Shown: one piece after another, positions 1 to 64,000 of the stretch
How positions within the stretch are numbered: position 1 is the stretch's first letter
How the letters are laid out: the number at the start of each line of letters is the position of its first letter
Source of the DNA: Candidatus Magasanikiibacteriota bacterium
GTDB lineage: Bacteria > Patescibacteriota > Patescibacteriia > Magasanikbacterales > GWA2-37-8
Direction of reading: 5' to 3'
Length of the DNA stretch: 64,000 nucleotides
Assembly (NCBI GenBank): GCA_036744835.1
Contig: DAIOHD010000001.1
Coordinates: 736,064 to 800,063, forward strand
Notes under the pieces: generated by a model
What the model saw: only the letters and a program-made list of their open reading frames with translations
The model's database searches: none
What the model was told of the DNA's origin: nothing
Made by a program: the position numbers and the translations under genes

Positions 1-392
1 CCACAGATCAATCCTTCGTGATATTGACGCAATAGTTCTTTGTCCATCCTGGGTTTATAATAAAACCCTTCCAAGTGAGCAAGCGATGAAAGTTTCATCA
101 AGTTTTTATAACCTGTATAATTTTCCGCTAACAATAGAATATGAAAATATTTATCCTGAGGATTTTTTTCAAAACGTGATCCACTGGCAATATACCCTTC
201 CATCCCAATGATTGGTTTGATTTCTTCTTTGAGACAAGCTTCATAAAATTCAATTGCGCCATACATATTGCCGTGATCAGTCAGAGCCAACGCCGAAAAA
301 CCGCGTTTCTTCGCGGTCTTTACCAATTCTTTGATTTTTGGCAGTCCGTCCAAAAGCGAGTAGTGGCTATGGACGTGGAGGTGGGTAAACAC
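1..392 (-). CDS. dnaE: DNA polymerase III alpha subunit, N-terminal PHP domain; 5' end only, gene continues upstream of window
   Basis: Reverse-strand translation begins (GTG at 390-392) VFTHLHVHSHYSLLDGLPKIKELVKTAKKRGFSALALTDHGNMYGAIEFYEACLKEEIKPIIGMEGY..., the classic DnaE PHP-domain start (HLHVHS..YSLLDG..ALTDHGN). Confidence 0.8.
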   Translation of the reverse strand, partial: MFTHLHVHSHYSLLDGLPKIKELVKTAKKRGFSALALTDHGNMYGAIEFYEACLKEEIKPIIGMEGYIASGSRFEKNPQDKYFHILLLAENYTGYKNLMKLSSLAHLEGFYYKPRMDKELLRQYHEGLIC

Positions 393-436
393 AAAAATTA
401 TTTAAAATTCAAAATTTAATATTTAAAATTATAAAC

Positions 437-546
437 GAATGTCATTGCGAGACCCGAAGGGACGCTAAGCGTTCCGAAGGGTCGTGGCAATCCCACTACT
501 TTCTGAACTTCATGAGATTGCTTCGTCATTACATTCCTCGCAATGA
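437..546. repeat. GTCATT-family element copy 1: 11-bp terminal inverted repeat GTCATTGCGAG ... CTCGCAATGAC enclosing ~88 nt with CCGAAGGG direct repeats
   Basis: Perfect IR gtcattgcgag (437-447) / ctcgcaatgac (536-546). Reverse complement aligns with the copy at 2163-2253 (gtcattgcGaggaatgTaatgacgaagcaat...ttcagaaagTagtgggatt). Confidence 0.5.
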
Positions 547-920
547 CAGTAGTGTTCGGTTTATTTTTTTTAAAAAAATAAACCAAAAAGACCCTCCCTT
601 TGGTTGCCTTTATAATAACTTAAAAAACTGTCTTTGGCAACTGGATAAATTTCGTTTAATTTATTTAAAATCCGCCTTTTCCACAAACACTTCAACCTAT
701 AGGTTGAAGTGTTTGTTTTGGCTAAAATAAAGGGATTATTCCCTCCTCTTCCTCAAGAGGAGGGCTAGGGTGGAATTTTTTAAAAAGACTCTCCCCTAAC
801 CTCCGCCTTCATCCAAGCTCCGTTAAAGCTACGCTGGACTACGGACGGACAAGCTCTCTCTTACATAAAAGAGGGGAATAAAAAACCCGCGCAGATATGC
901 ACGGGGTATGAAAGAACTTT

Positions 921-1451
921 TTAAGATATACGACGGAGAAGTAGACCAAGATGATTCCAAAAATCATTCTCCAGCGGCCTATAGTTTTTGGTCCATTCGT
1001 ATTCTTCCTTCCTCACATCATAATAACAATCGTCAATATAATAAAGCATTTCAGAATCATGGCCTTCGCTATTATTCCAGTTTGTAAAAATAAAATAATA
1101 ACGATAAAAACCACCAGGAATATCTCGTTGATGTTCCAAGATATAATCAGCATCATCAGCACCAAGACAAGCATTCAACGCCCTTGCTCTCTTGATAACT
1201 TCGTAACCAGTGATGGGCTTTTCTTTATCCTTTAGATATGGGATAACTTCATAGACCCTGTCGCCAATTTTCATTTCAACTGGCAAGGTTTCATACTTTT
1301 TTTCAGCAAAAGTAAGCTTTTTGCAAAACTGTAAAACCTTTTCTCTGTTTTCTCTCTCGATCAGTTTTTGGGAATTTTTTTCTCCCAAATCATTAAAAAA
1401 AACATCAACCTCTTGTTTAGATAATTTTACTTCATCCATCAGTCTCTCCAA
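921..1451 (-). CDS. hypothetical protein (no recognisable domain)
   Basis: 176-aa ORF from track; ordinary codon composition; no motif recognised. Confidence 0.4.
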   Translation of the reverse strand: MERLMDEVKLSKQEVDVFFNDLGEKNSQKLIERENREKVLQFCKKLTFAEKKYETLPVEMKIGDRVYEVIPYLKDKEKPITGYEVIKRARALNACLGADDADYILEHQRDIPGGFYRYYFIFTNWNNSEGHDSEMLYYIDDCYYDVRKEEYEWTKNYRPLENDFWNHLGLLLRRIS

Positions 1452-1551
1452 ATCTTTTCAGAATTTATAAATAAAAGGAACAAATTTGTTGATTGCTTAT
1501 ATTATTACAATATAAAGGTTTTGTCAATATAACTTTAACGCTTTATAAAAA

Positions 1552-1585
1552 CCAAAACTCGCCATTTTCAGGCGAGCTTTTTATA
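1552..1585 (-). terminator. rho-independent terminator (ctcgcc-attttca-ggcgag flanked by A-run/T-run), downstream of the 1643-2029 gene
   Basis: 6-bp GC stem plus flanking A/T tracts read directly. Confidence 0.45.
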
Positions 1586-1642
1586 ATTTGGATATTTTTT
1601 TATTCGGAGTATTCGGATATAATTTGTAGATTCGGATTATAT

Positions 1643-2029
1643 TTATTTTTTCATCTTCTTCGCCACTTTCTTCACTTTCTTTTGCGCTACAGCCATAGCT
1701 CTATCCACCGCATCTTTGGCAACATCGCCAAAATCCTCCACTTTATCATCCATAAAATCTCTAGCTTTTTTGGTGATGAAATTTTTCACCATTCCACCGG
1801 TAGTTTCTCTAGCCATCCCAAGCAAACTAACTATCCCCTCTACTTTATCTTGGATGGAATTTATAGTGTCCGTAATTCTCTGAAGACGTAAACGAAATTC
1901 TTCTACAATTGTATTTACATTTTTCAAAATCCTGGCGGCGTAATAAAACATGTAACAAATAAACGCCGTAACCCAGATGATACAAAACGAAATGACGATA
2001 TATAAAATATCTTTTGAATTTTCTAACAT
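1643..2029 (-). CDS. membrane-anchored coiled-coil protein, DUF948-like architecture (single N-terminal TM, helical body, Lys-rich tail)
   Basis: N-terminal hydrophobic segment ILYIVISFCIIWVTAFICYMFYY followed by helical region. Resembles DUF948 proteins only by architecture. Confidence 0.45.
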   Translation of the reverse strand: MLENSKDILYIVISFCIIWVTAFICYMFYYAARILKNVNTIVEEFRLRLQRITDTINSIQDKVEGIVSLLGMARETTGGMVKNFITKKARDFMDDKVEDFGDVAKDAVDRAMAVAQKKVKKVAKKMKK

Positions 2030-2107
2030 AGATCCTCCTTATTAAATTTTAATTATATTTAGATTATAACATTTTTTAAAATATTCGACAAGTAATTTGT
2101 TTAAAAT

Positions 2108-2300
2108 AACTCAAAACTCAAATGTCAAATCTCAAAACTACAATTTAAAACCTTAAAACCCTGTCATTGCAAGGAATGAAATGACGAAGCAATACCACAA
2201 AATTCAGAAAGCAGTGGGATTACTTCATCCGCTTTGCGGATTCGTAATGACACTTATCGTTAGTTTTGACATTTAAGGTTGTGGTTTTAACTTTTGAGAT
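2108..2300. repeat. MITE-like element copy A (composite): arms homologous to copies at 7847-7962 and 20487-20584, with a GTCATT-family element (2163-2253) nested in the core
   Basis: Left arm aactcaaaactcaaatgtcaaatctcaaaac matches copy B left arm. Right arm tagttttgacatttaagg..ttttgagatt is its inverted counterpart. Core replaced by gtcattgcaagg...cgtaatgacac. Confidence 0.55.
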
Positions 2301-2304
2301 TAAT

Positions 2305-4767
2305 CTAATTTCTAATCTCTGCCCCAAACTTATCTTTCAATATTTTCACTATCTCCCCCATCACATCATCCACCTCTTCGTTCTTCAAAGTACGAGTGGA
2401 ATCGGAAAAAACAAAATGATACGCCATACTTTTAAATCCCTCTTTGACATGTTCGCCTTCATAAACATCAAACAATTCCACGAATTTCAAAATCGGTGAA
2501 ATATTTTGCAAAGATTTTAAAATTTCTTGATGTGTAACTTTTTTTTCTGCCACAAAAGCCAAATCACGAGTAGGTTCTGGAAATTGAGATAATGTTTGAT
2601 AAATAAAATCTTTTTTGGTTTTCAAAATATCTCGCAGATCGCTGAGATTTATTTCTACCACTCCAACTCTATCATTCAAATCCCATTTTTTGGCAGTGAG
2701 TGGATTGAGCTCATATACAAAACCTATTTTTTGCTCTTGCACCATCATCTCCCCGGCTCTGCCTGGATGCATATAACCTTTGATTTCTTTAATTTCTCTT
2801 AAATCAAAATTGAGTTGCAAATTTTCCATCACTTTTTCCAAAACCAAACGCGCTTTGATAAAACCGTTGTCACTTTTTTTCTCATAATTTATCGCGGTCA
2901 AGAAAACATCCTGACGTGGTAAAAGCTCATCTTCATTAGAAATTTCTCTTGGCCCCGGTAATTCAGATAAATATGTTTTTCCAATTTCAAAAATATCCAC
3001 CCGATCAAAATTTTCCATATTCTTTTGGACATTTTCCAATAAGTTTGGTAACAATTCTCGACGTAAATAAGGTTTTTCACTAGACAAAGGATTATCTAGT
3101 TCCAAATATTTATTTTTATCTTCACCCAAACGATCTATTTGCAAACCACTAACAAAAGAATAATTATCAACTTCATCGTAAACCAATTCTTTGGTCAAAA
3201 TATTTCGCAAATTGTGTTCCAAATCGCGTAAAATATTTTTTTCTGGAGGAGTAATTTCAAACTCCGGCATAGTGCTTTCGATTTTATCATAACCATAAAT
3301 CCTACCAACTTCTTCAATCAAATCTTCAGAAAGAGATATGTCTTTGGTAGCGCGCCAAGTCGGTATTTTGACACTCAATCCGTCTTTGCCTTTTTCTTTA
3401 ACTTCAAAACCCAGTCTTTGCAAGATACTGATGATTTCTTTTTTCTCAATTTGCACTCCAAGTTTTTTACAAATATCGCTCATGCTAGTTTGTAGCGGTC
3501 CAGTAGCTAGGTGGAAGTTCTTTTTATCTTCTACATTACTTATCACTTTGGCCTCAGAACAAAGCTCCAGCACCATCTCCACCGCTTTTTTCAAAGCTAT
3601 TTCCGCCATATTGGGGTCCAGGCTTTTTTCAAAACGAGCAGAGGAATCCGTGCGACTATCATAATGTAACGCGGTTTTACGCACACAAACTGGATCAAAA
3701 TTCGCAGCTTCAAAAATAATCTCTGTGGTATTGTCATTTATCCCACTATAAAATCCGCCCATCACCCCAGCAAGCGCGATAGGTTTTTCATCATCTGCAA
3801 TAACCAAATCGTTTTCCGTCAAAGATAATTCTTTTTCATCCAACAATTTGAATTTTTCTTTGTCAGTTGCTGTGCGAACAATGATGTGTTTTTGATTTTT
3901 GTTTTTTGTTTGGAGAGTTTGAGCGTCAAATGCATGAAGTGGTTGTCCCAAATCAAACATTATATAGTTAGTAATATCAACAATATTATTGATACTGCGC
4001 AAACCGATAGATGACAGCGCTCTTTGTAACCAGAGAGGCGACGGGCCAACTTGCACTCCGCTTATCGCTACAGCCATATAGCGCGGACAAAGCGGTTCAT
4101 CCTCCACTGTAACTTTCAATTTTATTTCTTTGCCCGGAGTTATTTCTTTTGTTTCGTAAGCACCAAATTCACGAGGAAAAAGCACAGCCACTTCGCGAGC
4201 GATACCATAATGTCCCCAGAGATCAGGACGATTGGAAAGAGATTTGTTGTCAATTTCCAAAATCACATCGTCTAATCCAAGAGCTTTTTTCAAATCCACC
4301 CCAACTTTCAAATTTAGCATGGTCAAATCCAAAATTTCTTTTTCATCTTTGAGCGGAAACATTTCAGTCAATCCGATTTCGCTCCCCGCACAAATCATGC
4401 CATAGGAATCTATGTCTCTGATTTTGGTCGGTACGATTTCCACCAACTCCCCCTCGCCGTGCCAACGAACTTTAGCACCTACTTTGGCCACTGCTACGAG
4501 CATGTCAGTAGTAACGTTACTGCCACCACAAACAATCTGAACTTTCTCTTTTCCCAAATCTACTTGGCAAAGTTTCAATTTATCAGCGTTGGGATGTTTA
4601 TCGGCTTTAAGCACCTTACCCACTACAATATTTTCTAAATTATCACCTTGTTTTATAATATTTTCCACTTCTACTGTACTCAATTTCAATTTCTCCGCCA
4701 CTATTTCGGGGGTGATGGAGTCAGGGATGGTAACGTATTTTTTCAGCCAATTGTATGAAATTAACAT
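2305..4767 (-). CDS. pheT: phenylalanine--tRNA ligase beta subunit
   Basis: 820 aa; MLISYNWLKKYV start, B3/4 and tRNA-binding regions, C-terminal FDVYEG..SMAY motif typical of PheT. Confidence 0.95.
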   Translation of the reverse strand: MLISYNWLKKYVTIPDSITPEIVAEKLKLSTVEVENIIKQGDNLENIVVGKVLKADKHPNADKLKLCQVDLGKEKVQIVCGGSNVTTDMLVAVAKVGAKVRWHGEGELVEIVPTKIRDIDSYGMICAGSEIGLTEMFPLKDEKEILDLTMLNLKVGVDLKKALGLDDVILEIDNKSLSNRPDLWGHYGIAREVAVLFPREFGAYETKEITPGKEIKLKVTVEDEPLCPRYMAVAISGVQVGPSPLWLQRALSSIGLRSINNIVDITNYIMFDLGQPLHAFDAQTLQTKNKNQKHIIVRTATDKEKFKLLDEKELSLTENDLVIADDEKPIALAGVMGGFYSGINDNTTEIIFEAANFDPVCVRKTALHYDSRTDSSARFEKSLDPNMAEIALKKAVEMVLELCSEAKVISNVEDKKNFHLATGPLQTSMSDICKKLGVQIEKKEIISILQRLGFEVKEKGKDGLSVKIPTWRATKDISLSEDLIEEVGRIYGYDKIESTMPEFEITPPEKNILRDLEHNLRNILTKELVYDEVDNYSFVSGLQIDRLGEDKNKYLELDNPLSSEKPYLRRELLPNLLENVQKNMENFDRVDIFEIGKTYLSELPGPREISNEDELLPRQDVFLTAINYEKKSDNGFIKARLVLEKVMENLQLNFDLREIKEIKGYMHPGRAGEMMVQEQKIGFVYELNPLTAKKWDLNDRVGVVEINLSDLRDILKTKKDFIYQTLSQFPEPTRDLAFVAEKKVTHQEILKSLQNISPILKFVELFDVYEGEHVKEGFKSMAYHFVFSDSTRTLKNEEVDDVMGEIVKILKDKFGAEIRN

Positions 4768-4901
4768 ATTTTATTAAATTTTTAATTTTTAATTTTACAA
4801 TTTTTAATTAATTTTCAATTTCGTAATTTCGCCCGCCTGCCATTCGCCTTATGGCTCTAGGCCTTTGGCGGGCAGGTATTCTTTCATACGTTCGTAAGTA
4901 A

Positions 4902-5933
4902 CTAAAATTGTTTTATAAAACTAAGATTGCCACTTTGTAACAATCTCACATCATCTATCCCATATTTGAGCATCACCATACGAGTCAAGCCAAAACCAAA
5001 AGCAAAACCACTATAAACTTGTGGATCAAGACCGCCAGCTCGCATCACATTGGGGTGGATCATCCCGGCGCCAAAAATTTCCATCCAACCAGTATGTTTA
5101 CAAACACCACATCCTTTTCCACCACAAAGCAAACAAGTCACTTCTCCGTTTACTCCCGGTTCAACAAACGGATAAAATTTCGGACGCAAACGAACTTTAG
5201 TTTCCGGACCAAACAAATATTGTGCTACATTTTCCAAAACCGCTTTCATGTGACCAAAGTTAATATTTTTATCCACCACCACACCTTCCAATTGATAAAA
5301 AGTATGTTCGTGTCTAGCATCTGTAGCTTCATTGCGAAAACAACGACCCGGGGTAATCATTCTCAAAGGTGCACCGTATTTTTCCATCGCCCGAACTTGG
5401 TTGGAAGAAGTATGAGTGCGCACCAACCAATTTTCATGATTTTTAATATAAAAAGTATCCTGACTTTCTCTGGCCGGATGGGTGGGTGGAATATTTATCG
5501 CTTCAAAATTGTAGTAATCACTTTCTAATTCCGGGCCATCCAACACCATAAAACCCATGGATGTAAACAAATCTTCCAAATCTTTTTGTACAATAGAATT
5601 GGGGTGTATATGTCCGCTTTCTTTTTTAGGTAAATAAGGTTGACTCAAATCAGCTTTTTCCTGGGCGATTATTTGCGCAAATCCAGCACTACTGAGTTCT
5701 TCTCTTTTACTATTTATCGCCTCTTCCAGTTCTTTTTTGATTTCATTAAGCATTTGTCCGATATTTTTCCTTTCTTCTGCGTTTAAATCTTTCATGCCTT
5801 TCATGAGCTCGGTCAATTCCCCATTTTTACGACCTAAATATTTATTTTCTAAATCATTTAACTCTGCTTCATTTTTACTTTCCAAAATTATAGGCAAAGC
5901 TTTTGTTTTTAATTGTTGCAATTTTTCTTGCAT
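4902..5933 (-). CDS. pheS: phenylalanine--tRNA ligase alpha subunit
   Basis: 343 aa; class II aaRS motifs (FRNEATDARHEHTFYQLEGVVVD, GFAFGFGLTRMVM). Confidence 0.95.
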   Translation of the reverse strand: MQEKLQQLKTKALPIILESKNEAELNDLENKYLGRKNGELTELMKGMKDLNAEERKNIGQMLNEIKKELEEAINSKREELSSAGFAQIIAQEKADLSQPYLPKKESGHIHPNSIVQKDLEDLFTSMGFMVLDGPELESDYYNFEAINIPPTHPARESQDTFYIKNHENWLVRTHTSSNQVRAMEKYGAPLRMITPGRCFRNEATDARHEHTFYQLEGVVVDKNINFGHMKAVLENVAQYLFGPETKVRLRPKFYPFVEPGVNGEVTCLLCGGKGCGVCKHTGWMEIFGAGMIHPNVMRAGGLDPQVYSGFAFGFGLTRMVMLKYGIDDVRLLQSGNLSFIKQF

Positions 5934-5939
5934 AGATTT

Positions 5940-7100
5940 TTAAAATATTTTATTTACCAAATTTATAAATATACCTCTAAATACTGATAAATCTTTTATC
6001 GTCACTACTAAAATCAAAAGCATCAACAACATGAAACCGACCGAGTGTGCAATTTGTTCAAATTTTGCTGGAGCTAATTTTTTATTTATTTTATTTAAAA
6101 TCAAAAATAATAATCTACCGCCGTCCAGTGCTGGAATCGGCAAAATATTTATGAAAGCTAAATTGAGAGACAATATAGCGGTAAATTGTAATAGATATAT
6201 AAAACCAAGTTTAGCAATTTTCCCGGTCATCACCGCAATACCTATCGGTCCGGCCATATCGCCAGCCATACTGGTTCCAACAAAAAGACCCTTAATAAAA
6301 TCCCAAAATGCGATAGCAATAGCGCCAAACATCAGAAAAGCGTTTTTAAATCCATAATAAAAAGATAAATACCAAGGATAGCTTACTGTGCCCAATTCTG
6401 CGATAGCCACACCGATACCAGCTCGACCGGTTTCCTCATACACAAAAGGTTTAATTTCTTTGGTAATTATTTCCTCGCCTCTTTTTATTGCAATGACTAT
6501 GTCTTCATCCCGATGGTTGTTAATATAATCCTGCATTTCTTTGAGTCGTGGATAATCTATAGAACCGACTTGGATAACCGCATCTCCTTCTTGTAAACCA
6601 GCGGTAGCGGCCGGTTTATTGGCAATTACTTGTAAAATTTCCACGCGACGATTTTCTACTTTAGCGCTATCTGGTAATTGCTCGGTCACTTGTGGTAAGC
6701 CAAACATATAACCAACAGAAAATAAAGCTCCGGCCAAAACTATGTTCATCACCACACCAGCTACAATAGTTACGGCTTTGGGCCAAAAACTTTTGGTTTG
6801 AAAACTATCCGGAGCCAAATCCTGTTCGTTTTCTCCGCGAATACTGACAAACCCGCCCAAAGGCAACCAATTTACACTATATAATGTATCGGCCGGACAA
6901 TCTTTGGCTTCATATTTTTTCCCGACAAATTTTATTTTTTTGGTAATAGGGTCTTTGTACCAACCAAAAGCACGAGGTGGAAAACCAAAACCAAATTCAT
7001 AAACTTTTATTCCACTTTTACGCGCGGAAACAAAATGTCCAAATTCGTGAGAAAGGACGAGAACGGCGAGAACGGCGATGAAGATAACTAATGTGAGCAT
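5940..7100 (-). CDS. rseP: RIP metalloprotease RseP (site-2 protease, M50 family with PDZ domain)
   Basis: HEFGHFVSAR zinc motif, PDZ region, C-terminal LDGG motif; multiple TM segments. Confidence 0.9.
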   Translation of the reverse strand: MLTLVIFIAVLAVLVLSHEFGHFVSARKSGIKVYEFGFGFPPRAFGWYKDPITKKIKFVGKKYEAKDCPADTLYSVNWLPLGGFVSIRGENEQDLAPDSFQTKSFWPKAVTIVAGVVMNIVLAGALFSVGYMFGLPQVTEQLPDSAKVENRRVEILQVIANKPAATAGLQEGDAVIQVGSIDYPRLKEMQDYINNHRDEDIVIAIKRGEEIITKEIKPFVYEETGRAGIGVAIAELGTVSYPWYLSFYYGFKNAFLMFGAIAIAFWDFIKGLFVGTSMAGDMAGPIGIAVMTGKIAKLGFIYLLQFTAILSLNLAFINILPIPALDGGRLLFLILNKINKKLAPAKFEQIAHSVGFMLLMLLILVVTIKDLSVFRGIFINLVNKIF

Positions 7101-7265
7101 AATAATTTAAGAAATTTAAAAAATTCAAAAGATTTAAGAAATTAAAAAACAATCTTTTAAATCTATTAAATCTTTTTAATCTTTTGAATATTGTTTCTTG
7201 CCTATTTCAGACAATACGGTATAATAAAACAACTTAACAAAAGTTAATTTATTATTTTAACCTAT

Positions 7266-7832
7266 ATGAGTATACTTTACATCGTTTTGGGGGTTTTGGC
7301 AATAGTCATTTTTTGGCTGATTGCTACGTATAACGGCTTAATTACCACAAAAAATCGCGTGGATGAAGCCACTTCCGATATTGACGTTCAACTCAAACGT
7401 CGCTATGATTTAATCCCAAATTTGGTAGAAACAGTCAAAGGTTATATGACTCACGAACGTGAAACTTTGGTCAAATTGACCGAAGCTCGCACCGCAGCCA
7501 TGACTACTCATGACAAAAAAGACGCTACTTTAGCGGAAAAAGAACAAGCAGAAAATGAATTGTCCTCTACTCTCAAAACTATTTTTGCAGTATCTGAAAA
7601 TTATCCTGATCTCAAAGCTAGTCAAAATTTCTTACAACTTCAAGATGAAATTTCCGATACGGAAAATAAAATTCAAGCTTCTCGCCGATTTTATAATGGC
7701 AATGTTCGTGATTTCAACACCAAAATTCAAGTCTTCCCTACCAATCTTATCGCTGGAATGTTGAAATTTGTTAAATACGAATTTTTTCAAGCAGCAGAGG
7801 GTGAAAGACAGAATGTACAAGTTAAATTTTAA
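7266..7832 (+). CDS. lemA: LemA family protein
   Basis: N-terminal TM then conserved LemA core (ATYNGLITTKNRVDEA...QLKRRYDLIPNLVETVKGY). Confidence 0.9.
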   Translation: MSILYIVLGVLAIVIFWLIATYNGLITTKNRVDEATSDIDVQLKRRYDLIPNLVETVKGYMTHERETLVKLTEARTAAMTTHDKKDATLAEKEQAENELSSTLKTIFAVSENYPDLKASQNFLQLQDEISDTENKIQASRRFYNGNVRDFNTKIQVFPTNLIAGMLKFVKYEFFQAAEGERQNVQVKF

Positions 7833-7846
7833 AATATAACTTGACC

Positions 7847-7962
7847 AAACTCAAAACTCAAATGTCAAAAGTCAAAACTTTGGTGTCCCTGCGGGACAAT
7901 TTAATTAGACATCGCGAAGCGATACTTTAGTTTTGAGATTTGCATTTTGAGATTTGAGATTT
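7847..7962. repeat. MITE-like element copy B (~116 bp) with imperfect terminal inverted repeats and internal gtccc..gggac hairpin
   Basis: Aligns along its length with 20487-20584: ...aaaagtcaaaactt(t/c)ggtgtccc[hairpin]gcgaagcgatacNNtagttttgagatttgagattt. Confidence 0.6.
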
Positions 7963-7969
7963 AATTTTT

Positions 7970-8866
7970 ATGTATAACGAAATTTCTTCCAACAAACGTA
8001 AATCCGTCTTTTTGATGATGATATTTATCGCATTTATTATTTTAATTGGCTATGTTTTTGATCTTGCTTATGGCAATCAAAACGGAATTTCCGGAATATT
8101 TATTGCAATTGTTTTTTCTTTGGGGATGACGGCTGTTTCTTATTTTTCTGGTGATAAAATTGCGCTCAGTACTACCGGAGCAAAACTCGTGGCTCATGAT
8201 GACAATAAATATTATTATCATTTAGTAGAAAATCTTTGCATTGCCAGTGGTACCCCGATGCCAAAACTTTATATTATAGAAGATCAAGCGATAAACGCTT
8301 TTGCTACTGGTCGCAAACCCGAAACCGCTTCTATCGCTGTGACTCGCGGAGCATTAGAAAAACTCACCAACGAAGAATTGGAAGGCGTGTTGGCTCACGA
8401 ACTGTCTCATATCAAAAATTACGACATTCGTTTTATGATGTTAGTAGCAGTATTAGTCGGCACTATCGCGATTTTTTCAGATATGATGATACGCTCCACT
8501 TTTTTTCGTAGAGGTAATAATGATAGAAATGGCGGGAGCAATCAATTGGCCGCTGTATTTATGCTTGTCGGAATTATTTTGGCCATACTTTCTCCAATAA
8601 TCGCCGAGCTTATCAAACTAGCAATCTCTCGCCAACGCGAATATCTCGCTGACGCTTCCGGCTCACTTCTAACTCGTTATCCTGAAGGATTGGCTTCTGC
8701 TTTAGAAAAAATATCAAGAGAAAATCGCCCCATGCAAAAAGCATCTTCGGCTACTGCCCATCTTTTCATTGCATCACCGTTTAGCGGTAAAAAAATTTCC
8801 TCTATGTTTTCCACTCACCCGCCGGTAGAAGAGAGAGTAAAAAGATTAAGAATGATGGGAAGTTAA
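7970..8866 (+). CDS. htpX: zinc metalloprotease HtpX (M48)
   Basis: HELSHIKNYD zinc motif, four TM segments, C-terminal HPP..ERV motif. Confidence 0.9.
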   Translation: MYNEISSNKRKSVFLMMIFIAFIILIGYVFDLAYGNQNGISGIFIAIVFSLGMTAVSYFSGDKIALSTTGAKLVAHDDNKYYYHLVENLCIASGTPMPKLYIIEDQAINAFATGRKPETASIAVTRGALEKLTNEELEGVLAHELSHIKNYDIRFMMLVAVLVGTIAIFSDMMIRSTFFRRGNNDRNGGSNQLAAVFMLVGIILAILSPIIAELIKLAISRQREYLADASGSLLTRYPEGLASALEKISRENRPMQKASSATAHLFIASPFSGKKISSMFSTHPPVEERVKRLRMMGS

Positions 8867-8884
8867 AAATTAATTTTAAATAAA

Positions 8885-8920
8885 AAGAAGCAGGTCGATA
8901 AACGACCTGCTTTTATTTTT
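8885..8920. terminator. bidirectional rho-independent terminator (gcaggtcg-ataaa-cgacctgc with A-run and T-run) between htpX and the convergent ankyrin gene
   Basis: 8-bp perfect stem read directly. Confidence 0.6.
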
Positions 8921-9545
8921 TATGAGCTAACTCAACAAGGTAATTAGCGAGTTTCTTACGACCATTGATAAGGTCGAGCGAAAACTCGTAAACTTTTTTC
9001 TTGTCGATTTCGGGGAATTCTCCTTTGAGCCATTTGATGTTACGCTCCAGGAGCTTTTCCACGAAAACTTTATCTCCTCTTAAGGTTGTGTGTCTGGCGG
9101 CATAACACACCAAACCCACGTCCTCTGACGTAATAATTTTCGGATCCACCGCATCTTTGAGAAGCTGATTATACATCCGAACATCGCGATTGATAATTGC
9201 AGCTTCAAACAAAGTTTCACCACCACGATCTTTGAGATTGATATCCAGACCATAACGAAGTAGCAGGCAAAGACCGTAGAAAGTGCCTGTTTTTGAAAAA
9301 ATGTCACAAACCCCAAGGCGTTCATGATAAAAAATTGCATTGGCGCTGACACCCTTAAGCAATAAATCCTCTGCTTTGAAAAGTTCGCCTGCTTTGATGA
9401 GTTCTGCCAACACTGTTTCCTCCTTCGTGCATGGAGTTTTCTTTCTCTCTGAATTTTTCCCGGGGAAAAGACATTGCCAAAGTTTTTTCAACATAGTTGG
9501 CTCCCGTTTGTTGTTTTTCAAAGATCTAACATCTAATTTAAACAT
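8913..9545 (-). CDS. ankyrin-repeat protein
   Basis: Repeats of the form G.T.L..A......LL..G.D.N..D (e.g. GETLFEAAIINRDVRMYNQLLKDAVDP). Local GC visibly higher than flanking genes. Confidence 0.55.
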   Translation of the reverse strand: MFKLDVRSLKNNKREPTMLKKLWQCLFPGKNSERKKTPCTKEETVLAELIKAGELFKAEDLLLKGVSANAIFYHERLGVCDIFSKTGTFYGLCLLLRYGLDINLKDRGGETLFEAAIINRDVRMYNQLLKDAVDPKIITSEDVGLVCYAARHTTLRGDKVFVEKLLERNIKWLKGEFPEIDKKKVYEFSLDLINGRKKLANYLVELAHKK

Positions 9546-9636
9546 AAAATGAGAAGAAAGTCAAGATTTACCCCTGTGAAATAATTTTTACCTTGAGGTA
9601 AAAATTGGCGAGAAGCGCCATTTCACGGGGTTTACC

Positions 9637-9668
9637 CCATAAAAAAGAGCCCCACGTTGGGGGGCTCT
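9637..9668 (-). terminator. rho-independent terminator for the 9684-10208 gene (agagcccc-acgttgg-ggggctct, T-run on minus strand)
   Basis: 8-bp GC-rich stem followed on the minus strand by TTTTTTAT. Confidence 0.6.
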
Positions 9669-9683
9669 ATTAAAAGAAAAGTT

Positions 9684-10208
9684 CTATTTGAAAAAAACTG
9701 CTCTCTTGACGAGGAATGAAGCGAACTTGGAAAAGTTTTCTCTGTATTCCATTGCTTCGATCTCGTCTATGGCGAAACACTTATCCTGTCTCCAGTCAGC
9801 ACCGGCCTGCAAGAGATCAATGACAAAAGATTTGTCACATGTCCCCTGTTTGAAAAGCTTGATAGCCAGACAAAGAGGGCTCATTCCAAAAGAAGTTACG
9901 ATATTAACATCGGCTTTCTTCTCTTTGAGAAGGTAACCCAACAGGTTCTTATCACATTTATAAATAGCAACCTCTAGAATGGTGTGGTCGTATTTATCCT
10001 TGCGATTGATGTTGAGACCACCTTTTTCCGACAGAAGCTTCACCATTTTGTGGGCACTCCCATAAGAAAAGTAATCTTCCAAAGAGTGCTTTTTGTCTGA
10101 AAAAACTGTGTCCGCTCTGGTACCTCCCTGTAAAAGGTCTCTTACTTCGTTGAAATGACGGCTTTTCACCGCAAACCTGAGCTGTTCGCTCTTTTTTCTT
10201 TCTTTCAT
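9684..10208 (-). CDS. ankyrin-repeat protein
   Basis: HTILEVAIYKCDKNLLGYLLKEKKADVNIVTSFGMSPLCLAI and a second ANK-like unit; elevated GC. Confidence 0.55.
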   Translation of the reverse strand: MKERKKSEQLRFAVKSRHFNEVRDLLQGGTRADTVFSDKKHSLEDYFSYGSAHKMVKLLSEKGGLNINRKDKYDHTILEVAIYKCDKNLLGYLLKEKKADVNIVTSFGMSPLCLAIKLFKQGTCDKSFVIDLLQAGADWRQDKCFAIDEIEAMEYRENFSKFASFLVKRAVFFK

Positions 10209-10288
10209 CTCATCTCCTCCTGATTAAAGTTTTAGGGAACGAATAGATTATTTAAGCACAAAATAAGAAATATGTCAATATTTACCCC

Positions 10289-10318
10289 GTAAAAAACCAA
10301 GGCTTTGTGAGCCTTGGT
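10289..10318 (-). terminator. rho-independent terminator (ccaaggc-tttgtga-gccttgg, T-run on minus strand)
   Basis: 7-bp stem plus A6 tract on plus strand. Confidence 0.5.
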
Positions 10319-10324
10319 AAATAA

Positions 10325-10582
10325 CTATCTTACCGGTCTGAAAGATGGAATTTTTCTCTCCCATCTTTCCGTGATTTTACCGAATTTCAATACGCAAATG
10401 AAAATAACCTGAAACAGAAAACCCAGACAAAAACCTAAGAAAGCTTCAAACCGTTTTTTCATAAAAATCTCCCTGTTTTGGTTAAAAGGACCGGCAATAT
10501 TATAGCATAAAAAAGCCAATTTGTCAACCCGGCTTCGTCCGCCAGCTGGCGGACTACGCCGGACAAGGTCTTTATTTATCAA
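10325..10582 (-). CDS. possible small membrane protein (likely starting at internal MKKRFEAF...; ~45 aa)
   Basis: Short hydrophobic ORF with its own downstream terminator; weak. Confidence 0.2.
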   Translation of the reverse strand: MINKDLVRRSPPAGGRSRVDKLAFLCYNIAGPFNQNREIFMKKRFEAFLGFCLGFLFQVIFICVLKFGKITERWERKIPSFRPVR

Positions 10583-10612
10583 AAAAACACCTGTTATAAA
10601 CAGGTGTTTTTG
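10580..10612. terminator. bidirectional terminator (acacctgtt-ataa-aacaggtgt, A7 upstream and T5 downstream) after the phosphohexomutase gene
   Basis: 9-bp perfect stem read directly. Confidence 0.6.
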
Positions 10613-10624
10613 TCTAAAATTAGA

Positions 10625-11986
10625 TTATTTTTCTATTATTTCTGTAATCTCAGCGATTTTTTCTTTAACAATTTTTTCCCCTACCCCCTCCAAATTCAAC
10701 CGCAACAACGATTCTGTATTGCTCGCCCGGACATTAAACCAAAAATCAGGATATTCAAAAGTCAAACCGTCCAAATCAGAAATCTCAGCGTCCGCAAATT
10801 TTTCTTTGAGTTTTTGCATTACCACATTTTTGTCCTCAACTTTGAAATTTATTTCTCCAGAGTGAAAATATTTTTTCAGCGGTTTTACATAATCTGCCAA
10901 AGTGATATTTTTTTCTGAAAGTTCTTGCAATAATTTCAAAGTCACCACCATTGGGGCTTCAAAAACACCATAAGGAAATTTGACGAAAAAATGTCCGGAT
11001 GATTCACCGCCAAAAACCGCTCCGGTATCAAGCATCTGTTTTTTGATAAGTGAATGTCCTACCCTAGTCACACTTGGCACTCCCCCGTTTTGTAAAATCA
11101 TATCGCGAGTAATTTTTCCCGGACGGATATCATAACAAATTGTTGCGCCCGGATTATCACGCAAGAATAATTCTGCCATAATTCCGCGCAAAATAGCGGG
11201 TTCCACCAATTCACCGGCATTATCAATAAAAAATATTCTATCACCATCACCGTCAGTTGCTATACCCAAATCTGCTTTTTCTGCCAAAACACGTTTTTTC
11301 AAATCCGCAATGTTTTCTTCTTTATATGGGTCCGCTTCGTGAGCTGGAAATGTACCATCCAAATCAAAGTTCATTTTGATAAGTTCTATTTGTGGCAAAT
11401 CAGCAAATAACTCTGTCAAATATTGCGCCCCCATGGCATTGGCTGCGTCAGCCACGATTTTCATGGGTTTAATTTTTTTCAAATCTGCAAATTTTTCTTC
11501 TTCTTTAGCCTGGGTAAATAGAATTTCTTCTTTTGAAATTACATTTCCCTTGTTTTCTGAGACAAAAAACTCGTTCTGTTCAACTATTTTTTGTAACTCT
11601 TCCATACCATTGCCTTGACCAAAAGGTTTAGCACTTTCGCGCACTAGTTTTATCCCATTATACTGAGCCGGATTGTGAGAAGCAGAAACCATCAAACCGC
11701 CATCATAACCAAAATAAGAAACGGCAAAATAAAAAGTTGGGGTGGAAACCAAACCAACATCAATTATCCTAACTCCGCTTTCAACCAAACCTTCAATCAC
11801 TTGTTTTTTTAAGCTTGGCGAGGACATCCTCATGTCAGTGCCTACCACAATAGTAAGTTGCTCTTTATCTAGCTCTTTTTTACGCATCAAAGCAAAGGCT
11901 TGAACGATTTTTTTGGCTAATTCTTCGTTTAATTCATCCGGGTAAATACCACGAATATCGTAAGCTTTGTAAATTGACATAAACAT
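10625..11986 (-). CDS. phosphoglucomutase/phosphomannomutase family protein (alpha-D-phosphohexomutase)
   Basis: Active-site SASHNPAQYNGIK, metal-binding DGDGDR, 453 aa four-domain layout. Confidence 0.85.
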   Translation of the reverse strand: MFMSIYKAYDIRGIYPDELNEELAKKIVQAFALMRKKELDKEQLTIVVGTDMRMSSPSLKKQVIEGLVESGVRIIDVGLVSTPTFYFAVSYFGYDGGLMVSASHNPAQYNGIKLVRESAKPFGQGNGMEELQKIVEQNEFFVSENKGNVISKEEILFTQAKEEEKFADLKKIKPMKIVADAANAMGAQYLTELFADLPQIELIKMNFDLDGTFPAHEADPYKEENIADLKKRVLAEKADLGIATDGDGDRIFFIDNAGELVEPAILRGIMAELFLRDNPGATICYDIRPGKITRDMILQNGGVPSVTRVGHSLIKKQMLDTGAVFGGESSGHFFVKFPYGVFEAPMVVTLKLLQELSEKNITLADYVKPLKKYFHSGEINFKVEDKNVVMQKLKEKFADAEISDLDGLTFEYPDFWFNVRASNTESLLRLNLEGVGEKIVKEKIAEITEIIEK

Positions 11987-12066
11987 TAATAATTAAAACT
12001 TGTTTTTTATATAAAAAAATTATATAATAACCCCAAGAATTAAGCAAATTTCTTATTTTTGATATT

Positions 12067-12528
12067 ATGCAAAAAATTTTAACTCTTTGTGTTGTTCATG
12101 ACGAAGGAAGGGTACTTTTGGGTATGAAAAAAAGAGGGTTTGGTATGGACCGTTGGAACGGTTTTGGCGGTAAAGTTCAACTAGGTGAAACTATAGAACA
12201 AGCAGCTATTCGTGAAACACAAGAGGAAGCCGGCATAACTCCGACCAAAATGGAATTGGTCGGTAAACTAAATTTCAAATTTCAAGATGGCGTAAGCGAA
12301 GAGATGGAAGTTTCAGTTTTTTCCGTGACCGATTTTGATGGTATCCCGAGCGAAACCGAGGAAATGCGTCCTCATTGGTTTAATAAAAGTGAAATACCTT
12401 ATGACAAAATGTGGGCTGATGATAAATATTGGCTACCACTGCTTTTCGCCGGTAAAAAATTTAAAGGCTTTTGTGAATATACAGACTACAACATTATGCT
12501 CAGCCATGAAATTGAGGAAATTATTTAA
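12067..12528 (+). CDS. NUDIX hydrolase (MutT / 8-oxo-dGTP diphosphatase-like)
   Basis: Nudix box GGKVQLGETIEQAAIRETQEEAGI. Confidence 0.85.
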   Translation: MQKILTLCVVHDEGRVLLGMKKRGFGMDRWNGFGGKVQLGETIEQAAIRETQEEAGITPTKMELVGKLNFKFQDGVSEEMEVSVFSVTDFDGIPSETEEMRPHWFNKSEIPYDKMWADDKYWLPLLFAGKKFKGFCEYTDYNIMLSHEIEEII

Positions 12529-12545
12529 AATTTTTAGTTCCTATT

Positions 12546-12639
12546 GTCATGCTGAATTTATTTCAGCATCTCCCCGTACCGCATAAAGGGGGATCCCGAA
12601 ATCCTCCAGAGGCGGACAGACAAAAGTTCGGGATGACAC
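12546..12639. repeat. possible GTCATT-family-related structured element (gtcatgc...cgggatgacac) in the clpC leader
   Basis: Ends tgtcatgctgaa...ttcgggatgacac resemble the termini of the 30539-30618 element (..gcggggatgacac). Internal cccgaa..ttcggg stem. Confidence 0.3.
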
Positions 12640-12652
12640 TTTCAAACTTTAC

Positions 12653-12685
12653 ATACTTAATACTAAATACTTGATACTTAATACT
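12653..12685 (+). promoter_or_regulatory. direct repeat ATACTTAATACT x2 spaced 21 bp, immediately upstream of the clpC start; candidate operator
   Basis: atacttaatact at 12653-12664 and 12674-12685; not a CtsR box. Confidence 0.3.
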
Positions 12686-12690
12686 CATTT

Positions 12691-15219
12691 ATGCATTTGT
12701 CCGAACGTTTTAGCAACCATCTCAAAAATGTTTTGGTCAAAGCCATACAGTTGGCTACAGAATTAAAACAAAAAGAGGTATCCCCGCTTCATCTTTTGTT
12801 TGCCCTTTTGAAAGAAAAAGGTTCTTTGGCTCATGAAATTTTAACTCGTAATAAAATAAAAGAGTCAGTTTTAGAAAATGCCATTTTAAACATCCCAGGA
12901 ATTGATGGGCAGATTTCCGAACAAATACCAGTTACCAATATCACTTCCCAAGCTCAATTAGCTCCGCTTTCACCCATAGCCAAAGGTATTTTAGAAAAAG
13001 CTTTTCTAATCGCTTCCGAAAATAATCATAATTTTTTGGGCACCGAACATTTACTTTTGTCCATTTTACAAACAAACGATTCCACTGTTACAGAAATATT
13101 GCAACAAAGCAGTGTTCTAAAAAATGATTTGGAAGATCAATTAAAAAATATTTTGATGGGCACTTCTCAGTTTCCAAAAATAAATGAAATATCAGATACT
13201 CTCAATAAACTTTCAGAAAGTTTTGAAGGCGAAGCACCGCTGTCTGAATTTGCCGCAAAAAAAATAAAAAATGGTATAGGACAAAAAAAAGAATCCGCTT
13301 TAGAATTTTTTGCCACTGATTTAACTAATCTTGAAATTCAAAAAAATATTGACCCTGTTATTGGTCGAGAAAAAGAAATTGAACGTTTAGTTCAAATCAT
13401 TTGTCGACGTACCAAAAATAATCCGATTTTACTCGGTGATCCCGGGGTTGGAAAAACAGCCATCATAGAAGGTTTGGCCAAAAAAATAACCGAGGGTTCT
13501 GTGCCGGACTTATTAAAACATAAAAAAATATATGCACTGGATATGGGGCTACTTATCGCCGGCACTATGTATCGAGGTGAATTTGAAGCTAGACTACGTC
13601 AGGTTATAGAGGAAACTCTACAAGATTCCAACATTATTTTATTTATTGATGAATTACATAATATCGTCGGAGTCGGTAGTTCACAAGGCAGTATGGACGC
13701 AGCCAACATTTTGAAACCAGCTTTGGCGCGTGGACAAATTCGTTGTATCGGGTCAACCACTCCAGGAGAATTTAAAAAATTTATTGAAAGTGATGCGGCA
13801 TTAGAAAGACGTTTCCAGCCTATCATTGTCAAAGAACCAAGCGTAGAAGAAACCGTGCAAATACTTTCCGGACTTAAAAATAACTATGAGAAATACCATC
13901 AAGTAAAGATAAGCGAGAGTGCTATAACAGCAGCGGTAAAACTTTCTAATCGTTATATCAATGACAAGTTTCTACCGGATAAAGCTATCGATCTTATTGA
14001 TGAAACCGCTTCAGCCAAAAGACTAAGTTTTGGTATTGATCCAAAAAAAAATCGTTTATGGCAACTAAATCGTAAACTAAATAAAATAATTTTTGACAAA
14101 GAAAAGGCGGCATTGGATAACAATTTTGGTTTGGCCATGACTATGAAAGAAGATGAAATTAAATTGGCACACGAAATAAAATCATTGGAAAAAGAGATTT
14201 CTCAACAAAAAGATAAATATCTTGGAACAGTCACGGAAAAAGATATTTTAAATACTATCGCCAAAATAATCAACACTGAACCGAACGAATTGATTTTGGA
14301 CAATCGCGACCGTTTTGAAAAAATAAAAATCAATTTAAAAAAACAACTAATAGGGCAAGATGAAGTTGTGGATGAAGTGATCAAAACAATAGAAAAAGCA
14401 CAATTGGGTTTAACTGACCCGCAGAAACCGCTAGGATCATTTATGTTTATTGGAATTTCCGGCACCGGTAAAACCGAATTGAGCAAACTCTTGGCCAAAG
14501 AACTTTACCAAAATACCGATTCTCTCATCAAACTTGATATGAGTGAATTTAATGAAAGTTTTGGTGTATCCAAACTACTTGGCTCACCAGCCGGTTATAT
14601 CGGATATAAAGAAACTAACCCATTTACCGATAAGCTAAAAATGAATCCTTATAGCGTAATTTTGTTTGATGAAATAGATAAAGCCCATCGCGATGTTACT
14701 AAACTACTTTTACAATGTTTGGAAAGCGGCTCTATCGCCGACTCGACCGGCAAGAAAATTTCTCTAAAACATGCTATAATAATATTAACTACTTCGATAT
14801 TTACTGCAGAGCTATACAAAGGTGTGGTCGGTTTTGGTGAAAAAAATAAAAATAACGAAGAAGTTAAAACAAAAATAACGGAAAAACTCAAGGAATATTT
14901 TTCTCCAGAACTCATCAACCGCTTAGACAAAATCTGTCTTTTTGGAGAACTGAATCAAAAACAACTGGAAAAAATAGCTCGATTACAAATAGATATTTTT
15001 AATGAACGCTTAAAAAATTATAAAACTAAAGTCACTGCTTCGGAAAAAATAATTAATTTTATTGTAAACCAACTTAAACCAGAAAAATATAATGCTCGCG
15101 AATTACGCGCCTTACTGGAAAATAAGATAGAAAATTTAATGACTGAAATAATATTGAAGGGAAAAATAAAAAAACAATACACTTTAAGATTGCAAAAAGA
15201 AAAATTGGTTATAATCTAA
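12691..15219 (+). CDS. clpC: ATP-dependent Clp chaperone, ClpC/ClpB-family AAA+ ATPase (Clp_N repeats plus two nucleotide-binding domains)
   Basis: Clp_N repeats at N-terminus. D1 Walker A GDPGVGKTAIIEGLA, Walker B ILFIDELH. D2 GISGTGKTEL, ILFDEIDKAH; sensor NARELRA. Confidence 0.85.
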   Translation: MHLSERFSNHLKNVLVKAIQLATELKQKEVSPLHLLFALLKEKGSLAHEILTRNKIKESVLENAILNIPGIDGQISEQIPVTNITSQAQLAPLSPIAKGILEKAFLIASENNHNFLGTEHLLLSILQTNDSTVTEILQQSSVLKNDLEDQLKNILMGTSQFPKINEISDTLNKLSESFEGEAPLSEFAAKKIKNGIGQKKESALEFFATDLTNLEIQKNIDPVIGREKEIERLVQIICRRTKNNPILLGDPGVGKTAIIEGLAKKITEGSVPDLLKHKKIYALDMGLLIAGTMYRGEFEARLRQVIEETLQDSNIILFIDELHNIVGVGSSQGSMDAANILKPALARGQIRCIGSTTPGEFKKFIESDAALERRFQPIIVKEPSVEETVQILSGLKNNYEKYHQVKISESAITAAVKLSNRYINDKFLPDKAIDLIDETASAKRLSFGIDPKKNRLWQLNRKLNKIIFDKEKAALDNNFGLAMTMKEDEIKLAHEIKSLEKEISQQKDKYLGTVTEKDILNTIAKIINTEPNELILDNRDRFEKIKINLKKQLIGQDEVVDEVIKTIEKAQLGLTDPQKPLGSFMFIGISGTGKTELSKLLAKELYQNTDSLIKLDMSEFNESFGVSKLLGSPAGYIGYKETNPFTDKLKMNPYSVILFDEIDKAHRDVTKLLLQCLESGSIADSTGKKISLKHAIIILTTSIFTAELYKGVVGFGEKNKNNEEVKTKITEKLKEYFSPELINRLDKICLFGELNQKQLEKIARLQIDIFNERLKNYKTKVTASEKIINFIVNQLKPEKYNARELRALLENKIENLMTEIILKGKIKKQYTLRLQKEKLVII

Positions 15220-15254
15220 TTTTTTAATTTTAAAGTTCAATATTTTAAAAAGAT

Positions 15255-15851
15255 ATGGCCGGAGAAAATAAAATGCAACCACTAATCGGAGAAGAATTCC
15301 AGCCAGGTTCTCAAACCGGCACAATTTCTGATTTTGAAAAAAGTCCGGCAACAGCCTACGAGCAAATGTCTGGTACCAGATCAGCTAGCGCTAATAAAAG
15401 ATCTTTGAGAAAAGAATTGGGGTCTGAAAATGAACCTCCAAGAGAAACTCGAAGTATTGATGAAGAAAAACAAAAAGCTGTCGCGGCAAATCTCGCAACT
15501 CGTAAAGCTGAAGCAACCCAAAACAAAAAAGAATCTGGTTCTACAGACCAAATTATGAAACAAGCAGCAACAGCAGCGACTAAAATTCCCGGTGTTGGTT
15601 GGTATATAAAAGTAATAGCCATTATTATTCGTATCTTGAAAATTTTTACTGGGGAACAAATAGCCGGTTTTTTGGCAATCTGGTTCTTGGTGGGCACGGC
15701 TCTGGCTTTTTTAAATATTTTACCGATAGTCGGCACAATACTATTTTTAATAATTCCGCCTTGTGCAGCTCTGCCGCTTACCGCTTTGCTCTGGCCGAAA
15801 ATAAAACCATTTTTGGAAGAAGCCGGAAAAATAACACCTATAAAAAAATAA
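15255..15851 (+). CDS. hypothetical membrane protein (disordered Ser/Thr/Lys-rich N-terminus, C-terminal TM hairpins)
   Basis: C-terminal hydrophobic segments VIAIIIRILKIF..FLAIWFLVGTALAFLNILPIVGTILFLIIPP. Confidence 0.45.
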   Translation: MAGENKMQPLIGEEFQPGSQTGTISDFEKSPATAYEQMSGTRSASANKRSLRKELGSENEPPRETRSIDEEKQKAVAANLATRKAEATQNKKESGSTDQIMKQAATAATKIPGVGWYIKVIAIIIRILKIFTGEQIAGFLAIWFLVGTALAFLNILPIVGTILFLIIPPCAALPLTALLWPKIKPFLEEAGKITPIKK

Positions 15852-15876
15852 TCTTAAAAAAAATTAATAAATTTTT

Positions 15877-17115
15877 ATGTCTGATTCAACTAAAAAAATT
15901 CTCATGATTATCGGCTTGATTTTAATCGCCGCACTTTTGGGTTTTGGTCTTTATTATATGTTTAGCAAAACTCTACCAAAACCGACTATTCCCCCTCCCG
16001 GAGAAACATCTACCACAACCGGGGCAGGTTTTACTCCTTCCGGAGTAAGAATCGTCACTACCACCGGCCCGAATGGGCAAATTATAACAACAACTTTACC
16101 GGTAGCCGGAGTAATTCCTACCACCGGACCTGGTTATTATCAGAGTACAGCGGTCACAAAAATAGTCGACCAAGCAGTCTCTTTTCCAGCTATCAATAAC
16201 ACAAGTGGTGAACTACGTTTTTATAATGAAAATGACGGAAAATTTTATCAAGTTAAAAGTGATGGCACGATGGAACCGCTGTCTGAAAAAGTTTTTTATA
16301 ATGTTTCAGAAACCACCTGGGCCAACAACACAGATAAAGCTGTTTTGGAATTTCCAGACCAAAGTAAAATTATTTATAATTTTGAGAAAGATAAACAATA
16401 TACTATTCCATCTCATTGGGAAGAATTTTCTTTTTCACCAGAAGATGATAAAATTGCCGCTAAAAGTATAGGATATTCTCCTGATAATCGCTGGCTTATA
16501 ACAACCGGCGATGATGGCACCGGAACAACTTTGATTGAACCTATGGGAGAAAATGCTGACAAGGTGACTGTTTCTTGGTCACCTAACCGTCAAGTGGTGG
16601 CTTTTAGTAAAACTGGTGCTGATGATTTGGGCGCTTATAGAAAAGAGATTTTATTAGTTGGACAAAATCAAGAAAATTTTAAATCCATTACTGTTGAAGG
16701 TTTAGGTTTTGATTCACAATGGTCTCCAAACGGGAATAAACTCCTTTATAATATCTATAGTCCAAACAGTGATTTTAAACCGGAACTTTGGATAGTAAAT
16801 TCTTCGGGAGATTATATAGGATCAGGAAGAGAATTTTTAAAAATTAATACTTGGGCTGATAAGTGCACTTTTACCAACGAAAATATACTTTATTGTGCTG
16901 TACCTCAAACATTACCCCAGGGTGCCGGAATCTCTCCGAGTATTGCCAATGGCACTCCGGATGAACTTTACAGAATAGATTTGACTACTGGATTTAAAAC
17001 ACCTATAGACCTAGGCGGGTCTTATTCTATAAAAAATATTTATTATGATAACAATAGCAACAAAGTTATCTTTTCCGATTATAACCAAACCGGTATTTTT
17101 GAAGTTAATCAATAA
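15877..17115 (+). CDS. membrane-anchored TolB-like beta-propeller protein (PD40/WD40-like repeats) with Thr/Pro-rich linker
   Basis: N-terminal TM, TTTG/PTTGP linker, repeated ..WSPN(R/G)..(V/L).. blades (VSWSPNRQVVAFS, QWSPNGNKLLYN). Confidence 0.55.
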   Translation: MSDSTKKILMIIGLILIAALLGFGLYYMFSKTLPKPTIPPPGETSTTTGAGFTPSGVRIVTTTGPNGQIITTTLPVAGVIPTTGPGYYQSTAVTKIVDQAVSFPAINNTSGELRFYNENDGKFYQVKSDGTMEPLSEKVFYNVSETTWANNTDKAVLEFPDQSKIIYNFEKDKQYTIPSHWEEFSFSPEDDKIAAKSIGYSPDNRWLITTGDDGTGTTLIEPMGENADKVTVSWSPNRQVVAFSKTGADDLGAYRKEILLVGQNQENFKSITVEGLGFDSQWSPNGNKLLYNIYSPNSDFKPELWIVNSSGDYIGSGREFLKINTWADKCTFTNENILYCAVPQTLPQGAGISPSIANGTPDELYRIDLTTGFKTPIDLGGSYSIKNIYYDNNSNKVIFSDYNQTGIFEVNQ

Positions 17116-17141
17116 ATTTTAAATAAAAATCGTTTTTTTGT

Positions 17142-17786
17142 ATGAAAAAAATTTTTATAAGTTTAATTATTGTTTTAGTTGGTTTATTTTTGATAACTTT
17201 ATCCATAGTTAAACAAAGTTCTCAAATTACCATAAAACCGATTTCCAAACCTTTGGTTGAAAACAATGCTGTACGATTACCAGTAGATGATAGTGGCCCT
17301 ATTTTTGGCAATCCCGGGTCTCCCATAACGGTCACTGAATTTTTTTCTTTTAATTGTAATGATTGCATCAAAATTCATACAGAATTAGTCAATTTTATAA
17401 ATCAAAACCCCAGTCATGTTCGTCTGATTTCTCAAGGTGTTGCAATAGAAAACTGGTTGGGAAACAAAAATAACTATCCTCTTTTGGCTCTTTATTGCGC
17501 TGAACAACAAAATAAATATTGGGATTTTTTGAATAAATCTATTCAACTAAAAAAAATAGATGAAATAAATATAAAAAATCTGGTTTCTGAAATTAAATTG
17601 AACTCGGATGTTTTTGAAAATTGTCTTAAAGAAAATACCAATATTGCTAAAATTGAAAATCTACAAGATAAATTAAAATCTTTCGGAATTATAGAGACAC
17701 CACTTATTTTTGTTGATAATAAAAAAATTAATTTAACCGATGGTGTTACAATAAGTACTATTTTGAATAGTCTTATCGAAAAATAA
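17142..17786 (+). CDS. DsbA-like thiol:disulfide oxidoreductase (thioredoxin fold, CxxC)
   Basis: Signal/TM anchor then FFSFNCNDCIKIH (CNDC active site) in a thioredoxin-like context. Confidence 0.65.
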   Translation: MKKIFISLIIVLVGLFLITLSIVKQSSQITIKPISKPLVENNAVRLPVDDSGPIFGNPGSPITVTEFFSFNCNDCIKIHTELVNFINQNPSHVRLISQGVAIENWLGNKNNYPLLALYCAEQQNKYWDFLNKSIQLKKIDEINIKNLVSEIKLNSDVFENCLKENTNIAKIENLQDKLKSFGIIETPLIFVDNKKINLTDGVTISTILNSLIEK

Positions 17787-17787
17787 T

Positions 17788-19131
17788 ATGAAAAAAATAA
17801 TTTTATTTTTATTTTTTATAATTTTATTATCCAAACCAACTATAGTTTCTGGTGCTGGCGGAGCTATTTATCAATGTCGCTGTAACGCAAAAGAAGTTGT
17901 TGTAAATTCTGCTGGAATAAGTCAAATGATAAATCTACTAGGTATAACTTTCAAAATGGATGACATAGAAAACCAAAGTATTCTGGGTTGTACTAAAAAA
18001 TTTGTAGAAGAACACCCAAAGGCAATGGACATATCATGTGTTTATGAACCGCTTTTGGAAATGACCGAACTTTCAGATGAATTTAAATTACAAGCGCCTG
18101 ACCTAAAAGTAAGAATACCTGGATTTGACAAATTTAGCGATCCCCCTACCCAATGGGACAAAGAAGGAAACGTTTATCTGCCTTGGATTGGAGAATATAT
18201 TCAAGCTATTTATAATTTTGGTTTAGTTGCTATCAGTATTTTAGCAGTTTTGATGATTATTGTTTCCGGTATCAAAGTGATGATGTCCGGTCTCGGAGGA
18301 GAGAAAAAAGAAGCTTACAAACGTATTGCTCAAGCGGTTATCGGTTTGGCTTTAGCCTGGAGCTCTTATACGATTCTTTTTATTATCAATCCTAATTTAT
18401 TAAAATTAAAAAGTTTGCAAATTCAATTGGTGCAACCGATAGATATCCCCGACGATTATATGCCGGAAATTCCAGACTCTCCCGCCGATGTGCCACCACA
18501 TGATTTAGTTTCTCTTGATGGTTATAATAAATTTCTTGTAACTAATGCTACTAATGAAGCTTTTAAAAAAGTAAAAGAAGAACTCAAAAAAATAGGCGAA
18601 ATCGGCGTTAATAGTGCTTATCGCGGGCCGGGAGAACAATATTCTTTAATGGTTAAACTTTGTGGTTGTCCTAATCCCCCACCACAAAATGCAGTAAAAT
18701 CTGACTGGGAAAAACTTTGTACAAATTATAAAGGGTGCAATGTAGCAATGGTGGTAGAAATAAAAAACGGAATTATGCAAGCGCCGAAAGTATCTCATTT
18801 TTCCGGCCAAGCCCTAGATGCACAAATGTCAAATAAACCCACTACTATACCTTGTAGCGATAGTAGCGACCCCAATATTGTTCTAAGTGATGGGGTGGCT
18901 AAATTTACAAGAGATGGCAATACGTGGAATGTGGGGTATTGCATTTCAAAAGAACAACAACTACTGATAAAAGCCATGTTAAACAACGGTTTCTGTGTTT
19001 TACTTGGAAATTCTAAAAATCTTCGTGAATCTTGGCATTTTCAATATCAAATCTTTAATGATAATTGTGTAGGTAAAGATCATGCTAATATTAAAAAACT
19101 TTATTACGTTCAAAATGACGAAGAAAAATAA
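17788..19131 (+). CDS. secreted fusion protein: Cys-rich T4SS-pilin-like domain (VirB2/TrbC-like hydrophobic hairpin) plus C-terminal M15 (VanY-type) zinc D,D-carboxypeptidase / peptidoglycan hydrolase domain
   Basis: Signal peptide MKKIILFLFFIILLSKPTIVSG. Hairpin AIYNFGLVAISILAVLMIIVSGIKVMMSGLGG..AVIGLALAWSSYTILFIINP. LAS-peptidase motifs SAYRGPGEQ, VSHFSGQALD (SxHxxGxAxD) and ESWH (ExxH). Confidence 0.7.
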   Translation: MKKIILFLFFIILLSKPTIVSGAGGAIYQCRCNAKEVVVNSAGISQMINLLGITFKMDDIENQSILGCTKKFVEEHPKAMDISCVYEPLLEMTELSDEFKLQAPDLKVRIPGFDKFSDPPTQWDKEGNVYLPWIGEYIQAIYNFGLVAISILAVLMIIVSGIKVMMSGLGGEKKEAYKRIAQAVIGLALAWSSYTILFIINPNLLKLKSLQIQLVQPIDIPDDYMPEIPDSPADVPPHDLVSLDGYNKFLVTNATNEAFKKVKEELKKIGEIGVNSAYRGPGEQYSLMVKLCGCPNPPPQNAVKSDWEKLCTNYKGCNVAMVVEIKNGIMQAPKVSHFSGQALDAQMSNKPTTIPCSDSSDPNIVLSDGVAKFTRDGNTWNVGYCISKEQQLLIKAMLNNGFCVLLGNSKNLRESWHFQYQIFNDNCVGKDHANIKKLYYVQNDEEK

Positions 19132-20458
19132 TATTTTTATTTGCTCCAACTGTGGCGCGCAATTCCAAAAATGGGTTGGGCGTTGTTTGGAGTGTGGAAA
19201 GTGGGGTACATTAGTTGAAAGTGAAAAGTTGAAAGTTGAAAGTACGGAAAAAGAAATAAAATATCCAACGATTAAAACTTACTCCTTAAACGAAATAAAA
19301 GGACAAGAAACTCAGAGATTACAAACTGGGATTGGTGAGATGAATAGAGTACTTGGTGGCGGATTGGTACCAGGAAGTTTTATTTTACTTGGTGGAGAAC
19401 CTGGAATTGGTAAAAGTACTATCGCCTTGCAACTAGCTAATGCAATAAAAAATACTATTTATGTTTCTGGCGAAGAATCTATTCAACAAATCAAAATGCG
19501 CGCCGAAAGATTGGGAATAAAAAACAATGACTTGATGTTAGCCAATGAAACTCACGTGGAAAAAATCATTGCCACGCTCAAAGAAAAAAAACCAACCCTT
19601 GCAATCATTGATTCCGCCCAAACTGTTTACTCAGCCGAGTCCGATGGTGAAGCTGGTGGTTTATCCCAAATTCGTGTATGTGCCACCAAAATCATGGAAG
19701 TGGCCAAAACTACTAATACAGCTATTGTTTTGGTTGGTCATGTCACCAAAGATGGTGAAGTGGCTGGGCCAAAAACCCTAGAACACTTAGTTGATACAGT
19801 GCTCTATCTTGAAGGAGACCGCCACCATTTTTATCGTATTTTACGCACAGTAAAAAATCGTTTTGGCAGCACAGACGAAGTCGGAGTTTTCAATATGGCA
19901 CAAAACGGATTAGAAGAAGTCAAAAATCCATCCGCTTCTTTTCTTTCCGAAAGACAAGAAAATTTATCCGGCAATGTTATTACATGTCTCATGGAAGGCA
20001 CTCGTCCAATACTAGTAGAAATTCAAGCTCTTGTCAGTAAAACAGCTTTTGGTTTTCCCGTACGTAAAGCTAGTGGGTTTGAATTAAACAGATTACATGT
20101 GCTAGTAGCAGTATTACAAAAACGTGCAGGCTTAAATCTAGAACAATACGATATTCATCTCAATGTAGTTGGTGGATTAAAAGCTGATGAACCAGCTGCT
20201 GATCTCGCTGCCGCCCTAGCTATTGCCTCTGCATATAAGGATAAACCTCTGGATTTTCGTCTAGCTTCGTTTGGAGAAGTCGGTCTCAACGGCGAAATTC
20301 GACCGGTCCCATTCATAGAAAAAAGAATTAAAGAATGCGAACAGCTCGGGATGAAAATGGTAATAACAAATTTAGGTGCAAAAGATAAAATAAAAACTTC
20401 GGAAAAAATAAAATTGTTTGAAATAAAAAATATTAAAGAGATAATAAAACACACTTAA
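19115..20458 (+). CDS. radA: DNA repair protein RadA (Sms)
   Basis: N-terminal C4 zinc finger CSNCGAQFQKWVGRCLECGKW, RecA-like Walker A GEPGIGKST, KNRFG motif, Lon-like C-terminus. Start placed at MTKKNN (ORF track begins 19082). Confidence 0.9.
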   Translation: MTKKNNIFICSNCGAQFQKWVGRCLECGKWGTLVESEKLKVESTEKEIKYPTIKTYSLNEIKGQETQRLQTGIGEMNRVLGGGLVPGSFILLGGEPGIGKSTIALQLANAIKNTIYVSGEESIQQIKMRAERLGIKNNDLMLANETHVEKIIATLKEKKPTLAIIDSAQTVYSAESDGEAGGLSQIRVCATKIMEVAKTTNTAIVLVGHVTKDGEVAGPKTLEHLVDTVLYLEGDRHHFYRILRTVKNRFGSTDEVGVFNMAQNGLEEVKNPSASFLSERQENLSGNVITCLMEGTRPILVEIQALVSKTAFGFPVRKASGFELNRLHVLVAVLQKRAGLNLEQYDIHLNVVGGLKADEPAADLAAALAIASAYKDKPLDFRLASFGEVGLNGEIRPVPFIEKRIKECEQLGMKMVITNLGAKDKIKTSEKIKLFEIKNIKEIIKHT

Positions 20459-20488
20459 AAAAATCCGCCAAAAGCGGATTTTTTTTAA
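20458..20488. terminator. bidirectional terminator between convergent radA and recG (aaatccgc-caaaa-gcggattt + T8)
   Basis: 8-bp stem, T-run on plus strand, A-run on minus-strand side. Confidence 0.6.
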
Positions 20489-20584
20489 ACTCAAAAGTCA
20501 AAACTTCGGTGTCCCGATTAAATCGGGACGATTTTTATTATAAATATTGCGAAGCGATACAATAGTTTTGAGATTTGAGATTTA
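20487..20584. repeat. MITE-like element copy C
   Basis: aaactcaaaagtcaaaacttcggtgtcccgattaaatcgggacg...gcgaagcgatacaatagttttgagatttgagattta; homologous to 7847-7962. Confidence 0.6.
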
Positions 20585-22705
20585 TTCTAGATGTACACTC
20601 TTCTCCCAAGCCCCAAACTTCGCTTTTATCGTAGGATATTTCTCAAATTCAACAGCTATTTCTTTCGCCGCTTCACGAGCTTTTTTTATCAAAACTTGAT
20701 CAGTCAATTTTGCTAATCTCAAATTTTCTTCTCCACTTTGCACCGTGCCATAAACATCGCCTGGTCCCCTAATTTCTAAATCCTTTTCCGCCAATTTGAA
20801 GCCGTCATTTTCTTTTTCAAAATATTTCAAACGCTCAGATGATTTTTGTGCTTGTTTTTGTGGAAACAAAAAACAATATGACTGATATTCGCTTCTACCT
20901 ACCCGACCACGAAATTGATGCAATTGTGCCAACCCAAACCTTTCAGCGCCTTCAATCATCATCACACTGGCATTTGGGATGTCCACCCCGACTTCAACTA
21001 CGGACGTAGAAACCAAAATATCAATTTCTTTATCTTTAAATTTTTTCATTACTAAATCTTTTTCTTCACTTTTCATTTTTCCATGTAAATATCCGACTTT
21101 CAGATTAGGGAAAATATTTTTACTAAGTTTTTCATATTCACTCATCACACTTTTCTTTTCCAAAGACACATTCCAACTCGGCTGATAGCCGTTTATTTCA
21201 ATACCATTTTCTTCTTCTGCGCCTTTGGCAGACTTTTCTTCTATCAATGGACAAATCACAAAAACTTGTCTCCCCTGCTTTACTTGGGAACCAATAAACT
21301 CATACGCTTTTTGACGATTATGTTCTTCTACCAAACGAGTCATTATTTTTTTTCTCCCCAACGGCATTTGTGAAATAATAGAGATGTCCAAATCACCATA
21401 GATCATCAAAGCATATGACCGGGGAATTGGTGTAGCCGTCATACTCAAAAAATGTGTGTGCTCGCCTTTTTCTTTTATCAATTTTCTCTGATTTACACCG
21501 AAACGATGTTGTTCATCCACTACTACCATGCCAAGTTTGGAAAAATTTACTTTATCACCAAGCAGGGCGTGAGTACCGATGATTATATCTACTTCTCCAT
21601 TTTTAATTTTATCCAAAACTTCTTTTTTTTGTTTAGCTTTTACATCACTAGAATATTCAGTATTCAATATCCAATATTTATTATTAGTCAAAATAGCTAT
21701 TCTAACTTTATTTCCTAGTAAGCCACACAATGTATTATAGTGCTGTAGAGCAAGTATCTCCGTTGGTGCCATCAAAACACCCTGGAAGCCGTTTAAAACA
21801 ACATTTAACAGGCAAATACCGGCCACTATAGTCTTGCCCGAACCTACATCACCAGAAAGTAACCTGTTCATCGGTATTCCCTTTTGTAAATCCTGCAAAA
21901 TCTCCCAAGCTGATCTTTTTTGTGTGTCGGTTAATTTATATGGCAAACTTGCAACAAAATTTTTTATTTCTGACTCAAAAAATTTCATGGCTGGAGCAAT
22001 TTCTCTGATACGATTGGCACGAGTGATTTCTGATTTTAGTTGCAATAATAATAATTCGTTGAATTTCAAACGATCCGTACTTTGTTTGAGATCAATGTCG
22101 TCTTTGGGAAAATGGATTCCACGCAAAGAATCTTTCAGTGGCGCTAAATCAAAACTATCCAAAATTTTTTCTGGTAACCAATCTTTCATTTTTTCTGTGA
22201 CAGGTAATGCTTGCTCTATCAAAAATCGCATCTGTTTTTGCGTTATCCCGTGAGTTAACGGATACATCGGCACCATCCGCGCGGTGTGTGTTTGAATATT
22301 TTTATTTTTTTCATAATAGGGGCTGTTCATTTTCACCCCAAACATATCATCGCTAATTTTTCCGGAAAGATAAATCTGATCACCGGTTTGTAAATTTTTG
22401 GCAATGAAGGGCTGATTAAACCAAATGGACCGAAACGATCCACTGTCGTCACTCAGCATCGCTTCGGTAATATTTTTTCCACGCCGTCTACTTCTTTTGC
22501 TATTGATAAATTCCACTCGAGCCAAAACCGTAGCTGTCATTCCAGGCTTCAATTCGGATATTTTGTACACTTGGCGATAATCTTCATAGCGGAAAGGAAA
22601 GTATGACAACAACTCCCCGATATTTTTGATATTGAGACGTTTGAGATGGCTGGCGGTCTTTTTCCCGACTTTATTAAGTTGTGAAACAGGGGTGGATAAA
22701 AACAT
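20582..22705 (-). CDS. recG: ATP-dependent DNA helicase RecG
   Basis: Wedge/OB N-terminus, helicase motifs GDVGSGKT, DEQHRFG, TATPIPR, QLHQFRGRVGR. Start placed at internal MFLSTPV (ORF track extends to 22774). Confidence 0.9.
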   Translation of the reverse strand: MFLSTPVSQLNKVGKKTASHLKRLNIKNIGELLSYFPFRYEDYRQVYKISELKPGMTATVLARVEFINSKRSRRRGKNITEAMLSDDSGSFRSIWFNQPFIAKNLQTGDQIYLSGKISDDMFGVKMNSPYYEKNKNIQTHTARMVPMYPLTHGITQKQMRFLIEQALPVTEKMKDWLPEKILDSFDLAPLKDSLRGIHFPKDDIDLKQSTDRLKFNELLLLQLKSEITRANRIREIAPAMKFFESEIKNFVASLPYKLTDTQKRSAWEILQDLQKGIPMNRLLSGDVGSGKTIVAGICLLNVVLNGFQGVLMAPTEILALQHYNTLCGLLGNKVRIAILTNNKYWILNTEYSSDVKAKQKKEVLDKIKNGEVDIIIGTHALLGDKVNFSKLGMVVVDEQHRFGVNQRKLIKEKGEHTHFLSMTATPIPRSYALMIYGDLDISIISQMPLGRKKIMTRLVEEHNRQKAYEFIGSQVKQGRQVFVICPLIEEKSAKGAEEENGIEINGYQPSWNVSLEKKSVMSEYEKLSKNIFPNLKVGYLHGKMKSEEKDLVMKKFKDKEIDILVSTSVVEVGVDIPNASVMMIEGAERFGLAQLHQFRGRVGRSEYQSYCFLFPQKQAQKSSERLKYFEKENDGFKLAEKDLEIRGPGDVYGTVQSGEENLRLAKLTDQVLIKKAREAAKEIAVEFEKYPTIKAKFGAWEKSVHLE

Positions 22706-22813
22706 AATTAATGCTAATATTATAGCATAAAAAACTGAAATAAAAAGTTCGATTCCTACCGATACAATACACATAATTAAAATACTGCCCTTGTGGGCAG
22801 TATTTTAATTATG

Positions 22814-22885
22814 TGATCTCGCTAGGAATCGAACCTAGATTGCAAGCTCCGCAAGCTTGCGTCCTATCCGTTGAACGACGAGACC
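22814..22885 (-). tRNA. tRNA-Arg, anticodon GCG as read (72 nt, 4-nt variable loop, no encoded CCA)
   Basis: Manual cloverleaf on reverse complement: acceptor ggtctcg/cgagatc, D gttc-aacggata-ggac, anticodon arm caagc-ttGCGga-gcttg, T ctagg-ttcgatt-cctag. Anticodon call depends on this fold. Confidence 0.6.
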
Positions 22886-22894
22886 GATATTATT

Positions 22895-22935
22895 TTAAAA
22901 ATTGACGCTTTAAAGCATCAATTTTTTAAAGCTGG
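22895..22935. terminator. weak/imperfect hairpin (attgacgcttt/aaagcatcaat) with flanking A and T runs between tRNA-Arg and the 22953-23459 gene
   Basis: One mismatch in 11-bp stem. Confidence 0.3.
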
Positions 22936-22952
22936 TATACTGTAGCACATTT

Positions 22953-23459
22953 TTAATGTAATTTCAAGAGGCGACCCATTTTATCAGAAAACGGTTCGTC
23001 TTCTTCTTCTAAATTTTCTGTTACAAATTGACTAAGATATTCATGAACAGGTCGAGGATCAATATCTCCAAGCGGCACACTAACACGATGTTTGATAACA
23101 TTTTTTAATCCAAAGTACAAAACTTTTACTTCAGGCGGATTATAAATAATCCAAAAATCATTTAATTCACTAAAACGATAGTATTTATCGCCAATGATAA
23201 TACCTGTTTGCACGATAGCAAAAGGCATTTCAATCGGTTCATTTTTATCCTGCAAAAAAATAATAATTGAAAACAAAACTAAAATTATAGCAAATAAATA
23301 ATTTTGCGATAAAATCGCATAAACCAACATGGTCAAACCAACAATACTCATTATCCAATACCAGCGCAAAGTTCTCTCATGTTTTTCATATTCTTTAAAA
23401 GACCATGAAAAAATAATTTCTCCAAAATTAACTTGTTCTTTTGTTAAATCTTGTGGCAT
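22953..23459 (-). CDS. hypothetical membrane protein (two TM segments near N-terminus)
   Basis: WYWIMSIVGLTMLVYAILSQNYLFAIILVLFSIIIFL hydrophobic hairpin; no recognised domain. Confidence 0.45.
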   Translation of the reverse strand: MPQDLTKEQVNFGEIIFSWSFKEYEKHERTLRWYWIMSIVGLTMLVYAILSQNYLFAIILVLFSIIIFLQDKNEPIEMPFAIVQTGIIIGDKYYRFSELNDFWIIYNPPEVKVLYFGLKNVIKHRVSVPLGDIDPRPVHEYLSQFVTENLEEEDEPFSDKMGRLLKLH

Positions 23460-23471
23460 ATTAATATATTA

Positions 23472-23548
23472 TGGTGGACTCAAGAGGGCTCGAACCTCTG
23501 ACCTTACGGATGTGAACCGTACGCTCTAACCAACTGAGCTATGAATCC
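23472..23548 (-). tRNA. tRNA-Val, anticodon CAC as read (CCA encoded)
   Basis: Reverse complement ggattcatagctcagttggttagagcgtacggttCACatccgtaaggtcagaggttcgagccctcttgagtccacca folds as canonical cloverleaf. Confidence 0.7.
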
Positions 23549-23652
23549 TATTTTGCTCCTCTGGTTATATAAACAAAAACTTCCCTCTTGCTCTAATTTT
23601 AACACACCACTAAAAAGTTATCAATAGACTATTTGGTCTAATCTTATAGAGA

Positions 23653-23681
23653 TTGAATTTTAAAAATTACTATGTTATAAT
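23653..23681 (+). promoter_or_regulatory. sigma70-type promoter for the LCP gene: TTGAAT-17 bp-TATAAT
   Basis: -35 at 23653-23658, -10 at 23676-23681, 9 nt before the ATG at 23691. Confidence 0.5.
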
Positions 23682-23690
23682 CTTTTTCGT

Positions 23691-25289
23691 ATGGAAAGTA
23701 AAGAAAAAAAGCCAATTTTAGAGGATAAATACCCAGCTGAAAAAAGTTCTGATGATGAAAAAAGAATCAATGATTTTGATTTAAAAAAACCTCTAAAACA
23801 TAAGTGGTTTTGGTATGTTTTATCCGGACTATTGTTAATATTCCTGTCTTTTTTGACTTACCAAAATATTCAGGCTGCCAAAAATGGCAGTTTACAAATA
23901 CTGGAACCTAAAAAATTCGGTATTTTTAATACTGTTAAAAATTTTCTTTTTCATTCTGACAACATGCTAGAGGGGCAAAGAGATGACAGAATAAATATTT
24001 TATTACTTGGAATCGGTGGCCCTGGACACGATGGCCCCTATCTCTCCGACACCAACATTATTGCTAGTATAAAACCTAGTACCAAAGAAGTAGCAATGAT
24101 TTCTATCCCCCGTGATTTAGGAGTAAAGATAGGTGACAAAGGAGTAAATAAAATAAACTTTGCCAGTGCCTGGGGGGAAATAGAAAATCCCGGTCAAGGA
24201 GGTGAATATGCTCGTCAAATTTTTGAAAAAACTTTCAATTTAGACATTCCTTATTATGTAAGGTTGGATTTTAAAGCTTTTGAAGAAATCATAAATCTAG
24301 TTGGCGGAATAGAAGTTGAAATAAAAAATTCATTCATAGACCAAGCTTATCCCGGTCCAAATTACTCCTATCAAACAGTACAATTTGAAAAAGGTCTAGA
24401 ATTGATGGGTGGTTCACGTGCTTTAATTTACGCTCGTTCTCGTCATGGCACCAACGGAGAAAACTCTGATTTTGCTCGTTCTCGTAGACAGCAACAAATT
24501 ATGTCCTTGCTAAAAGATAAATTACTTTCTTTTGAAACTTATAGTAATCCTATAAAAATAAAAGAAATTTTAGAATCATTGTCTAAAAATATCAGCACCA
24601 ATCTCAATATCAGCCAAATTATTTATTTGGGCAATTTGGTACGCAACACTAAACAAGAAGAGATTAAAAATTTAGTTTTGGATAGTGGAGAAAATGGTTT
24701 TACCGTTCCTTATATTGGAAACGGGGGCGCTTTTATGCTTGCTCCTCGCGGAGGAAAACTAGATTATATCAACTATGCAATCACTAAAATTTTTGACAAT
24801 ATTACTACAACACCAAACTGGACTATGGTAATAAACGATGAATCTGTTTATCAATTTACTACGGAAAAAAACAGCGTTTCTTCAACAGATAAAAAACAAA
24901 CAATTCCTATCTGGCCAAATGTAAGAATAGAAATATTTAATGGAACCTGGCGTGGAGGTCTGGCTTCCCGCTATCAAAGCAAACTAAGCGATAATGGTTT
25001 TAATATTATATCTATCGGCAACGCAGAGGATAGACCTACAGAAAAAACTACAATTTATCTTATTAATAAAAACATTCAAGAAGAAATTATTCTTGCTTTA
25101 AACAAAGAAGTGCCGGGAAAAATTATTTCTTCTACTCCAGATTGGTATTTATCTAAATTTTCTCTTACTACCAATACCCTACCCAACAACTACGCCGGTC
25201 TAGAAGATGAAGAAATCGAACAAGAAATATTGACAAATCCGCTCATTTCTGATATAATTATCGTTCTTGGCACGGATGCAAAAGAATAA
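23691..25289 (+). CDS. LytR-CpsA-Psr (LCP) family cell-envelope phosphotransferase with C-terminal LytR_C-like domain
   Basis: N-terminal TM, LCP core LLLGIGGPGHDGPYLSDTNIIASIKP...MISIPRDL...INFASAWG. Confidence 0.85.
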   Translation: MESKEKKPILEDKYPAEKSSDDEKRINDFDLKKPLKHKWFWYVLSGLLLIFLSFLTYQNIQAAKNGSLQILEPKKFGIFNTVKNFLFHSDNMLEGQRDDRINILLLGIGGPGHDGPYLSDTNIIASIKPSTKEVAMISIPRDLGVKIGDKGVNKINFASAWGEIENPGQGGEYARQIFEKTFNLDIPYYVRLDFKAFEEIINLVGGIEVEIKNSFIDQAYPGPNYSYQTVQFEKGLELMGGSRALIYARSRHGTNGENSDFARSRRQQQIMSLLKDKLLSFETYSNPIKIKEILESLSKNISTNLNISQIIYLGNLVRNTKQEEIKNLVLDSGENGFTVPYIGNGGAFMLAPRGGKLDYINYAITKIFDNITTTPNWTMVINDESVYQFTTEKNSVSSTDKKQTIPIWPNVRIEIFNGTWRGGLASRYQSKLSDNGFNIISIGNAEDRPTEKTTIYLINKNIQEEIILALNKEVPGKIISSTPDWYLSKFSLTTNTLPNNYAGLEDEEIEQEILTNPLISDIIIVLGTDAKE

Positions 25290-25339
25290 ACTAGACTTCG
25301 GTCTTCAGACTACGGTCGCGCGAAATTAAAAATTAAAAA

Positions 25340-26725
25340 TTGAAAATTGGTCATATGTCTACTCCCGCAAAAATTGTTGAAACAAAATTACCTACCGTAG
25401 CTCTGGTTGGGAGAGTTAATGTTGGCAAATCGACTCTTTTTAACCGCCTTACCGAAAGTGCCCATGCTTTGGTTTCAGACATCCCCGGTACAACTCGCAC
25501 TCGTAATATCGGCCTGGTAACTTGGCGAGGAAAAAATTTTAGACTTATCGATACCGGAGGTTTAACATTTGATGAAAGCGTTCCTTTGGAAAAAGAAATT
25601 ATTGCCCAAACCGAAATAGCTTTAACAGAAGCTGATTTGGTAATTTTTGTTACCGATATTCAAGATGAACTCCTTCCACAAGAAAAAGAATTGGCCAAAT
25701 ATTTACGTCAACAACAAAAAAACAAAAAAGTTTTACTCCTTGCTAACAAAGCCGATACATCTTCTTTGAGAACACGTGTTTATGAAAAAGATTGGCTTAA
25801 ACTCGGACTTGGCGAACCAATTCCGGTATCCGCTAGTAACGGCAGTAATTTGGGTGATTTTTTAGATATTGTTTATAAAAATTTAAATACATCTAAACTT
25901 AGACCAAAAAAAGAAAAGGAGATTATACCTATCAAAGTAGCTCTCATTGGTAAACCCAATGTCGGTAAGTCTTCCCTTTTCAACAAACTAATAGGTGAAG
26001 ACAGAGTTATTGTTTCTCCAATGCCCCACACCACTCGCGAACCACACGACACATTGGTTGAATACGAAAAAACAAATTATTTATTTATTGATACCGCCGG
26101 TATTCGTCGTAAAACAAAGGTTACTGGTCAACTTGAAAAAATAGGTATTGGCAAAAGTTTAAGTACTGTCAACAAAGCTGATATTGTTTTATTTTTACTT
26201 GATGCCAGTCAGCCAATAACCGATCAGGATCAACAACTTGGTGGTTTCTTGAAAGAGCACACCAAAAGCGTGGTAATTGTAGTCAACAAATGGGATACAG
26301 CCGAAGCCAACGACGATGAATTTCGCAATCAAATAAAACAGGATATTTATCATAGTTTTCCACATTTAGACTACGCACCAATAATTTTTGTTTCCGCTTT
26401 AACTGGTTACCGAGCTCACCAAATATTCCCTCTTTTACAAGAAGTTTGGGCTGGAAGACAAATAATGGTGGACGAAAAAACTCTAAGTGTATTTTTGAAA
26501 AAAATAACTCGCAAACATCTACCTTCCAAAGGTAAGGGCGTTCGCCATCCAAAGATATTAAGCCTTAAACAAATCAACGCTAATCCACCAGTTTTTGAAC
26601 TAATGATAAAACAAAAAACTTCTCTACATATTTCTTACGTAAAATTTTTGAAAAACAGATTACGTGAAGAATATGGCTTTTTTGCCACTCCGATTATTAT
26701 CAAGTTGTCTAAATTCAAACAATAA
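25340..26725 (+). CDS. der: ribosome biogenesis GTPase Der (EngA), tandem GTPase domains plus KH-like domain
   Basis: Two G1 motifs GRVNVGKSTLFNRL and GKPNVGKSSLFNKL, DTGG/DTAG, NKAD/NKWD. Confidence 0.9.
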   Translation: MKIGHMSTPAKIVETKLPTVALVGRVNVGKSTLFNRLTESAHALVSDIPGTTRTRNIGLVTWRGKNFRLIDTGGLTFDESVPLEKEIIAQTEIALTEADLVIFVTDIQDELLPQEKELAKYLRQQQKNKKVLLLANKADTSSLRTRVYEKDWLKLGLGEPIPVSASNGSNLGDFLDIVYKNLNTSKLRPKKEKEIIPIKVALIGKPNVGKSSLFNKLIGEDRVIVSPMPHTTREPHDTLVEYEKTNYLFIDTAGIRRKTKVTGQLEKIGIGKSLSTVNKADIVLFLLDASQPITDQDQQLGGFLKEHTKSVVIVVNKWDTAEANDDEFRNQIKQDIYHSFPHLDYAPIIFVSALTGYRAHQIFPLLQEVWAGRQIMVDEKTLSVFLKKITRKHLPSKGKGVRHPKILSLKQINANPPVFELMIKQKTSLHISYVKFLKNRLREEYGFFATPIIIKLSKFKQ

Positions 26726-26762
26726 TTGCGTATATCGTATAAAGTATTTCGTATGTCGTATT

Positions 26763-26790
26763 TAAACCGCCAAAACTATGGTGGTTTTTA
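26763..26790 (+). terminator. terminator-like hairpin after der (aaccgcca-aaactat-ggtggtt with one G-U pair, then T5)
   Basis: Read directly; moderate stem. Confidence 0.35.
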
Positions 26791-26857
26791 TATATAAACT
26801 TGCTAATTTACATCCAGATACGATATACTATATACGCTATACTATATACAAATTTGT

Positions 26858-27385
26858 ATGAAATTAATTATCGGTCTAGGTAATCCAGGAAAAGAATACA
26901 CCAAAACCCGCCATAACGTTGGTTTTATGGTTATTGATGCACTCGCAAAAAATTTGGGGGCTGATTTTAAATTAAACAAAAAATTTCAAGCTGAGGTTGC
27001 GGTAATAAAAAATGGAAAAGAAGAAATTGTCTTGGCTAAACCACAAACTTTCATGAATCTGTCAGGAATTAGCACTCGCGCAATATTGGATTTTTATAAA
27101 ATTAAACCCAAAGATATTATTGTTATCCACGATGACAAAGATATATTATTTGGGCAAGTAAAATACCAAACCGACCGTAGTGCCGCTGGACACAATGGCA
27201 TCAAATCTATTATCGAACACCTAAAAACACAAGATTTTTCTCGTGTACGCATCGGCGTAGCTTGGAAAGATAGGGAGAAGATGGGAGACACTGCAAATTT
27301 TGTGCTGATGAACTTTACCAAAACTGAGCTGGAAGCGTTGGACGGAATAATCAAGGAAATAGTGAAAAAAATGGCACAAAATTAA
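26858..27385 (+). CDS. pth: peptidyl-tRNA hydrolase
   Basis: MKLIIGLGNPGKEYTKTRHNVGFMVID; HDD motif. Confidence 0.9.
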   Translation: MKLIIGLGNPGKEYTKTRHNVGFMVIDALAKNLGADFKLNKKFQAEVAVIKNGKEEIVLAKPQTFMNLSGISTRAILDFYKIKPKDIIVIHDDKDILFGQVKYQTDRSAAGHNGIKSIIEHLKTQDFSRVRIGVAWKDREKMGDTANFVLMNFTKTELEALDGIIKEIVKKMAQN

Positions 27386-27415
27386 ATTTTCAATTAAAAA
27401 TTAAAAATTGTCACT

Positions 27416-28495
27416 GTGTATTTACTATTATCATTTTTCCCCAAAATCACCTATTCCCGCTTTAAAAAGGCGGTGAATTATTTTATTACTCCGGAAAATA
27501 TTTGGGAATCTGAAGTGTCTGACTTTATGAGTGCAGGTTGGGAAGAAAATGTATCCGCAGAATTTATTGCTTGGAAAGATAATCAAACAAAAGAAAAACT
27601 TCAAGAAATTTTGGACAAAGAAAATGTCCGAATTATAAATATAAATGACGAAGAATATCCGGAGTTACTCAAAAAAATTCCGGACCCACCTTTTACTCTT
27701 TTTGTACGTGGAAAAATACCACCCCTGACACCCAGAAGTTTGAGCGTGGTTGGTACACGCAAACATAGTGTTTATGCTAAAATAGCCACGGAAAAAATTG
27801 TTAGCGATTTGGCAAGACGCGGTTTTGTAATAGTTTCCGGACTGGCTCTCGGGATAGATGCCCTGGCTCACGAATACGCTCTAAAAGCTGGTGGAAAAAC
27901 TGTAGCTTTTTTGGGTAGCAGTGTAGCATCGCGCGAAATTTATCCGGTAAATAATCAAAAATTGGCTAATGAAATAGTAGCTTCTGGCGGAGCGGTAATT
28001 TCCGAATATCCACCTGGGTTTTTACCTACACTCTACTCTTTTCCCATGAGAAATCGCTTGATTGCCGGTTCTACTCCTGGAACACTAGTTATTGAGGCCC
28101 CAATGGGCTCAGGATCGCTAATTACAGCAGAAAATGCTAAAGAATACAGCCGAGTAATAATGTGCATTCCACACCCCATAAATTCAATTTTTGGCACTGG
28201 TGGTAATTTATTATTACAAAATGATGCGAAATTAATACTGAAAGCAGAAGATATTTTGGAAATTCTCAATCTAAATTTGGCTATAAAACAAACCACAGAA
28301 CAAACAGTAATGAATTTCAGCCCTGATGAAGAAAAAATATTGAATATTATGTCAACTGAGCCAAAAAATATTGATTTTATCATCCGCGAGTCCGGTCTTC
28401 CCGGTCCTCAGATTAGTGCTATAATGGTATTTTTGGAAATGAGAGGAATTATCAAAAATGCTGGGAATATGAATTTTTACAAAAATATCGTTTAA
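27416..28495 (+). CDS. dprA: DNA-processing protein DprA (Smf)
   Basis: Rossmann core SLSVVGTRKHSVYA...VIVSGLALGIDALAHEYALKAGGKTVAFLGSSV and C-terminal winged-helix-like region. Confidence 0.85.
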   Translation: MYLLLSFFPKITYSRFKKAVNYFITPENIWESEVSDFMSAGWEENVSAEFIAWKDNQTKEKLQEILDKENVRIININDEEYPELLKKIPDPPFTLFVRGKIPPLTPRSLSVVGTRKHSVYAKIATEKIVSDLARRGFVIVSGLALGIDALAHEYALKAGGKTVAFLGSSVASREIYPVNNQKLANEIVASGGAVISEYPPGFLPTLYSFPMRNRLIAGSTPGTLVIEAPMGSGSLITAENAKEYSRVIMCIPHPINSIFGTGGNLLLQNDAKLILKAEDILEILNLNLAIKQTTEQTVMNFSPDEEKILNIMSTEPKNIDFIIRESGLPGPQISAIMVFLEMRGIIKNAGNMNFYKNIV

Positions 28496-28505
28496 AATTT
28501 GAGAC

Positions 28506-28541
28506 TAAAAAATGACAGAAATTATTCTGTCATTTTTTTAT
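28506..28541. terminator. bidirectional terminator (atgacagaa-atta-ttctgtcat, A5 upstream and T7 downstream) between convergent dprA and the 28592-30487 gene
   Basis: 9-bp perfect stem. Confidence 0.6.
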
Positions 28542-28591
28542 TTATTTTATAAATATCAAAGTGTCGAAAAAGTGATTAAGAAAATCAAAAA

Positions 28592-30487
28592 TCACTTGCG
28601 GAGACGAAACACAAACCCGCTGCAGTCATTCCACCTGACGTCGGACTCAGCATAGTCGCGGTTGAGCCACAGACCGCCATCAATACTGCTCAGGTAGAAC
28701 ACGTTCGGGTAGTCATCACGGTCGGAAATTTGTTTCATTCCAATAAAAATTGTTCTTTGAGTTGGGTTTTGCAACCTAAATTGAGGTCCGGTTTCGGGAG
28801 GACAGAGTTCCAAACCAAGTTCTTTGACTTTGGCAAATATTTCATTAGTGGTTCTATTTTCTGTTTTAAGATCTCTTACTTTTAAATGAATCAGGGTTTC
28901 ATTTTCTGCGGTTTTGGAAGTGATAAAATCCGGGGAATTTAGCATGTCTTGTGCATAATCACAAGGGGTAATATTTTGTTTTCTCATTTCTTTTATTAGT
29001 TCGTCTTTGGTTTTTCCGCCGACTTCAATGTTATATCTTCTGATTTTACCTTCGGGAAATTCGGTGTAAATATGTTCGGTTTGAAGAGTTTGAAAAATAT
29101 TGGGAAATAATTCACCAACATAGGCTTTAGTGTTTTCATTTGCTTCATCTTGATTGTGAGCGATTTGATTTGGATCGCAATCAAAAATTATTGACATGTC
29201 TTTTTCTTGGTTTCTACCATCTCTGATTTCTTTTACTCTTGGATCATCTTTATATCCAAAACCATGAATAGGTTGATCTATTTCGTAAAGGAAAGTTAAT
29301 TCGTCTTTATTTAGTTCTTCGTTATTTTGAGTTTTTTTATCTATTTGGGTTAAGAATTTCATGTCCGCAGATTTTTTTACATATTTTTCCGCTCCGGGAA
29401 ATTCACTCATTTTCTTTTGCGCAATGTCAACCATATTACCTTCAAGATTTTGATCATTATCAGCCACTCCTCTAACTTCACCAATATCCTTTCCTTGCAT
29501 CCTGATAGCTATGCGCGGAATGGTCGGTTTACCTTGTTTATCCAAAGTGTAATAAACATAAAAATCACCGCCTTTGAGCTGGGTTTGCGCAGTGCCAAAA
29601 CCTTTGGTACACCAAGCTGTGCCTTTGTTTTGTAGAGATGACCAAAGCGCAGTTGGGTCTGTGTCTTTTTGATATTTTTTCCATTCACCTCTTGTTTCTT
29701 GTCGCATTTCCGGAGTAATCTCTCCGGATTGTTTTATCCCTTCAGCATATTGTTTGGCAAAAGAAAGTTTGGCAAAATTGGCAACTTTTTCTTTAGTAAT
29801 CAGTTGGTCTTCAGGGATATTTTGGAGTGCATTTGCTTTTTGTATTTTTCTAAGCTTTTCAAACATTTCCGGATCTTTTTCCGCCTCAATCATCTGCTCT
29901 ACATAAGCCAAAGCCCCTCTGTCAATATCTGGAAAAAGACGCACTGTACCCGGAGATCGTTTGGTAAATTCTCCTTTATCTTTGTCATAATCTCCCAAAT
30001 CAAGAACATTGCGAAAAGCGTAATATCTAAACCAAGTAGGATATGGTTCATTGGCATCTGAAAGATATGAAATCCAGCCATCCAAACTTTTTTCTACATC
30101 TGTAACGGCAATCTCTCCGCGCTCTGCAAGTTCCTCTTGCCCGTATTGAGCATCAATACCCAAAGTTCTAGCTGCGCGCTCTTCAACTCTGGCCGCATTT
30201 TCAGCCATTTTTTCTTTATTGGGACGAACATATTTTTCCATCACCATTTCTCGAAGTAATGACATGGCTCTGGGGCGGGATTCTCCGTCAACTGTTTTTT
30301 TCTTCTGTTTTTTCTCAGGATCAAGAACTAGGCTTTCCAAACGGTCAAGATAATTTTGAATTGTAGATTCCGGGTCGCCTTTTACTTTTTCGCCAGTTTT
30401 GCTTTCGGTGCGTTTTTTGGCATTCAAAACTTCTTCACTAGTGTGAAGATTGTATTTGTTTTTGAGGAAGTTTGGATTTTCGGACAT
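28592..30487 (-). CDS. large hypothetical protein (~630 aa from MSENPNFLK), compositionally atypical (GC-rich), no recognisable domain
   Basis: Long clean ORF with distinctly higher GC and different codon flavour than neighbours. Start placed at internal M (ORF track 30571). Confidence 0.55.
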   Translation of the reverse strand: MSENPNFLKNKYNLHTSEEVLNAKKRTESKTGEKVKGDPESTIQNYLDRLESLVLDPEKKQKKKTVDGESRPRAMSLLREMVMEKYVRPNKEKMAENAARVEERAARTLGIDAQYGQEELAERGEIAVTDVEKSLDGWISYLSDANEPYPTWFRYYAFRNVLDLGDYDKDKGEFTKRSPGTVRLFPDIDRGALAYVEQMIEAEKDPEMFEKLRKIQKANALQNIPEDQLITKEKVANFAKLSFAKQYAEGIKQSGEITPEMRQETRGEWKKYQKDTDPTALWSSLQNKGTAWCTKGFGTAQTQLKGGDFYVYYTLDKQGKPTIPRIAIRMQGKDIGEVRGVADNDQNLEGNMVDIAQKKMSEFPGAEKYVKKSADMKFLTQIDKKTQNNEELNKDELTFLYEIDQPIHGFGYKDDPRVKEIRDGRNQEKDMSIIFDCDPNQIAHNQDEANENTKAYVGELFPNIFQTLQTEHIYTEFPEGKIRRYNIEVGGKTKDELIKEMRKQNITPCDYAQDMLNSPDFITSKTAENETLIHLKVRDLKTENRTTNEIFAKVKELGLELCPPETGPQFRLQNPTQRTIFIGMKQISDRDDYPNVFYLSSIDGGLWLNRDYAESDVRWNDCSGFVFRLRK

Positions 30488-30538
30488 AGAAAACACTAAT
30501 TTAAAAACACGAATTAACGCAAATAAAAAGTAGAGAAT

Positions 30539-30618
30539 GTCATTCCCGCATAAACAAAAATCCAGTGGCAATTACTAACTTTAACTTTCCTGGATCCCCG
30601 CCTTCGCGGGGATGACAC
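30539..30618. repeat. GTCATT-family element copy 3 (gtcattcccgc ... gcggggatgacac terminal inverted repeat)
   Basis: 11-bp IR; internal ccagtggcaatt resembles cagtgggatt of copies 1 and 2. Confidence 0.45.
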
Positions 30619-30708
30619 GCTGTAAAAAGCAAGTTCTTTTTTACTTATTCCATAATAGCTAATATTTTAACTTTTGTCCAATAAAATAATCAATAAATAC
30701 CTTATAAA

Positions 30709-30737
30709 TTGACTATTTTATACATATATAGTAGAAT
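30709..30737 (+). promoter_or_regulatory. sigma70-type promoter for topA: TTGACT-17 bp-TAGAAT
   Basis: -35 at 30709-30714, -10 at 30732-30737, ATG at 30755. Confidence 0.45.
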
Positions 30738-30754
30738 AGGGTCTAAAATACATT

Positions 30755-32959
30755 ATGAAAACACTTGTAATCGTAGAATCTCCTACAAAAGCCAAGACAA
30801 TTTCTCGTTTTTTGGGCTCTAATTACACAATTAAGTCCTCTTTTGGTCATATAAGAGATTTGCCAAAAAGCAAAATCGGGATTGATATTGAACATGATTT
30901 TAAACCTCAGTATGTAGTTTCCAAAGACAAAACCAAAATTGTCAAAGAATTGCAAGCCGCAGCTAAAAAAGCGGACGAAGTAATACTCGCAAGCGATGAG
31001 GACCGTGAAGGAGAGGCTATTTCTTGGCATTTGGCAGAAATTTTGGATTTGAAAAACAAAGAAATCAAACGTATTACTTTCCACGAAATTACCAAACATG
31101 CGATTGAAGAAGCCATAAAACACCCTCGTAAATTGGATATGAATTTGGTTGATGCCCAACAAGCTCGTCGTGTGCTTGATAGATTAGTAGGTTATGAATT
31201 ATCCCCATTTCTGTGGCGTAAAGTAGCCAAAGGATTGTCCGCCGGCCGTGTTCAATCTGTAGCTGTGCGTTTGGTTGTTGAACGTGAACGCGAAATCAAA
31301 GCTTTTAATATTGAAGAATATTGGAGTTTGAGCGGTTTATTTGCCAAAGACAAAAGTGAATCATTTGAAGCTAAGCTTCATTCTATTGCGGACAAAAAAT
31401 TGGATAAGATGGATCTCAAAGATACTTCCGCTGTAGAAAAAATAGTGAAAGATTTGGAAAAACAAAAATATACCATACAAAATTTAGAGAAAAAACAAAC
31501 AAAACGCAATCCTCTACCTCCCTTTACAACTTCTACTTTACAACAAGAAGCCAACAATACTCTAGGCTTTTCTGCCAAACAAACAATGATGTTGGCACAA
31601 AAATTATATGAAGGTGTAGAAATGGGCACACAAGGACACGTCGGTCTCATCACTTATATGAGAACCGATGCGGTAAATTTATCAGAAAAATTTTTAAAAG
31701 AAGCCAAAGAAGTGGTTGAAAAAGAGTTTGGTAAAAAATATTCTTTGTCTGAACCAAGATTTTATAAAAATAAAAATAAAAATGCTCAAGAAGCTCATGA
31801 GGCTATCCGTCCGACCGATGCTTTTCTTACTCCAAAATCAGTAGAACCTTATTTGGATAGAAATCAATATCGACTTTATGATTTGATTTGGCGTCGAGCC
31901 GTGGCCACTCAAATGGCTGAAGCAGAGATGAACTCTGTAAGTTTGGATATCGTATCTGATAATAATTATTTATTTCGTGCCACAGGACAAACTATTCTTT
32001 TTGAAGGTTTCTTGAAACTTTTTCCAGAAAAATCCAAAGAAAATGCTTTGCCTGAATTAAAAATAAAAGACATTGTAAACTGTTTGGAATTAAAACCAGA
32101 ACAACATTTCACTGAACCTCCAGCCAGATATTCTGACGCCACTCTCGTCAAAGCTATGGAAGAGTTTGGTATTGGTCGTCCTAGTACTTATGCTCCGACC
32201 ATCGCCACAATTGAAAGTCGTGGTTATGTGGATCGTGATGAAAAAAAACGTCTTGCTCCAACTGATATCGCCTTTTTGGTTAACGATGTTTTAGTAGAAC
32301 ATTTTGCTCAAATTGTAGATTATAAATTTACCGCGGAAATGGAAAGTACGCTTGACGATATCGCTGAAGGTACAAAAAAATGGGCTCCGGTAATTTCTGC
32401 TTTTTATACTCCTTTCAAAGAAAATCTGGTTATCAAAGATAAAGAATTGGTTAAAAAAGATATTGTAGAAGAAGAAACAAATGAAGTTTGTGAAAAATGC
32501 GGTAAACCAATGGTAATAAAAACTTCTCGTTATGGAAAATTTTTGGCTTGTACCGGATATCCAGAATGTAAAAACACCAAAAATATCGGTCGCGACGGTC
32601 AAGTCGAAGAAAAACCAACCAACGAACCAACGGGGGAAAAATGTGAAAAATGCGGAGGAGATATGGTCAAGAAAGTCGGACGTTTCGGACCATTTTTAGC
32701 TTGTGACAATTATCCTAAATGTAAGAATATAAAAAATATTGAGGTTAAAATAGATATGAAGTGTCCTAAATGTGAGAATGGTGATATCGTCCAAAAGCGC
32801 AGTAAACGAGGAAAAATATTTTTTGGCTGTAGTAAATATCCAGATTGTGATTTTGCACTTTGGGAAAAACCAACCGGAAAATTTTGCGAAAAATGTAAAG
32901 CCCCGATGATAATTGATAGAAAGGGGTTAGAAAAATGTAGTAATAAAGAATGCAACTAA
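30755..32959 (+). CDS. topA: DNA topoisomerase I with C-terminal tandem zinc ribbons
   Basis: Toprim MKTLVIVESPTKAK, active-site region, multiple C4 ribbons (CEKCGKPMV..CTGYPEC etc.). Confidence 0.95.
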   Translation: MKTLVIVESPTKAKTISRFLGSNYTIKSSFGHIRDLPKSKIGIDIEHDFKPQYVVSKDKTKIVKELQAAAKKADEVILASDEDREGEAISWHLAEILDLKNKEIKRITFHEITKHAIEEAIKHPRKLDMNLVDAQQARRVLDRLVGYELSPFLWRKVAKGLSAGRVQSVAVRLVVEREREIKAFNIEEYWSLSGLFAKDKSESFEAKLHSIADKKLDKMDLKDTSAVEKIVKDLEKQKYTIQNLEKKQTKRNPLPPFTTSTLQQEANNTLGFSAKQTMMLAQKLYEGVEMGTQGHVGLITYMRTDAVNLSEKFLKEAKEVVEKEFGKKYSLSEPRFYKNKNKNAQEAHEAIRPTDAFLTPKSVEPYLDRNQYRLYDLIWRRAVATQMAEAEMNSVSLDIVSDNNYLFRATGQTILFEGFLKLFPEKSKENALPELKIKDIVNCLELKPEQHFTEPPARYSDATLVKAMEEFGIGRPSTYAPTIATIESRGYVDRDEKKRLAPTDIAFLVNDVLVEHFAQIVDYKFTAEMESTLDDIAEGTKKWAPVISAFYTPFKENLVIKDKELVKKDIVEEETNEVCEKCGKPMVIKTSRYGKFLACTGYPECKNTKNIGRDGQVEEKPTNEPTGEKCEKCGGDMVKKVGRFGPFLACDNYPKCKNIKNIEVKIDMKCPKCENGDIVQKRSKRGKIFFGCSKYPDCDFALWEKPTGKFCEKCKAPMIIDRKGLEKCSNKECN

Positions 32960-32962
32960 ACT

Positions 32963-32987
32963 AAAACCTCCCCATGGGAGGTTTTTA
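32963..32987 (+). terminator. rho-independent terminator of topA (aaacctccc-cat-gggaggttt + T-run)
   Basis: 9-bp stem read directly; a second similar hairpin (gaaacacctcccc..ggggaagtgtttc) follows at ~32992-33022. Confidence 0.6.
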
Positions 32988-33275
32988 AATAGCGAAACAC
33001 CTCCCCATGGGGGAAGTGTTTCTAAAGTGCGAAACGCCTAGACGCCTTAATGCCTTTGGTAATGCCAAGGTTCTGGCGCAACGCAAAATTATAATAACAA
33101 AAATCAATAAAAAAAGCAATGTTTTAAAAATAATCTATATATTCGTGTTGATTCGTATAAAAAATTATTATTATTTAAAAGCAAAATCCCGTGTCCAACT
33201 AGTGTACACGGGATTTGCTGGCGCTAAAGGCGCTTTTTGACATTACCAATATTAATATAGCATAAATTTACCATC

Positions 33276-33304
33276 TTGTCAAGAGTTGAATTTGAGGATA
33301 TGAT
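33276..33304 (+). promoter_or_regulatory. sigma70-type promoter for rel: TTGTCA-17 bp-TATGAT
   Basis: -35 at 33276-33281, -10 at 33299-33304, ATG at 33322. Confidence 0.4.
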
Positions 33305-33321
33305 ATATAGTAGATAAAAAT

Positions 33322-34827
33322 ATGCATAGAGGCTGGTTTTTCGAAATTCCAAAAGATTTAGATTCTAATACTTTATTTAAAGTATTAAAAACTTATTGCT
33401 CTGCCAATGATGTGGAAAGGGCTATTTTTGCTTATACTTATGCAGCCGATGCTCATAAAGATAAAAAACGATATTCCGGAGAATCTTATATCACCCATCC
33501 GTTAACTGCCGCCTATTTTTTGGCCAAAATGCACATCGACGTTAATATTGTTATCGCCGCTTTGCTTCACGATGTACCAGAAGATGCCGGGGTACCGATA
33601 GAAGAAATAGAAAAAATCTTCGGCGAAGATATCGCTAACATGGTAAAAGGTATCACCAAGTTAGGAAAACTAAAATATCGCGGTCTTGAAAGATATATAG
33701 AAAACCTGCGTAAAATGTTCTTGGCAATGGCTGAAGATATGCGCGTGATGATCATCAAATTTGCCGACAGGATACACAATCTCAAAACCTTGGAATTTCA
33801 TACTCCAGCCAAACAATATCGTATCGCTAAAGAAAGCTTAGAAATTTATGCACCTATCGCCAATCGTCTCGGGATGGGCGAATTCAAAGGAGCGCTCGAA
33901 GACCTATCTTTTCCCTATGTTTATCCGGAAGATTATGAAAAAGTAAAAACTATTCGTAATAATTTTATTGAAGAATCTGAAGAATATTTGGAAAAAATGA
34001 TGGAAGTCACAAAAAAAGAATTACAAAAAAATGACATTGAGGTTACGGATATTCATGGTCGAAAAAAACAATTGTACAGTTTATATCAAAAATGTTTAGC
34101 TAAAAATTGGATGATTGATAAAATTTATGATATCGTTGCTCTGCGAGTTTTAGTAAAAGATCTAGGAGATTGTTACGCTGCTTTGGGTATTATACATAAA
34201 CTTTGGAGACCACTTAAAGGAAGAATAAAAGATTATATAGCACAACCAAAACCCAATGGCTATCAATCATTACACACAACTGTTTTTTGCGATGATGGTA
34301 AAATAGTAGAATTTCAAATTCGCACTCCAGAAATGCACGATGAAGCCGAGTATGGTATCGCTGCTCATTGGCACTATGATGAAAAAGGTAAATCAAAAAT
34401 ACCCAATCGCGACATACCTTGGGCCAAAGAATTAGCCAAAATTCAGAAAGAGCTTTTAAACAACATGTCTGATCTGGAAAATTTAAAATTGGATTTTTTT
34501 CAAAATAGAATTTTCATTTTTACCCCGGTCGGTGATGTTATTGATTTACCAGAAAATGCAACACCCGTAGATTTTGCCTATCAAATTCATACCGAAGTTG
34601 GTAATAAGTGTACTGGAGCCAAAGTAAACGACCAGATGGTTAGTTTAGATACAGCGCTTAAAAACGGAGACGTGGTGGAAATAATTATTGATAGAACTCG
34701 TAAAACCCCTAATGCCGATTGGTTGGAATTTGTAAAAACAAATAGCGCCAAAGCAAAAATCAAAGAAGCCATCAATAATAATAAAAGTGGGTGGTTGAAA
34801 ATGCTCATCCCGCCATTAAAAAAATAA
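33322..34827 (+). CDS. rel: (p)ppGpp synthetase/hydrolase Rel/SpoT family, short form (HD + synthetase + TGS; no long C-terminal ACT region)
   Basis: HD motif HPLTAAYFLAKMHIDVNIVIAALLHDVPED; synthetase RVLVKD..YIAQPKPNGYQSLHTTV; TGS FTPVGDVIDLPENATPVDFAY; only 501 aa. Confidence 0.85.
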   Translation: MHRGWFFEIPKDLDSNTLFKVLKTYCSANDVERAIFAYTYAADAHKDKKRYSGESYITHPLTAAYFLAKMHIDVNIVIAALLHDVPEDAGVPIEEIEKIFGEDIANMVKGITKLGKLKYRGLERYIENLRKMFLAMAEDMRVMIIKFADRIHNLKTLEFHTPAKQYRIAKESLEIYAPIANRLGMGEFKGALEDLSFPYVYPEDYEKVKTIRNNFIEESEEYLEKMMEVTKKELQKNDIEVTDIHGRKKQLYSLYQKCLAKNWMIDKIYDIVALRVLVKDLGDCYAALGIIHKLWRPLKGRIKDYIAQPKPNGYQSLHTTVFCDDGKIVEFQIRTPEMHDEAEYGIAAHWHYDEKGKSKIPNRDIPWAKELAKIQKELLNNMSDLENLKLDFFQNRIFIFTPVGDVIDLPENATPVDFAYQIHTEVGNKCTGAKVNDQMVSLDTALKNGDVVEIIIDRTRKTPNADWLEFVKTNSAKAKIKEAINNNKSGWLKMLIPPLKK

Positions 34828-34857
34828 TCCCGGTTAAATCGGGATTATTTTTTTATT
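34824..34857 (+). terminator. rho-independent terminator of rel (aatcccg-gttaaat-cgggatt + T-run)
   Basis: 7-bp stem followed by TTTTTTTATT. Confidence 0.6.
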
Positions 34858-34891
34858 AAAAAGATTGCAAAAATTACAAAGATTTAAAAGA

Positions 34892-35809
34892 TTATTCCAA
34901 TCCAGTGATTTTGCGAATAAGTTGAACAAGTTCTTCTTTGGAATAATATGAGATATTGATACTTCCGGACTCCCCGCGAGCGGAAATGGAAACTTTGGTG
35001 CCAAGTGCTTCTCTTAATTTTTCTTCTAAAAACAAAAGATTGGCATCTCGTTTGATAGGAATTTTCTTAATTCTTATTTTTTGAGCCTCACGTTCCAATT
35101 CACGAACGGTTATTTTTTGTCCAAGCATCGATGAAAGCATTTCTAAGCGCTCTTTATCAGATGGTAGTGCTAACAAAGCTCTCGCTTGTCCAGTGTTTAT
35201 TTTACTATCTATCAATGCTTCTTTTACTTTTTCCGGCAAATCCAATAAACGAACGATATTTGCCACAAAAGATCGGCTCTTGCCAACTCTAACGGCTACT
35301 TCTTCTTGGGTTAAATTAAATTCTTCCATTAGTCTTTTGTAAGCAAAGCCTTCTTCAATCGGATTTAAATCAGCACGCTGTACATTTTCTATTAAAGATA
35401 CTTCTAACTTTTCTTGATCTTTAAATTCTTTTACCAAAGCTGGTACAGTAGCCAAACCAGCCAATTTACTGGCTCGCCAACGACGCTCTCCGGCAATAAT
35501 CTCATAATTACCATCTGATTTTTCTGATAAAACAAGAGGTTGTAAAACACCGTGTTTTTTAATACTTTCAGAAAGCTCGTCTAAAAGTTCCGGTTTAAAA
35601 TTTTTACGCGGTTGTTTTGGATTGCTAAAAATTTTACTTACTGGTATAAACCATAGATTATTTTCTAAATTTTTTTCTTCTTTTTTAACAATCGATTTTT
35701 CTGAAACAACCAAATTGCCCGCTTTTGAGACAACAGGTGTCACAATCGGTTCTTTTTTAATATTATTGTTAGACGAAATTAATGCGCCTAAACCTCGGCC
35801 TAGAGACAT
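34892..35809 (-). CDS. parB: chromosome partitioning protein ParB (Spo0J)
   Basis: ParB box PKQPRKNFKPELLDELSESIKKHGVLQPLVL, GERRWRA, HTH region. Confidence 0.9.
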   Translation of the reverse strand: MSLGRGLGALISSNNNIKKEPIVTPVVSKAGNLVVSEKSIVKKEEKNLENNLWFIPVSKIFSNPKQPRKNFKPELLDELSESIKKHGVLQPLVLSEKSDGNYEIIAGERRWRASKLAGLATVPALVKEFKDQEKLEVSLIENVQRADLNPIEEGFAYKRLMEEFNLTQEEVAVRVGKSRSFVANIVRLLDLPEKVKEALIDSKINTGQARALLALPSDKERLEMLSSMLGQKITVRELEREAQKIRIKKIPIKRDANLLFLEEKLREALGTKVSISARGESGSINISYYSKEELVQLIRKITGLE

Positions 35810-35852
35810 AAGGTTAAGTTACAAGTTGCAAGTAAAAAGTTGCAAGTAAAAA

Positions 35853-36638
35853 TTAAATAGTATTAGAATTATTATTTTCAAACCTCTCCACAAACTCTTT
35901 TGCTAAACGTTCGTATGCTTTTGCACCCTTACCACTGGGTTCATAATGAAAAATACTTTTACCGTATGATGGAGCTTCGGCTAAACGAACAGTTCGTGGA
36001 ATAACTGAACGGAAAATATTGTTAGGAAAATATTTATACAATTCATGCAAAACTTCCTCAGACAAACGATTGCGACTATCAAACATAGTCAAAACCGCTC
36101 CTAAAACACTCAATTCAGCTTTGACATTTTCTTTTACCAAAGCTATAGTTTTGAGCAATTGACCCAAACCCTCCAAAGCATAGTACTCGGCTTGCACAGG
36201 GATAAGAATATGATCAGCGGCAACTAAGCCATTGAGAGTTAAAATACCAAGTGACGGCGGACAATCAATGATAATATAATCATAAGCGTGTTTGGCCTGT
36301 GCTAAAAGATCGTCAAGCTTAAATTCACGTCTATCCAAATTTACCAATTCTACATTAGCTCCAGCTAAATCTTGCGTGGCCGGTAAGATTCGCAAACCAA
36401 CATGTTTAGAATCAACTATCACATCGTGAACTGGATGGTCGTTTACCAAAGCATGATATAAACCTTTTTCAAGCTCATTATGATTGATACCTAAACCAGA
36501 AGTTGCATTAGCTTGCGGGTCTAAATCTACAAGCAAAACAAACTTGCCCAAATCAGCAAGCCCAGCAGCTAAATTCACTGCTGTGGTGGTTTTACCCACA
36601 CCACCTTTTTGATTAACTACGGAAATTACTTTTGACAT
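35853..36638 (-). CDS. parA: chromosome partitioning ATPase ParA (Soj)
   Basis: Deviant Walker A NQKGGVGKTTTAVNLAAGLA. Start at MSKVISV (track ORF from 36650). Confidence 0.9.
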   Translation of the reverse strand: MSKVISVVNQKGGVGKTTTAVNLAAGLADLGKFVLLVDLDPQANATSGLGINHNELEKGLYHALVNDHPVHDVIVDSKHVGLRILPATQDLAGANVELVNLDRREFKLDDLLAQAKHAYDYIIIDCPPSLGILTLNGLVAADHILIPVQAEYYALEGLGQLLKTIALVKENVKAELSVLGAVLTMFDSRNRLSEEVLHELYKYFPNNIFRSVIPRTVRLAEAPSYGKSIFHYEPSGKGAKAYERLAKEFVERFENNNSNTI

Positions 36639-36733
36639 AAAAATACCCAAAAATTGACCGAATTACGGTTAATGTTATTTTATCATAAGCTTGACAAAAA
36701 ATCAAAATTTGGTACAATTGTACACATAAAAAT

Positions 36734-36815
36734 GCCCTGGTGGCGGAATTGGTAGACGCGCACGACTCAAAATCGTGTACCGCAAGGTGTGAGAGTTCGA
36801 TTCTCTCCTAGGGCA
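36734..36815 (+). tRNA. tRNA-Leu, anticodon CAA as read (class II, long variable arm)
   Basis: gccctggtggcggaattggtagacgcgcacgactCAAaatcgtgtaccgcaaggtgtgagagttcgattctctcctagggca; cloverleaf with variable stem taccgcaaggtg. Confidence 0.75.
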
Positions 36816-36817
36816 CT

Positions 36818-36856
36818 AAAACAAAATACAGACTTTATGTCTGTATTTTGTTTTAT
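36818..36856 (+). terminator. strong terminator after tRNA-Leu (aaacaaaatacagac-tttatg-gtctgtattttgttt + T)
   Basis: 15-bp perfect stem. Confidence 0.65.
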
Positions 36857-36861
36857 AGGGT

Positions 36862-36985
36862 TCCCCGGGAGAGAATCGAACTAGGAAAGGGAGAAAACGT
36901 GAGTTTTCTCTTGCTGAGGAAAGGTATTGGAAAACCCGAAGGTTTTCCAAGGAGGAAGCCGAAGGCTGACGACGTGAGTCTTCTC
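36862..36985 (-). ncRNA. candidate structured RNA (~125 nt): closing helix ggagagaa/ttctctcc, three internal hairpins, minus-strand cUUCGg tetraloop. 3' end carries an inverted 15-nt copy of the tRNA-Leu T-arm/acceptor (agttcgattctctcc)
   Basis: Hairpins ttggaaaacc-ttcg-ggttttccaa, gagaaaac-tcac-gttttctc and agcc..ggct on the minus strand. GC-rich island in AT-rich spacer. Overlapped only by an implausible ORF (36848-37156). Confidence 0.4.
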
Positions 36986-36987
36986 TC

Positions 36988-37395
36988 CTATATCAAATCT
37001 TTATACTCTTTAACTTCATCCTCAAACTTCACTTCCTCTTTCGTAATCTCCCTAACCTCTTTTGGTAATTTTGAAATATCAAAAAATCTAATTGGCTTAC
37101 CTAAACTCTTAAACATTTGGATTTCAGCCAAAACACCATCACTAACCTCGCCATAAACCCACAATTCATCGCTTCTTTTCATTAAATTATTATTACCATT
37201 CCGCACCAAATCTCTTTCTACCAATTCATATAAATAATAACCAAACGTGTTAAATGGATTTACCGGTACAACTCCTTGTTCAAAAGCGTGTTTGCAAATC
37301 AACATTCTTTGATGAAAATTTTTACAAGACTGAGCAGTAAAAATCACCTTCTTTTCTTCTTGCAACCCTTCTGCAATATGTTCAAAATTATTCAT
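36988..37395 (-). CDS. hypothetical protein, possibly nucleoside 2-deoxyribosyltransferase-like / DUF4406-like fold
   Basis: VFTAQSC...ELWVYGEVSDGVLAEIQMFKSLGKPIRFF pattern reminiscent of that superfamily; weak. Confidence 0.4.
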   Translation of the reverse strand: MNNFEHIAEGLQEEKKVIFTAQSCKNFHQRMLICKHAFEQGVVPVNPFNTFGYYLYELVERDLVRNGNNNLMKRSDELWVYGEVSDGVLAEIQMFKSLGKPIRFFDISKLPKEVREITKEEVKFEDEVKEYKDLI

Positions 37396-37405
37396 AATAT
37401 TTGTT

Positions 37406-37783
37406 TTACTTCTTTTCTTTCATTAAATTACCAATTTTATCCAAAAATTCTTTTATCGCCTCAACATCTTTTTCTTCTTTTATTCTATCCAAATTACTGT
37501 TAAAATTGACAACTAGACTATTTAGGCTTTCTATCGCTTTAGCGTCACTTAATTTTAAAACATACGGAAGAATGTTTGGATTTTTTTCTTCCCCTGAAAA
37601 ATACTCTTCATAAGTTTGTATCGGCTTCATTTCTTCAAATCTTGATAATTGTCTACAAAAGTCTATCATCAAATAAGCATTTACATAATCCATGCTCAAC
37701 TTTACACCACCACCAAATTGCATATCTACTTGCCTTTTTTCTTCAAGAGGTAAGCTGATTTCTTCGGGTTTAAATTTTTCCAT
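37406..37783 (-). CDS. hypothetical protein
   Basis: 125-aa ORF co-oriented with the neighbouring gene, 10 bp upstream of it. Confidence 0.4.
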   Translation of the reverse strand: MEKFKPEEISLPLEEKRQVDMQFGGGVKLSMDYVNAYLMIDFCRQLSRFEEMKPIQTYEEYFSGEEKNPNILPYVLKLSDAKAIESLNSLVVNFNSNLDRIKEEKDVEAIKEFLDKIGNLMKEKK

Positions 37784-37895
37784 ACTTTTAATTATTTTTA
37801 ATTTTATTAACTAAATCGTACCAAAAATAACCAGCTGTGTCCAGTTTGTACATATTATTGCCACAACCCAAATTTTCCGCTAAAATATAGTCAAT

Positions 37896-38864
37896 ATGAA
37901 TCCTGTCTCTGTTATAATTTATAGTTATATTTTAACTGCTTTATTGCTGGTTTATTTTATAGTTCGCGATTTACGACAAAAAGACCTATTTTTCAACCTT
38001 CATAAAAAAATTGCCTATTTGTGCGTTATTGTACTGTGTTTTGGAATTATCTGCGCTTTTTACGCACATTTGATAGAACCATTTATTTTAATCACCAAAC
38101 AAGTAGAAATAGAAAACACATCTTTTAAAAATCCTATCAAAATTGCTTTTGTTGCCGATATTCAAGCTGGTAGACATAAAAAAATTGATTGGATAGAAAA
38201 AATCACGGATAAAATAATAGCGACTGAACCAGATTTAGTAATTTTTGGCGGAGATTTGATAGATAATGAGGGGGTTTTTGAAGACGAAAGTATTTATTTA
38301 GAACCGTTAAAAAAGGTTGCAAAAAAATATCCAAGTTTCTATGTGTTTGGAAATCACGAGTATGGTTTAGGGCAAATGGATTTATCCAAAAGACATCTAG
38401 GCACGGGTGACAAAACAAAAGAATTAACAAATCAAATGGAAAAACTCAACATAACTTTATTAAAAAATAATTTATATTGTTTAGAAGTAAAAAATCAAAA
38501 TCTTTGTCTTTTTGGCATTGATGATATTTATGCTGGAAAAAAAGATTATGCAGAATTAAAAAATTTACCTGAAAACTACCCCTTGATTTTTATTACTCAC
38601 AATCCAGATGGTATACTTGATTACCCGGAAATATTTAAAAAACCCAATTTAGTTTTAGCTGGACATACTCACGGCGGACAAGTTTATTTACCTGTTTTAG
38701 GGCCAGTTGGTAGCGTTGATTTGATATTACCTAAAAAATTCTATCGTGGATTAAATTATTGGGAAAATATCCCTATTTTTACTTCTGTAGGAGTTGGTGA
38801 ATCAGGAGGGCAAATACGTTTTATGTCTATTCCAGAAATTGTCTTGATTACTTTAACCCCTTGA
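37896..38864 (+). CDS. membrane-anchored metallophosphoesterase (calcineurin-like)
   Basis: N-terminal TMs then IAFVADIQAG...IFGGDLID...YVFGNHEY...GHTHGGQ metal-binding motifs. Confidence 0.8.
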   Translation: MNPVSVIIYSYILTALLLVYFIVRDLRQKDLFFNLHKKIAYLCVIVLCFGIICAFYAHLIEPFILITKQVEIENTSFKNPIKIAFVADIQAGRHKKIDWIEKITDKIIATEPDLVIFGGDLIDNEGVFEDESIYLEPLKKVAKKYPSFYVFGNHEYGLGQMDLSKRHLGTGDKTKELTNQMEKLNITLLKNNLYCLEVKNQNLCLFGIDDIYAGKKDYAELKNLPENYPLIFITHNPDGILDYPEIFKKPNLVLAGHTHGGQVYLPVLGPVGSVDLILPKKFYRGLNYWENIPIFTSVGVGESGGQIRFMSIPEIVLITLTP

Positions 38865-38907
38865 TTTTTTGGCTAATTTGTGCTAAAATAAACCAAATAC
38901 AAAGCAT

Positions 38908-39915
38908 ATGTTATACCCTAAAAAAATCACTAAATTTAGCCAAATTAATCTGGTCAATACCTCTTCTCCAGTCGGCAAAAACGACTGGTCTGTTTTCGAA
39001 AAATCTCTAAGTAAACTCCAAACACAATATCCGTTAACCAAATATTTTGAAGTGGAAAGAAATTATCTTGACCCACGCTATCTTTCTGCGTCCGGTTTAG
39101 AGCGTTTACGTAAACTTCGCAAAGCTCTCAAAAAAGTAAATTGGCTTTTACCGGTTTACGGTGGCACCGGATGTGCTGACATTGTTCGTCGTTTTTCCCC
39201 CGAAGATTTAGCAAGGCTAAAAAAACAAAAACCGATTGTGAACGGATTTTCTGATACGACTTTTTTAATAAACTTTTTATATTTTAAGATTAAACTTCTC
39301 ACTTTTCATTACAGTAATGCTTGCGGACTTTTTGTCCAAAATAATTATAAATTATTTTTTGATGTTATCTCCGGAGAAAAAACTAAATTTTCTTTTCAAG
39401 AAAAAAATTATAAATGGATAGGTAGCGCCGGAGCACCAAACAACCCACTTGAGGGTATTTGCATCGGCGGCAATTTCAGCACTTTTCGCGATTTGCTAGA
39501 CATCGGCGATATTAATCCACGTTCTTGGGAAGATTATATTTTATTTATTGAGGAACTGGATATGGATTTGGAAGATTTACATCGGATAGTTATCGCTTTG
39601 GATGCGCGAGGTGTTTTCAGGAAAATAAAGGCTTTGGTCATCGGCAAAATGAATGAAAAAAAACTCGGCAGTGAATATAGACGTTTCAATGATATCTTTA
39701 ATCGTGAAAATGAAATGAAATTTACTAATGTTTTTGAATATTTGATTTCCGATGTTTTACAAAAACGCATACAGGAAAATGACCCTCTTTATATTTTAAA
39801 AGTTGAAAACTTTGGACATGGTGTTTATAAAAATACCATGATTTTACCAATTGGAGGAAAAACAATTATTTATCCAGACAAAAAGATAGAATTTATCGGG
39901 CCGTTTGTAGAATAA
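38908..39915 (+). CDS. LD-carboxypeptidase-like protein (peptidase S66 family)
   Basis: Nucleophile motif PIVNGFSDTTFL (cf. GYSDITAL) and overall ~330 aa two-domain layout. Confidence 0.6.
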   Translation: MLYPKKITKFSQINLVNTSSPVGKNDWSVFEKSLSKLQTQYPLTKYFEVERNYLDPRYLSASGLERLRKLRKALKKVNWLLPVYGGTGCADIVRRFSPEDLARLKKQKPIVNGFSDTTFLINFLYFKIKLLTFHYSNACGLFVQNNYKLFFDVISGEKTKFSFQEKNYKWIGSAGAPNNPLEGICIGGNFSTFRDLLDIGDINPRSWEDYILFIEELDMDLEDLHRIVIALDARGVFRKIKALVIGKMNEKKLGSEYRRFNDIFNRENEMKFTNVFEYLISDVLQKRIQENDPLYILKVENFGHGVYKNTMILPIGGKTIIYPDKKIEFIGPFVE

Positions 39916-39969
39916 AATTACAAAGATTACAAAAATTAAAATTCGTCCAATCAATTGGACGAATTTTTT

Positions 39970-40002
39970 ATAAAAAAATAGCGTGGCTTGCAGGCCACGC
40001 TA
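39970..40002 (-). terminator. strong rho-independent terminator on minus strand (tagcgtggc-ctgcaa-gccacgcta + T7), ~210 bp downstream of recO
   Basis: 9-bp perfect GC-rich stem, A7 on plus strand. Confidence 0.6.
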
Positions 40003-40212
40003 TAAAGTACGAAAAACATGAAGTTTTAAAGGGACACAAGGAGGTTTTTAACCGCGCGAGATGAAATTTCTTGAGGCGTGGCTCTAGCGTTCTTCTCTGC
40101 AAAGAAGAACAAGCCGATAAAACTCTCCTCCATCAGGAGTTTCGTATGATCAAGGGATCAAACGGAACATTTAATATGTTACCAATAAACAGTATTTCTG
40201 TCAATAACTTTT

Positions 40213-40932
40213 TTAATTTATCAAAAAAATTAAAGTAGGTACTTTTTTTTCACTATAATACGTACAAAAATCATTTAATATTTGTTCTTGTTTTTGTGTT
40301 TCTTCTTTATTTGTTTTAATTTCCGCCCAATCATTTCTAATTAACATTTTCAAATTTTCTTTGTCTTTATCTTTGAGAAAAATAGCTTTTTGTAAATATG
40401 TATTTTTATCTCTACAATTATCACAGAGCAGTCCCCCGTTTAATGACGAAAAGAAATTTAAATTATTTTCTTGGTTACAAACTACGCAAGTATCCAAATT
40501 TGGCGAATAACCCTGCATTACAAAAACTTTCCAAACAAAAGTTAAAGCTAAAATTCTATCTACTTCTTTTGTTTGGGTTAAAAATTTTAAATAAGAAAAA
40601 AATAATTTAAAAATTTTATTTTCCGGTTGGTTATTTGGTAACAAGCGCGCCAAAACTTCACAGGCATATCTAGCCAATAGACTTTTTTGCCAATCGGTGC
40701 GTATTTCTTTAAAACTTTCAATCGAAGTTGCAGTAGTTAAACGAAAAAATTCTTTACCCTCAATAATTTCAACTTCAGACAAAAAAAACGGCTCTAAAAA
40801 AGCCGAGTTTTTCGATGTAATTTTTTTTATACCTTTACTCAAAATCTCTATTTTTCCTTTTTCCGCCGTAAACAAAGTTATGATTTGATCAGTTTCTCTA
40901 AAATCTCGACGGAATAGAACAAAAGCAAGCAT
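40213..40932 (-). CDS. recO: DNA repair protein RecO
   Basis: OB-fold N-terminus and C-terminal zinc finger CVVCNQ...CDNC typical of RecO. Confidence 0.8.
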   Translation of the reverse strand: MLAFVLFRRDFRETDQIITLFTAEKGKIEILSKGIKKITSKNSAFLEPFFLSEVEIIEGKEFFRLTTATSIESFKEIRTDWQKSLLARYACEVLARLLPNNQPENKIFKLFFSYLKFLTQTKEVDRILALTFVWKVFVMQGYSPNLDTCVVCNQENNLNFFSSLNGGLLCDNCRDKNTYLQKAIFLKDKDKENLKMLIRNDWAEIKTNKEETQKQEQILNDFCTYYSEKKVPTLIFLIN

Positions 40933-40934
40933 AA

Positions 40935-41321
40935 TTATATCTTATTAGCCTCCAAATAATCTTGTAGAATAATCATGGCTGCTTTTTCATCGCGACTAGC
41001 ATCCCCTTCCATCTGATCTGCAGCGAATGAACTAAAACGTTCATCGTAAAAATCAACTGGAATGTTTATATTTTTTTTTAATTCTTCTACAAAACTGCGT
41101 ACTCTTCTACTATTAGAACTTTCTTGCCCCTCAAGCGTCAAAGGTAAACCAAAAACAACTTTATCAGCTCTTTCTTCTTTGATTATTTTGGCTAATTTCA
41201 GCATCATTTCTTCTTTATTTTTCTCTTGAACCTTACCAAAAGGTAACACAACTCCAAGTTCTTTTTGAACCCAAGCAAGACCTATTCTTTTTGTTCCGTA
41301 ATCAACACCGAGTATGTTCAT
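40935..41321 (-). CDS. ruvX: Holliday junction resolvase-like protein RuvX (YqgF)
   Basis: MNILGVDYGTKRIGLA start, LPLTLEGQESSNSRRVRSF. ATG at 41319-41321 (track ORF extends to 41360). Confidence 0.85.
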   Translation of the reverse strand: MNILGVDYGTKRIGLAWVQKELGVVLPFGKVQEKNKEEMMLKLAKIIKEERADKVVFGLPLTLEGQESSNSRRVRSFVEELKKNINIPVDFYDERFSSFAADQMEGDASRDEKAAMIILQDYLEANKI

Positions 41322-41329
41322 AATATTTA

Positions 41330-41450
41330 AAAATCCCAATGTCCAAATCCCAATTTCCAATCAATGCCCAATGCCTAAATGTCCAAATGTAATTGGGGTT
41401 TAGAATTTGGGATTTGATTGGTCATTGGGGTTTGGTCATTAAAAAGTATT
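41330..41450. repeat. CCAAT/CCAAA-rich palindromic spacer between map and ruvX (arms ...aatcccaatgtccaaatcccaatttccaat... / ...attggtcattggggtttggtcatt...)
   Basis: Imperfect long inverted repeat of short degenerate units read directly. Confidence 0.4.
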
Positions 41451-41453
41451 TAA

Positions 41454-42248
41454 TCAAATTATTTCTTGATTTTCATTGGGTCTTCTCGTAATCACCTCAC
41501 ACCCATCTTCTGTAACAACAACAGTGTGTTCATAATGTGCACACAGCGAACCGTCGGCCGTATCAATTGAAAAACCATTCGAGCCATCTTTTACCCTCCA
41601 ATCACCCAACGTTATCATCGGTTCAATCGCCAAAACCATTCCTGGTTTTAAAATAAAATTTTCCATTTTTCTATCATAATAATTAGGAATCATCGGATCT
41701 TCATGAACCGCATGACCAACTCCATGACCTACCAATTCACGGACAATACTATATTTACCTTGGCTTTTCACATAAATTTCAATGGCTTTACCAATATCTG
41801 CTACACTATTTCCCGACTTAACAGCTTTTATCCCTTCTTCTAACGATTGTTTGGTCACCCTCATCAATTCTTTTATTTTTGGGCTTACCTCTCCTATTGC
41901 CACTGTAATAGCTGTATCTGTAAACATTCTATTCTTTTGCATCCCAATATCAATAGTAAAAATATCTCCTTTTTTTAAAATAACTTTTTTTGAAGCAGCC
42001 GCATGAACTATTTGTTCATTTACACAAGCACAGATAGTGCTAGGAAATGGTTTATCGTAAGGACTGCTTCTATAATTTTTAAAAGCTGGCTTTCCGCCTG
42101 CTTTTAAAATTAATTTTTCAGCCATTTCGTCTATTTCCCACGTACTTTTTCCGACAACACAAATTTGGCTTAATTTAGACAAAATTTCACCTATTATTTT
42201 CCCTCCCTTTTTTAATTCTTTTATTTCTTTTTGGTTCTTAATCAACAT
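41454..42248 (-). CDS. map: type I methionine aminopeptidase
   Basis: Metal ligands in FTIDIGMQKN..HGVGHAVHE..IEPMI..CAHYEHTVVVT context. Confidence 0.95.
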   Translation of the reverse strand: MLIKNQKEIKELKKGGKIIGEILSKLSQICVVGKSTWEIDEMAEKLILKAGGKPAFKNYRSSPYDKPFPSTICACVNEQIVHAAASKKVILKKGDIFTIDIGMQKNRMFTDTAITVAIGEVSPKIKELMRVTKQSLEEGIKAVKSGNSVADIGKAIEIYVKSQGKYSIVRELVGHGVGHAVHEDPMIPNYYDRKMENFILKPGMVLAIEPMITLGDWRVKDGSNGFSIDTADGSLCAHYEHTVVVTEDGCEVITRRPNENQEII

Positions 42249-42250
42249 AA

Positions 42251-42919
42251 TTACGTATTTATAATTTCATTTTCCACTAAAAGAGTAACCTCGTCAATAC
42301 TTTTCATTCCATCGATAATTTTTAACATTTTATGCTTTCTATAAAAATCCAAAATAGGTTTTTGTGCTACGGAACCCTGAACTTTAATCCTTTTTTTAAT
42401 AACTACCAAATTATCATCTTTACGTAATTTCAACTTCCCGCCACACTTAGGACAAATCTTCAATTTTGCAGTGAGAGATGTCCAGGGAATTATTTCTTCG
42501 CATTTACTGCAAATACGTCTTTTGGTTAACCTGTCAAAAGCTTCTTTGTTTGAAATTTTGATATCCAAAGCTAATATTTCTCCATCTAAATCAAGACTTT
42601 GAAAATGTTTTTGAAAAGCTTTTGCTTGTTTCAGGTTACGTATAGCTCCATCAAAAATAATACCTTGATTTTTTTTCAATAATAATTTGTCAGCTTCTGG
42701 AAAAACAACTTTATAAACTAACCAATCAGGGACTAGATGCCCTTTTTTCATAAATTCTAAAGCCTTTTTAATCCTTGTAGGTAATTTTTCCTGTCTACTT
42801 AGGCGACGCAACAAATCACCTGTACTGATATGTATATAACCGAATTTTTCAACCATTCTCTTTGCCTGAGTACCTTTCCCCGAACCCGGGCTACCTATAA
42901 AAATAATTATTTTTTTCAT
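42251..42919 (-). CDS. adk: adenylate kinase with zinc-binding lid
   Basis: P-loop GSPGSGKGTQA, lid CSKCEEI...CPKCGGKL. Confidence 0.95.
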   Translation of the reverse strand: MKKIIIFIGSPGSGKGTQAKRMVEKFGYIHISTGDLLRRLSRQEKLPTRIKKALEFMKKGHLVPDWLVYKVVFPEADKLLLKKNQGIIFDGAIRNLKQAKAFQKHFQSLDLDGEILALDIKISNKEAFDRLTKRRICSKCEEIIPWTSLTAKLKICPKCGGKLKLRKDDNLVVIKKRIKVQGSVAQKPILDFYRKHKMLKIIDGMKSIDEVTLLVENEIINT

Positions 42920-43019
42920 ATATATTTTTCTTCCTTATTATATCAAAATCAACCTCTTTATACAATTAACCCCGCATTTTTTTAGCGGGGCTAATTTAAA
43001 CTTTTGATTTGAGTGTAAC

Positions 43020-44300
43020 TTATAAATGATCGTACTGGTGCATGGTAACCTGAGAATCTATTTGTTTATAAGTTTCTATTGCCACCGCAACTACGATTAA
43101 CAAAGATGTACCACCAATAGTTAAACTGCGAGAGCCTATAATGGCCTGAAGTAAAAGAGGTAAAATGGCAATCATCCCAAGAAAAGAAGCGCCTACCAAA
43201 TTAATACGATTAACTGTTTTTTGAAGATAACCTTCTGTTTCTTTACCCGGCCTGATACCCGGTACAAATCCACCTTGTTTCTGTAAATTCTCGGCAATCT
43301 TTTGAGGATTGAAAACTACCGAAGTATAGAAAAAAGTAAAACCAAATACTAACAGAAAATAGAAAAGCCCGTAAAAAGTTTGATTTTGAAACAAACCAAT
43401 AATAAAATAAGCAAATTCTTTTAACCATATAGCTTTGGCATTCACAAAAAACTGTGCAATCATCGGAGGCATCATGACAAGTGAAATGGCAAAGATAATA
43501 GGTATAACTCCGGCCATATTTACACGTAATGGCAGATGGGTAGATGAACCACCATATGTTTTATTACCATGCATTTGTTTAGCATAATTAACCGGAATTT
43601 GACGTTGTCCTTCGTTTATAAAAACTACGCCAACAACGGTCAAAATTGTTAAAACAGCAAACATCAATAGAGTATAAAAACTTCCAGTATTATAATTAAC
43701 AACAACCTGTCCCAAAGATGTCGGCAAAGCGGAAACGATACCGGCAAATATAAGTAAAGAAATACCATTGCCAACTTTACGTTCAGAAATCAATTCTCCA
43801 AGCCATACTAAAAACATCGTCCCGGCAGTAATACTAACCATTATAATCAACATGTCAAAATTACTAAAATTTGTAGGCAAAATAGAACGAGCGGAAGTGC
43901 TGAGTAATTTAATCATGGCATAAGATTGAATAAAAGCCAGCGGTACAGTCAACCAACGAGTATACATGTTAATTTTTTGACGACCACCTTCTCCTTCTTT
44001 ACTCATTTCTTCAAGCTTTGGTACAATCATAGTCAAAAGTTGAAAAATGATAGACGAAGTAATATACGGAGCTACCCCAAGCATTATCAAAGAAAAGTTT
44101 TTTACAGTACCGCCTGAAAAAATATCAAGCAATTGAAACATTTGTTGTCCTCCGGATAAAAAATCACGCAATGCCACCACATCTACTCCCGGCACCGGGA
44201 TATGAGCGACAATACGGAAAATAACCAACAAACCAACGACAATTAGGATATTTTGTCTAACATCTTTTATTTTCCAAATTTTTTGAAATGTCTCCCACAT
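43020..44300 (-). CDS. secY: protein translocase subunit SecY
   Basis: 10-TM profile, 426 aa, position downstream of rplO. Confidence 0.95.
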   Translation of the reverse strand: MWETFQKIWKIKDVRQNILIVVGLLVIFRIVAHIPVPGVDVVALRDFLSGGQQMFQLLDIFSGGTVKNFSLIMLGVAPYITSSIIFQLLTMIVPKLEEMSKEGEGGRQKINMYTRWLTVPLAFIQSYAMIKLLSTSARSILPTNFSNFDMLIIMVSITAGTMFLVWLGELISERKVGNGISLLIFAGIVSALPTSLGQVVVNYNTGSFYTLLMFAVLTILTVVGVVFINEGQRQIPVNYAKQMHGNKTYGGSSTHLPLRVNMAGVIPIIFAISLVMMPPMIAQFFVNAKAIWLKEFAYFIIGLFQNQTFYGLFYFLLVFGFTFFYTSVVFNPQKIAENLQKQGGFVPGIRPGKETEGYLQKTVNRINLVGASFLGMIAILPLLLQAIIGSRSLTIGGTSLLIVVAVAIETYKQIDSQVTMHQYDHL

Positions 44301-44321
44301 AGGATTTTAAAGTTAGGTCCT

Positions 44322-44762
44322 TTATTTAATTTCGCCGCCCAATTCTTTAACAATTTCTGCGGCTTTAGTTGTAAATTTTATCCCTTCAAAAGATAATTTC
44401 TTTGTTAATTTTCCGGTATTAACTACTTTAACAGTTTTAATATTTGACCCGATAACTTTTTTTTCTACTAAAGATTTCAAATTAATTTTATCGCCAGAAG
44501 AAAATTTCTTATCCAAAATATCCAAATTCAAAGTTAGCGGTCTAACTTCTAAAGAATTAAACCCGCGTAATTTAGGAGTTGATTGCATCAAACGGCGAAA
44601 AGCTTTTTGTTTCAAACGATGAGCCCCGCCAGATCTAGCTGTTTGTCCTTTACCACCACGAGTAGAGGAAGTTCCGTGACCGGAAGCATTACCCCGACCA
44701 ACTAATTTCTTTTTTTTATGAGAACCATGAGCTGGTTTTAGGGTATGAATCTTTAATTTCAT
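44322..44762 (-). CDS. rplO: 50S ribosomal protein L15
   Basis: GRGNASGHGTSSTRGGKGQTARSGG. Confidence 0.9.
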   Translation of the reverse strand: MKLKIHTLKPAHGSHKKKKLVGRGNASGHGTSSTRGGKGQTARSGGAHRLKQKAFRRLMQSTPKLRGFNSLEVRPLTLNLDILDKKFSSGDKINLKSLVEKKVIGSNIKTVKVVNTGKLTKKLSFEGIKFTTKAAEIVKELGGEIK

Positions 44763-44801
44763 AAACTATTTATTATTAAGTAATTTTGCTAACAATTTCT
44801 T

Positions 44802-45431
44802 TTATTTCTTTTTAATAGTTTCTTTTTTGACCGGTTTCTTATCTTCTTCTTTTTTTATTTCCTTTGTTTTAGAAATTTCTACAAAATTATTTTCCGGTTT
44901 TTTGTTTTGTTCAATTTCTTTTCTTTTATTCATTACTTCATAACGACCATTCTTAGTTTTAAAAGATTGTAAAGCTTCCAAAGTAGCTTTGGCAATAGAA
45001 ATTTTATTTTTGGTTCTACCTAAAATTTTAGACGACACATTCGGAACGCCGGCCAGTTCTAGAACTACACGAACTGGACCTCCGGCGATAATACCAGAAC
45101 CTTTTGGAGCCGGTTTAAGCATCACTACGGCAGCATTAGCCTTACTGATAACAGGGTGTGGAATTGTTTCGTTAATAATCGGAACGTTGATAATGTGCTT
45201 TTTAGCTTGTCTTACGGCTTTTTCCACGCCAAACTGAACATCTTTGCCTTTGGACAAACCCAGACCAACTCTACCTTTGTGATCACCTAAAATAACACAG
45301 GCACGAAAACTCAACTGTTTACCGCCTTGAGTCACACGAGTAACACGGGCCAAATCCAAAATATGTTGGTCGAATTCTTTTTTTTCTTCACGAGGACGTC
45401 CGTCTTTTTTTCGAAATGATTTTTCTTTCAT
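44802..45431 (-). CDS. rpsE: 30S ribosomal protein S5 with Lys-rich C-terminal extension. Followed directly by L15; no L30 gene is present
   Basis: dsRBD and S5 core (GRVGLGLSKGKDV...GSGIIAGGPVRVVLELAGV); 209 aa. Confidence 0.9.
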   Translation of the reverse strand: MKEKSFRKKDGRPREEKKEFDQHILDLARVTRVTQGGKQLSFRACVILGDHKGRVGLGLSKGKDVQFGVEKAVRQAKKHIINVPIINETIPHPVISKANAAVVMLKPAPKGSGIIAGGPVRVVLELAGVPNVSSKILGRTKNKISIAKATLEALQSFKTKNGRYEVMNKRKEIEQNKKPENNFVEISKTKEIKKEEDKKPVKKETIKKK

Positions 45432-45448
45432 AAATAAAAAATTACTTA

Positions 45449-45823
45449 TTAAAATTGTAATCCCCCGTCACGGGCACCTTGTGCTACTGCTGCTATCCGA
45501 CCATGATAACGATAACCTCCGCGATCAAAAACTACCTGTTGTATACCTTTGGTTTTTGCCAATTCGGCCAATTTTTTACCAGCCACATAAGCAATTGCCA
45601 CTTTTGCTTCTTTACCTTCAATTTTTTCCGGCTTTATATCAATAGAATTAACGAAACACAATGTCGTACCTTTTACGTCATCGATGATTTGTAAGGTAAC
45701 ATTTTTTAAACTACGAAAAACGGATAAACGAGGAACTTGCGCTGTACCTTTTATCACAGCGCGGATACGTTTATGGCGAATTTCTCTAGCTTTATTTTTG
45801 GCTTTTGAAAATTTTCTTTTCAT
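45449..45823 (-). CDS. rplR: 50S ribosomal protein L18
   Basis: RLSVFRSLKN...DRGGYRYHGRIAAVAQGARDGGLQF. Confidence 0.9.
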   Translation of the reverse strand: MKRKFSKAKNKAREIRHKRIRAVIKGTAQVPRLSVFRSLKNVTLQIIDDVKGTTLCFVNSIDIKPEKIEGKEAKVAIAYVAGKKLAELAKTKGIQQVVFDRGGYRYHGRIAAVAQGARDGGLQF

Positions 45824-45847
45824 AACGGTAATTATTAACTAAAAAAT

Positions 45848-46396
45848 TTATTTAGCGGATTTCGCTGCAGTCTTTCCAGCCTTGCGTCGAATAACTTCAT
45901 CCATATATTTAATACCTTTTCCTTTATAAGGTTCTGGTTTGCGAATTTTACGAATCTGGGCGGATATTTCACCGACCAATTGTTTATCTATGCCTTCAAC
46001 GGCAATAACATTCTTTTCTACAGCGAAGCTAATACCTTCCGGAGCTTTAAAAATAACCGGATGAGAAAAACCGACTTCCAAAGATAAGTCTTTTCCTTTT
46101 AAAGCAACTTTAAAACCAACTCCGTTGATTTCAAGTTCTTTTTTAAATCCTTTGGTAACACCTTCAAATAAATTTTCAATCAAACTGCTAAAAGTACCCC
46201 AGAGAGCACAGTCTTTTTTATTATTTTCATCAACTACGTTTACAGTTAAAGTTCCGTCGTTTTGAACTACTGTTACACGAGGATGCAAAGAAAGAGATAA
46301 TTTACCTTTTGGCCCGGTAACCAACAACTCTCCGTTTTTTATTTCCACGGTTACTCCGGAAGGAATTTTTCTAATAATTTTACCTACACGAGACAT
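45848..46396 (-). CDS. rplF: 50S ribosomal protein L6
   Basis: MSRVGKIIRKIPSGVTVEIKNGELLVTGPKGKLS; two-domain L6. Confidence 0.9.
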   Translation of the reverse strand: MSRVGKIIRKIPSGVTVEIKNGELLVTGPKGKLSLSLHPRVTVVQNDGTLTVNVVDENNKKDCALWGTFSSLIENLFEGVTKGFKKELEINGVGFKVALKGKDLSLEVGFSHPVIFKAPEGISFAVEKNVIAVEGIDKQLVGEISAQIRKIRKPEPYKGKGIKYMDEVIRRKAGKTAAKSAK

Positions 46397-46422
46397 ATGA
46401 TTTTAAAATTAAATTCCGTAAT

Positions 46423-46812
46423 TTAGTAAACTTCACAAATGATTTCTCCTCCGATTTTATCACGAGAAGCTTCCCATCCTGTCATAACACCTCTTGGAGT
46501 AGAAATAATTGCAATTCCAAAACCATTCAAAACTTTATCAATTTCACTACTCTTTGCATAACGTCTTTGACCAGGTTTACTAATACGTTTTAATGAATGA
46601 ATTACTGGTTTTCTATCTTCGTATTTCAAAGTTATTACCAGTTGCGGAATTTTGTCTTTGCTTTTTTCCGCTTTATCTAAATAACCTTCTTTTACCAAGG
46701 TTAAGGCAATAGCCATTTTAATTTTTGAAAAAGGCACCGTTACTTCGGCTTTTTTTACCGCTGAAGCATTACGTATTCTTGTAAGCATGTCGGCGATAGG
46801 ATCAGTCATCAT
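46423..46812 (-). CDS. rpsH: 30S ribosomal protein S8
   Basis: MMTDPIADMLTRIRNA. Confidence 0.9.
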   Translation of the reverse strand: MMTDPIADMLTRIRNASAVKKAEVTVPFSKIKMAIALTLVKEGYLDKAEKSKDKIPQLVITLKYEDRKPVIHSLKRISKPGQRRYAKSSEIDKVLNGFGIAIISTPRGVMTGWEASRDKIGGEIICEVY

Positions 46813-46854
46813 AGCTTTTTTATTATAATATTTAAATAAATCGCAAATTAAAAT

Positions 46855-47040
46855 TTACCAGCTTGATTTGCGAACACCAGGAATTTTACCGTCATTGGCC
46901 AATTCGCGAAAACAAATACGGCACAAGCCGAATTTGCGAAAAAAGCCGTGCTGACGACCGCATTTCCAGCAACGACGCACTATTCTAGTGCTAAATTTTG
47001 GTTTACGATTTGATTTTGCTATTTGATTTTGTGTAGCCAT
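46855..47040 (-). CDS. rpsZ: 30S ribosomal protein S14 type Z (zinc-binding, 61 aa)
   Basis: [48 protein letters not shown]; C4 motif. Track ORF is 5'-extended. Confidence 0.85.
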
Positions 47041-47050
47041 AAAATTATAA

Positions 47051-47593
47051 TTATTTTGTAAATGGAAAGCCCAATAAAGATAATAGCGCTTTGCCTTCCT
47101 CTTTACTTTTGGCTGTAGTGGAAACAGTGATTTCCAAACCATGATTTTTTTCAATATCAGTTTGTTTAATTTCCGCAAAAGCTGTCATGTCCTTTAAACC
47201 AAAATTATAGTTACCTTGACGATCAAAAGATTTATCAGAAATACCTCTGAAGTCACGAACACGAGGAAAGGTAATGTTTAATAGTTTTTCCAAAAATTGA
47301 TACATTTTTGTACCGCGTAAAGTAACCATCGCTCCGATTTCCATACCTTCTCTTATTTTGAAGTTAGAAATTGATTGTTTGGCTTTGGTACGTACTGCTT
47401 TTTGACCGGAAATTTTAACCAGGTTTTTTTCCACCAATTCGGCAAAATTAGGTTCTTTTAAAAATCTGCCATAACCGACATTCAAAGTAACCTTGGTAAT
47501 TTTGGGAGATTGCATTATGCTTTTAAACCCAAATTCTTTTACCATGGCCGGAACTACTTCTTTTTTATATTTTTGATACAAAGTTGGAGTCAT
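47051..47593 (-). CDS. rplE: 50S ribosomal protein L5
   Basis: [23 protein letters not shown]... start placed at 47591-47593 (track ORF to 47632 overlaps rplX). Confidence 0.9.
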
Positions 47594-47597
47594 ATTT

Positions 47598-47906
47598 TTA
47601 ATCAATAAACTGTTGACATTTTTTACAAACACGTTTTTTTTGTTCAGCTTCCTCTTTACAAGCTGATCTAACGGCTAAGCCGCATTTTGGACATATAATC
47701 TTAACATTGCTGGCATTAAACGGGGCCGGTAATTCAATAACTTGACCTTTTTCACCTTGTTTTCTGGCTCTCATATGTTTTTTTAACAAATTTACGCCTT
47801 CTACAACAATTTTATTTTCTTTTTTAAAAATTTGAATTACTTTGCCTTCTTTGCCTTTATCTTTTCCGGCAATTATTTTTACTCTGTCGTTGTTTTTAAT
47901 TTTCAT
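47598..47906 (-). CDS. rplX: 50S ribosomal protein L24 (KOW) with C-terminal C4 zinc-ribbon-like tail
   Basis: MKIKNNDRVKIIAGKDKGKEGKV KOW motif; C-terminus ICPKCGLAVRSACKEEAEQKKRVCKKCQ. Confidence 0.85.
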   Translation of the reverse strand: MKIKNNDRVKIIAGKDKGKEGKVIQIFKKENKIVVEGVNLLKKHMRARKQGEKGQVIELPAPFNASNVKIICPKCGLAVRSACKEEAEQKKRVCKKCQQFID

Positions 47907-47933
47907 AAGATATTTTTTAATTGCATTATTTGT

Positions 47934-48305
47934 TTACAAAACTTCCGGTGCCAAAGAAATAATCTTTTGAAAACCTTTGGTACGTAATTCACGAGCAACA
48001 GGACCAAAAATACGTGTTCCTTTCGGTTCTTTATTTTTTCTATCTACTACCACAGCCGCATTTTCATCAAAACGAATATAAGTACCGTCAGGACGACGAG
48101 TTTCTTTACGTATACGAACCAAAACAGCGTGTACCACTTCTCCTTTTTTAACCATACCGCGAGGAGCAGCTTGTTTTACAGAACAGGTAATAATCTCTCC
48201 TAAATGAGCATATCTTTTTTTATAACCTCCCAAAACACGAATACATTGTAATTTTTTGGCTCCGGAATTATCGGCCACCTCTAACATGGAACGATGTTGA
48301 ATCAT
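47934..48305 (-). CDS. rplN: 50S ribosomal protein L14
   Basis: [18 protein letters not shown]. Confidence 0.9.
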
Positions 48306-48317
48306 ATATTTCAAAAA

Positions 48318-48584
48318 TTATTTGTTTTCTTTAATCACAGCCACCAAACGCCACTTTTTGGTTTTGGATAACGGACGACATTCTACAAACTTTACCGTAT
48401 CACCTATTTTAGCGACTTTTTTCTCATCATGAACATGAAATTTTTTAGAAACACGATAAGACTTTTTATATTTTGGATGCATTTTCATCGTATCAATATT
48501 TACTACCAAAGTTTGCTTCATCGTATTAGAAACAACTTGACCGATAAAACTGCGCTTAATTTTATTTATAATTTTCTTTTCCAT
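48318..48584 (-). CDS. rpsQ: 30S ribosomal protein S17
   Basis: OB fold, GQVVSNTMKQTLVV...KFHVHDEKK. Confidence 0.9.
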   Translation of the reverse strand: MEKKIINKIKRSFIGQVVSNTMKQTLVVNIDTMKMHPKYKKSYRVSKKFHVHDEKKVAKIGDTVKFVECRPLSKTKKWRLVAVIKENK

Positions 48585-48594
48585 ACATCTTTAA

Positions 48595-48789
48595 TTATTT
48601 ATTTAAAAAGCGTAACTTTAGCTCGGTCTTAATCTGAGCGATAGTTTTTCTATTTTTAGAAATTTTATTATTTTGTTTCAAACTTTGAGCTCCGGCTTTA
48701 AAGCGCAAAACTCGCAATTCTTCTTTTAATTCCTCGACCAAAGCCAAAAGTTCTTCGGTGGCTTTAGTTTTAATTTCTTTAAAATCCAT
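48595..48789 (-). CDS. rpmC: 50S ribosomal protein L29
   Basis: 64 aa helical; TEELLALVEELKEELRVLRFK. Confidence 0.85.
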   Translation of the reverse strand: MDFKEIKTKATEELLALVEELKEELRVLRFKAGAQSLKQNNKISKNRKTIAQIKTELKLRFLNK

Positions 48790-48809
48790 ACGCTTCTTAA
48801 TAAATTATA

Positions 48810-49220
48810 TTATTTTGAAATTAATCTTGTTTTGACTCCCAATTTATGACCGGCTAATTTCATTGCTTCAGCAACTAAATCTTTTTCTACTCCACCCATT
48901 TCAAAAATTACAGTCCCGGGCTTAATCACAGCTACATAATGATCCGGAGAACCCTTCCCTCCGCCCATAGGAGTTTCGTTACCTTTTTGAGTCACCGGTT
49001 TATCCGGAAAAATACGAATCCAAATTTTTCCACCACGACGAACATAGCGAGTCAAAACACGTCTGGCGGCTTCAATTTGACGAGAAGTAATCCAGCCAAA
49101 ATCTTCCGATTTTAAACCAAATTCACCAAAAGCCAAATTATTGGCACGAGTAGCAATGCCTTTTTGGCGACTGCGTCCTTTTTGCCATTTACGATGTAAA
49201 ACTTTTTTAGGTAACAACAT
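48810..49220 (-). CDS. rplP: 50S ribosomal protein L16
   Basis: [16 protein letters not shown]... Confidence 0.9.
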
Positions 49221-49232
49221 ATATTTAAAAAA

Positions 49233-49907
49233 TTATTTCTTTTCTTCTCTTTTTTCAAATTTATCGCGACGACCAAAAGATTCTCCGTAATAAATCCAAA
49301 CTTTAACTCCTATTTTTCCGTAAATCGTGTGTGCTTCTTCAAAAGCATAGTCGACATCTGAACGTAAAGTAATAAGTGACATTTTTCCGGCAGAAAGATT
49401 TTCGCGACGGGCAATTTCCACTCCGTTCAAACGACCGGCCATATTTATTTTTACTCCTTTGGCACCGGCTGCCATCACTTTTTCCAAAACTTGTTTCATA
49501 ACACGACGAAAAGGCATACGCTTTTCAATTTCCGCTACAGCATTCAAAGCTACCACTTTAGCCGACAAAGCCGGTTGTTTAACAGGCAAAACATTAATTT
49601 TAACTTTTAATTTTAAACCCAAATATTTCTTTTCAATTTCTTTACGAAGATCTTCCAATCCCTGACCGCTACGACCAATAATCACACCTGGTTTGGCTGC
49701 TAAAATAGTTATAACCATTTCTTTTTCAGTACGTTCAAAACAAATAGAATCCATGCCAGCTTCTTTTAATTTCTTTTCCAAAAAAGATCTAATACCTACT
49801 TCTTGTTTCAAAAAAAGTGATAATTGTTCTTTTTTACCAAACCATCTAGAATCCCAAGTATAAATATTGGGAATGCGATAAATTTTCGGGTGTACTTTGT
49901 GTCCCAT
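49233..49907 (-). CDS. rpsC: 30S ribosomal protein S3
   Basis: MGHKVHPKIYRIP..., KH domain. Start at 49905-49907 (track ORF to 49949 overlaps rplV). Confidence 0.9.
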   Translation of the reverse strand: MGHKVHPKIYRIPNIYTWDSRWFGKKEQLSLFLKQEVGIRSFLEKKLKEAGMDSICFERTEKEMVITILAAKPGVIIGRSGQGLEDLRKEIEKKYLGLKLKVKINVLPVKQPALSAKVVALNAVAEIEKRMPFRRVMKQVLEKVMAAGAKGVKINMAGRLNGVEIARRENLSAGKMSLITLRSDVDYAFEEAHTIYGKIGVKVWIYYGESFGRRDKFEKREEKK

Positions 49908-49917
49908 AGTTTTAAAA

Positions 49918-50292
49918 TTATTTTTTAACTTTTTTCTCTTTTTTAACAATCTTTTCTACAGATATTAAAAATATCGTAACATGAGAAGTTCTCTCTCGAA
50001 TTGGAGTGGCACGACCATGGGCTTTCGGCATCCAGCGTTTTAACATTGGTCCACCATCTACAGTAATATTTTTTATTTTTAAACTATCTTCTTCCAATTT
50101 AAAATTATTTTTAGCATTGGCTATGGCTGAATTAAGCAATTTTAAAATTGGTCTAGCCGCTCTTTTGTTTGTAAGAGAAAGGATGTCTTGGGCTTTTTTG
50201 ACAGAACGTCCTTTTACTAAGTCCGTAACTAAACGCACTTTTCTAGGTCCCATTCTCAAAAATCTCAATTTTGCTATAATTTCCTGATTCAT
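49918..50292 (-). CDS. rplV: 50S ribosomal protein L22
   Basis: AKLRFLRMGPRKVRLVTDLVKGRSV. Confidence 0.9.
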   Translation of the reverse strand: MNQEIIAKLRFLRMGPRKVRLVTDLVKGRSVKKAQDILSLTNKRAARPILKLLNSAIANAKNNFKLEEDSLKIKNITVDGGPMLKRWMPKAHGRATPIRERTSHVTIFLISVEKIVKKEKKVKK

Positions 50293-50300
50293 ATATTTTT

Positions 50301-50621
50301 TTATTTTTTAGCCGCTGGTGCAGCAGCAGTGGCAGTAGCACCGGTTGCCTGATCTTTGGCCATTTTACCACCATGACGAATAAATTTCTTGGTTGGCGCA
50401 AATTCTCCCAAACGATGTCCGACCATATTTTCCTCAACAAAAACAGTCAAAAAATCTTTTCCATTATGTACTGAAAAAGTTGTACCTACCATTTCCGGAG
50501 AAATAACACAAGCACGAGACCAGGTTTTAATCGGCTGATGTTTACCACTTTCTTTCATGGTCATTACTTTTTTTAGGACACGCGGATCAATGTAAGGTCC
50601 TTTTTTTAAACTTCTAGACAT
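50301..50621 (-). CDS. rpsS: 30S ribosomal protein S19 (Ala-rich C-terminal tail)
   Basis: [18 protein letters not shown]...[13 protein letters not shown]. Confidence 0.9.
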
Positions 50622-50632
50622 ATTTTAAATTA

Positions 50633-51478
50633 TTAAGCTGTTTTTTTAACACGTTTTTTAACAATAAATTTATCGCTCCATTTTCCAGGCTGACGAGTAC
50701 GCACACCCAAAGCGGCTTTACCATACACAGTACGTGGACCTCTTTTTTGACCAATAGGAGAATGTCCTTCACCACCACCATGTGGGTGATCAACCGGATT
50801 CATGTTTTTGCCTTTTACCCTAGGTTTAATTCCACGATGATACATACGCCCAGCCTTTCCCCAACGGATAAGACGACGATCAGCGTTACTCAAAGCACCA
50901 ATTGAAGCAAAACATTCTTTACGAATTTTTCTAATTTCCCCGGAAGGTAATTTAACAAGTGCATAATTTCCTTCAATTCCCATGAATTGAGAAGAAAGTC
51001 CGGCGCCACGAGCTAATTGCCCTCCTTTGCCAGGAGTAATTTCGATATTATAAATGAAAAGACCTACCGGAATTTGAGAAAAAGGCATACGATTGCCTAC
51101 TTTAGATTCTATCAATTTTGTTGAAGCCATAACTTTATCCCCTACTTTGAGTCCTTCCGGAGCCAAAATATAAGATTTGGTTTTATCGGCATATTCTATC
51201 AAAGCGATTCTCGGGCCACGATTAGGATCATATTCAATAGCCAAAACTTCAGCTGGAATATCAAATTTTTGTTGTTTAAAATCAACCAAACGATAAAGTT
51301 TTTTAGCTCCCCCTCTTTTGTGTCGCACCGTAATTATACCTTGATTATTACGACCAGATTTTGGACGCAAAATAGTAACCAAAGATTTTTCTGGATTTTT
51401 TTTCGTAATATCAGAAAAAGAATCAACGCTACTAATACGACGACCGGCGGTAGTTGGTTTGTAAACTTTAATAGGCAT
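50633..51478 (-). CDS. rplB: 50S ribosomal protein L2
   Basis: 281 aa; GRNNQGIITVRHKRGG...HPHGGGEG. Confidence 0.95.
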   Translation of the reverse strand: MPIKVYKPTTAGRRISSVDSFSDITKKNPEKSLVTILRPKSGRNNQGIITVRHKRGGAKKLYRLVDFKQQKFDIPAEVLAIEYDPNRGPRIALIEYADKTKSYILAPEGLKVGDKVMASTKLIESKVGNRMPFSQIPVGLFIYNIEITPGKGGQLARGAGLSSQFMGIEGNYALVKLPSGEIRKIRKECFASIGALSNADRRLIRWGKAGRMYHRGIKPRVKGKNMNPVDHPHGGGEGHSPIGQKRGPRTVYGKAALGVRTRQPGKWSDKFIVKKRVKKTA

Positions 51479-51523
51479 ACTTTTTATTATTTATTTCGTA
51501 TATTTTCGTACTTTTGTGAGTAA

Positions 51524-51838
51524 TTAAACACCTTCGTGAGTTATGGTCTGTCCGGAAGCCAAAGTTACAATGGCTTTTTTTGTATCAACCCTTTTTCCAA
51601 CAGTTCGTCCACGATAAACCTTTTTGCCTTCCAAATTAAGAATATTTACATTTACCGGCTTAACTTTATAAATTTCTTCTATCGCTTTTTTAATTTGTCC
51701 TTTGGTGGCATTGCGACTAACAAAAAAACCATATTTATTTTTTGATGCCTCAATCGCCATCTTTTCAGTTATTACCGGACGTAAGATAACTTTTGGTGCA
51801 ATTTTGGTTTTTATCTCTTTTTTATTTTCATTTGTCAT
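51524..51838 (-). CDS. rplW: 50S ribosomal protein L23
   Basis: VILRPVITEKMAIEASKNKYGFFVSRNATKGQIKKAIEEIYKVKP. Confidence 0.9.
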   Translation of the reverse strand: MTNENKKEIKTKIAPKVILRPVITEKMAIEASKNKYGFFVSRNATKGQIKKAIEEIYKVKPVNVNILNLEGKKVYRGRTVGKRVDTKKAIVTLASGQTITHEGV

Positions 51839-51860
51839 ATGCTTTACAAAATCTTAAAAA

Positions 51861-52490
51861 TTATTTAACCAAAATTTCCGTCAACTGTTCTAATCCTTTT
51901 TTACTAACAATCACAGCTTCTCTATTTAAAAGAGATAAAACATTTACGTCTTTGGCACGAATAGTATTTACTTTTTTAATGTTTTGACTCATTTTTACCA
52001 AATTTTTATTACTTTCATCATTTAATAATAGAAAGTTTTTGTTTTTGGCAGGGAGATTTTTCAAAAATTCTGCAACTGTTTTTGTTTTAGGCTTTTCAAA
52101 AGAGAAATCTTCCACCACATACAAAGCACCGTTTTGAGCCTTATCGGTCAAACACATTTTTAAAGCCAAACGTCTGGTATCTTTGTTAATTTTGGTTTTC
52201 CAATTTCTTTCACTGGTTGGACCAAAAATAACAGCTCCACCTCGCCAAATAGGTGAACGTATAGAACCGTGACGAGCTCGGCCAGTACCTTTTTGAGCCC
52301 ATGGTTTTTTACCACCACCACGCACTTCGCTACGATTTTTGGTGTGAGCTATTGATTCTCGTTGATTTCCGGACTGAGAAACAAAAACTTGATGAACAAC
52401 TTCCGGTTTAATTTTAACGGCAAAAATAGCGTCGTTTAATTCGACTTCGCCGATTTCTTTACCTAGAATATTATAAACTACTGTTTTCAT
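51861..52490 (-). CDS. rplD: 50S ribosomal protein L4
   Basis: VRGGGKKPWAQKGTGRARHGSIRSPIWRGGAVIFGP. Confidence 0.9.
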   Translation of the reverse strand: MKTVVYNILGKEIGEVELNDAIFAVKIKPEVVHQVFVSQSGNQRESIAHTKNRSEVRGGGKKPWAQKGTGRARHGSIRSPIWRGGAVIFGPTSERNWKTKINKDTRRLALKMCLTDKAQNGALYVVEDFSFEKPKTKTVAEFLKNLPAKNKNFLLLNDESNKNLVKMSQNIKKVNTIRAKDVNVLSLLNREAVIVSKKGLEQLTEILVK

Positions 52491-52503
52491 ATAATTTCAA
52501 ATA

Positions 52504-53229
52504 TTAAGCGTTATTTTCTGCCGACACTTCCGAAACATTGTTTTCCGTAACTTGAACTTCGACCTCTTTATTTTCCACTTTTTCTTCAATTGCCGATTTT
52601 TTATTAATTTTCAAATCGCCTTGGCCTTTGATAATTATCAAACCATTGCGACCGCCCGGCACCGCTCCTTTTATATATAAAATATTGTCCTGTGGATTAA
52701 CTTCCACAATTTCTAAATTTTTTATGGTTACTTGCTCTCCTCCCATACGCCCACCCATACGCATACCTTTAAAAACTCTCTGTACGCCACCAGCACCGAT
52801 AGAACCAGGCATTCTCAAATTATCTTTATGACCATGAGAAGCCGGACCACCGCGAAAATGATGTCTCTTAACCACACCAGCAAAACCACGTCCTTTGGAA
52901 AAACCAACAACATCCACAACATCGCCGGAAACAAAAGTATCAACAGCGATAAAATCTCCTTTTTCTATATTTTCTACTTTATCCAAAGCAAAATCCTTCA
53001 AAAAACGAACCGGCGATAAACCTTTTAAATGTCCGGCTTGCGGTTTTTTTAAACGAAACTCTTTCTTTTCTCCAAAGCCAATTTGGATCGCTTTTTGATT
53101 GTCTTTTTCTCCATCTTTTACTTGTACAACAACACAAGGACCAGCTTTAATTTTAGTTACCGGCACTACTTCACCATTTGGTAAAAATACCTGTGTCATT
53201 TCTAATTTTTGTCCTAAAATAAATTTCAT
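52504..53229 (-). CDS. rplC: 50S ribosomal protein L3 (with extended C-terminus)
   Basis: MKFILGQKLEMTQVF...FKGMRMGGRMGGEQVTIKNLEIV. Confidence 0.9.
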   Translation of the reverse strand: MKFILGQKLEMTQVFLPNGEVVPVTKIKAGPCVVVQVKDGEKDNQKAIQIGFGEKKEFRLKKPQAGHLKGLSPVRFLKDFALDKVENIEKGDFIAVDTFVSGDVVDVVGFSKGRGFAGVVKRHHFRGGPASHGHKDNLRMPGSIGAGGVQRVFKGMRMGGRMGGEQVTIKNLEIVEVNPQDNILYIKGAVPGGRNGLIIIKGQGDLKINKKSAIEEKVENKEVEVQVTENNVSEVSAENNA

Positions 53230-53533
53230 AAATATTTAACGTCATTGGCCTCTTATTTTTTTGGGAAAAACAAGGTGCTTAACAAAAAAACTAGAAGCGC
53301 TAACATCGATTAATATCAATGATACTGCTTCTAGCCCTTTTCTGCCAAAAATTTAATCTAAAACAAAATGGCAGAAACTCTAAACTTTAGAGTTTTGGCT
53401 TGTAACAATACATTTATATCTGTTAGCGATTTCCTTTCTTTTGATATTATCTTTGATCTTTCGTCTAAAGGTTTTTATCCGCCAAAACGGACAATCTTAT
53501 TTAGCTAAAGATTTGATAACAAAATTTTGCCCT

Positions 53534-53562
53534 ATCTTAAACATATTTTTCGTTTTTGTCAA
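53534..53562 (-). promoter_or_regulatory. candidate internal sigma70-type promoter on minus strand (TTGACA-17 bp-TAAGAT) heading a ~300-nt structured leader before rplC
   Basis: Reverse complement of 53557-53562 is TTGACA; of 53534-53539 is TAAGAT; 17-nt spacer. Confidence 0.35.
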
Positions 53563-53603
53563 GGGCCCTTCTTTACTTCTTTGTAAATAACTTTTTATTT
53601 AAA

Positions 53604-53945
53604 CTACATTTTTATTTCCACATCCACACCTGACGGCAAATTGAGACTCATCAGAGCATCAATGCATTTGGCCGAAGCATCCATGATATCAATCAATCTT
53701 TTATGCACACGCATTTCATATTGTTCGCGAGCGTCTTTATGCACAAAAGTCGAACGATTTACGGTAAATTTATTTACTTCGGTTGGTAGCGGTACTGGGC
53801 CAATAACTTTGGCATCGTTACGCTGAGCCGTTTCAATGATGGTTTTGGTTGCTTGATCGATAATTTTATTATCGTAAGCGCGGATCTTGATTCTGATTCG
53901 ACTAACCTCAACACTTTTCTTGATTGTCGGTTTTTTTTCTGTCAT
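53604..53945 (-). CDS. rpsJ: 30S ribosomal protein S10
   Basis: Start at MTEKKPTIKK... (IRIKIRAYDNKIIDQ...) (track ORF 5'-extended to 53996). Confidence 0.9.
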   Translation of the reverse strand: MTEKKPTIKKSVEVSRIRIKIRAYDNKIIDQATKTIIETAQRNDAKVIGPVPLPTEVNKFTVNRSTFVHKDAREQYEMRVHKRLIDIMDASAKCIDALMSLNLPSGVDVEIKM

Positions 53946-54009
53946 GTGATTAACATTAAAGAACTTTATAGTCCAAGGGGGCGCAATTTCTTGCACCCCC
54001 TCGTCTATA

Positions 54010-55200
54010 TTATTTAATAATTTTTGTTACTACTCCAGCACCTACAGTACGACCACCTTCACGAATAGCGAAGTTCATCTTATCTTCCATAGCTACCGGT
54101 TTAATAAGCTTCACAACTAGATTAACGGTATCACCAGGCATAACCATTTCAGTGCCGGCAGGTAAAGTAACTTCACCTGTTACATCAGTAGTACGAATAT
54201 AAAATTGAGGTTTATATCCGTTAAAGAATGGTTTATGACGACCGCCTTCTTCTTGTTTCAAAACGTAAATTTGAGCTTCGTATTCGGTATGAGGAGTAAT
54301 AGAACCAGGTTTGGCTAAAACCATACCTCTTTCTACATCTTCTTTTTTAGTACCGCGAAGAAGTAATCCGGCGTTATCTCCAGCTTGACCTTCTTTAAGT
54401 TGTTTATTAAACATTTCAATACCGGTTATTACGGTTTTGGAAGTTTCTTCTTTCAAACCAACAATCTCAATTTCATCATTAACATGGATAATACCACGTT
54501 CAATACGACCAGTAACTACAGTACCACGGCCTTCAATAGAAAATACATCTTCAACTGGCATCAAGAAAGGTTTTTCAACATCACGTTGAGGAGTTGGAAT
54601 GTATTCATCAACCGCTTTCATCAAATCCATAATAGGTTTGATGGCAGTTTCATCAGTTGGATTTTCCAAAGCTTTCAAAGCGGAACCACGAATAATAGGA
54701 GTGGTGTCACCAGGAAATTTATATTTTTTGAGCAAATCACGAACTTCTGCTTCTACCAAATCAATCAATTCCGGATCAGAAACTTGATCAACTTTGTTTA
54801 AGAAAACAATAATATAAGGCACACCTACTTGACGAGCAAGCACAATGTGTTCGCGAGTTTGAGGCATCGGACCGTCAGTAGCGGAAACTACAAGAATAGC
54901 ACCGTCCATTTGAGCAGCACCTGTAATCATGTTTTTCACATAATCAGCATGTCCAGGACAATCAACATGAGCGTAGTGACGAGCTTCTGATTCATATTCT
55001 ACATGGGCAGTAGAAATAGTAATACCACGAGCTTTTGATTCTGGAGCTTTGTCCAAATCATCAACGCCCTTATTTTGAGCGGCCAAACCTTTTGCAGCTA
55101 AAGTCTGCAAAATAGCGGCGGTAAGAGTTGTTTTGCCATGGTCAACGTGGCCGATAGTGCCGATGTTGACGTGTGGCTTACTTCTAACAAACTCAGCCAT
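54010..55200 (-). CDS. tuf: elongation factor Tu
   Basis: [30 protein letters not shown]...; start at 55198-55200. Confidence 0.95.
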
Positions 55201-55475
55201 ATTGGTTAACATAAATATTGCGGTACTCTGCCCGAGTGGTCGAGCTTAAGTTTTGTAATCCAACCGCGAAAAAATATTTTTAAATTAAAAAATGTTATCA
55301 AACAACAGCTCCTAATCTATAATTTAGATTAATAGCTTTTTTTTAATAGCTTTTGCATTATAACAGATTATTTATTTTTTGGCAAGAGGGCAGATGTGGA
55401 CATTTTGTGCACCGTTTAGCCACCCTCTATTTTGCTTATTGCTTATGACTTATCGTTTTATATATGCTATATGCT

Positions 55476-56057
55476 TTATTCAACTGGTTCTAAATAAAAT
55501 CTTTCTTCTTCCTCCGGAATGCCAGCTAGGTCTTCTTCTTGAAAAAAAGCATTGTTAAAAAACTCTTGATCGGGATCATTCTTTTTACGTAATTTTTGTT
55601 CAATTTCCTCTTTTTTTATATCACGACGGCGAAATAAATCTTGAGTGTCAAGAACATCTTTTAAAGAAGATAGACCGGGGCCAAGTGGTTTTTTTCTCTC
55701 AATACGGGCAAAATTTTCAAAATCAACATTTTTTCTATCTTCTTTGATAAATTGTTCTACGGCTTTTTCAATGCTATTTTTTTCTCTATTTTTACGTAAA
55801 ATTTCCTCGAATTCTTCATATTTTTGCTTTTCTTCCTGTAAGGAGTGCCAAAAAGCAATTTCTTTATTAACCTTTTCTAACATCTCTGTTTCATTAAGAT
55901 TAGCCACAATTTGACGATGCGTGCCTGCAGTTAAACGTTCGTATTCAAAAGCCGGTAAAATAACGTATAAATCACCATTTTCGCTATCAGCCAAAACCCC
56001 CCTACCTTCTGTTTGGCGTAATAATTTAAACAATTCTTTTAAAATTTTATTAAGCAT
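55476..56057 (-). CDS. hypothetical protein (charged, helical; no recognisable domain), co-oriented with and upstream of tuf
   Basis: 193-aa ORF; part of the island separating fusA from tuf. Confidence 0.45.
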   Translation of the reverse strand: MLNKILKELFKLLRQTEGRGVLADSENGDLYVILPAFEYERLTAGTHRQIVANLNETEMLEKVNKEIAFWHSLQEEKQKYEEFEEILRKNREKNSIEKAVEQFIKEDRKNVDFENFARIERKKPLGPGLSSLKDVLDTQDLFRRRDIKKEEIEQKLRKKNDPDQEFFNNAFFQEEDLAGIPEEEERFYLEPVE

Positions 56058-56246
56058 ACAAATAATTATTTAAAAAGTTTTTTAATTGTAGCATTGATTA
56101 GCAAAAAGTCAAGCCGGACTTCGGAATATAGACTACGATGATACGAAATATTGGCTATTTTGCTTTTTTTTGATTTTGTGATAAAATATTTATAGAATTA
56201 AAAAATCTATTTTGGCTAATTTTAGCTAAAATACAACAAAAAGGCC

Positions 56247-56275
56247 TTGACAAAAATGCTAAAATGTGCTATAAT
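56247..56275 (+). promoter_or_regulatory. perfect-consensus sigma70 promoter TTGACA-17 bp-TATAAT driving the plus-strand island genes
   Basis: -35 at 56247-56252, -10 at 56270-56275. The track ORF ATG at 56247 lies inside this promoter, so the CDS start is more likely the downstream MEFLKK. Confidence 0.5.
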
Positions 56276-56309
56276 TAAACGTTATATAGCTAAGATTAAA
56301 CAAAAAAAT

Positions 56310-57167
56310 ATGGAATTTTTAAAAAAATCATTTGAAACAATAAAAAATAAAATCAATTCTCAAGAAAAAAAATCCAAAACTTGGGAATCCAAAATCGGCA
56401 ACTTAAGTAAAGAATATTTAAGCAATCTTGAAAACGACTTTACTCAACTAAACGCCGAGGTTTTAAAAACAAAAATAAAATTTCTCGGCAAAACAGAAAG
56501 TGGCGAATCAATATTAACTTCAGGATTTTCCAGAAAAGAATTGGTCTCACCAAAAGAAATCGGGGAAACCGAAGGTGGTGGTGTAATTTATGAACATTCA
56601 CCTCTTTATAATTTTATAAAAGAAGCGGTTGAACTAACAAAAAACTGGCAAGAAAAAATAACTTCTGAAAAATTAACCGACGAAGAAAAAAAGATTTTAA
56701 ACAATACCTTAAAAATAAAAATTCAAAGTTTAAAAAACAGCTTATTTGACATTCGCCATCAAGCAGATCCCGATAAAGCCAAAAAAGATGTTTTAAAGAA
56801 AGCAAAACTATATTTTCACGAAGAAGGTTTAAAAACAAACGAACTAAGTAATATTGATGAATGTATTGCTAAAATTCAAAACTTAGCCGAAACTTATAGT
56901 CCAGAAGAAAGCAGTGATGATTCTATTCGCCAAGCCGTAATTTTGATAGGCAGAATTTCCACTGAAGAAAAAACCGAACCCAAAAAACTGATCTTTGATT
57001 TAAAAAGTATTTTTTCCAATCCAGACAAAAAAGATATTGAAACTTTTTATGAAAAATTGCTTGGTTTTTTTGATACTGTGGAAAATATTCAAAAAAATCA
57101 AACTAGCTCGATTTTAAAAGATGATGAAACTCAAATCATGGGACCACCGCCAGCTTTTAATGCTTAA
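56310..57167 (+). CDS. hypothetical protein (285 aa from MEFLKKSF...), helical, no recognisable domain
   Basis: Long ORF downstream of consensus promoter. Confidence 0.5.
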   Translation: MEFLKKSFETIKNKINSQEKKSKTWESKIGNLSKEYLSNLENDFTQLNAEVLKTKIKFLGKTESGESILTSGFSRKELVSPKEIGETEGGGVIYEHSPLYNFIKEAVELTKNWQEKITSEKLTDEEKKILNNTLKIKIQSLKNSLFDIRHQADPDKAKKDVLKKAKLYFHEEGLKTNELSNIDECIAKIQNLAETYSPEESSDDSIRQAVILIGRISTEEKTEPKKLIFDLKSIFSNPDKKDIETFYEKLLGFFDTVENIQKNQTSSILKDDETQIMGPPPAFNA

Positions 57168-57197
57168 AATTATAAATAATTTAACCTAACAAATTAT

Positions 57198-57740
57198 ATG
57201 GGACTAGAAACCACGGGTTATATCCCGCCGGACTATAAACATTTTAAGACACCGGAAACATCTAAAAAATCTTTAACAAAAAATTCTATGGAAAAAAAAG
57301 TAACTCGCGAAGAAATGAGTGATATTTTGATGGAACGCCCAAAAATTGGAACTGATGAACTCTACAAAATATTAACGGAAGATTTAGACAGAGAAAAAGA
57401 GGAGGAATTAAGAAAAAAAGCAAAAAAAGAAGAGATGGTTGATCAAATTATATTAAACATGAAAGAATATTTAAATTCTCCCGAGCATGCCAAAAAAACC
57501 CAAGAAAATCTGTTTAAAGCCATAAGAGAAGCTATTAAAACCATAGAAGAACAGGGTGAAGAAATAATTAAACTAAAAATTGCCGGCCATAATACAGGAG
57601 CAAAAAAAGCACAGCCTATTCCACGAGAATTTAAAGGTAAAATTTTAGAAGGTACGGATGATGAAGAAGAAACAAAAATAGGAATTAATCCTTTACTTGA
57701 AGAAAATTATAATGAAACTGGAAAAGAAGCTAATTCTTAA
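57198..57740 (+). CDS. hypothetical Lys/Glu-rich coiled-coil protein
   Basis: 180-aa ORF, 30 bp after preceding gene. Confidence 0.45.
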   Translation: MGLETTGYIPPDYKHFKTPETSKKSLTKNSMEKKVTREEMSDILMERPKIGTDELYKILTEDLDREKEEELRKKAKKEEMVDQIILNMKEYLNSPEHAKKTQENLFKAIREAIKTIEEQGEEIIKLKIAGHNTGAKKAQPIPREFKGKILEGTDDEEETKIGINPLLEENYNETGKEANS

Positions 57741-57775
57741 AAAAATTGTAAATTAAAATAAATAATTTTAACTTT

Positions 57776-58180
57776 ATGTTTGAAGGAATGAAAAATTTTT
57801 TTAGTTCACCTCCCGATAAAAAAATCTCTGGTAAAAAAGTAGAGACTATCAGTTCAACTACACGAAAAAGTCAAGAAAAACCGTCTTACAAAAATACCGT
57901 CGGTTATGATGAAAACCTGGATAAAGGAGGAGTAATAATAGATTGGGGAAAAAATACTGATAATAGCAATAGTGGAACCAAAGAAGCCTACAAAGTAATT
58001 CTTGATGAACAAATGAAAGGAACTAACTTCCAAAACCGTCCTGATGCTATTCCTTTCAAAAAAGCTGACCCTAATTTTGTCGGAATGTCCGGAGATACAA
58101 AAACTTATGAAATTAATCCCGATGAAATTGATCTTAAAAAAACAAGAGATAAAATAGACAAGATGCGTCCTGCGGCTTAA
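57776..58180 (+). CDS. hypothetical protein
   Basis: 134-aa ORF, followed by bidirectional terminator. Confidence 0.45.
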   Translation: MFEGMKNFFSSPPDKKISGKKVETISSTTRKSQEKPSYKNTVGYDENLDKGGVIIDWGKNTDNSNSGTKEAYKVILDEQMKGTNFQNRPDAIPFKKADPNFVGMSGDTKTYEINPDEIDLKKTRDKIDKMRPAA

Positions 58181-58189
58181 AAAATAAAA

Positions 58190-58226
58190 ATAAAAACGAC
58201 CCAAAATCAAAGGGTCGTTTTTATTT
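58190..58226. terminator. bidirectional rho-independent terminator shared by fusA (minus) and the plus-strand island (aaaacgaccc-aaaatcaaa-gggtcgtttt)
   Basis: 10-bp stem with A-run and T-run on both sides. Confidence 0.65.
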
Positions 58227-58236
58227 TATTTTATTT

Positions 58237-60312
58237 TTATTTCTTTTTTCCGGTAATAATATTTTGTGCAACATTACCAGGCACCTCAGCATAATGAGAA
58301 AATTCCATAGTAGAACTGGCACGACCCTGAGTAATATTACGTAAGTTGGTGGTATAACCAAACATAGATGCCAACGGTACGATGGCACGTACGGCTTTGA
58401 GCTGACCACGATCAGTCATTTCTTGAATTTGACCGCGTTTGGAATTAAGATCACCAATCACATCTCCCATGAATTGTTCTGGAGTCAAAACTTCCACTTT
58501 CATAATAGGTTCTAAAATTATCGGGTTAGCTTTACGACAAGCATCTTGAAAAGCCATGGAGCCGGCCATTTTGAAAGCAGCTTCAGAAGAATCAACTTCG
58601 TGATAAGAGCCATCATAACAAGTAACTTTAACGTCCACTACCGGATACCCAGCTTGGATACCACGAGTAATAGCTTCTTTAACACCTTTTTCAATCGCCG
58701 GTAAATATTCACGAGGAACAACGCCACCTTTAACAGCATCAATAAATTCAAAACCTTTATTTTCTTCTTGTGGTTCCACGCGCAACCAACAGTGACCGTA
58801 TTGACCTCGACCACCGGATTGTTTGACATATTTACCCTCGGCTTCAGCGGAATTTTTAATAGTTTCTTTATAAGCAACCTGTGGCGCCCCGACATTGGCT
58901 TCAACTTTAAATTCACGCTTCATACGATCCACGATAATTTCCAAGTGAAGCTCACCCATACCTTCAATAATAGTTTGCAAAGTTTCTTCATCGGTGTGAA
59001 CCTTGAAAGTCGGATCTTCTTCAGTAAGTTTTTGTAAAGCCATGCCGATTTTTTCTTGATCAACTTTGGTCTTTGGCTCAATAGCAACGGAAATAACCGG
59101 TTCCGGAAAAGTAATCTTTTCCAAAACAATCGGTTTATTTTCATCACAAAGAGTGTCTCCGGTAACAGTATCTTTGAGCCCAATAGCAGCCGCAATTTCT
59201 CCGGCAAAAACCTCGTTAACATCCTCACGGTGATTAGAATGCATACGCACAATACGAGAAATTCTTTCTTTTTCACCTTTGGTGGAATTAAGCATATAGG
59301 AACCGGCTGAAATTTTTCCTGAATAAACACGGAAAAAAATAAGACGACCAACAAATGGATCAGTAGCCACTTTAAAAGCAAGCGCAGAAAAAGGCTCGTC
59401 GTCATTGGCTTTGCGAGTCATCGGTTCGTCGGTATCCGGATTAAGACCTTTGATCTCTGGTAAATCGGTTGGAGCAGGTAAATAATAATTTACAGCATCA
59501 AGTCCTAATTGAACACCGATATTTCCTAAAGCACTACCACACATCACTGGAAAAACTCTACTGGCAATTACCATTTCACGAATAGCTTTTTTAATTTCTT
59601 CGACAGTTAGTGTTTCACCATTTAAAAATTTGCCCATAGTTTCATCGTTGGCTTCAGAAATTTTTTCAATCATTTCCGCACGATATTTAACAACGTTTTC
59701 TTTCATGTCTTCCGGAATAGGAATTTCCACAATATTTTCACCATTTTTCCCTTCAAATTTATAAGCTTTTTCTTCTATCAAATCAACGATACCTGAAAAA
59801 GTGCTTTCAGCACCAATTGGTAATTGAATAGCTACTGCATCTTTACTCAAACGTTCTTTAATAGAAGCCAAGGTCATATAAAAATCCGCACCCATCTTAT
59901 CCATTTTATTGGCGAAAGCGATACGAGGTACATTATATTTAGTAGCTTGATGCCAAACGGTTTCTGATTGAGGTTCTACACCTTGAGATCCGTCAAACAA
60001 AGCAACAGCTCCATCAAGTACACGCAAAGAACGCTCTACCTCTACGGTAAAGTCTACGTGTCCGGGAGTATCAATCAAATTGATACGATGGTTTTTCCAA
60101 AAACAAGTGGTGGCAGCAGAAGTGATAGTAATACCACGCTCTTTTTCTTGTTCCATCCAATCCATTTCTGCGGCCCCTTCGTGCACTTCACCAATTTTAT
60201 GTTTGCGTCCGGTATAAAACAAAACGCGTTCGGAAAAAGTGGTTTTACCGGCATCAATGTGAGCCATGATCCCGATATTTCTAGTTTTATCCAAAGGATA
60301 TTCACGAGGCAT
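58237..60312 (-). CDS. fusA: elongation factor G
   Basis: [25 protein letters not shown]..., 691 aa five-domain EF-G. Confidence 0.95.
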
Positions 60313-60319
60313 AAATAAA

Positions 60320-60420
60320 TTTATTTAAGAAATTTAAGAGATTTAAGAAATTTAAGAGATTGAAAGATTTTTATAAAAACAAATAATTTTTTAAATCTTT
60401 TTAATCTTTAAATCTTTTAA
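60320..60420. repeat. AT-only palindromic spacer: tandem aagaaatttaagagattt x2 mirrored by tttaaatctttttaatctttaaatctttt
   Basis: Read directly; related word set (aaagatttaa / ttaaatcttt) also at 7101-7180 and 34860-34892. Confidence 0.4.
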
Positions 60421-60423
60421 ATA

Positions 60424-60900
60424 TTATTTGGCGAATCTGGCAAAATGAGCAAAAGCTTTATTAGCTTCGGCCATTCTGTGGACATCATCGCGTTTTTTGA
60501 TAGCATCACCCAATCCTTGAGAGGCTTCAAATAAAACAGTAGCTAATTTTTGAGCCATTGGCTGTCCTTTTTTTGCTTGAGCCGCTCCGATAATCCATCT
60601 GAAAGCTAAAGAATTTTGGCGTTCGCCACGAACTGGAAGTGGAACTTGATAATTGGCACCACCGACTCTTTTGGAACGTACTTCAACTTGAGGAGATACA
60701 GTACGAACAGCTTCTTCAAAAACACCCATGGCGTCTTTTTTGGCCAATAAAGCTATTTTTTCCAAAGCTTCATAAACTACTCTTTGAGCGGTATTTTTTT
60801 TGCCGTCTTGCATCACATAATTGATAAATTTAGCCAATAATACACTACCGTATTTTGGATCGGCAACAATACTTCTTTTTATTGCTTTTTTTCCACGCAT
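60424..60900 (-). CDS. rpsG: 30S ribosomal protein S7
   Basis: MRGKKAIKRSIVADPKYGS... Confidence 0.95.
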   Translation of the reverse strand: MRGKKAIKRSIVADPKYGSVLLAKFINYVMQDGKKNTAQRVVYEALEKIALLAKKDAMGVFEEAVRTVSPQVEVRSKRVGGANYQVPLPVRGERQNSLAFRWIIGAAQAKKGQPMAQKLATVLFEASQGLGDAIKKRDDVHRMAEANKAFAHFARFAK

Positions 60901-60920
60901 ATTAAAATATTTTATTTGAG

Positions 60921-61349
60921 TTATGCTTTCTTGGCTTTCGGTCTCTTTGTACCGTAAACACTTCGACCACGACGACGACTTTCAATACCTTGAGTATCAA
61001 AAACACCACGTACAATATGATAACGAACACCTGGTAAATCTTTTACTCTACCACCGCGAATCAAAACTATAGAGTGTTCTTGAAGATTATGTCCTTCTCC
61101 AGGAATATAAGCGATAACCTCTACACCATTACTTAAACGAACTTTGGCGACTTTACGCAAAGCGGAGTTTGGTTTTTTTGGAGTAGTGGTATAAACTTTG
61201 GTGCAAACACCTCGTTTAAAAGCGCATCCTTTGGCAAATACGGTTTTACGACGATGTAAATTATCAATCGTAAATTGTAAAGCTGGATTTTTGCTTTTAA
61301 CCACCTTACTTTTGCGCCCTTTTCTGATAACTTGGTTAATTGTCGGCAT
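60921..61349 (-). CDS. rpsL: 30S ribosomal protein S12
   Basis: [24 protein letters not shown]...[11 protein letters not shown]. Confidence 0.95.
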
Positions 61350-61509
61350 AAAAATGCTTTAATTTTAAACTCAAAAATGAGCTTTTTGTAAATTAAGTAA
61401 TAAAAAAACAACGTTTCAAAATCAGCCACGATTTCTTAACGTTTTTTAGACGTTTACGTTCGAATAAAATAATATCAAAATCAGATGACCTTGTCAAGGT
61501 GTTTGGATC

Positions 61510-61600
61510 TATAGTTTTTATCCCCGTGAACTTTCATGGGGTTTACCCTGTGAACTCCTGCCTTCGGCAGGGTCACCCGCTAAGGCGGGTGAAAGTTCAC
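61510..61600. ncRNA. structured element upstream of rpsL: 15-bp helix tttaccctgtgaact/agttcacagggtaaa enclosing two short hairpins (cctgcc-ttc-ggcagg and cacccgc-taag-gcgggtg), preceded by ccccgtgaactttcatgggg
   Basis: Perfect 15-bp inverted repeat at 61532-61546 / 61584-61598. Shares the GGGGTTTACCC(t/c)GTGAA motif with 9568-9640 and 10275-10290. Confidence 0.4.
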
Positions 61601-61624
61601 AGGGTAAATAAAAAAAGCGCCACC

Positions 61625-61960
61625 TTATTTACGGTCGCGCTGTGAGATTAAGACTGTAAGCCAGTCTCTTAGATATCTATTAAAACTCTCATCTTCGGTC
61701 AAAATGATATTTTGAGGAAAACAGTAGATTGTATTTCTCTCAAAATTTTTTATCTTCTGGCCGTCTTTCACCTCTACCATTTTTTTGTTGTTTTGATGAT
61801 TTTCCGAGCTTACTATTATATTTTGAGGAAAATAATAAACAGTGCCCATCTCAAGTTTTTCTAACTTATCACCTTTTTCCACTTTTACAAACCTAGTCAG
61901 ACTCTTTTTATCACCTTCACAGCCCTTTGAATCTTGGGTAACCATGATAACCTCCGACAA
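61625..61960 (-). CDS. hypothetical protein with internal tandem repeat (TVYYFPQNIIVSSENHQ / TIYCFPQNIILTEDESF)
   Basis: 111-aa ORF; duplicated ~35-aa unit visible in translation. Confidence 0.4.
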   Translation of the reverse strand: MSEVIMVTQDSKGCEGDKKSLTRFVKVEKGDKLEKLEMGTVYYFPQNIIVSSENHQNNKKMVEVKDGQKIKNFERNTIYCFPQNIILTEDESFNRYLRDWLTVLISQRDRK

Positions 61961-62362
61961 AAAAATAATAAAAAATAAAACAAAGAACGAGTTACATTAC
62001 CTTATTTTGACGTTTTTGTCAATACCCTCATCCCCACCCCGCCCGGACCTTCTTTTTTTATAAAAAACAACTGGTAAGGCGAGCATTTGTAATCGCGAAG
62101 ATAAAATTTATAGACGAGCTGAGCGTTAAAAAATTCCACTTGTTTGAGCCCGAAGGGTGAGTTTGGAATTTTAGTGAAGCGACGTCATAAATTTACGTAG
62201 CGATTATAACAGCGAGCGATTTTCTTTCAGTCCACTTTCTTTTCTAAAAAGAAAGTGGACAAAACTGCGAAGCAAAATAAAAATATTTAGAAAGAAGGAT
62301 GTTGGAATAACAAGGGAGACAAAAACTCTCCCTTAATCCCTCTCTTGAGGAAGAGAGGGAAA

Positions 62363-63661
62363 CTACAGCAAAGGTACCTGTCTGAATTTATTTATCTCTT
62401 TCTCCCCCACCAACCCTATCTTCCCATACACCCCATCATATCCCGGAGACAGATCTACCCTGCCAGTACGCATATTATTGATAGCTAACCACAGCTCCGG
62501 ATATTTTGTATGTTGCAAAATTTCCTTTTCACCAGCTTTTGTCAAAATATAAAATTCCGAACCGATATTTTTGATCAGATGTTCGTATTCGGCTACAACT
62601 TTTTTGGATTTGGGGCCAACTTCCAAAATTTGCGATAAAATTTCCAGGAGCGGGACAATATATTTGTGCGGAATAAATTTTTCCCACGGAATTTCGCTCA
62701 CTTCCCTACTGGCCAAATCATCCACCCTGTGTTCCACCCCTATGACCAGAGGTTTTTTGCATTTCGGGCAAATATTTTTTTCTTTCTTGCTTTGTTTGGG
62801 AGATAAACAAACACCGCAAACCGCATGACCGTCGTATTGGTACATTCCTTCTTCTGGATAAAATTCAATTGTATATAAAAACTTTTTTCTATCTCCAGTA
62901 AAAATTATTTTTTTGATTTCATCATAAGTAATTTTGTTTTCGTCGGCAAAAGAAAAAACATTTGCTTCACGTCCTAGTTTATCCAAACTATGGGCATCAG
63001 AATTTGATACCAAAGTTATTTTATCTAGTTTTTCCAAGCGATGGTTCATGTTTGGGTCACTACTTAACCCTGTTTCTATCGCACAAATTTGGGGAGTGAG
63101 CTCTTCAAAACATTCTTCCAAACTGTCATAACCGGATTTGGAACCGAAAATAGCATACCAAGGAGTCCAGGCGTGCGCCGGAATCATAAAACATCTTTTG
63201 TCGGCTTTCAAAATCAGCTGTAAAAGTTTTTTTGCCGACATGCCGATAATCGGCCGGCCATCGGATCGGCGATTCAAACCCAGTTTATCAAAATCATCAT
63301 TGATTTTTTCCACCGCCTGCAAACTCGGCGCGAAAATGAGCAAGTGTACCCGACGGGTTTTATCTTTGTCTTTATAAATACAAGAAATTTCCGTACCAAG
63401 TATGAAGCGTGTCGGATTTTTCCCCTCCTTTTGTGAAGAGGAGGGCGAGGGTGGAGTCTTTAATTCAAAAAGTCCGCTATTACCAATTTCTTTCAATTCT
63501 TTTTGAATATGTTCAAACCATTTCGGGTGGGTAAAATCACCGGTGGCCACAATATCAATCCCTTTTTTGAGACACATGGCGGCAATTTTTGGCAATTCCA
63601 AATCCGGGCTACAAGCCCGTGAATATTTGGAGTGGATATGTAAATCAAGAATTTTTTCCAT
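62363..63661 (-). CDS. PHP-domain phosphoesterase with internal C4 zinc finger (endonuclease Q-like family)
   Basis: LDLHIHSKYSRACSP PHP N-terminus, ...GDFTHPKW..., later AHAWTPW, NSDAHS, and CGVC...CPKC finger. Contains low-complexity insert TPPSPSSSQKEG (see findings). Confidence 0.6.
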   Translation of the reverse strand: MEKILDLHIHSKYSRACSPDLELPKIAAMCLKKGIDIVATGDFTHPKWFEHIQKELKEIGNSGLFELKTPPSPSSSQKEGKNPTRFILGTEISCIYKDKDKTRRVHLLIFAPSLQAVEKINDDFDKLGLNRRSDGRPIIGMSAKKLLQLILKADKRCFMIPAHAWTPWYAIFGSKSGYDSLEECFEELTPQICAIETGLSSDPNMNHRLEKLDKITLVSNSDAHSLDKLGREANVFSFADENKITYDEIKKIIFTGDRKKFLYTIEFYPEEGMYQYDGHAVCGVCLSPKQSKKEKNICPKCKKPLVIGVEHRVDDLASREVSEIPWEKFIPHKYIVPLLEILSQILEVGPKSKKVVAEYEHLIKNIGSEFYILTKAGEKEILQHTKYPELWLAINNMRTGRVDLSPGYDGVYGKIGLVGEKEINKFRQVPLL

Positions 63662-64000
63662 AATCAAAATCATTGTATTCCAACACCATTTCCTTATCCC
63701 CAGTCGCTGTTTTGAAAGTCAGTTTATCTGCAAATAATGCAATGCTTTTATCAGAAAGTGGTTTTTCAGCTCCATATTTAATATCACCAATCAATGGATG
63801 GCCAAGATGTGCAAATTGCACACGGATTTGATGATGGCGTCCGGTTTTGAGATTTATTTTTACCAAAGTATTTCCTTTTATTTCTTTTACCACTTCATAA
63901 TCCAATTCCGCGCGTTGACTGCCAGCAACTTCTCTATCAAAAATTTCCGCTTTATTATTTTTTTCATTATGTTTGAGAAAATTTATCAGCGTGCCTTTTT
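63645..64000 (-). CDS. RluA-family pseudouridine synthase, C-terminal part (gene continues beyond window end)
   Basis: TGRHHQIRVQFAHLGHPLIGDIKYG motif; ORF open to window edge. Confidence 0.75.
   Translation of the reverse strand, partial: KGTLINFLKHNEKNNKAEIFDREVAGSQRAELDYEVVKEIKGNTLVKINLKTGRHHQIRVQFAHLGHPLIGDIKYGAEKPLSDKSIALFADKLTFKTATGDKEMVLEYNDFDYGKNS

Follow-up and report, generated by a model that had tools for sequence, protein, structure and literature searches.

A lineage-specific pair of ankyrin-repeat genes in a variable pgm/pmm–htpX slot of a Magasanikbacteria-like Patescibacterium

Patescibacteria account for much of bacterial diversity, yet very few proteins behind their obligate host attachment are known. 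Their known hosts are mostly prokaryotes. In symbionts, ankyrin-repeat (ANK) proteins are typical effectors; to our knowledge, ANK effectors have not been documented against prokaryotic hosts. Stand-alone ANK proteins also serve protection: Imm-ank proteins are immunity proteins in the polyimmunity loci of polymorphic toxin systems (PMC3482391), and Bd3460 of Bdellovibrio is a self-protection inhibitor of secreted cell-wall endopeptidases (PMC4686830). Symbionts of sponges and amoebae encode ANK proteins that modulate phagocytosis, according to the statement in PMC12455944 that cites Nguyen et al. 2014.

We analysed a 64-kb window (the whole stretch of DNA, 64,000 nucleotides) from a Magasanikbacteria-like Patescibacterium with a small genome (CPR, ultra-small), which bears out the small-genome setting assumed by the original prediction. 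A literature search for the sample accessions, as a clue to habitat or host, gave no hits. Also as predicted, two ANK genes (ANK_A and ANK_B) and a tiny membrane ORF lie between htpX and a phosphohexomutase gene, the neighbours being identified as HtpX and a PGM/PMM-type enzyme. The features of this slot are as follows.

7970–8866, plus strand: htpX, encoding an M48 zinc metalloprotease and forming the conserved left border
8888–8912, minus strand: intrinsic terminator of ANK_A (10-bp stem with 6 GC pairs, then a T-run)
8913–9494, minus strand: ANK_A coding sequence, 193 aa, delimited by Shine-Dalgarno and promoter conservation and by the gene calls in relatives
9501–9505, minus strand: ANK_A Shine-Dalgarno sequence GGGAG, 6 nt upstream of the ATG at 9494
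9535–9564, minus strand: sigma-70-type promoter of ANK_A (TTGACT, 17–18-nt spacer, TTAAAT/TAAATT)
9570–9631, minus strand: 62-nt palindromic mini-element whose ends are inverted repeats, ACCCCGTGAAAT...ATTTCACAGGGGT
9646–9668, minus strand: intrinsic terminator of ANK_B (8-bp stem with 6 GC pairs, then TTTTTT)
9684–10208, minus strand: coding sequence of ANK_B, a stand-alone ankyrin-repeat protein of 174 aa
10216–10221, minus strand: ANK_B Shine-Dalgarno sequence AGGAGG, 7 nt upstream of the ATG
10250–10278, minus strand: sigma-70-type promoter of ANK_B (TTGACA, 17-nt spacer, TTAAAT), preceded by GGGGTAAAT
10325–10462, minus strand: tiny ORF of 45 aa with one transmembrane (TM) helix and a basic tail, conserved in relatives
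10529–10562, no strand assigned: GC-rich palindrome of 34 bp with core GTCCGCCAGCTGGCGGAC, directly upstream of the tiny-ORF promoter (repeat family I5)
10625–11986, minus strand: phosphohexomutase gene of the phosphomannomutase/phosphoglucomutase type, forming the conserved right border

Both ORFs that had been proposed on the minus strand (210 and 174 aa) exist, and 174 aa holds for ANK_B; the 210-aa start of ANK_A is probably wrong, 193 aa (ATG at 9494) being more likely. The longest ANK_A ORF spans 8913–9545 (minus strand, 210 aa), and its ATG at 9545 sits within the −10 region of the conserved ANK_A promoter. Gene callers mostly give 193 aa in relatives (166 aa in one assembly), and an in-frame two-codon indel in the ANK_A N-terminus of P0008 indicates that this N-terminus is coding. 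The promoter hexamers of ANK_A are invariant across five orthologous loci, the promoter of ANK_B is invariant in its orthologues, and orthologues have AGGAG at the ANK_A Shine-Dalgarno position. The strong terminator predicted for each gene was found (hairpins of 10 bp at 8888–8912 and 8 bp at 9646–9668, each with a T-run); the palindrome at 8886–8914 doubles as the htpX terminator on the plus strand. ANK_A and ANK_B are separate transcription units, each with its own promoter, Shine-Dalgarno sequence and terminator, and the genes look expressed. Their promoter/5′UTR segments form a 59-nt direct repeat (family D1, 73% identity), and the GGGGTAAAT motif is present solely at these two promoters. 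A reading of this motif as a dedicated operator common to both is weakened, because its ANK_A copy is the inverted-repeat end of the 62-nt mini-element, which L001 and L004 lack at this position. The mini-element (fold energy −30.5 kcal/mol, z −5.4) here separates the ANK_B terminator from the ANK_A promoter, whereas L006 and L007 carry it upstream of ANK_B; it also occurs at unrelated sites in L021 and L022. The 34-bp palindrome occurs as a single copy in the window.

The two proteins had been described as consisting largely of ankyrin-type repeats, and a joint family profile, the ANK_A–ANK_B alignment and the superposition of models agree on this point. The joint profile matches 253 PDB ANK chains at E ≤ 1e-6, with ankyrin-1/2 at E = 4e-35; the two proteins are 30% identical paralogues that align at E = 3e-13; and the models show the stacked solenoid of helix-turn-helix units plus hairpins, superposing on DARPins and ankyrins. 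A gankyrin-type ANK protein that binds AAA ATPases (2dvw) is among the structural matches. The HMM check proposed with the prediction was passed by ANK_B, with 45.1 bits for Ank_2 (PF12796; cut-off 27.3), 25.3 for Ank (PF00023; 21.1) and 29.6 for Ank_4 (22.7), and by the joint profile, whereas ANK_A alone reached 12.7 bits, under every Pfam ANK threshold. Each protein is nothing but a short ankyrin solenoid of approximately 4–5 helix-pair units; ANK_A has a disordered, Lys-rich N-terminal stretch of 16–22 aa followed by about five such (ankyrin-type) units. The repeats are highly degenerate, with one canonical repeat recognizable per protein (residues 75–105 in ANK_B), and carry a family-specific insertion in repeat 2 (‘F...L.D.FS’) and a family-specific C-terminal unit (‘W...ID...E...A..L’).

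Single-sequence searches of 5.8 billion proteins matched family members alone: 4 + 4 + 2 clusters plus P0072. The family divides into three subfamilies, A, B and C, with 27–35% identity between them. A profile search gave 72,208 generic ANK proteins; on per-domain re-scoring, the family scored 173–299 bits and all others ≤47 bits, a gap that leaves neither a donor nor a sister group nameable. The family HMM detected no further paralogue among all 598 ORF segments of the window. Where context exists, the family is confined to one slot in a genus-level clade of Magasanikbacteria-like Patescibacteria. The flanks of this slot (pgm/pmm and htpX) are core and syntenic in all relatives found (>10 related contigs), with the ANK family occupying the slot in L001–L008, L017, L018 and L023–L029. 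Its content varies—it holds ANK_B or an unrelated gene of 126–128 aa (in L008, L017 and L023 an unrelated gene stands in the place of ANK_B), ANK_A or the third paralogue ANK_C, and optional extra ORFs. The accessory proteins X188, X126/128 and X201 had no match to Pfam Imm or toxin families and no PDB relative, and X188 and X128 had no Pfam family. Where that part is covered, the first slot gene is of the tiny TM type in almost all architectures (X188 precedes it in L006/L007). This ORF has its own terminator (10296–10318) and a perfect TTGACA-17-TATAAT promoter (10499–10527), is 82–84% identical at the amino acid level in L001–L007, and has positional analogues of 43–44 aa in L008, L017 and L023. 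Proteostasis genes (a ClpB/ClpC-type ATPase, HtpX and RseP) are found near the slot.

The stretch at 8913–10208 has a GC content of 40.8%, against a mean of 35.3% for the window; this value is attained in 0.5% of equal-size windows, and the GC maximum of the 64 kb falls within the stretch. The GC-elevated islet of the original prediction is therefore present, and its contrast of ‘low 40s’ with ‘low 30s’ was overstated, given 35.5–36.3% in the flanking regions and 37–39% in adjacent genes. GC3 is 0.41 and 0.48 in the ANK genes (0.27 ± 0.056 as reference), ranking first and second of 64 genes, and their codon-usage z scores of −7.0 and −8.7 make them the two most deviant of the 64, the reference for all these deviations being the 64 kb only and not the whole genome. 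The suggested windowed GC and codon-usage checks, once run, both turned out clearly atypical, as in genomic islands. Raised GC3 is, however, common to the ANK orthologues of the subclade of the window and to the extra slot genes X188 (0.43) and X201 (0.45), and is not seen in the ANK_A orthologue of L017 (0.32) or in ANK_C of L008 (0.35). In this subclade, raised GC3 and atypical codon usage span the whole slot. A GC3 rise limited to one subclade is explained by slot-wide allele import or recombination-associated GC bias no less well than by a foreign origin for the family.

Horizontal acquisition, as originally suggested from composition, did not gain support: there is no link to mobility, no identifiable donor and co-divergence with the backbone, and high GC3 occurs in one subclade only. 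No integrase, transposase, tRNA target, flanking direct repeats or phage/plasmid homology was tied to the ANK genes; the nearest tRNA is 12 kb from the slot, a scan with Rfam gave no match in the slot, and the only repeat counted toward mobility is the 62-nt mini-element. From the window to L001/L004, the divergence of ANK_A and ANK_B runs parallel to that of the flanks, and any transfer would therefore be old; the ANK_B alleles of L006/L007, however, depart from their flanks, and ANK_B is missing in L008, L017 and L023. Their dS versus orthologues (0.5–0.8) is the same as in the flanks and dN/dS is 0.06–0.10, indicating long-resident genes under purifying selection and no recent import. A recent genomic island was rejected on the grounds of synteny in >10 related contigs, dS equal to that of the flanks and the lack of mobility genes. 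A phage origin was rejected as well: IMG/VR viral contigs contained no ANK relative, and structural matches in BFVD were generic giant-virus/poxvirus ANK proteins at E = 1e-3 or weaker. A horizontal origin is nevertheless plausible; it would have been an old acquisition, or the import of a slot allele from a GC-richer relative, probably followed by vertical descent with occasional homologous replacement of alleles and no recent island.

Alternatively, and we regard this as a tentative possibility, the GC elevation may be no mark of foreign origin and instead a by-product of frequent recombination at the slot, through GC-biased gene conversion (gBGC) or repeated receipt of alleles from sister lineages of slightly higher GC content. 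L001 and L006 form a recombination mosaic, with 99.7% identity up to mid-pgm and 80–92% thereafter, and their divergence is maximal over the ANK genes. ANK_B alleles are discordant with the flanks (58% identity in L006/L007, with flanks ~90% identical), GC3 is raised in every slot gene of the recombining subclade (X188 and X201 included) and not in ANK_A of L017 or ANK_C of L008, and the mobile palindromic element shifts position inside the slot. Against this, the support comes from few genomes, and an ancient transfer with amelioration in some lineages would yield the same pattern.

The account that we consider rather probable overall is that of an old paralogue pair of binding modules in a slot with content turnover, with the origin outlined above (old acquisition or allele import). 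The ANK proteins would use the ANK groove to bind one particular protein partner and have no other activity, a purely binding action being suggested by the lack of a catalytic domain, membrane segment or Sec signal. Hairpin and first-helix residues (‘KD.YDHT.LE.AIY’ and ‘DRGGETLFEAAI’) are the best conserved among alleles, which suggests, in a comparison of 5–7 sequences by eye that tempers the argument for a conserved binding face, that the target is also conserved. We propose that the proteins are accessory factors of an episymbiotic lifestyle and bind a non-self protein. As two well-expressed-looking genes for pure protein binders, restricted to one lineage and housed in a slot that recombines, they offer a concrete starting point for identifying a host or toxin target. 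Delivery into or onto a partner cell as effectors is a possible role, put forward with reserve; cytoplasmic neutralization of a toxin or enzyme, as by immunity-type inhibitors, is a doubtful one; an endogenous adaptor function is improbable, and something else accounts for the remainder. Against the account, the ANK genes have no linked partner, secretion apparatus or toxin, and strong purifying selection with a core-like position would equally suit an endogenous housekeeping adaptor.

It is somewhat unlikely that the proteins act in the cytoplasm like immunity proteins, neutralizing a toxin or lytic enzyme, whether the cell’s own or injected by hosts or competitors, which would turn the slot into a small heterogeneous ‘polyimmunity’ locus. 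Imm-ank and Bd3460 are precedents for stand-alone ANK protection factors, and the tandem paralogues stand amid unrelated small ORFs with turnover, carry a conserved putative binding face and lack a signal peptide, as suits toxins that act in the cytoplasm. The neighbours, however, are the tiny TM ORF, pgm and htpX; there is no adjacent toxin gene, and X188, X126/128 and X201 belong to no Imm family and resemble no PDB chain. Immunity to the nearby polymorphic peptidoglycan hydrolase was rejected, as the hydrolase is 8 kb off and extracytoplasmic and does not co-vary—its C-terminal domain is M15/VanY in L001 and Amidase_2 in L004, with identical ANK_B in both. A match to the profile of the candidate anti-phage defence system PDC-M72A (PADLOC) was likewise discarded, since only profile positions 206–320 of 392 align, at 21–29 bits and in the ANK region alone. 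A broader proposal, which we hold to be rather unlikely, regards the pgm–htpX slot as an ‘interaction islet’ with the ANK paralogues as specificity determinants of the symbiont–host/competitor interface: they would be delivered without Sec into a prokaryote or protist partner or neutralize partner toxins, and strains would swap slot alleles by homologous recombination to track their partners. If true, Patescibacteria would thereby gain their first described ANK-based module for host interaction.

It is unlikely that they are endogenous adaptors that bind proteins of the cell itself, for instance by scaffolding the ClpB/ClpC-type ATPase, HtpX, RseP or the tiny membrane protein. Strong purifying selection on par with the housekeeping flanks, strong constitutive-looking promoters and Shine-Dalgarno sites, the tiny TM ORF in nearly all slot variants with that part covered, the proteostasis neighbours and the gankyrin-type binders of AAA ATPases among the structural matches are consistent with it. 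The family is, however, limited to a single genus-level clade, three relatives have an unrelated gene in place of ANK_B, adjoining genes differ in strand and are transcribed as separate units, and codon usage differs from that of core genes.

The proteins had also been taken for host effectors. Neither ANK_A nor ANK_B has a signal peptide, hydrophobic segment or TM helix (Kyte–Doolittle, 19-residue window, threshold 1.6); read from the sequence, the ANK_A N-terminus (MLKKLWQCLFPG) has too short an h-region and no lipobox, and the signal peptide or lipobox of Sec/Tat-secreted or lipoprotein ANKs (Bd3460/AnkB type) is therefore lacking. No secretion-system or toxin gene was found adjoining the ANK genes; the only secretion-related feature nearby is a T4SS_pilin domain that scored a sub-threshold 25.8 bits (cut-off 26.6) in a peptidoglycan-hydrolase-like gene at 17788–19131, ~8 kb off. 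The NCBIfam model T4SS_AnkG gave 36.1 bits against a cut-off of 500, aligning the ANK region alone, which places neither protein in that effector family. It is quite improbable that the GC-rich islet is a fresh genomic island of secreted or contact-delivered host effectors: the episymbiont lifestyle of Patescibacteria, the use of ANK proteins by symbionts, the atypical composition, the disordered basic N-terminus of ANK_A and the T4SS_pilin-like gene would fit, and the missing signal peptide, the lack of a link to an integrase, tRNA or phage, the shared position in all relatives with flank-like dS and low dN/dS, the Dot/Icm AnkG score and the mostly prokaryotic hosts of Patescibacteria stand against it.

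Compared with known systems, ANK_A and ANK_B share the fold and repeat signature of ankyrin-repeat proteins and DARPin-like solenoids of 4–5 repeats, and differ from ankyrin-repeat proteins in general by their degenerate repeats, repeat-2 insertion and C-terminal unit. As with the Dot/Icm Ank effectors (AnkG/LegA7 of Legionella/Coxiella) and the ANK proteins of Wolbachia, Anaplasma and Orientia, an ANK domain is found in a small-genome, host-dependent bacterium, and the genes are lineage-specific, compositionally atypical and accessory; ANK_A and ANK_B are, by contrast, much shorter, have no second domain and are under strong purifying selection, and the host is probably non-eukaryotic. The ANK proteins of sponge and amoeba symbionts, as summarized in the citing article, are also symbiont-encoded and thought to be horizontally acquired; those act on eukaryotic phagocytes, whereas nothing here points to a eukaryotic host, and apart from the repeat the sequences have no relationship. 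With Imm-ank, Bd3460 and the ANK-containing T6SS Tli proteins the pair shares the form of small stand-alone ANK binders, known there from the inter-bacterial conflict of a bacterium that attacks other prokaryotes, and the arrangement of tandem paralogues among heterogeneous small genes, although here no cognate toxin or hydrolase gene adjoins, the neighbours belong to no known Imm family and a signal peptide is lacking, whereas Bd3460 is described as inhibiting secreted endopeptidases. The evidence argues against a freshly acquired effector island and for the ordinary case of bacterial ANK-repeat genes with atypical codon usage: the pair is a lineage-specific new example of the known bacterial ANK binders.

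The stretch at 8913–10208 contains two open reading frames (ORFs), both on the minus strand, which encode the ankyrin-repeat (ANK) proteins ANK_A and ANK_B. As originally predicted, they lie with a tiny membrane ORF between htpX and a phosphohexomutase gene (PGM/PMM type; pgm), an interval referred to here as the slot. The other genes of the window belong to the core genome (pheST, rseP, a clpB/C-type ATPase gene, radA, recG, der, pth, dprA, topA, relA/spoT, parAB and a ribosomal protein cluster).

Features in and near the slot
8913–9494, minus: ANK_A, 193 aa (210 aa if started at the ATG at 9545)
9570–9631, minus: palindromic mini-element, about 62 nt, with 12-nt terminal inverted repeats ACCCYGTGAAAT...ATTTCACRGGGT
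9684–10208, minus: ANK_B, 174 aa
10325–10462, minus: tiny ORF, 45 aa, one transmembrane (TM) helix, basic tail
10499–10527, minus: tiny-ORF promoter, perfect TTGACA-17-TATAAT sigma-70 consensus with upstream TG
10529–10562: GC-rich near-perfect palindrome, 34 bp, core GTCCGCCAGCTGGCGGAC, directly upstream of the −35 box of that promoter
17788–19131, plus: secreted hydrolase-like protein, 447 aa, with signal peptide

Profile searches confirmed membership of the ANK superfamily, with matches of ANK_B to Ank_2 (E=1.6e-11), Ank_4 and Ank above the Pfam gathering scores. Each protein consists of nothing beyond a short ANK solenoid of about 4–5 helix pairs, apart from a disordered Lys-rich N-terminal stretch in ANK_A (residues 1–16, pLDDT <50; means of 40 and 43 for the first two 10-residue blocks), and a search for secretion signals found neither a signal peptide nor a hydrophobic segment in either. 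The 174 aa first read for ANK_B stands, but the 210 aa read for ANK_A probably does not: ATG 9545 falls within the −10 element of a promoter conserved without change in five orthologous loci, ATG 9494 is equipped with a GGGAG/AGGAG Shine–Dalgarno (SD) site, gene callers mostly annotate relatives at 193 aa (166 aa in one assembly, L020), and an in-frame two-codon indel in the related protein P0008 shows the N terminus to be coding. On these grounds, ANK_A probably starts at 9494. In P0003, the ANK_B of loci L001–L005, an in-frame 7-aa tandem duplication (QGTCDKS QGTCDKS; residues about 121–134) in the loop preceding the fourth helix pair extends the protein from 174 to 181 aa.

ANK_A, ANK_B and the tiny ORF each have their own sigma-70-like promoter, SD site and intrinsic terminator, including the terminator expected for each ANK gene. 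The promoter/5′UTR segments of the ANK genes form a 59-nt direct repeat (73% identical) that is much better conserved than the coding regions, which suggests that the promoter was duplicated in tandem along with the gene and that both genes are regulated in common. In nearly all slot variants with coverage of this part, the tiny ORF is either conserved at 82–84% aa identity or replaced at the equivalent position by 43–44-aa analogues; it resembles small membrane toxins or regulators in size and architecture, and no family match was found. The 34-bp palindrome occurs once in the window and could be an operator or a further REP-like element. The mini-element contains two internal hairpins (−30.5 kcal/mol; z −5.4) and recurs in L006 (about 7858–7925), L007 (about 10423–10490), L021 (1697–1752) and L022 (658–717), at differing intergenic sites among closely related genomes and between terminators and promoters; the L022 site is syntenic to about 61.5 kb in the window, which has no copy there. 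It appears to be a mobile element of this lineage, MITE/REP-like in kind.

Among 5.8 billion proteins, the family comprised a handful of clusters, plus one protein (P0072) recovered by exhaustive profile search. Per-domain re-scoring gave 173–299 bits for family members and ≤47 bits for all other ANK proteins, indicating a discrete orphan subfamily for which a donor cannot be named. Its three subfamilies (A, B and C, the last represented by the paralogue ANK_C) share 27–35% identity, ANK_B has two deep alleles, and all members with genomic context occupy one slot in Patescibacteria, including Candidatus Magasanikbacteria. Gene order in the flanks (clpB/C–nudix–pgm and htpX–lemA–rseP–pheST) is conserved, with aa identities of 76–95%; the slot content varies, as does its right edge.

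Slot content (X, accessory genes unrelated to ANK genes; primes, divergent orthologues)
Window and L001–L005: tiny – ANK_B – ANK_A
L006, L007 and L024: X188 – tiny – ANK_B′ (58% identity) – ANK_A; X201 also in L006
L017 and L018: tiny – X126 – ANK_A′ (75% identity)
L008 and L023: tiny – X126/128 – ANK_C (about 30–36% identity to ANK_A and ANK_B)

In the low-coverage contig L026 (2196–6353), the genes next to ANK_A are der and lytR-cpsA-psr, positioned 14–17 kb away in the window, rather than htpX; either the contig is an assembly chimera or the chromosome was rearranged with a break at the edge of the slot. The interval between pheS and pheT contains a 123-aa 23S_rRNA_IVP (PF05635) gene in some relatives (L024 11395–11766; L025 5631–6002); in the window this interval is just 134 bp long and lacks the gene.

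The predicted GC elevation proved right in direction and significant, although the contrast of low 40s versus low 30s was overstated: 8913–10208 has 40.8% GC (window mean, 35.3%; flanks, 35.5–36.3%), in the top 0.5% of equal-size windows and with the window maximum inside it. GC3 was 0.41 for ANK_A and 0.48 for ANK_B against 0.27 ± 0.056 (the two highest values among 64 genes), and codon-usage likelihood z was −7.0 and −8.7, respectively (next most deviant gene, −4.5), with a shift towards TTC, CTC/CTT, TAC, ATC, AAG, GAC and GAG. GC3 is raised in all slot genes of the window's subclade (ANK_A 0.43–0.46, ANK_B 0.47–0.48, X188 0.43, X201 0.45), but not in L017 ANK_A′ (0.32) or L008 ANK_C (0.35). 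The next outliers are two minus-strand orphan genes at 61625–61945 (106 aa; z −3.8; GC3 0.35) and 62363–63673 (436 aa; z −4.5; GC3 0.39), neither with a Pfam family.

The horizontal acquisition proposed from this composition cannot have been recent. Between the window and L001/L004, dS of ANK_A and ANK_B (0.52–0.83) lies within the range of the flanks (0.45–1.6) and dN/dS is low (0.06–0.11; flanks, 0.06–0.18), which argues for functional, long-resident genes under purifying selection that have co-diverged with the backbone. Given this co-divergence, and since no integrase, tRNA (within 12 kb), Rfam element or viral relative was found around the slot, a recent genomic island is excluded. Over 5.8 kb as far as mid-pgm, L001 and L006 share 99.7% identity, which then falls to 96%, 80% (ANK genes), 87% and 92%; this pattern, seen also with L007, bears the clear signature of a homologous-recombination mosaic in this Patescibacteria population, with the ANK region most divergent. 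The genes may go back to an old transfer, slot alleles may have been imported from relatives richer in GC, or recombination may have biased their GC content.

ANK_A and ANK_B are pure ANK proteins with strong predicted expression signals, and would act through binding a specific partner. By inspection, conservation among alleles is highest in hairpin and first-helix segments and variation is concentrated in second helices and inter-repeat loops, a pattern more suggestive of a conserved target than of an arms race. The tests run for the Dot/Icm-type effector, Sec-exported ANK, Imm-ank and PADLOC candidate families gave no support for membership of either protein. Delivery as effectors, as first proposed, is by a narrow margin the leading, still tentative reading: lifestyle, accessory nature and composition fit it, but there is no export signal or linked secretion system and the AnkG model match, at 36 bits, fell below the cut-off of 500. 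Close behind is a role as immunity-type inhibitors, for which Imm-ank (PMC3482391) and Bd3460 (PMC4686830) are precedents and whose pattern is matched by tandem paralogues amid heterogeneous small ORFs; no toxin gene adjoins the ANK genes, however, and the neighbours include no member of an Imm family. The 17788–19131 product, which has a TrbC/VirB2-like T4SS_pilin two-TM module (25.8 bits), carries a C-terminal LAS/M15 VanY-like motif set read by eye (SAYRG..., SHFSGQALD, ESWHF; no M15/VanY domain by Pfam), whereas its L004 and L017 orthologues have Amidase_2 instead, indicating a putative polymorphic cell-wall hydrolase (orthologues lie at the ends of L001/L002, L004 and L017); it does not co-vary with the ANK genes, which also counts against immunity. 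A role as endogenous adaptors is less likely: core-like constraint and neighbouring proteostasis genes speak for it, the restriction of the family to one genus and the replaceability of ANK_B against it; other roles take the remainder. The pair should be of use to experiments that seek binding partners in Patescibacteria and, as found, is an unsurprising, lineage-specific addition to the known bacterial ANK proteins.

Follow-up and report, generated by a model that had tools for sequence, protein, structure and literature searches.

Type IV secretion systems (T4SS) have dedicated peptidoglycan hydrolases, VirB1 (SLT) in diderms and PrgK (pCF10), TraG (pIP501), CwlT (ICEBs1), and TcpG (pCW3) in monoderms, which are membrane-tethered or exported wall enzymes that open the sacculus for the T4SS. 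The monoderm enzymes are modular (SLT, CHAP, LytM, and NlpC/P60 domains); to our knowledge, an M15 domain is not typical of T4SS-associated peptidoglycan hydrolases. Secretion subunits with effector extensions include T6SS VgrG3, which has a lysozyme-like C-terminus, Hcp-ET, and PAAR-toxin fusions, and similar designs occur in polymorphic toxin systems. The X-Tfe effectors of the bacteria-killing T4SS of Xanthomonas comprise peptidoglycan hydrolases that attack the wall of another bacterium; they are soluble, are recognised by VirD4 via a C-terminal XVIPCD signal, and come with immunity proteins. VirB1/PrgK-type hydrolases are anchored by a single transmembrane (TM) segment or a signal peptide, and their genes belong to the T4SS operon (in part after PMC12102498). 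Canonical members of the Patescibacteria T4SS_pilin family (PF18895) are small and often arrayed beside virB4, according to Wang et al. 2023 (PMC10633639) and Quinonero-Coronel et al. 2025 (PMC12102498). The latter give VirB4 in 2,417 of 3,035 Patescibacteria assemblies, widespread VirB2-like PF18895 pilins, and no VirB1 homologue in most VirB2-bearing genomes; two Magasanikbacteria (class ABY1) rows in their supplementary genome table end in "Yes", in a column that we take to record VirB4 presence. Epibiotic growth of S. epibionticum requires the T4SS and its pilins (PMC10633639). In the literature searched, we found no published description of fusions between a pilin core and a wall hydrolase.

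Such a fusion is encoded in the window, a 64,000-nucleotide stretch of a Candidatus Magasanikiibacteriota genome, from an ultrasmall bacterium of the Patescibacteria (Ca. Magasanikbacteria). As originally predicted, the ORF list has four co-oriented genes on the + strand at 15255-19131, which are separated by gaps of 25, 26, and 1 bp, and the first ORF begins 35 bp after the end of a ClpB-like gene. This upstream flank encodes a ClpB/ClpC-type AAA+ chaperone (12691..15219, + strand; Pfam and synteny in relatives), which marks a conserved housekeeping context and is not a proposed part of the device. The downstream flank encodes RadA (19115..20458, + strand; Pfam). The RadA ORF opens at 19082, and its start is probably at 19115, which gives 447 aa as in its orthologues and thus a 17-nt overlap with the end of the fusion gene. 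A terminator scan placed terminator-like hairpins solely downstream of RadA (20457-20530). The genes of the locus are of housekeeping type (ClpB, RadA, and RecG, with LytR-CpsA-Psr near). The 64 kb window contains no gene for VirB4, VirB6, VirB3, or a small pilin, and T4SS genes are absent within ±8 kb at about 30 related loci; in contrast to the canonical pilin arrays, the fusion stands alone.

The fourth gene (17788..19131 including the stop codon, + strand; ORF) encodes a 447-aa protein whose domains had been assigned correctly: it starts with a signal peptide, has a hairpin core of VirB2 type, and ends in a zinc peptidase of the LAS/M15 group. A near-identical sibling (HNU96333.1) is named "pilin [Candidatus Magasanikbacteria bacterium]" at NCBI. 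The predicted Sec signal peptide, read from the sequence (residues 1-23; 17788..17856, + strand), has the form MKK / hydrophobic core / VSGA, with a hydrophobic segment at 1-24. It precedes a variable, Cys-rich extracytoplasmic N-domain (residues 24-90; 17857..18057, + strand), for which AF2 predicts a beta-sheet and one helix (pLDDT about 80) and which contains Cys 30, 32, 68, and 84. Relatives with 66-74% identical cores have N-domains without detectable similarity to it. Between core and enzyme lies an acidic, Pro-rich flexible linker (residues 216-234; 18433..18489, + strand), delimited by pLDDT, which is below 50 at residues 204-234, and by comparison of relatives, among which similarity stops at the linker, the site of head exchange. 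The AF2 model of the whole fusion is of moderate quality (pLDDT 67).

The conserved pilin-like core (residues 91-215, 125 aa; 18058..18432, + strand; Pfam, alignment, and AF2) runs from a pre-hairpin motif (…APxLxVRIPGF…PWIGEYI) through TM helix 1, a basic cytoplasmic loop (SGLGGEKKEAYKRIAQ), and TM helix 2 to INPNLL. The hairpin spans about residue 137 to 201, and AF2 places helices at 132-166 and 171-200. As a match to T4SS_pilin (PF18895; residues 133-196, 18184-18375, + strand), the predicted hairpin extends over almost all of the model (positions 4-67 of 71, E 1.2e-5), but its 25.8 bits fall just below the gathering cutoff of 26.6 bits; relatives reach or exceed this cutoff and show weak matches to TrbC/VirB2 (PF04956) and to the Mycoplasma-ICE pilin-like family NF045849. 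The likeness to the PF18895 pilins of the same phylum extends from the signal peptide and the AP..PG / GEY motif ahead of the hairpin, through both hydrophobic helices and the short basic stretch that joins them, to the terminal NPNLL. The fusion differs in its size of 447 aa, with an inserted domain of 67 aa before the core and an enzyme of 230 aa after it. An alignment of the core (A2) has 25 invariant columns, which include residues of the cytoplasmic loop (AYKRIxQ) and of the pre-hairpin IPG/W.G.Y motif, the latter common to a canonical small pilin (P0023). Core identity is 66-87% between proteins with unrelated N- and C-domains, comparable to that of the neighbouring propeller (74-77%) and exceeding that of the thioredoxin (48-57%). 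The family is large, with 9064 library matches at E<=1e-3, 1178 at E<=1e-10, and >1,000 clusters at 50% identity. We infer that the core is an entire mature T4SS-type pilin, beyond a mere anchor.

The closest known group of the C-terminal head (residues 235-447; 18490..19128, + strand; motifs, hhalign, and structural matches) is the LAS / MEROPS M15 peptidases, which include VanX, VanY, VanXY, LdcB, and the phage endolysins Ply500 and LysB4. The three predicted motifs are present on the + strand, SAYRGPGEQ (residues 276-284 with R279 and Q284; 18613-18639), SHFSGQALD (336-344 with H337 and D344; 18793-18819), and ESWH (414-417 with E414 and H417; 19027-19038), and fit the group pattern of SxxR…Q, SxHxxGxAxD (H-x6-D), and ExxH. 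The metal site (H337, D344, and H417), the general base (E414), and the substrate-binding Arg (R279) are intact, invariant across the clade down to 31% identity, and align residue for residue with VanX H116, D123, H184, E181, and R71. Direct assignment to M15/VanY failed, with no match of the window fusion to the Pfam and NCBIfam models even at E<=1, but the head clade profile aligns with VanY-positive relatives (hhalign probability 95.4%, E 1.9e-8), which together with the intact catalytic residues places the head in M15 as a divergent member. It differs from the known peptidases in scoring under every curated HMM threshold, in two large Cys-rich insertions between the motifs with eight conserved Cys, and in its fusion to a pilin core. 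By structure, L-Ala-D-Glu endopeptidases and an L,D-carboxypeptidase match the head equally well; the earlier label "D,D-carboxypeptidase-type" was thus too specific, and sequence cannot assign the bond cut (D,D-, L,D-, or L-Ala-D-Glu).

Orthologous fusions recur in related genomes and carry the same core at the ClpB…RadA locus with differing heads. The core is one conserved scaffold with unrelated heads, most of which are recognisable peptidoglycan hydrolases (VanY, Amidase_2, SLT, M23, and C39-like, besides several unknown folds), at the same locus. Fifteen mutually unrelated C-terminal clusters occur on it. Among 101 family representatives, the heads are VanY (21), SLT (12), M15 (12), Amidase_2 (11), and C39_2 (8), more rarely M15_4 (4) and GDSL (3), and in single cases NlpC/P60, glucosaminidase, M23, and CHAP. 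Several of these are the domain types found in the monoderm T4SS hydrolases. Conversely, one relative (P0020) has the window's head in common (31% over 276 aa) and just 34% of the core. Tandem and frameshifted fusion copies occur in five loci. The interchangeability of the heads, visible solely through relatives, had been missed in the original prediction.

Directly upstream of the fusion, with a 1 bp gap, the predicted CxxC DsbA-like neighbour was recovered as a membrane-anchored thioredoxin-fold oxidoreductase of 214 aa (17142..17786, + strand; Pfam). It matches Thioredoxin_4 (E 9.2e-14, 52.4 bits, cutoff 23.2), scores under the cutoff for DSBA (23.6 versus 25.6 bits), and has an N-terminal hydrophobic segment (residues 1-27) and a C72-N-D-C75 (CNDC) active site (17355-17366). 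Wherever related loci have kept the upstream region, a thioredoxin gene lies 5' of the fusion, and the pairing persists in two genomic contexts, one of them that of a second lineage whose neighbouring genes differ. The fusion has 12 Cys, all of which fall in its two predicted extracytoplasmic domains; the eight of the head do not vary within the clade down to 31% identity. The extracytoplasmic Cys and the preserved adjacency support the proposed link, in which the enzyme would be co-transcribed with the fusion and oxidise its cysteines.

A pilin hairpin with swappable wall-cutting heads suggests a surface tool to breach peptidoglycan. We lean towards a mechanism in which the pilin-type core docks or builds the wall-cutting head into a T4SS/pilus apparatus and so opens a wall. 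The fusion would be exported via Sec, with both globular domains and the 12 Cys outside the cytoplasmic membrane and the basic loop between the two hairpin helices facing the cytoplasm. The core would then dock the enzyme at, or incorporate it into, the type IV secretion/pilus apparatus of Patescibacteria, whose genes would lie in another part of the genome. From its predicted extracytoplasmic site, the head, a putative peptidoglycan-cutting enzyme, may cut peptide stems or cross-links and let the apparatus through the cell wall, which could be the cell's own (as a VirB1 substitute), a host's, or both. Head swapping may reflect adaptation to wall chemistry at the cell–cell interface, or any wall-opening enzyme may suffice. 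The fusion may be displayed on a pilus, but a head of 230 aa and an N-domain of 70 aa per subunit would be hard to pack in a VirB2-type helical filament, so it would be at most a minor, tip, or base subunit. The linker of ~30 residues from the membrane hairpin counts against a host target, as it leaves the own wall within easier reach. Also against this mechanism stand the lack of T4SS genes in the window and around the related loci, the housekeeping neighbours, the T4SS_pilin score just under its cutoff, the missing direct M15 match, the lack of an adjacent immunity-like gene, and the moderate AF2 model. In its favour are the pilin architecture, the M15 head, the disulfide link, the conservation of the core, the interchangeable heads, and the published distribution and epibiotic role of the Patescibacteria T4SS. 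Among the described systems, VirB1- and PrgK-type hydrolases come close to the proposed role, but the anchor of the fusion is itself a pilin homologue; X-Tfe effectors would have in common with it the possible aim at another bacterium's wall and are no pilin fusions.

The short linker, which sets the head beside the own wall, would suit a membrane-tethered autolysin for growth, stem-peptide trimming, or daughter-cell separation, with the pilin hairpin co-opted purely as an anchor and no tie to a T4SS or pilus. We regard this as possible but rather unlikely. The strictly housekeeping, vertically inherited context, the usual single copy per locus, the lack of T4SS genes nearby, and the absence of an immunity gene are consistent with it, as is the fact that VanY/LdcB-type enzymes are typical of wall maturation. 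However, a fixed housekeeping step should not tolerate replacement of a peptidase by an amidase, lytic transglycosylase, M23/C39-like peptidase, or GDSL esterase at an orthologous locus, and the conservation of the core, including the cytoplasmic loop and pre-hairpin pilin motif, is far above what a simple anchor needs. The extracellular N-domain is also hypervariable, a typical trait of surface proteins with a part in conflict or recognition.

The exchange of heads invites comparison with polymorphic antibacterial toxins or the X-Tfe effectors of killing T4SSs; on this reading, the conserved N-terminal part would be a trafficking module and the head would be released, for example by linker cleavage, to lyse competitor or host walls. 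A conserved N-terminal module, C-terminal enzymatic cassettes exchanged incongruently with it, as in the T6SS-type fusions but here on a T4SS-type pilin, tandem duplicates and a decayed copy in some loci, and Amidase_2 and SLT heads akin to phage lysis enzymes all fit. Yet no immunity-like gene adjoins the fusion, with RadA or UvrA directly 3' in most loci, no orphan cassettes were seen, and neither a recognisable processing site nor a known trafficking domain was found. The heads are mainly wall hydrolases instead of the usual mix of nucleases, deaminases, and pore-formers. We regard a released toxin as improbable. Least probable is a head that is catalytically dead or a LAS-fold domain that does not act on peptidoglycan, such as a binding module comparable to the hedgehog N-domain, in an adhesin or structural pilin. 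The missing Pfam/NCBIfam M15 match and the Cys-rich insertions would agree with it, but the invariant catalytic residues, top structural matches to active enzymes, and canonical Pfam-positive hydrolases on sister proteins argue for an enzyme.

The four genes had been read as one cell-surface module; the thioredoxin and fusion genes do form a universal unit across related loci, but the distribution of the other two is narrower. Gene 1 (15255..15851, + strand; ORF) encodes a 198-aa membrane protein with a low-complexity, polar N-terminal half and hydrophobic segments confined to the C-terminal part (residues 113-181), and it matched no family in Pfam or NCBIfam. Its five homologues are all close, with conservation limited to the C-terminal 60%; its position is occupied by ORFs of 186-196 aa in close relatives and of 341-834 aa in distant ones. 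Gene 2 (15877..17115, + strand; AF2 and Foldseek) encodes a membrane-anchored seven-bladed beta-propeller of 412 aa, with a TM helix (3-31), a disordered Thr/Pro/Gly-rich stalk (34-81), and the propeller at 93-410 (AF2 model pLDDT 84.1). Foldseek matches include 3pe7, tricorn (1k32), WD40, and DPP-IV propellers (E about 1e-8), and Pfam matches to WD40/PD40 are weak, with PD40 (PF07676) found in some homologues. The earlier term "TolB-like" thus holds at fold level, but TolB orthology is ruled out, as the TolB equivalog model scores 14 bits where 343 are required. The propeller has 1062 homologues in Ca. Magasanikbacteria (52-90% identical) and is syntenic in about 20 species-level genomes.

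The four co-oriented genes of the original prediction are all present on the plus strand, and their boundaries proved exact: ORFs of 198 aa (gene 1, 15255-15851), 412 aa (gene 2, 15877-17115), 214 aa (gene 3, 17142-17786), and 447 aa (gene 4, the fusion gene, 17788-19131). They are separated by 25, 26, and 1 bp, and the end of a ClpB-like gene lies 35 bp before gene 1. The RadA ORF downstream opens at 19082, but a start at 19115 (MTKKNN…) would give the 447-aa length of its orthologues; this is probably the true start, and it overlaps the fusion gene by 17 nt. Whichever start is used, the two genes overlap, which suggests translational coupling with this DNA-repair gene. A terminator scan placed terminator-like hairpins only downstream of RadA and, given the tight packing of the genes, co-transcription is plausible; a promoter scan returned nothing above the shuffled background. 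The surrounding window has a low GC content (~35%) and is a chromosomal stretch rich in housekeeping genes, which include PheST, an RseP-like M50 protease, phosphoglucomutase, NUDIX, the ClpB-like protein, RadA, RecG, LytR-CpsA-Psr, EngA, DprA, TopA, RelA, a ribosomal-protein operon, EF-Tu, and EF-G.

The fusion protein begins with a predicted Sec signal peptide (residues 1-23, from the hydrophobic segment and a reading of the sequence), followed by a small domain (N-domain, residues 24-90) that is beta-rich in the AF2 model and carries four Cys. The pilin-like core (residues 91-215) then comprises, in order, a pre-hairpin motif, helix 1, the basic loop SGLGGEKKEAYKRIAQ, helix 2, and INPNLL. 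Hydrophobic segments span residues 1-24, 137-171, and 180-201, with the basic loop between the last two, and AF2 models the hairpin helices at 132-166 and 171-200. This is the layout of VirB2/TrbC, a predicted signal peptide and then two hydrophobic helices with a short positively charged loop, but not their small size, as the core of the 447-aa protein is flanked by the 67-aa N-domain and a 230-aa C-terminal domain. Pfam PF18895 (T4SS_pilin) matches residues 133-196 with 25.8 bits (E 1.2e-5, model positions 4-67 of 71), which is 0.8 bit below the gathering cutoff of 26.6 bits. Homologues with the same core exceed this cutoff: the canonical small pilin P0023 (46.0 bits), the homologous proteins P0015 (30.1), P0009 (27.5), and P0010 (27.4), and proteins from the related loci L025 (27.7), L031 (27.1), and L029 (26.8). 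PF18895 matches at E<=1e-3 in 45/101 family representatives, and some homologues weakly match TrbC/VirB2 or match the Mycoplasma-ICE "pilin-like conjugal transfer protein" family. NCBI names a sibling "pilin [Candidatus Magasanikbacteria bacterium]", and public annotation says just "pilin". The pre-hairpin motif, AP..(I/L)PG … GEY(I/L), also occurs in P0023 directly after its signal peptide, so that the fusion embeds a whole mature pilin, beyond the two TM helices.

By the positive-inside rule, the N-domain, the C-terminal domain, and all 12 Cys are predicted to be extracytoplasmic. An acidic, Pro-rich linker (residues 204-234, low-confidence in AF2) connects the core to the C-terminal domain, which we call the head. 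A holin-endolysin fusion was considered and ruled out by the Sec signal, the predicted N-out/C-out topology, the full-length match to the pilin model, and the lack of phage context.

The head had been described as a complete LAS/VanY zinc peptidase of D,D-carboxypeptidase type. Curated models do not recover it directly: the fusion protein has no match at E<=1 to PF02557 VanY, PF01427 Peptidase_M15, PF13539 M15_4, or NCBIfam VanX/VanY, a single-sequence phmmer search of the head against PDB returned noise only, and the head profile of the window's clade (proteins sharing its head type) found nothing among PDB sequences. Its zinc ligands are nevertheless intact, and comparisons through relatives and structure agree. 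BLASTP, phmmer, and MAFFT group the head with relatives that carry Pfam VanY/Peptidase_M15 matches, and R279, Q284, H337, G340, D344, E414, W416, and H417 are invariant in the alignment with them. The family profile finds VanX (1r44, E 1.7e-7), aligning R279, H337, D344, E414, and H417 to VanX R71, H116, D123, E181, and H184, and hhalign of the clade profile against the VanY-positive clade gives a probability of 95.4% (E 1.9e-8). The AF2 model of the fusion has a mean pLDDT of 67, mostly 70-90 in the head, and Foldseek matches it to VanXYc and VanXYg with probability 1.0; the modelled head has the LAS fold. H337-x6-D344 and E414-x-x-H417 are invariant in both alignments (A1 and A3). Q284 is invariant too, as is R279 of the SAYR motif, which aligns with VanX GYR(71)P; in LAS/M15 enzymes this Arg of S-x-x-R binds the substrate carboxylate and the transition state. 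With these four independent lines agreeing, we assign the predicted fold and active site to LAS/M15, by homology through relatives and structure. The narrower "D,D-carboxypeptidase" cannot be asserted, because enzymes of D,D-, L,D-, and L-Ala-D-Glu specificity are all found among the top structural matches. Two insertions in the head carry eight Cys that are invariant even in the homologue P0020 (31% identical) and are probably structural disulfides. The fusion protein matches no PHROGs phage family, so a recent endolysin origin of this head is undetectable; Amidase_2 and SLT heads of relatives do match phage lysis families.

Orthologous fusions recur in related genomes, a point the original prediction had left to be checked: pilin-core fusions occupy the same locus with differing heads. 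Close relatives keep the order NUDIX-ClpB-gene1-propeller-thioredoxin-fusion-RadA-RecG, with identities of 84-93% for RadA and 74-77% for the propeller. In BLASTP comparisons the fusion homologues have the core in common but not the head, which at the orthologous locus is a canonical VanY in L001, Amidase_2 in L004 and L005, and an unassigned fold in L002. The C-terminal regions of 31 species-level loci form 15 mutually dissimilar clusters; Amidase_2, VanY/M15, two SLT groups, M23, and Peptidase_C39_2 could be recognised among them, and several clusters have no Pfam match. Region-wise BLAST shows the core of the window's protein to be 66-74% identical to those of L001, L002, L005, P0006, and P0007, which bear other heads, whereas similarity of the N-domains and heads is undetectable or marginal. 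With P0020, which has the same head type, the core is 34% identical and the head 31% over 276 aa (E 2e-26). Such disagreement between core and head is evidence of cassette exchange. In a second lineage the thioredoxin-fusion pair has rpsB/tsf-type genes on one side and UvrA on the other, and the propeller is missing, so that the conserved unit is thioredoxin plus fusion. Both kinds of locus occur in one MAG (L017 and L032).

Two tandem pilin-core fusion genes are present in L011 (7668-11049), L014 (1266-4123), L021 (1959-5951), L023 (3-2220), and L030 (7851-10328). A frameshift breaks the first copy in L030 in two (7845-8303 and 8206-9009). The tandem copies in these five loci, the broken one included, are signs of turnover. 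By eye only, the second copy in L021 has an N-terminal part that looks endonuclease/exonuclease/phosphatase-like. The P0010-type head, the allele of the nearest relative, has no Pfam, PHROG, or PDB match, and these searches did not support a by-eye guess that it is CHAP/NlpC-like. Record titles of related loci read Ca. Magasanikbacteria or "Patescibacteria group"; many related MAG records (L004, L006, L011, L013, and others) are titled "uncultured Gammaproteobacteria bacterium", and these are probably mislabelled, as their gene content and synteny match Ca. Magasanikbacteria.

Of 1.84 billion cluster representatives searched with the core alone, 9,064 matched at E<=1e-3. At E<=1e-10 there were 1,178 matches, which puts the family at 1,178 or more clusters at 50% identity. 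The best 150 core matches are almost all 350-850 aa long, with an internal core. Among the best 101 family representatives, a Pfam census assigned VanY heads to 21, SLT and Peptidase_M15 heads to 12 each, Amidase_2 to 11, Peptidase_C39_2 to 8, Peptidase_M15_4 to 4, GDSL esterase/lipase to 3, and NlpC/P60, glucosaminidase, M23, CHAP, and metallophosphatase to one each; Peptidase_C39_2, GDSL, and metallophosphatase are not classical wall hydrolases, and neither is the head encoded at L018 (7884-9059). About a third of family members have a head with no Pfam match. The family has a conserved core with exchangeable heads, mostly wall hydrolases.

The neighbouring gene 3 encodes the DsbA-like CxxC oxidoreductase that had been proposed, as judged from a Pfam Thioredoxin_4 match (52.4 bits, cutoff 23.2, E 9e-14), the active site C72-N-D-C75, and an N-terminal TM segment (residues 1-27) as its membrane anchor; Pfam DSBA itself scores 23.6 bits, under the cutoff of 25.6. 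Gene 2 was described as TolB-like, which is borne out for the fold only. Its product is anchored by a TM helix at the N-terminus, from which a disordered stalk leads to a seven-bladed propeller predicted with confidence (AF2 pLDDT 84), with Foldseek matches to oligogalacturonate lyase, tricorn, WD40, and DPP-IV propellers. It is no TolB orthologue: the TolB equivalog TIGR02800 gives 14 bits (cutoff 343), anchor and stalk stand where TolB has its N-domain, and there are no tol/pal genes nearby. The protein is strongly conserved in Magasanikbacteria (1062 homologues, 52-90% identity). Gene 1 encodes a fast-evolving membrane protein with five homologues only, all close, and no family in Pfam or NCBIfam. 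Between ClpB and the propeller gene, close relatives have ORFs of 186-198 aa and distant relatives ORFs of 341, 649, 827, and 834 aa; those in L008-L016 and L030 have no detectable similarity to gene 1 of the window.

The fusion is a real feature: its domains are joined in one protein, its active site is intact, and its pairing with the DsbA-like gene is conserved. Its most likely mechanism we infer. The protein would be exported by Sec, its cysteines oxidised by the gene 3 protein, and its hairpin inserted N-out/C-out. The core may then associate with T4SS/pilus machinery, because it is a pilin homologue that is complete and strongly conserved, cytoplasmic loop included, and the head would cut peptidoglycan at any wall that this machinery has to pass. 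Outward display of heads is compatible with the solved conjugative pili, in which the pilins have both termini on the outside and the lumen is lined by the loop between the helices. Tentatively, and as a possibility that falls short of probable, we propose "evolved pilins": T4SS pilus subunits, probably minor or tip subunits, that bear interchangeable wall-degrading heads, making the pilus its own drill through the wall of the epibiont and then that of the host. If so, three observations would be explained: the absence of VirB1 from most Patescibacteria with VirB2-like pilins, the essential role of the T4SS and its pilins in epibiotic growth, and the swapping of heads from lineage to lineage, to match the peptidoglycan chemotype of the host. 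The exchange of heads and the hypervariability of the N-domain speak for an interface or host role; the short linker, the absence of an immunity gene, and the housekeeping locus speak for one at the cell's own wall.

As to the T4SS itself, neither virB3, virB4, nor virB6 was found in the 64 kb window, no T4SS gene lies within +/-8 kb of the fusion in about 30 related loci, and a six-frame hmmsearch found no second pilin core in the window. PMC12102498 describes the T4SS as near-universal in Patescibacteria, and two Magasanikbacteria rows (class ABY1) of its supplementary genome table end in "Yes", in a column that we take as VirB4 presence. According to the same paper, VirB1 is absent from most genomes with VirB2-like pilins, and the authors concluded that pilus biogenesis may not need it; a pilin-borne hydrolase offers an alternative answer. 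A plain membrane-anchored autolysin is conceivable but rather unlikely, and it must account for chemically different hydrolases replacing each other and for the strong conservation of the anchor. More improbable is a released polymorphic toxin. As in such toxins, a variable C-terminal domain stands on a conserved N-terminal module, but an adjacent immunity gene is not seen, and RadA or UvrA lies directly downstream in most loci. It is very improbable that the head is an inactive binding domain of LAS fold.

PF18895 VirB2-like pilins of Patescibacteria and M15 peptidases are already known, as are the T4SS-associated wall hydrolases VirB1, PrgK, TraG, and CwlT. The T6SS "evolved" VgrG, Hcp, and PAAR effectors are conceptually near to a pilin module with interchangeable hydrolase heads. 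Full-text searches and the key papers gave no description of such a fusion, and the combinations are probably listed in Pfam/InterPro domain-architecture tables. Patescibacteria, which account for much of bacterial diversity and live on other cells, have an essential, relaxase-less T4SS with unusual VirB2-like pilins (PMC11665869, PMC12102498, PMC10633639). For the step by which they breach a host envelope, and for the "missing VirB1", a complete pilin module covalently joined to interchangeable peptidoglycan hydrolases is a concrete and testable candidate. The family further offers a natural collection of putative disulfide-stabilised wall-lytic domains, several without a Pfam match, which may be tuned to different wall chemistries. 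Should the core be only an anchor, the family would remain an unusual example of cassettes being exchanged at one fixed housekeeping locus of very small genomes.

On a high-GC Patescibacteria contig (L034, 7386-10599), four small pilin-core genes stand in a row, the layout called a "pilin array" in the literature, near an ORF that looks PilB/GspE-like by eye from its N-terminus alone. Within the window, a ~2 kb stretch on the plus strand (56247-58180), between a 193-aa minus-strand ORF and EF-G, has the window's minimum GC content (28.8%) and a strong A-over-T skew (0.25); its three consecutive ORFs (306, 180, and 134 aa) encode highly charged, Lys/Glu-rich proteins without TM segments. Between DprA and TopA, a 659-aa ORF on the minus strand (28592-30571) encodes a hydrophilic protein with no Pfam family at E<=1e-5 and no TM or Walker-type features visible by eye. 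Two adjacent minus-strand ORFs of 210 aa (8913-9545) and 174 aa (9684-10208) share a similar helical-repeat look by eye.

What the first reader, a model, noticed from the sequence alone, without database searches (positions are those of the whole stretch)
36862..36985. Structured RNA candidate beside tRNA-Leu carrying an inverted copy of the tRNA 3' end
A GC-rich ~125-nt segment immediately follows the tRNA-Leu terminator. Read on the minus strand it folds into a closing helix (ggagagaa/ttctctcc) around three hairpins: a 10-bp stem capped by a cUUCGg tetraloop (ttggaaaacc-ttcg-ggttttccaa), gagaaaac-tcac-gttttctc, and a CCTTCGG-containing stem. Its minus-strand 3' end (ctagttcgattctctcc) is an exact 15-nt inverted copy of the tRNA-Leu T-arm/acceptor (agttcgattctctcc, 36794-36808). 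It could be a tRNA-like 3' element of the upstream minus-strand mRNA, an sRNA, or a relic of an integration event at the tRNA.
Basis: seen in the sequence. Interest (0 to 1): 0.65.

Follow-up and report, generated by a model that had tools for sequence, protein, structure and literature searches.

The report
Small hairpin insert beside tRNA-Leu
The GC-rich, hairpin-rich segment next to tRNA-Leu is a real, strain-specific 131-bp insertion built partly from inverted and direct copies of the tRNA's own 3' end, not a conserved RNA gene. Its layout resembles an undescribed family of structure-conserved elements that sit behind the same tRNA in other candidate-phyla-radiation bacteria.

Summary
**Observation: confirmed.** All the described helices are present, and the 15-nt inverted tRNA copy is real. 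It extends to 20 of 23 nt.

**What it is**
- The segment is a discrete insertion at 36858-36988, flanked by a TATA duplication. It lies between the native bidirectional terminator of tRNA-Leu(CAA) and the stop codon of a DUF7768 gene.
- Relatives with 91% ParA identity and the same gene order lack it. They carry other small inserts at the same tRNA.
- No Rfam family matches, and no other copy was found in any collection searched.
- No recombinase was found by a low-sensitivity search of the window.

**A related family elsewhere**
- Other CPR bacteria carry elements with the same layout behind tRNA-Leu(CAA): hairpin, inverted T-arm copy, about 100 nt of GC-rich body, then a 17-19-nt direct repeat of the tRNA 3' end.
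- These show strong compensatory covariation, an empty site in a strain encoding the identical ParA protein, and 1 versus 2 tandem units.
- A covariance model of them aligns the window element full-length but scores only 5 bits, which is not significant.

**A wider pattern**
- An inverted T-arm copy placed mirror-symmetrically behind the terminator also occurs at tRNA-Arg in this window.
- It co-varies with the T-loop in a relative.

**Best reading:** a recombination or repair-derived insert at a tRNA-flank hot spot, possibly a young or degenerate member of that family. A standalone small RNA is unlikely.

The parts
36734..36816 (+). tRNA-Leu(CAA) gene with no encoded CCA. Its positions 52-74 (36794-36816) are the source of the repeats.
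   Evidence: ARAGORN; Rfam tRNA at 56.8 bits.
36817..36855 (.). Native bidirectional terminator hairpin: 17-bp perfect arms (36817-33 and 36839-55), loop TTTAT, A-rich 5' flank and T-rich 3' flank.
   Evidence: the repeat finder pair I10; fold. It is homologous to the terminator of relative L082 with one compensatory pair change (local alignment score 41 against a shuffled maximum of 24). The simple terminator scan did not list it, because the A/T arms extend the stem past the T-run.
36854..36857 (.). Left copy of the 4-bp TATA duplication (or microhomology) at the insertion junction.
   Evidence: Removing 36858-36988 plus one TATA gives GTTTTATATCAAATC, colinear with L082 ATTTTATATAAAATC (sequences; coordinates).
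36858..36988 (.). The 131-bp strain-specific insertion, which contains the reported element. GC 50%, purine-rich on the plus strand.
   Evidence: Absent from L082-L091, which have 91% ParA identity and the same synteny. Composition. No other copy in the window, in phage or plasmid collections, or in viral contigs.
36860..36882 (-). Inverted copy of the tRNA-Leu 3' end. On the minus strand it reads AGTTCGATTCTCTCC-CGGGGA-A-C, that is T-loop, T-stem 3' strand, acceptor 3' strand and discriminator. It matches the tRNA at 20 of 23 positions.
   Evidence: With the tRNA 3' end it forms a roughly 90-nt quasi-palindrome centred on the terminator loop.
36868..36875 (.). 5' strand of the closing helix (GGAGAGAA). 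It pairs with 36981-36988.
   Evidence: Folds.
36891..36910 (.). Hairpin 1: GAGAAAAC-GTGA-GTTTTCTC (8 bp; GNRA-type loop on the plus strand). It is paralogous to the outer helix: ACGTGAGTTTTCTC at 36897-910 matches ACGTGAGTCTTCTC at 36972-985.
36927..36950 (.). Hairpin 2: TTGGAAAACC-CGAA-GGTTTTCCAA (10 bp; cUUCGg loop if read on the minus strand).
   Evidence: The 20-nt core also occurs by chance as a terminator in an unrelated viral contig.
36957..36980 (.). Two short stems: AGCC-GAA-GGCT (36957-67) and GAC-GTGA-GTC (36971-80).
36981..36990 (+). Direct 10-nt copy (TTCTCTCCTA) of tRNA 36801-36810 (tRNA positions 59-68). Its first 8 nt are the 3' strand of the closing helix.
   Evidence: blastn; sequence.
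36989..36992 (.). Right copy of the TATA duplication.
36988..37395 (-). DUF7768 gene converging on the tRNA. Its stop codon TAG (36988-36990) spans the right insertion junction: one base lies in the insert and two in the flanking TATA.
   Evidence: ORF list; Pfam PF24963 at E 1.8e-9.

Best explanation
**What it is.** The segment is the body of a 131-bp non-coding insertion (36858-36988). It landed in the few bases between the native bidirectional terminator of tRNA-Leu(CAA) and the stop codon of the convergent DUF7768 gene.

**How it is built**
- One end is an inverted copy of the adjacent tRNA's 3' end (positions 74 to 52).
- The other end is a short direct copy of the T-stem 3' strand (positions 59-68).
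- Between them is a patchwork of perfect GC-rich hairpins containing short internal duplications.
- Because the two end copies are complementary, they close the whole insert into a multi-hairpin fold.
- The inverted copy also extends the terminator into a long quasi-palindrome with the tRNA 3' end.

**How it most likely arose (inferred).** It is a product of recombination or repair at a tRNA-flank hot spot. Two routes fit:
- (a) It is a trimmed copy of a small protein-less element that inserts at the T-loop or 3' end of tRNA-Leu(CAA) and duplicates the tRNA 3' end, as seen intact in other CPR genomes.
- (b) It is a templated insertion copied from the neighbouring tRNA.

**What it does (inferred).** It is not an independently conserved RNA gene. 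In this genome it is passively transcribed as the 3' UTR of DUF7768 ahead of the shared terminator.

**Shown versus inferred**
- Shown: the insertion boundaries, its absence in relatives, the repeats, the structure, and the existence and covariation of the analogous family.
- Inferred: the insertion mechanism and the lack of function.
For: **The window copy is a bounded, strain-specific insert**
- Relatives L082-L091 (ParA 91%, same order DUF7768 / tRNA-Leu / parA / parB / relA) lack the segment.
- Their terminator is homologous to the window's. Homology resumes exactly at TATAT and the DUF7768 stop codon, which delimits a 131-bp insert flanked by TATA.

**The locus is a hot spot**
- L082 has its own 38-nt GC-hairpin insert flanked by CAC at the tRNA end.
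- One or two cassettes of about 100 nt, each bounded by a duplicated tRNA 5' end, lie upstream of the tRNA.
- L088 and L085 carry different downstream DNA.
- A LAGLIDADG gene follows the tRNA in L105-L108.
- Many contigs break at this tRNA.

**Repeats and internal make-up**
- The inverted and direct tRNA copies are confirmed.
- Internal direct repeats are enriched: 13 repeated 6-mers against 5.8 expected, p 0.018. All stems are perfect Watson-Crick.

**No sign of a known or independent RNA gene**
- No Rfam family matches.
- There is no promoter-like site upstream of the element on the plus strand.
- No other copy occurs in the window.

**Intact analogues behind tRNA-Leu(CAA)** in L007, L133, L134/L136 and L103/L104
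- They carry 17-19-nt direct repeats of the tRNA 3' end.
- L135 encodes the identical ParA protein but is an empty site.
- L103 and L104 have identical flanks but 1 versus 2 tandem units.
Against: - No tyrosine or serine recombinase was detected in the 64-kb window or the analogous loci. This was only a phmmer search with XerD and gamma-delta resolvase as queries, so sensitivity was low.
- The window's direct repeat is only 10 nt. Eight of those are forced by the closing helix, so it may not be an att duplication.
- The analogous family shows long-term structural selection. This argues for function in that family, and possibly in the window copy.
- A covariance model of that family does not score the window element significantly, so a link to the family rests on layout alone.
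- The inverted T-arm copy also occurs at tRNA-Arg without any insert and co-varies with the tRNA in a relative. It may therefore have a function of its own that this explanation leaves open.
Confidence: 0.5

Rival explanations
1. The window element is a divergent but functional member of a family of structured RNAs co-transcribed with tRNA-Leu(CAA) as a 3'-trailer RNA. Its closing helix and 3' tail mimic the tRNA 3' half. It would act in cis on tRNA folding or processing, or in trans after release.
For: - The family in L007, L133, L134 and L103 has a three-way junction supported by covariation: 88.7% of cells paired against 73% in shuffles, 18 of 36 pairs with double changes against 7.2 expected, 0 of 500 shuffles as high, and slid controls at 40-49%.
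- The tRNA-sense strand folds better in L007 and L103 (z -5.5 and -4.3, against -3.3 for the opposite strand).
- G.U cells outnumber A.C cells on that strand, 6 to 2.
- The hairpins after the tRNA in L007 and L133 lack a U-tract, so read-through is expected.
- The unpaired acceptor tail is 100% identical to the local tRNA in all four sequences.
- The window element aligns to the model in the same order: P1, GAAC, GGA, hairpin, GAGG.
Against: - The window score is 5 bits, E 0.39.
- The window copy lacks the acceptor tail and the third helix.
- It lies behind an efficient-looking terminator and has no promoter of its own.
- It is absent from the closest relatives.
- The family itself is patchy: L131 and L135 lack it.
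- No function is known, and the alignment used for the pair counts was fitted to the model.
Confidence: 0.2
2. The element and its analogues are protein-less mobile cassettes whose folded single strand is itself the recombination site, in the manner of integron attC sites or the CTX-phage attP hairpin. The stem formed by the inverted and direct T-arm copies reproduces the duplex of the tRNA gene's T-loop and T-stem. A recombinase encoded elsewhere recombines it with the tRNA gene, and the cassette carries a replacement tRNA 3' end and terminator.
For: - Structure is conserved while sequence is barely conserved.
- The stem sequence tracks the local tRNA: GGACTTGAAC in L007, GGGAGTTGAAC in L133 and L134, GAGAATCGAAC in L103 and the window.
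- Direct repeats start in the T-loop at positions 56-57.
- Unit number varies, 1 versus 2, and an occupied site and an empty site occur in strains encoding the identical ParA protein.
- Sizes of 108-128 nt fall within the attC range as recalled by the analyst (57-141 nt; not checked against a source). That attC sites lack sequence conservation and are recognised by structure is stated in the abstract of PMC2727003.
Against: - No integrase was found nearby.
- No free or circular form or second insertion site has been seen.
- A circle of about 190 nt is very small.
- The empty site L135 can equally be explained by deletion between the direct repeats. Its terminator start matches the proximal copy and the rest matches the distal copy.
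- The window copy has lost the long direct repeat.
Confidence: 0.15
3. The inverted tRNA copy is an extension of the terminator palindrome, generated and maintained by intramolecular template switching at the hairpin or selected as part of the tRNA terminator module. The GC-rich body is unrelated filler produced by iterative snap-back or templated synthesis during repair of a break.
For: - Inverted copies of tRNA positions 53-65 lie mirror-symmetrically (within 1-4 nt) behind the hairpin at six independent tRNA loci. Six of 54 loci have 2 or fewer mismatches, against 0 of 54 in each of three controls.
- These include tRNA-Arg in this window with no body.
- In L124 the T-loop change G57A is matched by C to T in the copy, behind a different hairpin.
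- L125 retains the acceptor complement.
- The window body has duplicated motifs, perfect stems and a TATA microhomology junction.
Against: - All copies stop exactly at the complement of G53. Simple fold-back copying does not predict this.
- The acceptor part decays while the T-arm part stays perfect in several cases, which suggests selection rather than mechanism alone.
- The bodies in L007 and L103 show no excess of internal repeats, yet they show covariation.
Confidence: 0.15

Closest known systems
Partial tRNA genes (att-site remnants) left by integrase-mediated insertion into tRNA genes. Examples are genomic islands at leuX, tycheposon arrays in Prochlorococcus, and the T-loop sublocation class of tRNA integration sites.
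   Same: - tRNA-Leu(CAA) is the target.
- Analogues have a direct repeat running from the T-loop to the discriminator.
- The incoming DNA supplies a replacement tRNA 3' end.
- Tandem units and presence/absence between strains are seen.
- The literature describes partial tRNAs flanking and separating integrated elements, plus degenerate remnants (bioRxiv 10.1101/2020.12.28.424599; PMC9897764).
- The T-loop sublocation class is recalled from established knowledge (Williams 2002), not tested here.
   Different: - The inserts are only about 130-190 bp and encode nothing.
- No integrase is nearby.
- They contain an additional inverted copy of the T-arm and a body with conserved secondary structure. 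Neither is a feature of ordinary att scars.
- The window copy has only a 10-nt direct repeat.
Integron attC sites, and the folded attP of CTX phage
   Same: - An imperfect inverted repeat encloses a variable, structured centre.
- The site is defined by structure rather than sequence (PMC2727003).
- The size range is similar, by the analyst's recollection of attC lengths.
- Short non-coding cassettes can be arrayed.
- The outer inverted-repeat motif ends in ..GAAC, paired with GTTC.. in the target. This resembles RYYYAAC/GTTRRRY (comparison by eye).
   Different: - There is no IntI or Xer gene and no attI platform.
- The target is a tRNA T-loop.
- The repeat boundary is at positions 56-57, not G|TT.
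- Extrahelical bases and bottom-strand preference could not be tested.
tRNA 3' external transcribed spacer RNAs, such as 3'ETS-leuZ of E. coli (recalled, not tested)
   Same: A non-coding RNA segment transcribed directly downstream of a tRNA-Leu gene that could be released by tRNA 3' processing.
   Different: - There is no sequence or structural similarity.
- The window copy lies behind a strong terminator.
- The CPR elements carry tRNA-derived repeats.
MITEs and REP/BIME-type extragenic palindromic insertions
   Same: - Small, non-coding and GC-rich relative to the genome.
- Hairpin-forming, and located between convergent genes.
- Short flanking duplication (TATA here; CAC for the L082 insert).
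- Strain-specific.
   Different: - There is a single copy in 64 kb.
- The inverted repeat is only 8 bp and subterminal.
- One end is a copy of the neighbouring tRNA.

Membership tests
Any Rfam 15 family | Covariance-model score at or above the family's gathering threshold | tested here: not met
   Only tRNAs reach threshold in the window. In a permissive scan of 36600-37100, nothing overlapping the element is credible; the best hits are microRNA and leader models far below threshold. The analogues in L007, L103, L133 and L134 also have no match.
tRNA or tRNA-like domain (minus strand) | Foldable cloverleaf or acceptor/T-arm minihelix recognised by tRNA models | tested here: not met
   ARAGORN and the Rfam tRNA model find only tRNA-Leu on the plus strand. 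The minus strand has a T-loop, T-stem 3' strand and acceptor 3' strand, but no matching 5' strands (sequence).
att-site remnant of tRNA-targeted site-specific integration | Direct repeat of the tRNA 3' end (T-loop to discriminator) flanking the inserted DNA | tested here: inconclusive
   The window has only 10 nt (36981-90 = 36801-10), largely forced by the closing helix. The analogues have 17-19 nt perfect repeats.
att-site remnant of tRNA-targeted site-specific integration | Integrase gene in or next to the inserted DNA | tested here: not met
   phmmer with XerD and gamma-delta resolvase against all ORFs of 80 aa or more in the window, L007, L103, L104, L082, L085 and L088 gave no hit at E of 10 or less. 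This is a single-sequence search with modest sensitivity.
att-site remnant of tRNA-targeted site-specific integration | Occupied and empty sites in close relatives | tested here: met
   The window is occupied and L082-L091 are not. L134 and L136 are occupied while L135, which encodes the identical ParA protein, is empty.
CPR tRNA-Leu(CAA) 3'-flank structured element (defined here; models R1 and R2) | Significant full-length match to the covariance model | tested here: not met
   - R1: no full-length hit.
- R2: 36868-36996 on the plus strand, 5.0 bits, E 0.39 in a 601-nt search.
- For comparison, L103 and L104 score 41.6-43.5 bits, E about 1e-6.
- There were no hits at E of 1 or less in 414 kb of other loci.
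CPR tRNA-Leu(CAA) 3'-flank structured element (defined here; models R1 and R2) | Layout: hairpin after the tRNA, inverted copy of tRNA positions 53-66 ending in GAAC about 51-58 nt after the tRNA end, about 100 nt of GC-rich body, closing helix with a direct T-stem copy | tested here: met
   The offset from the tRNA end to the inverted copy is 51-53 nt in the window and L103, and 58 nt in L007. The closing helix and hairpins are shown.
CPR tRNA-Leu(CAA) 3'-flank structured element (defined here; models R1 and R2) | 3' tail identical to the tRNA acceptor 3' strand plus discriminator | tested here: not met
   The window has TATATC after CCTA, whereas the tRNA has GGGCAC.
Integron attC-type folded recombination site | Adjacent IntI integrase and attI; R''/R' core motifs; extrahelical bases; bottom-strand recombination | tested here: inconclusive
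   No tyrosine recombinase was found. The motif resemblance, RYYRAAC/GTTYRRY, was judged by eye only. Strand selectivity and extrahelical bases cannot be tested with these tools.
MITE | Terminal inverted repeats, target-site duplication, multiple genomic copies | tested here: inconclusive
   There is an 8-bp subterminal inverted repeat and a TATA duplication, but no second copy in 64 kb. The rest of the genome was not available.

The most novel reading that the evidence does not exclude
CPR bacteria harbour a previously undescribed class of protein-less, structure-conserved elements of about 110-130 nt (170-190 nt with their hairpin and tRNA 3'-end copy) attached to the T-loop or 3' end of tRNA-Leu(CAA).

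Their closing helix is made from an inverted and a direct copy of the host tRNA's own T-arm, so it co-evolves with the tRNA. They would be one of two things:
- folded-DNA recombination cassettes that use the tRNA gene as their attachment site;
- tRNA-trailer RNAs that mimic the tRNA 3' half.

The window element would be a young or degenerate member. The inverted T-arm copy behind tRNA terminators, also seen at tRNA-Arg, would be part of the same biology.
Probability: 0.3. Interest if true: 0.8.

Novelty: new variant of a known kind. Interest (0 to 1): 0.55.

Why it matters
**For annotation.** The window element should not be called an sRNA or a tRNA-like gene. It is a strain-specific insert at a tRNA-flank hot spot.

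**More broadly.** The follow-up turned up two things that are not in Rfam and that I could not find described:
- A covarying three-way-junction element behind tRNA-Leu(CAA) in several CPR lineages. Its terminal helix is copied from, and tracks, the host tRNA's T-arm.
- A recurrent, co-varying inverted T-arm copy placed mirror-symmetrically behind tRNA terminators.

**If these are recombination sites,** they would be a tRNA-targeted analogue of integron attC sites, in organisms whose mobile elements are poorly known.

**If they are RNAs,** they would be a new kind of tRNA-linked non-coding RNA.

Either way they bear on how the tiny genomes of CPR bacteria gain and lose DNA at tRNA genes.

Tried and rejected
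**Searches for a known family or another copy**
- Rfam at gathering and permissive thresholds: nothing.
- tmRNA, a permuted tRNA or a tRNA with an insertion on the minus strand: ARAGORN and Rfam find no such gene, and the matching acceptor and T-stem 5' strands are absent.
- Small self-cleaving ribozymes, group I or II intron fragments, 5S, SRP and Y-RNA-like RNAs were considered from motifs. None is supported by Rfam. A group I intron is also incompatible with a direct repeat at the borders (reasoning).
- blastn of the element against phage and plasmid collections: no match.
- Viral-contig scans with body sequences from the window, L103 and L007: 0 hits.
- A 20-nt hairpin core and a T-arm / inverted T-arm pattern each gave one chance match, a viral terminator and a coding region.

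**Searches for relatives**
- The genome-contig scan with ParA was swamped by the ubiquitous ParA family. The top hit was only 64% identical, although it yielded L007.
- ParA homologues P0008 and P0018 led to lineages where the tRNA-Leu flank lacks any such element.

**Ideas tested and dropped**
- Recombinase search in the window and analogous loci: none found.
- attP-arm relic, that is double-stranded protein-binding arms: disfavoured, because the helices show compensatory changes.
- Primer-binding-site idea, with the inverted copy pairing to the tRNA 3' end for priming: rejected, because in L103 and L007 the complementarity does not reach the acceptor end.
- Second fold-back origin of the direct repeat: rejected, because the repeat matches the tRNA acceptor and not the complement of the linker.
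- Global MAFFT alignment of the window against L082 misplaced the terminators. A local alignment was used instead.
Full report
**1. What is in the sequence**

tRNA-Leu(CAA) lies at 36734-36816 on the plus strand. It is followed by:
- a perfect 17-bp-arm hairpin with an A-rich 5' flank and a T-rich 3' flank (36817-36855);
- the GC-rich segment;
- the stop codon (36988-36990) of a minus-strand DUF7768 gene.

parA, parB and relA/spoT lie on the other side of the tRNA. Source names attached to ParA and RecG homologues place the organism among Candidatus Magasanikbacteria (CPR/Patescibacteria).

- The 15-nt inverted copy of the tRNA T-arm is exact and unique, with 0 of 100 shuffles matching it.
- It extends to 23-nt arms with 20 matches.
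- The element is at the 99.4th GC percentile for the window.
- It folds better than all 200 shuffles on either strand.
- The plus-strand 3' end, TTCTCTCCTA, is also a direct copy of tRNA 36801-36810.
- All stems are perfect Watson-Crick pairs, so this one sequence cannot tell which strand, if any, is the functional one.

**2. It is not a known RNA**

Rfam 15 gives nothing at gathering thresholds or in a permissive scan of the region. ARAGORN finds no tRNA or tmRNA on the minus strand. The minus strand carries only a tRNA 3' fragment: T-loop, T-stem 3' strand, acceptor 3' strand and discriminator.

**3. It is a strain-specific insertion in a hypervariable tRNA flank**

Contigs encoding a ParA 91% identical to the window's, with the same gene order, lack the segment.
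- Their terminator is homologous to the window's, with one compensatory pair change (local alignment score 41 against a shuffled maximum of 24).
- Homology resumes at TATAT and the DUF7768 stop codon.
- Removing 36858-36988 and one TATA restores colinearity with the relatives.
- The element is therefore a 131-bp insert flanked by a 4-bp duplication or microhomology.

The same relatives carry other small inserts at this tRNA:
- a 38-nt pair of GC hairpins flanked by CAC immediately after the tRNA;
- one or two cassettes of about 100 nt upstream, each bounded by a duplicated tRNA 5' end, GCCCTGGTGGCGG;
- different downstream DNA in L088/L091 and L085.

Other Magasanikbacteria have a free-standing LAGLIDADG endonuclease gene right after tRNA-Leu(CAA). 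Assemblies often break at this tRNA or inside the element.

No second copy of the element exists in the window, in phage or plasmid collections, or in viral contigs. The body has an excess of short internal direct repeats, p about 0.02. For example, ACGTGAGT(T/C)TTCTC occurs twice.

**4. The same layout occurs elsewhere, and there it is a conserved structure**

A metagenome scan for the inverted T-arm copy followed 85-115 nt later by TTCTCTCC found L103 and L104. Their layout is:
- tRNA-Leu(CAA);
- a 52-nt spacer with a hairpin;
- GGAGAGAATCGAAC;
- an unrelated GC-rich body of about 100 nt;
- an 18-nt direct repeat of the tRNA 3' end.

L103 and L104 have identical flanks but carry one and two tandem units.

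L007 (Paceibacterota) has the same layout built from its own, different T-arm. Its relatives L133 and L134/L136 carry alignable versions. L135 encodes the identical ParA protein as L134 yet has an empty site. L131 also lacks the element. In L134 the hairpin next to the tRNA is a diverged copy of the native terminator, which now follows the direct repeat.

Evidence that the structure is conserved:
- RNAalifold on the three Paceibacterota sequences gives a three-way junction with 12 of 36 pairs showing compensatory change.
- A covariance model built from them finds the L103/L104 copies full-length at 41.6-43.5 bits, E about 1e-6.
- On the four-sequence alignment, 88.7% of cells are paired against 73% in shuffles. 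Eighteen pairs have double changes against 7.2 expected, with 0 of 500 shuffles as high. Slid controls give 40-49%.
- The alignment was fitted to the model, so these counts lean towards the structure.
- The tRNA-sense strand is mildly favoured: better z-scores in L007 and L103, and 6 G.U cells against 2 A.C cells.
- None of these elements matches Rfam.

**5. Is the window element a member?**

The layout matches: the spacing of the inverted copy, a closing helix made from T-arm copies, and GC-rich hairpins. The improved model aligns 36868-36996 full-length in the same order (P1, GAAC, GGA, hairpin, GAGG). The score, however, is 5.0 bits, E 0.39 in 601 nt, which is not significant. The window copy lacks the acceptor tail and the third helix, and its direct repeat is only 10 nt. 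Membership is therefore not shown.

The window arrangement could derive from a family-type arrangement by a deletion of about 47 nt between TA microhomologies. That deletion would have removed the rest of the repeat and a second terminator copy. This is inference.

**6. A wider pattern: inverted T-arm copies behind tRNA terminators**

tRNA-Arg(GCG) in the window (22813-22885, minus strand) has a perfect 21-bp-arm terminator. It is followed, 52-54 nt after the tRNA, by TAGGAATCGAAC, the inverse of its own T-loop and T-stem 3' strand. No body or direct repeat follows.

In relatives:
- In L124 the T-loop is TTCAATT and the copy is GCTAGGAATTGAAC, a compensatory change, behind a different hairpin.
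- L125 has two copies, one on each side of an inserted hydrolase gene of about 900 nt. The older copy retains the acceptor complement.

Across 54 distinct tRNA loci in hand, six have such a copy with 2 or fewer mismatches within 130 nt. None of 54 does in each of three controls. All six are in CPR genomes. All copies end at the complement of G53, and all are mirror-symmetric about the hairpin centre within 1-4 nt (sequences). The window's inverted copy thus belongs to a recurrent phenomenon that is either selected or continually regenerated.

**7. Interpretation**

Shown:
- The reported structure is real.
- It is a bounded, strain-specific insert made partly of tRNA 3'-end copies.
- The locus is an insertion hot spot.
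- A structurally conserved family with the same layout exists in other CPR lineages.

Inferred: for the window copy, the most economical reading is a recombination or repair product at the hot spot. It would be either a trimmed member of that family or a templated insertion, with no independent gene function. On the minus strand it is simply the 3' UTR of DUF7768 ahead of the shared terminator (confidence about 0.5).

Rivals:
- a functional tRNA-trailer RNA (0.2);
- a folded-DNA recombination cassette analogous to attC (0.15);
- palindrome extension plus filler (0.15).

No recombinase was detected nearby by a low-sensitivity search. No free form or transcript data were available.

**8. Comparison with known systems**

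Partial tRNA copies flanking and separating integrated elements are well known. These inserts differ in three ways: they are tiny and non-coding, they carry an extra inverted T-arm copy, and their interior has a conserved fold. attC sites share the principle of structure over sequence (PMC2727003), but their defining integrase and platform are absent here. I therefore rate this a new variant of a known kind. There is a moderate chance, about 0.3, that the family behind it is something new.

Noticed in passing
window 22745-22885 (minus strand): tRNA-Arg(GCG) is followed by a perfect 21-bp-arm bidirectional terminator. Then, 52-54 nt after the tRNA, comes an inverted copy of its own T-loop and T-stem 3' strand (TAGGAATCGAAC, about 22749-22760), a T-run and the recG promoter. 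The copy is conserved in relatives and co-varies with a T-loop substitution in L124.
   Followed up: yes
L082-L089, upstream of the tRNA-Leu (region corresponding to window about 36720-36734): Close relatives carry one or two cassettes of about 95-105 nt between the tRNA promoter and the tRNA. Each is bounded by a duplicated tRNA 5' end (GCCCTGGTGGCGG). Strains differ in which cassettes they hold (A, B or A+B). One cassette contains a T-loop-like AAGTTCGATTC motif.
   Followed up: partly
L105-L108, locus coordinates about 1601-2452 (minus strand), directly after tRNA-Leu(CAA) at 2413-2495: A free-standing LAGLIDADG homing-endonuclease-like gene (Pfam LAGLIDADG_3, E 5.8e-12) starts within a few bases of the tRNA-Leu 3' end in another Magasanikbacteria lineage. 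No direct repeat of the tRNA was found within 1.7 kb.
   Followed up: partly
L082 and relatives, immediately 3' of tRNA-Leu: A 38-nt insert of two similar GC hairpins (GACGCTAAGCGTC and GGGACGCTCAGCGTCCC), flanked by a CAC duplication, sits between the tRNA end and the native terminator. It looks like a REP-like mini-insert.
   Followed up: partly
L085, 3' end of tRNA-Leu: The tRNA's acceptor 3' strand is replaced by CCTTCGGCAC, which does not pair with its own 5' strand but matches the tRNA-Leu of lineage L096. It is followed directly by a ParB-like gene. This is either an integrated foreign element or a chimeric low-coverage assembly.
   Followed up: no
L124 5255-8000; L125 7044-8000: The space between tRNA-Arg and recG is variable in relatives. 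L124 has a 2.7-kb block with an acetyltransferase, TerC, tRNA-Ile(TAT) and an 87-nt tRNA-like gene that ARAGORN calls with a 4-base anticodon (cttg). L125 has a convergent HAD-type hydrolase.
   Followed up: no
L103 about 3100-4480; L104 about 4300-5640: A block of about 1.3 kb at 50-56% GC, in a 32% GC genome, lies just beyond the last tRNA-derived direct repeat. It encodes two small membrane proteins with their own promoter and terminator and looks like foreign cargo at the same hot spot.
   Followed up: partly
window 683-716: A perfect 34-nt palindrome (ACAAACACTTCAACCTA / TAGGTTGAAGTGTTTGT) with no spacer between its arms.
   Followed up: no
window 37406-37783 (minus strand): A 125-aa protein encoded upstream of the DUF7768 gene has no Pfam family apart from a sub-threshold match to the Cpf1 REC2 domain (E 0.007). 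It is conserved next to DUF7768 in relatives.
   Followed up: no
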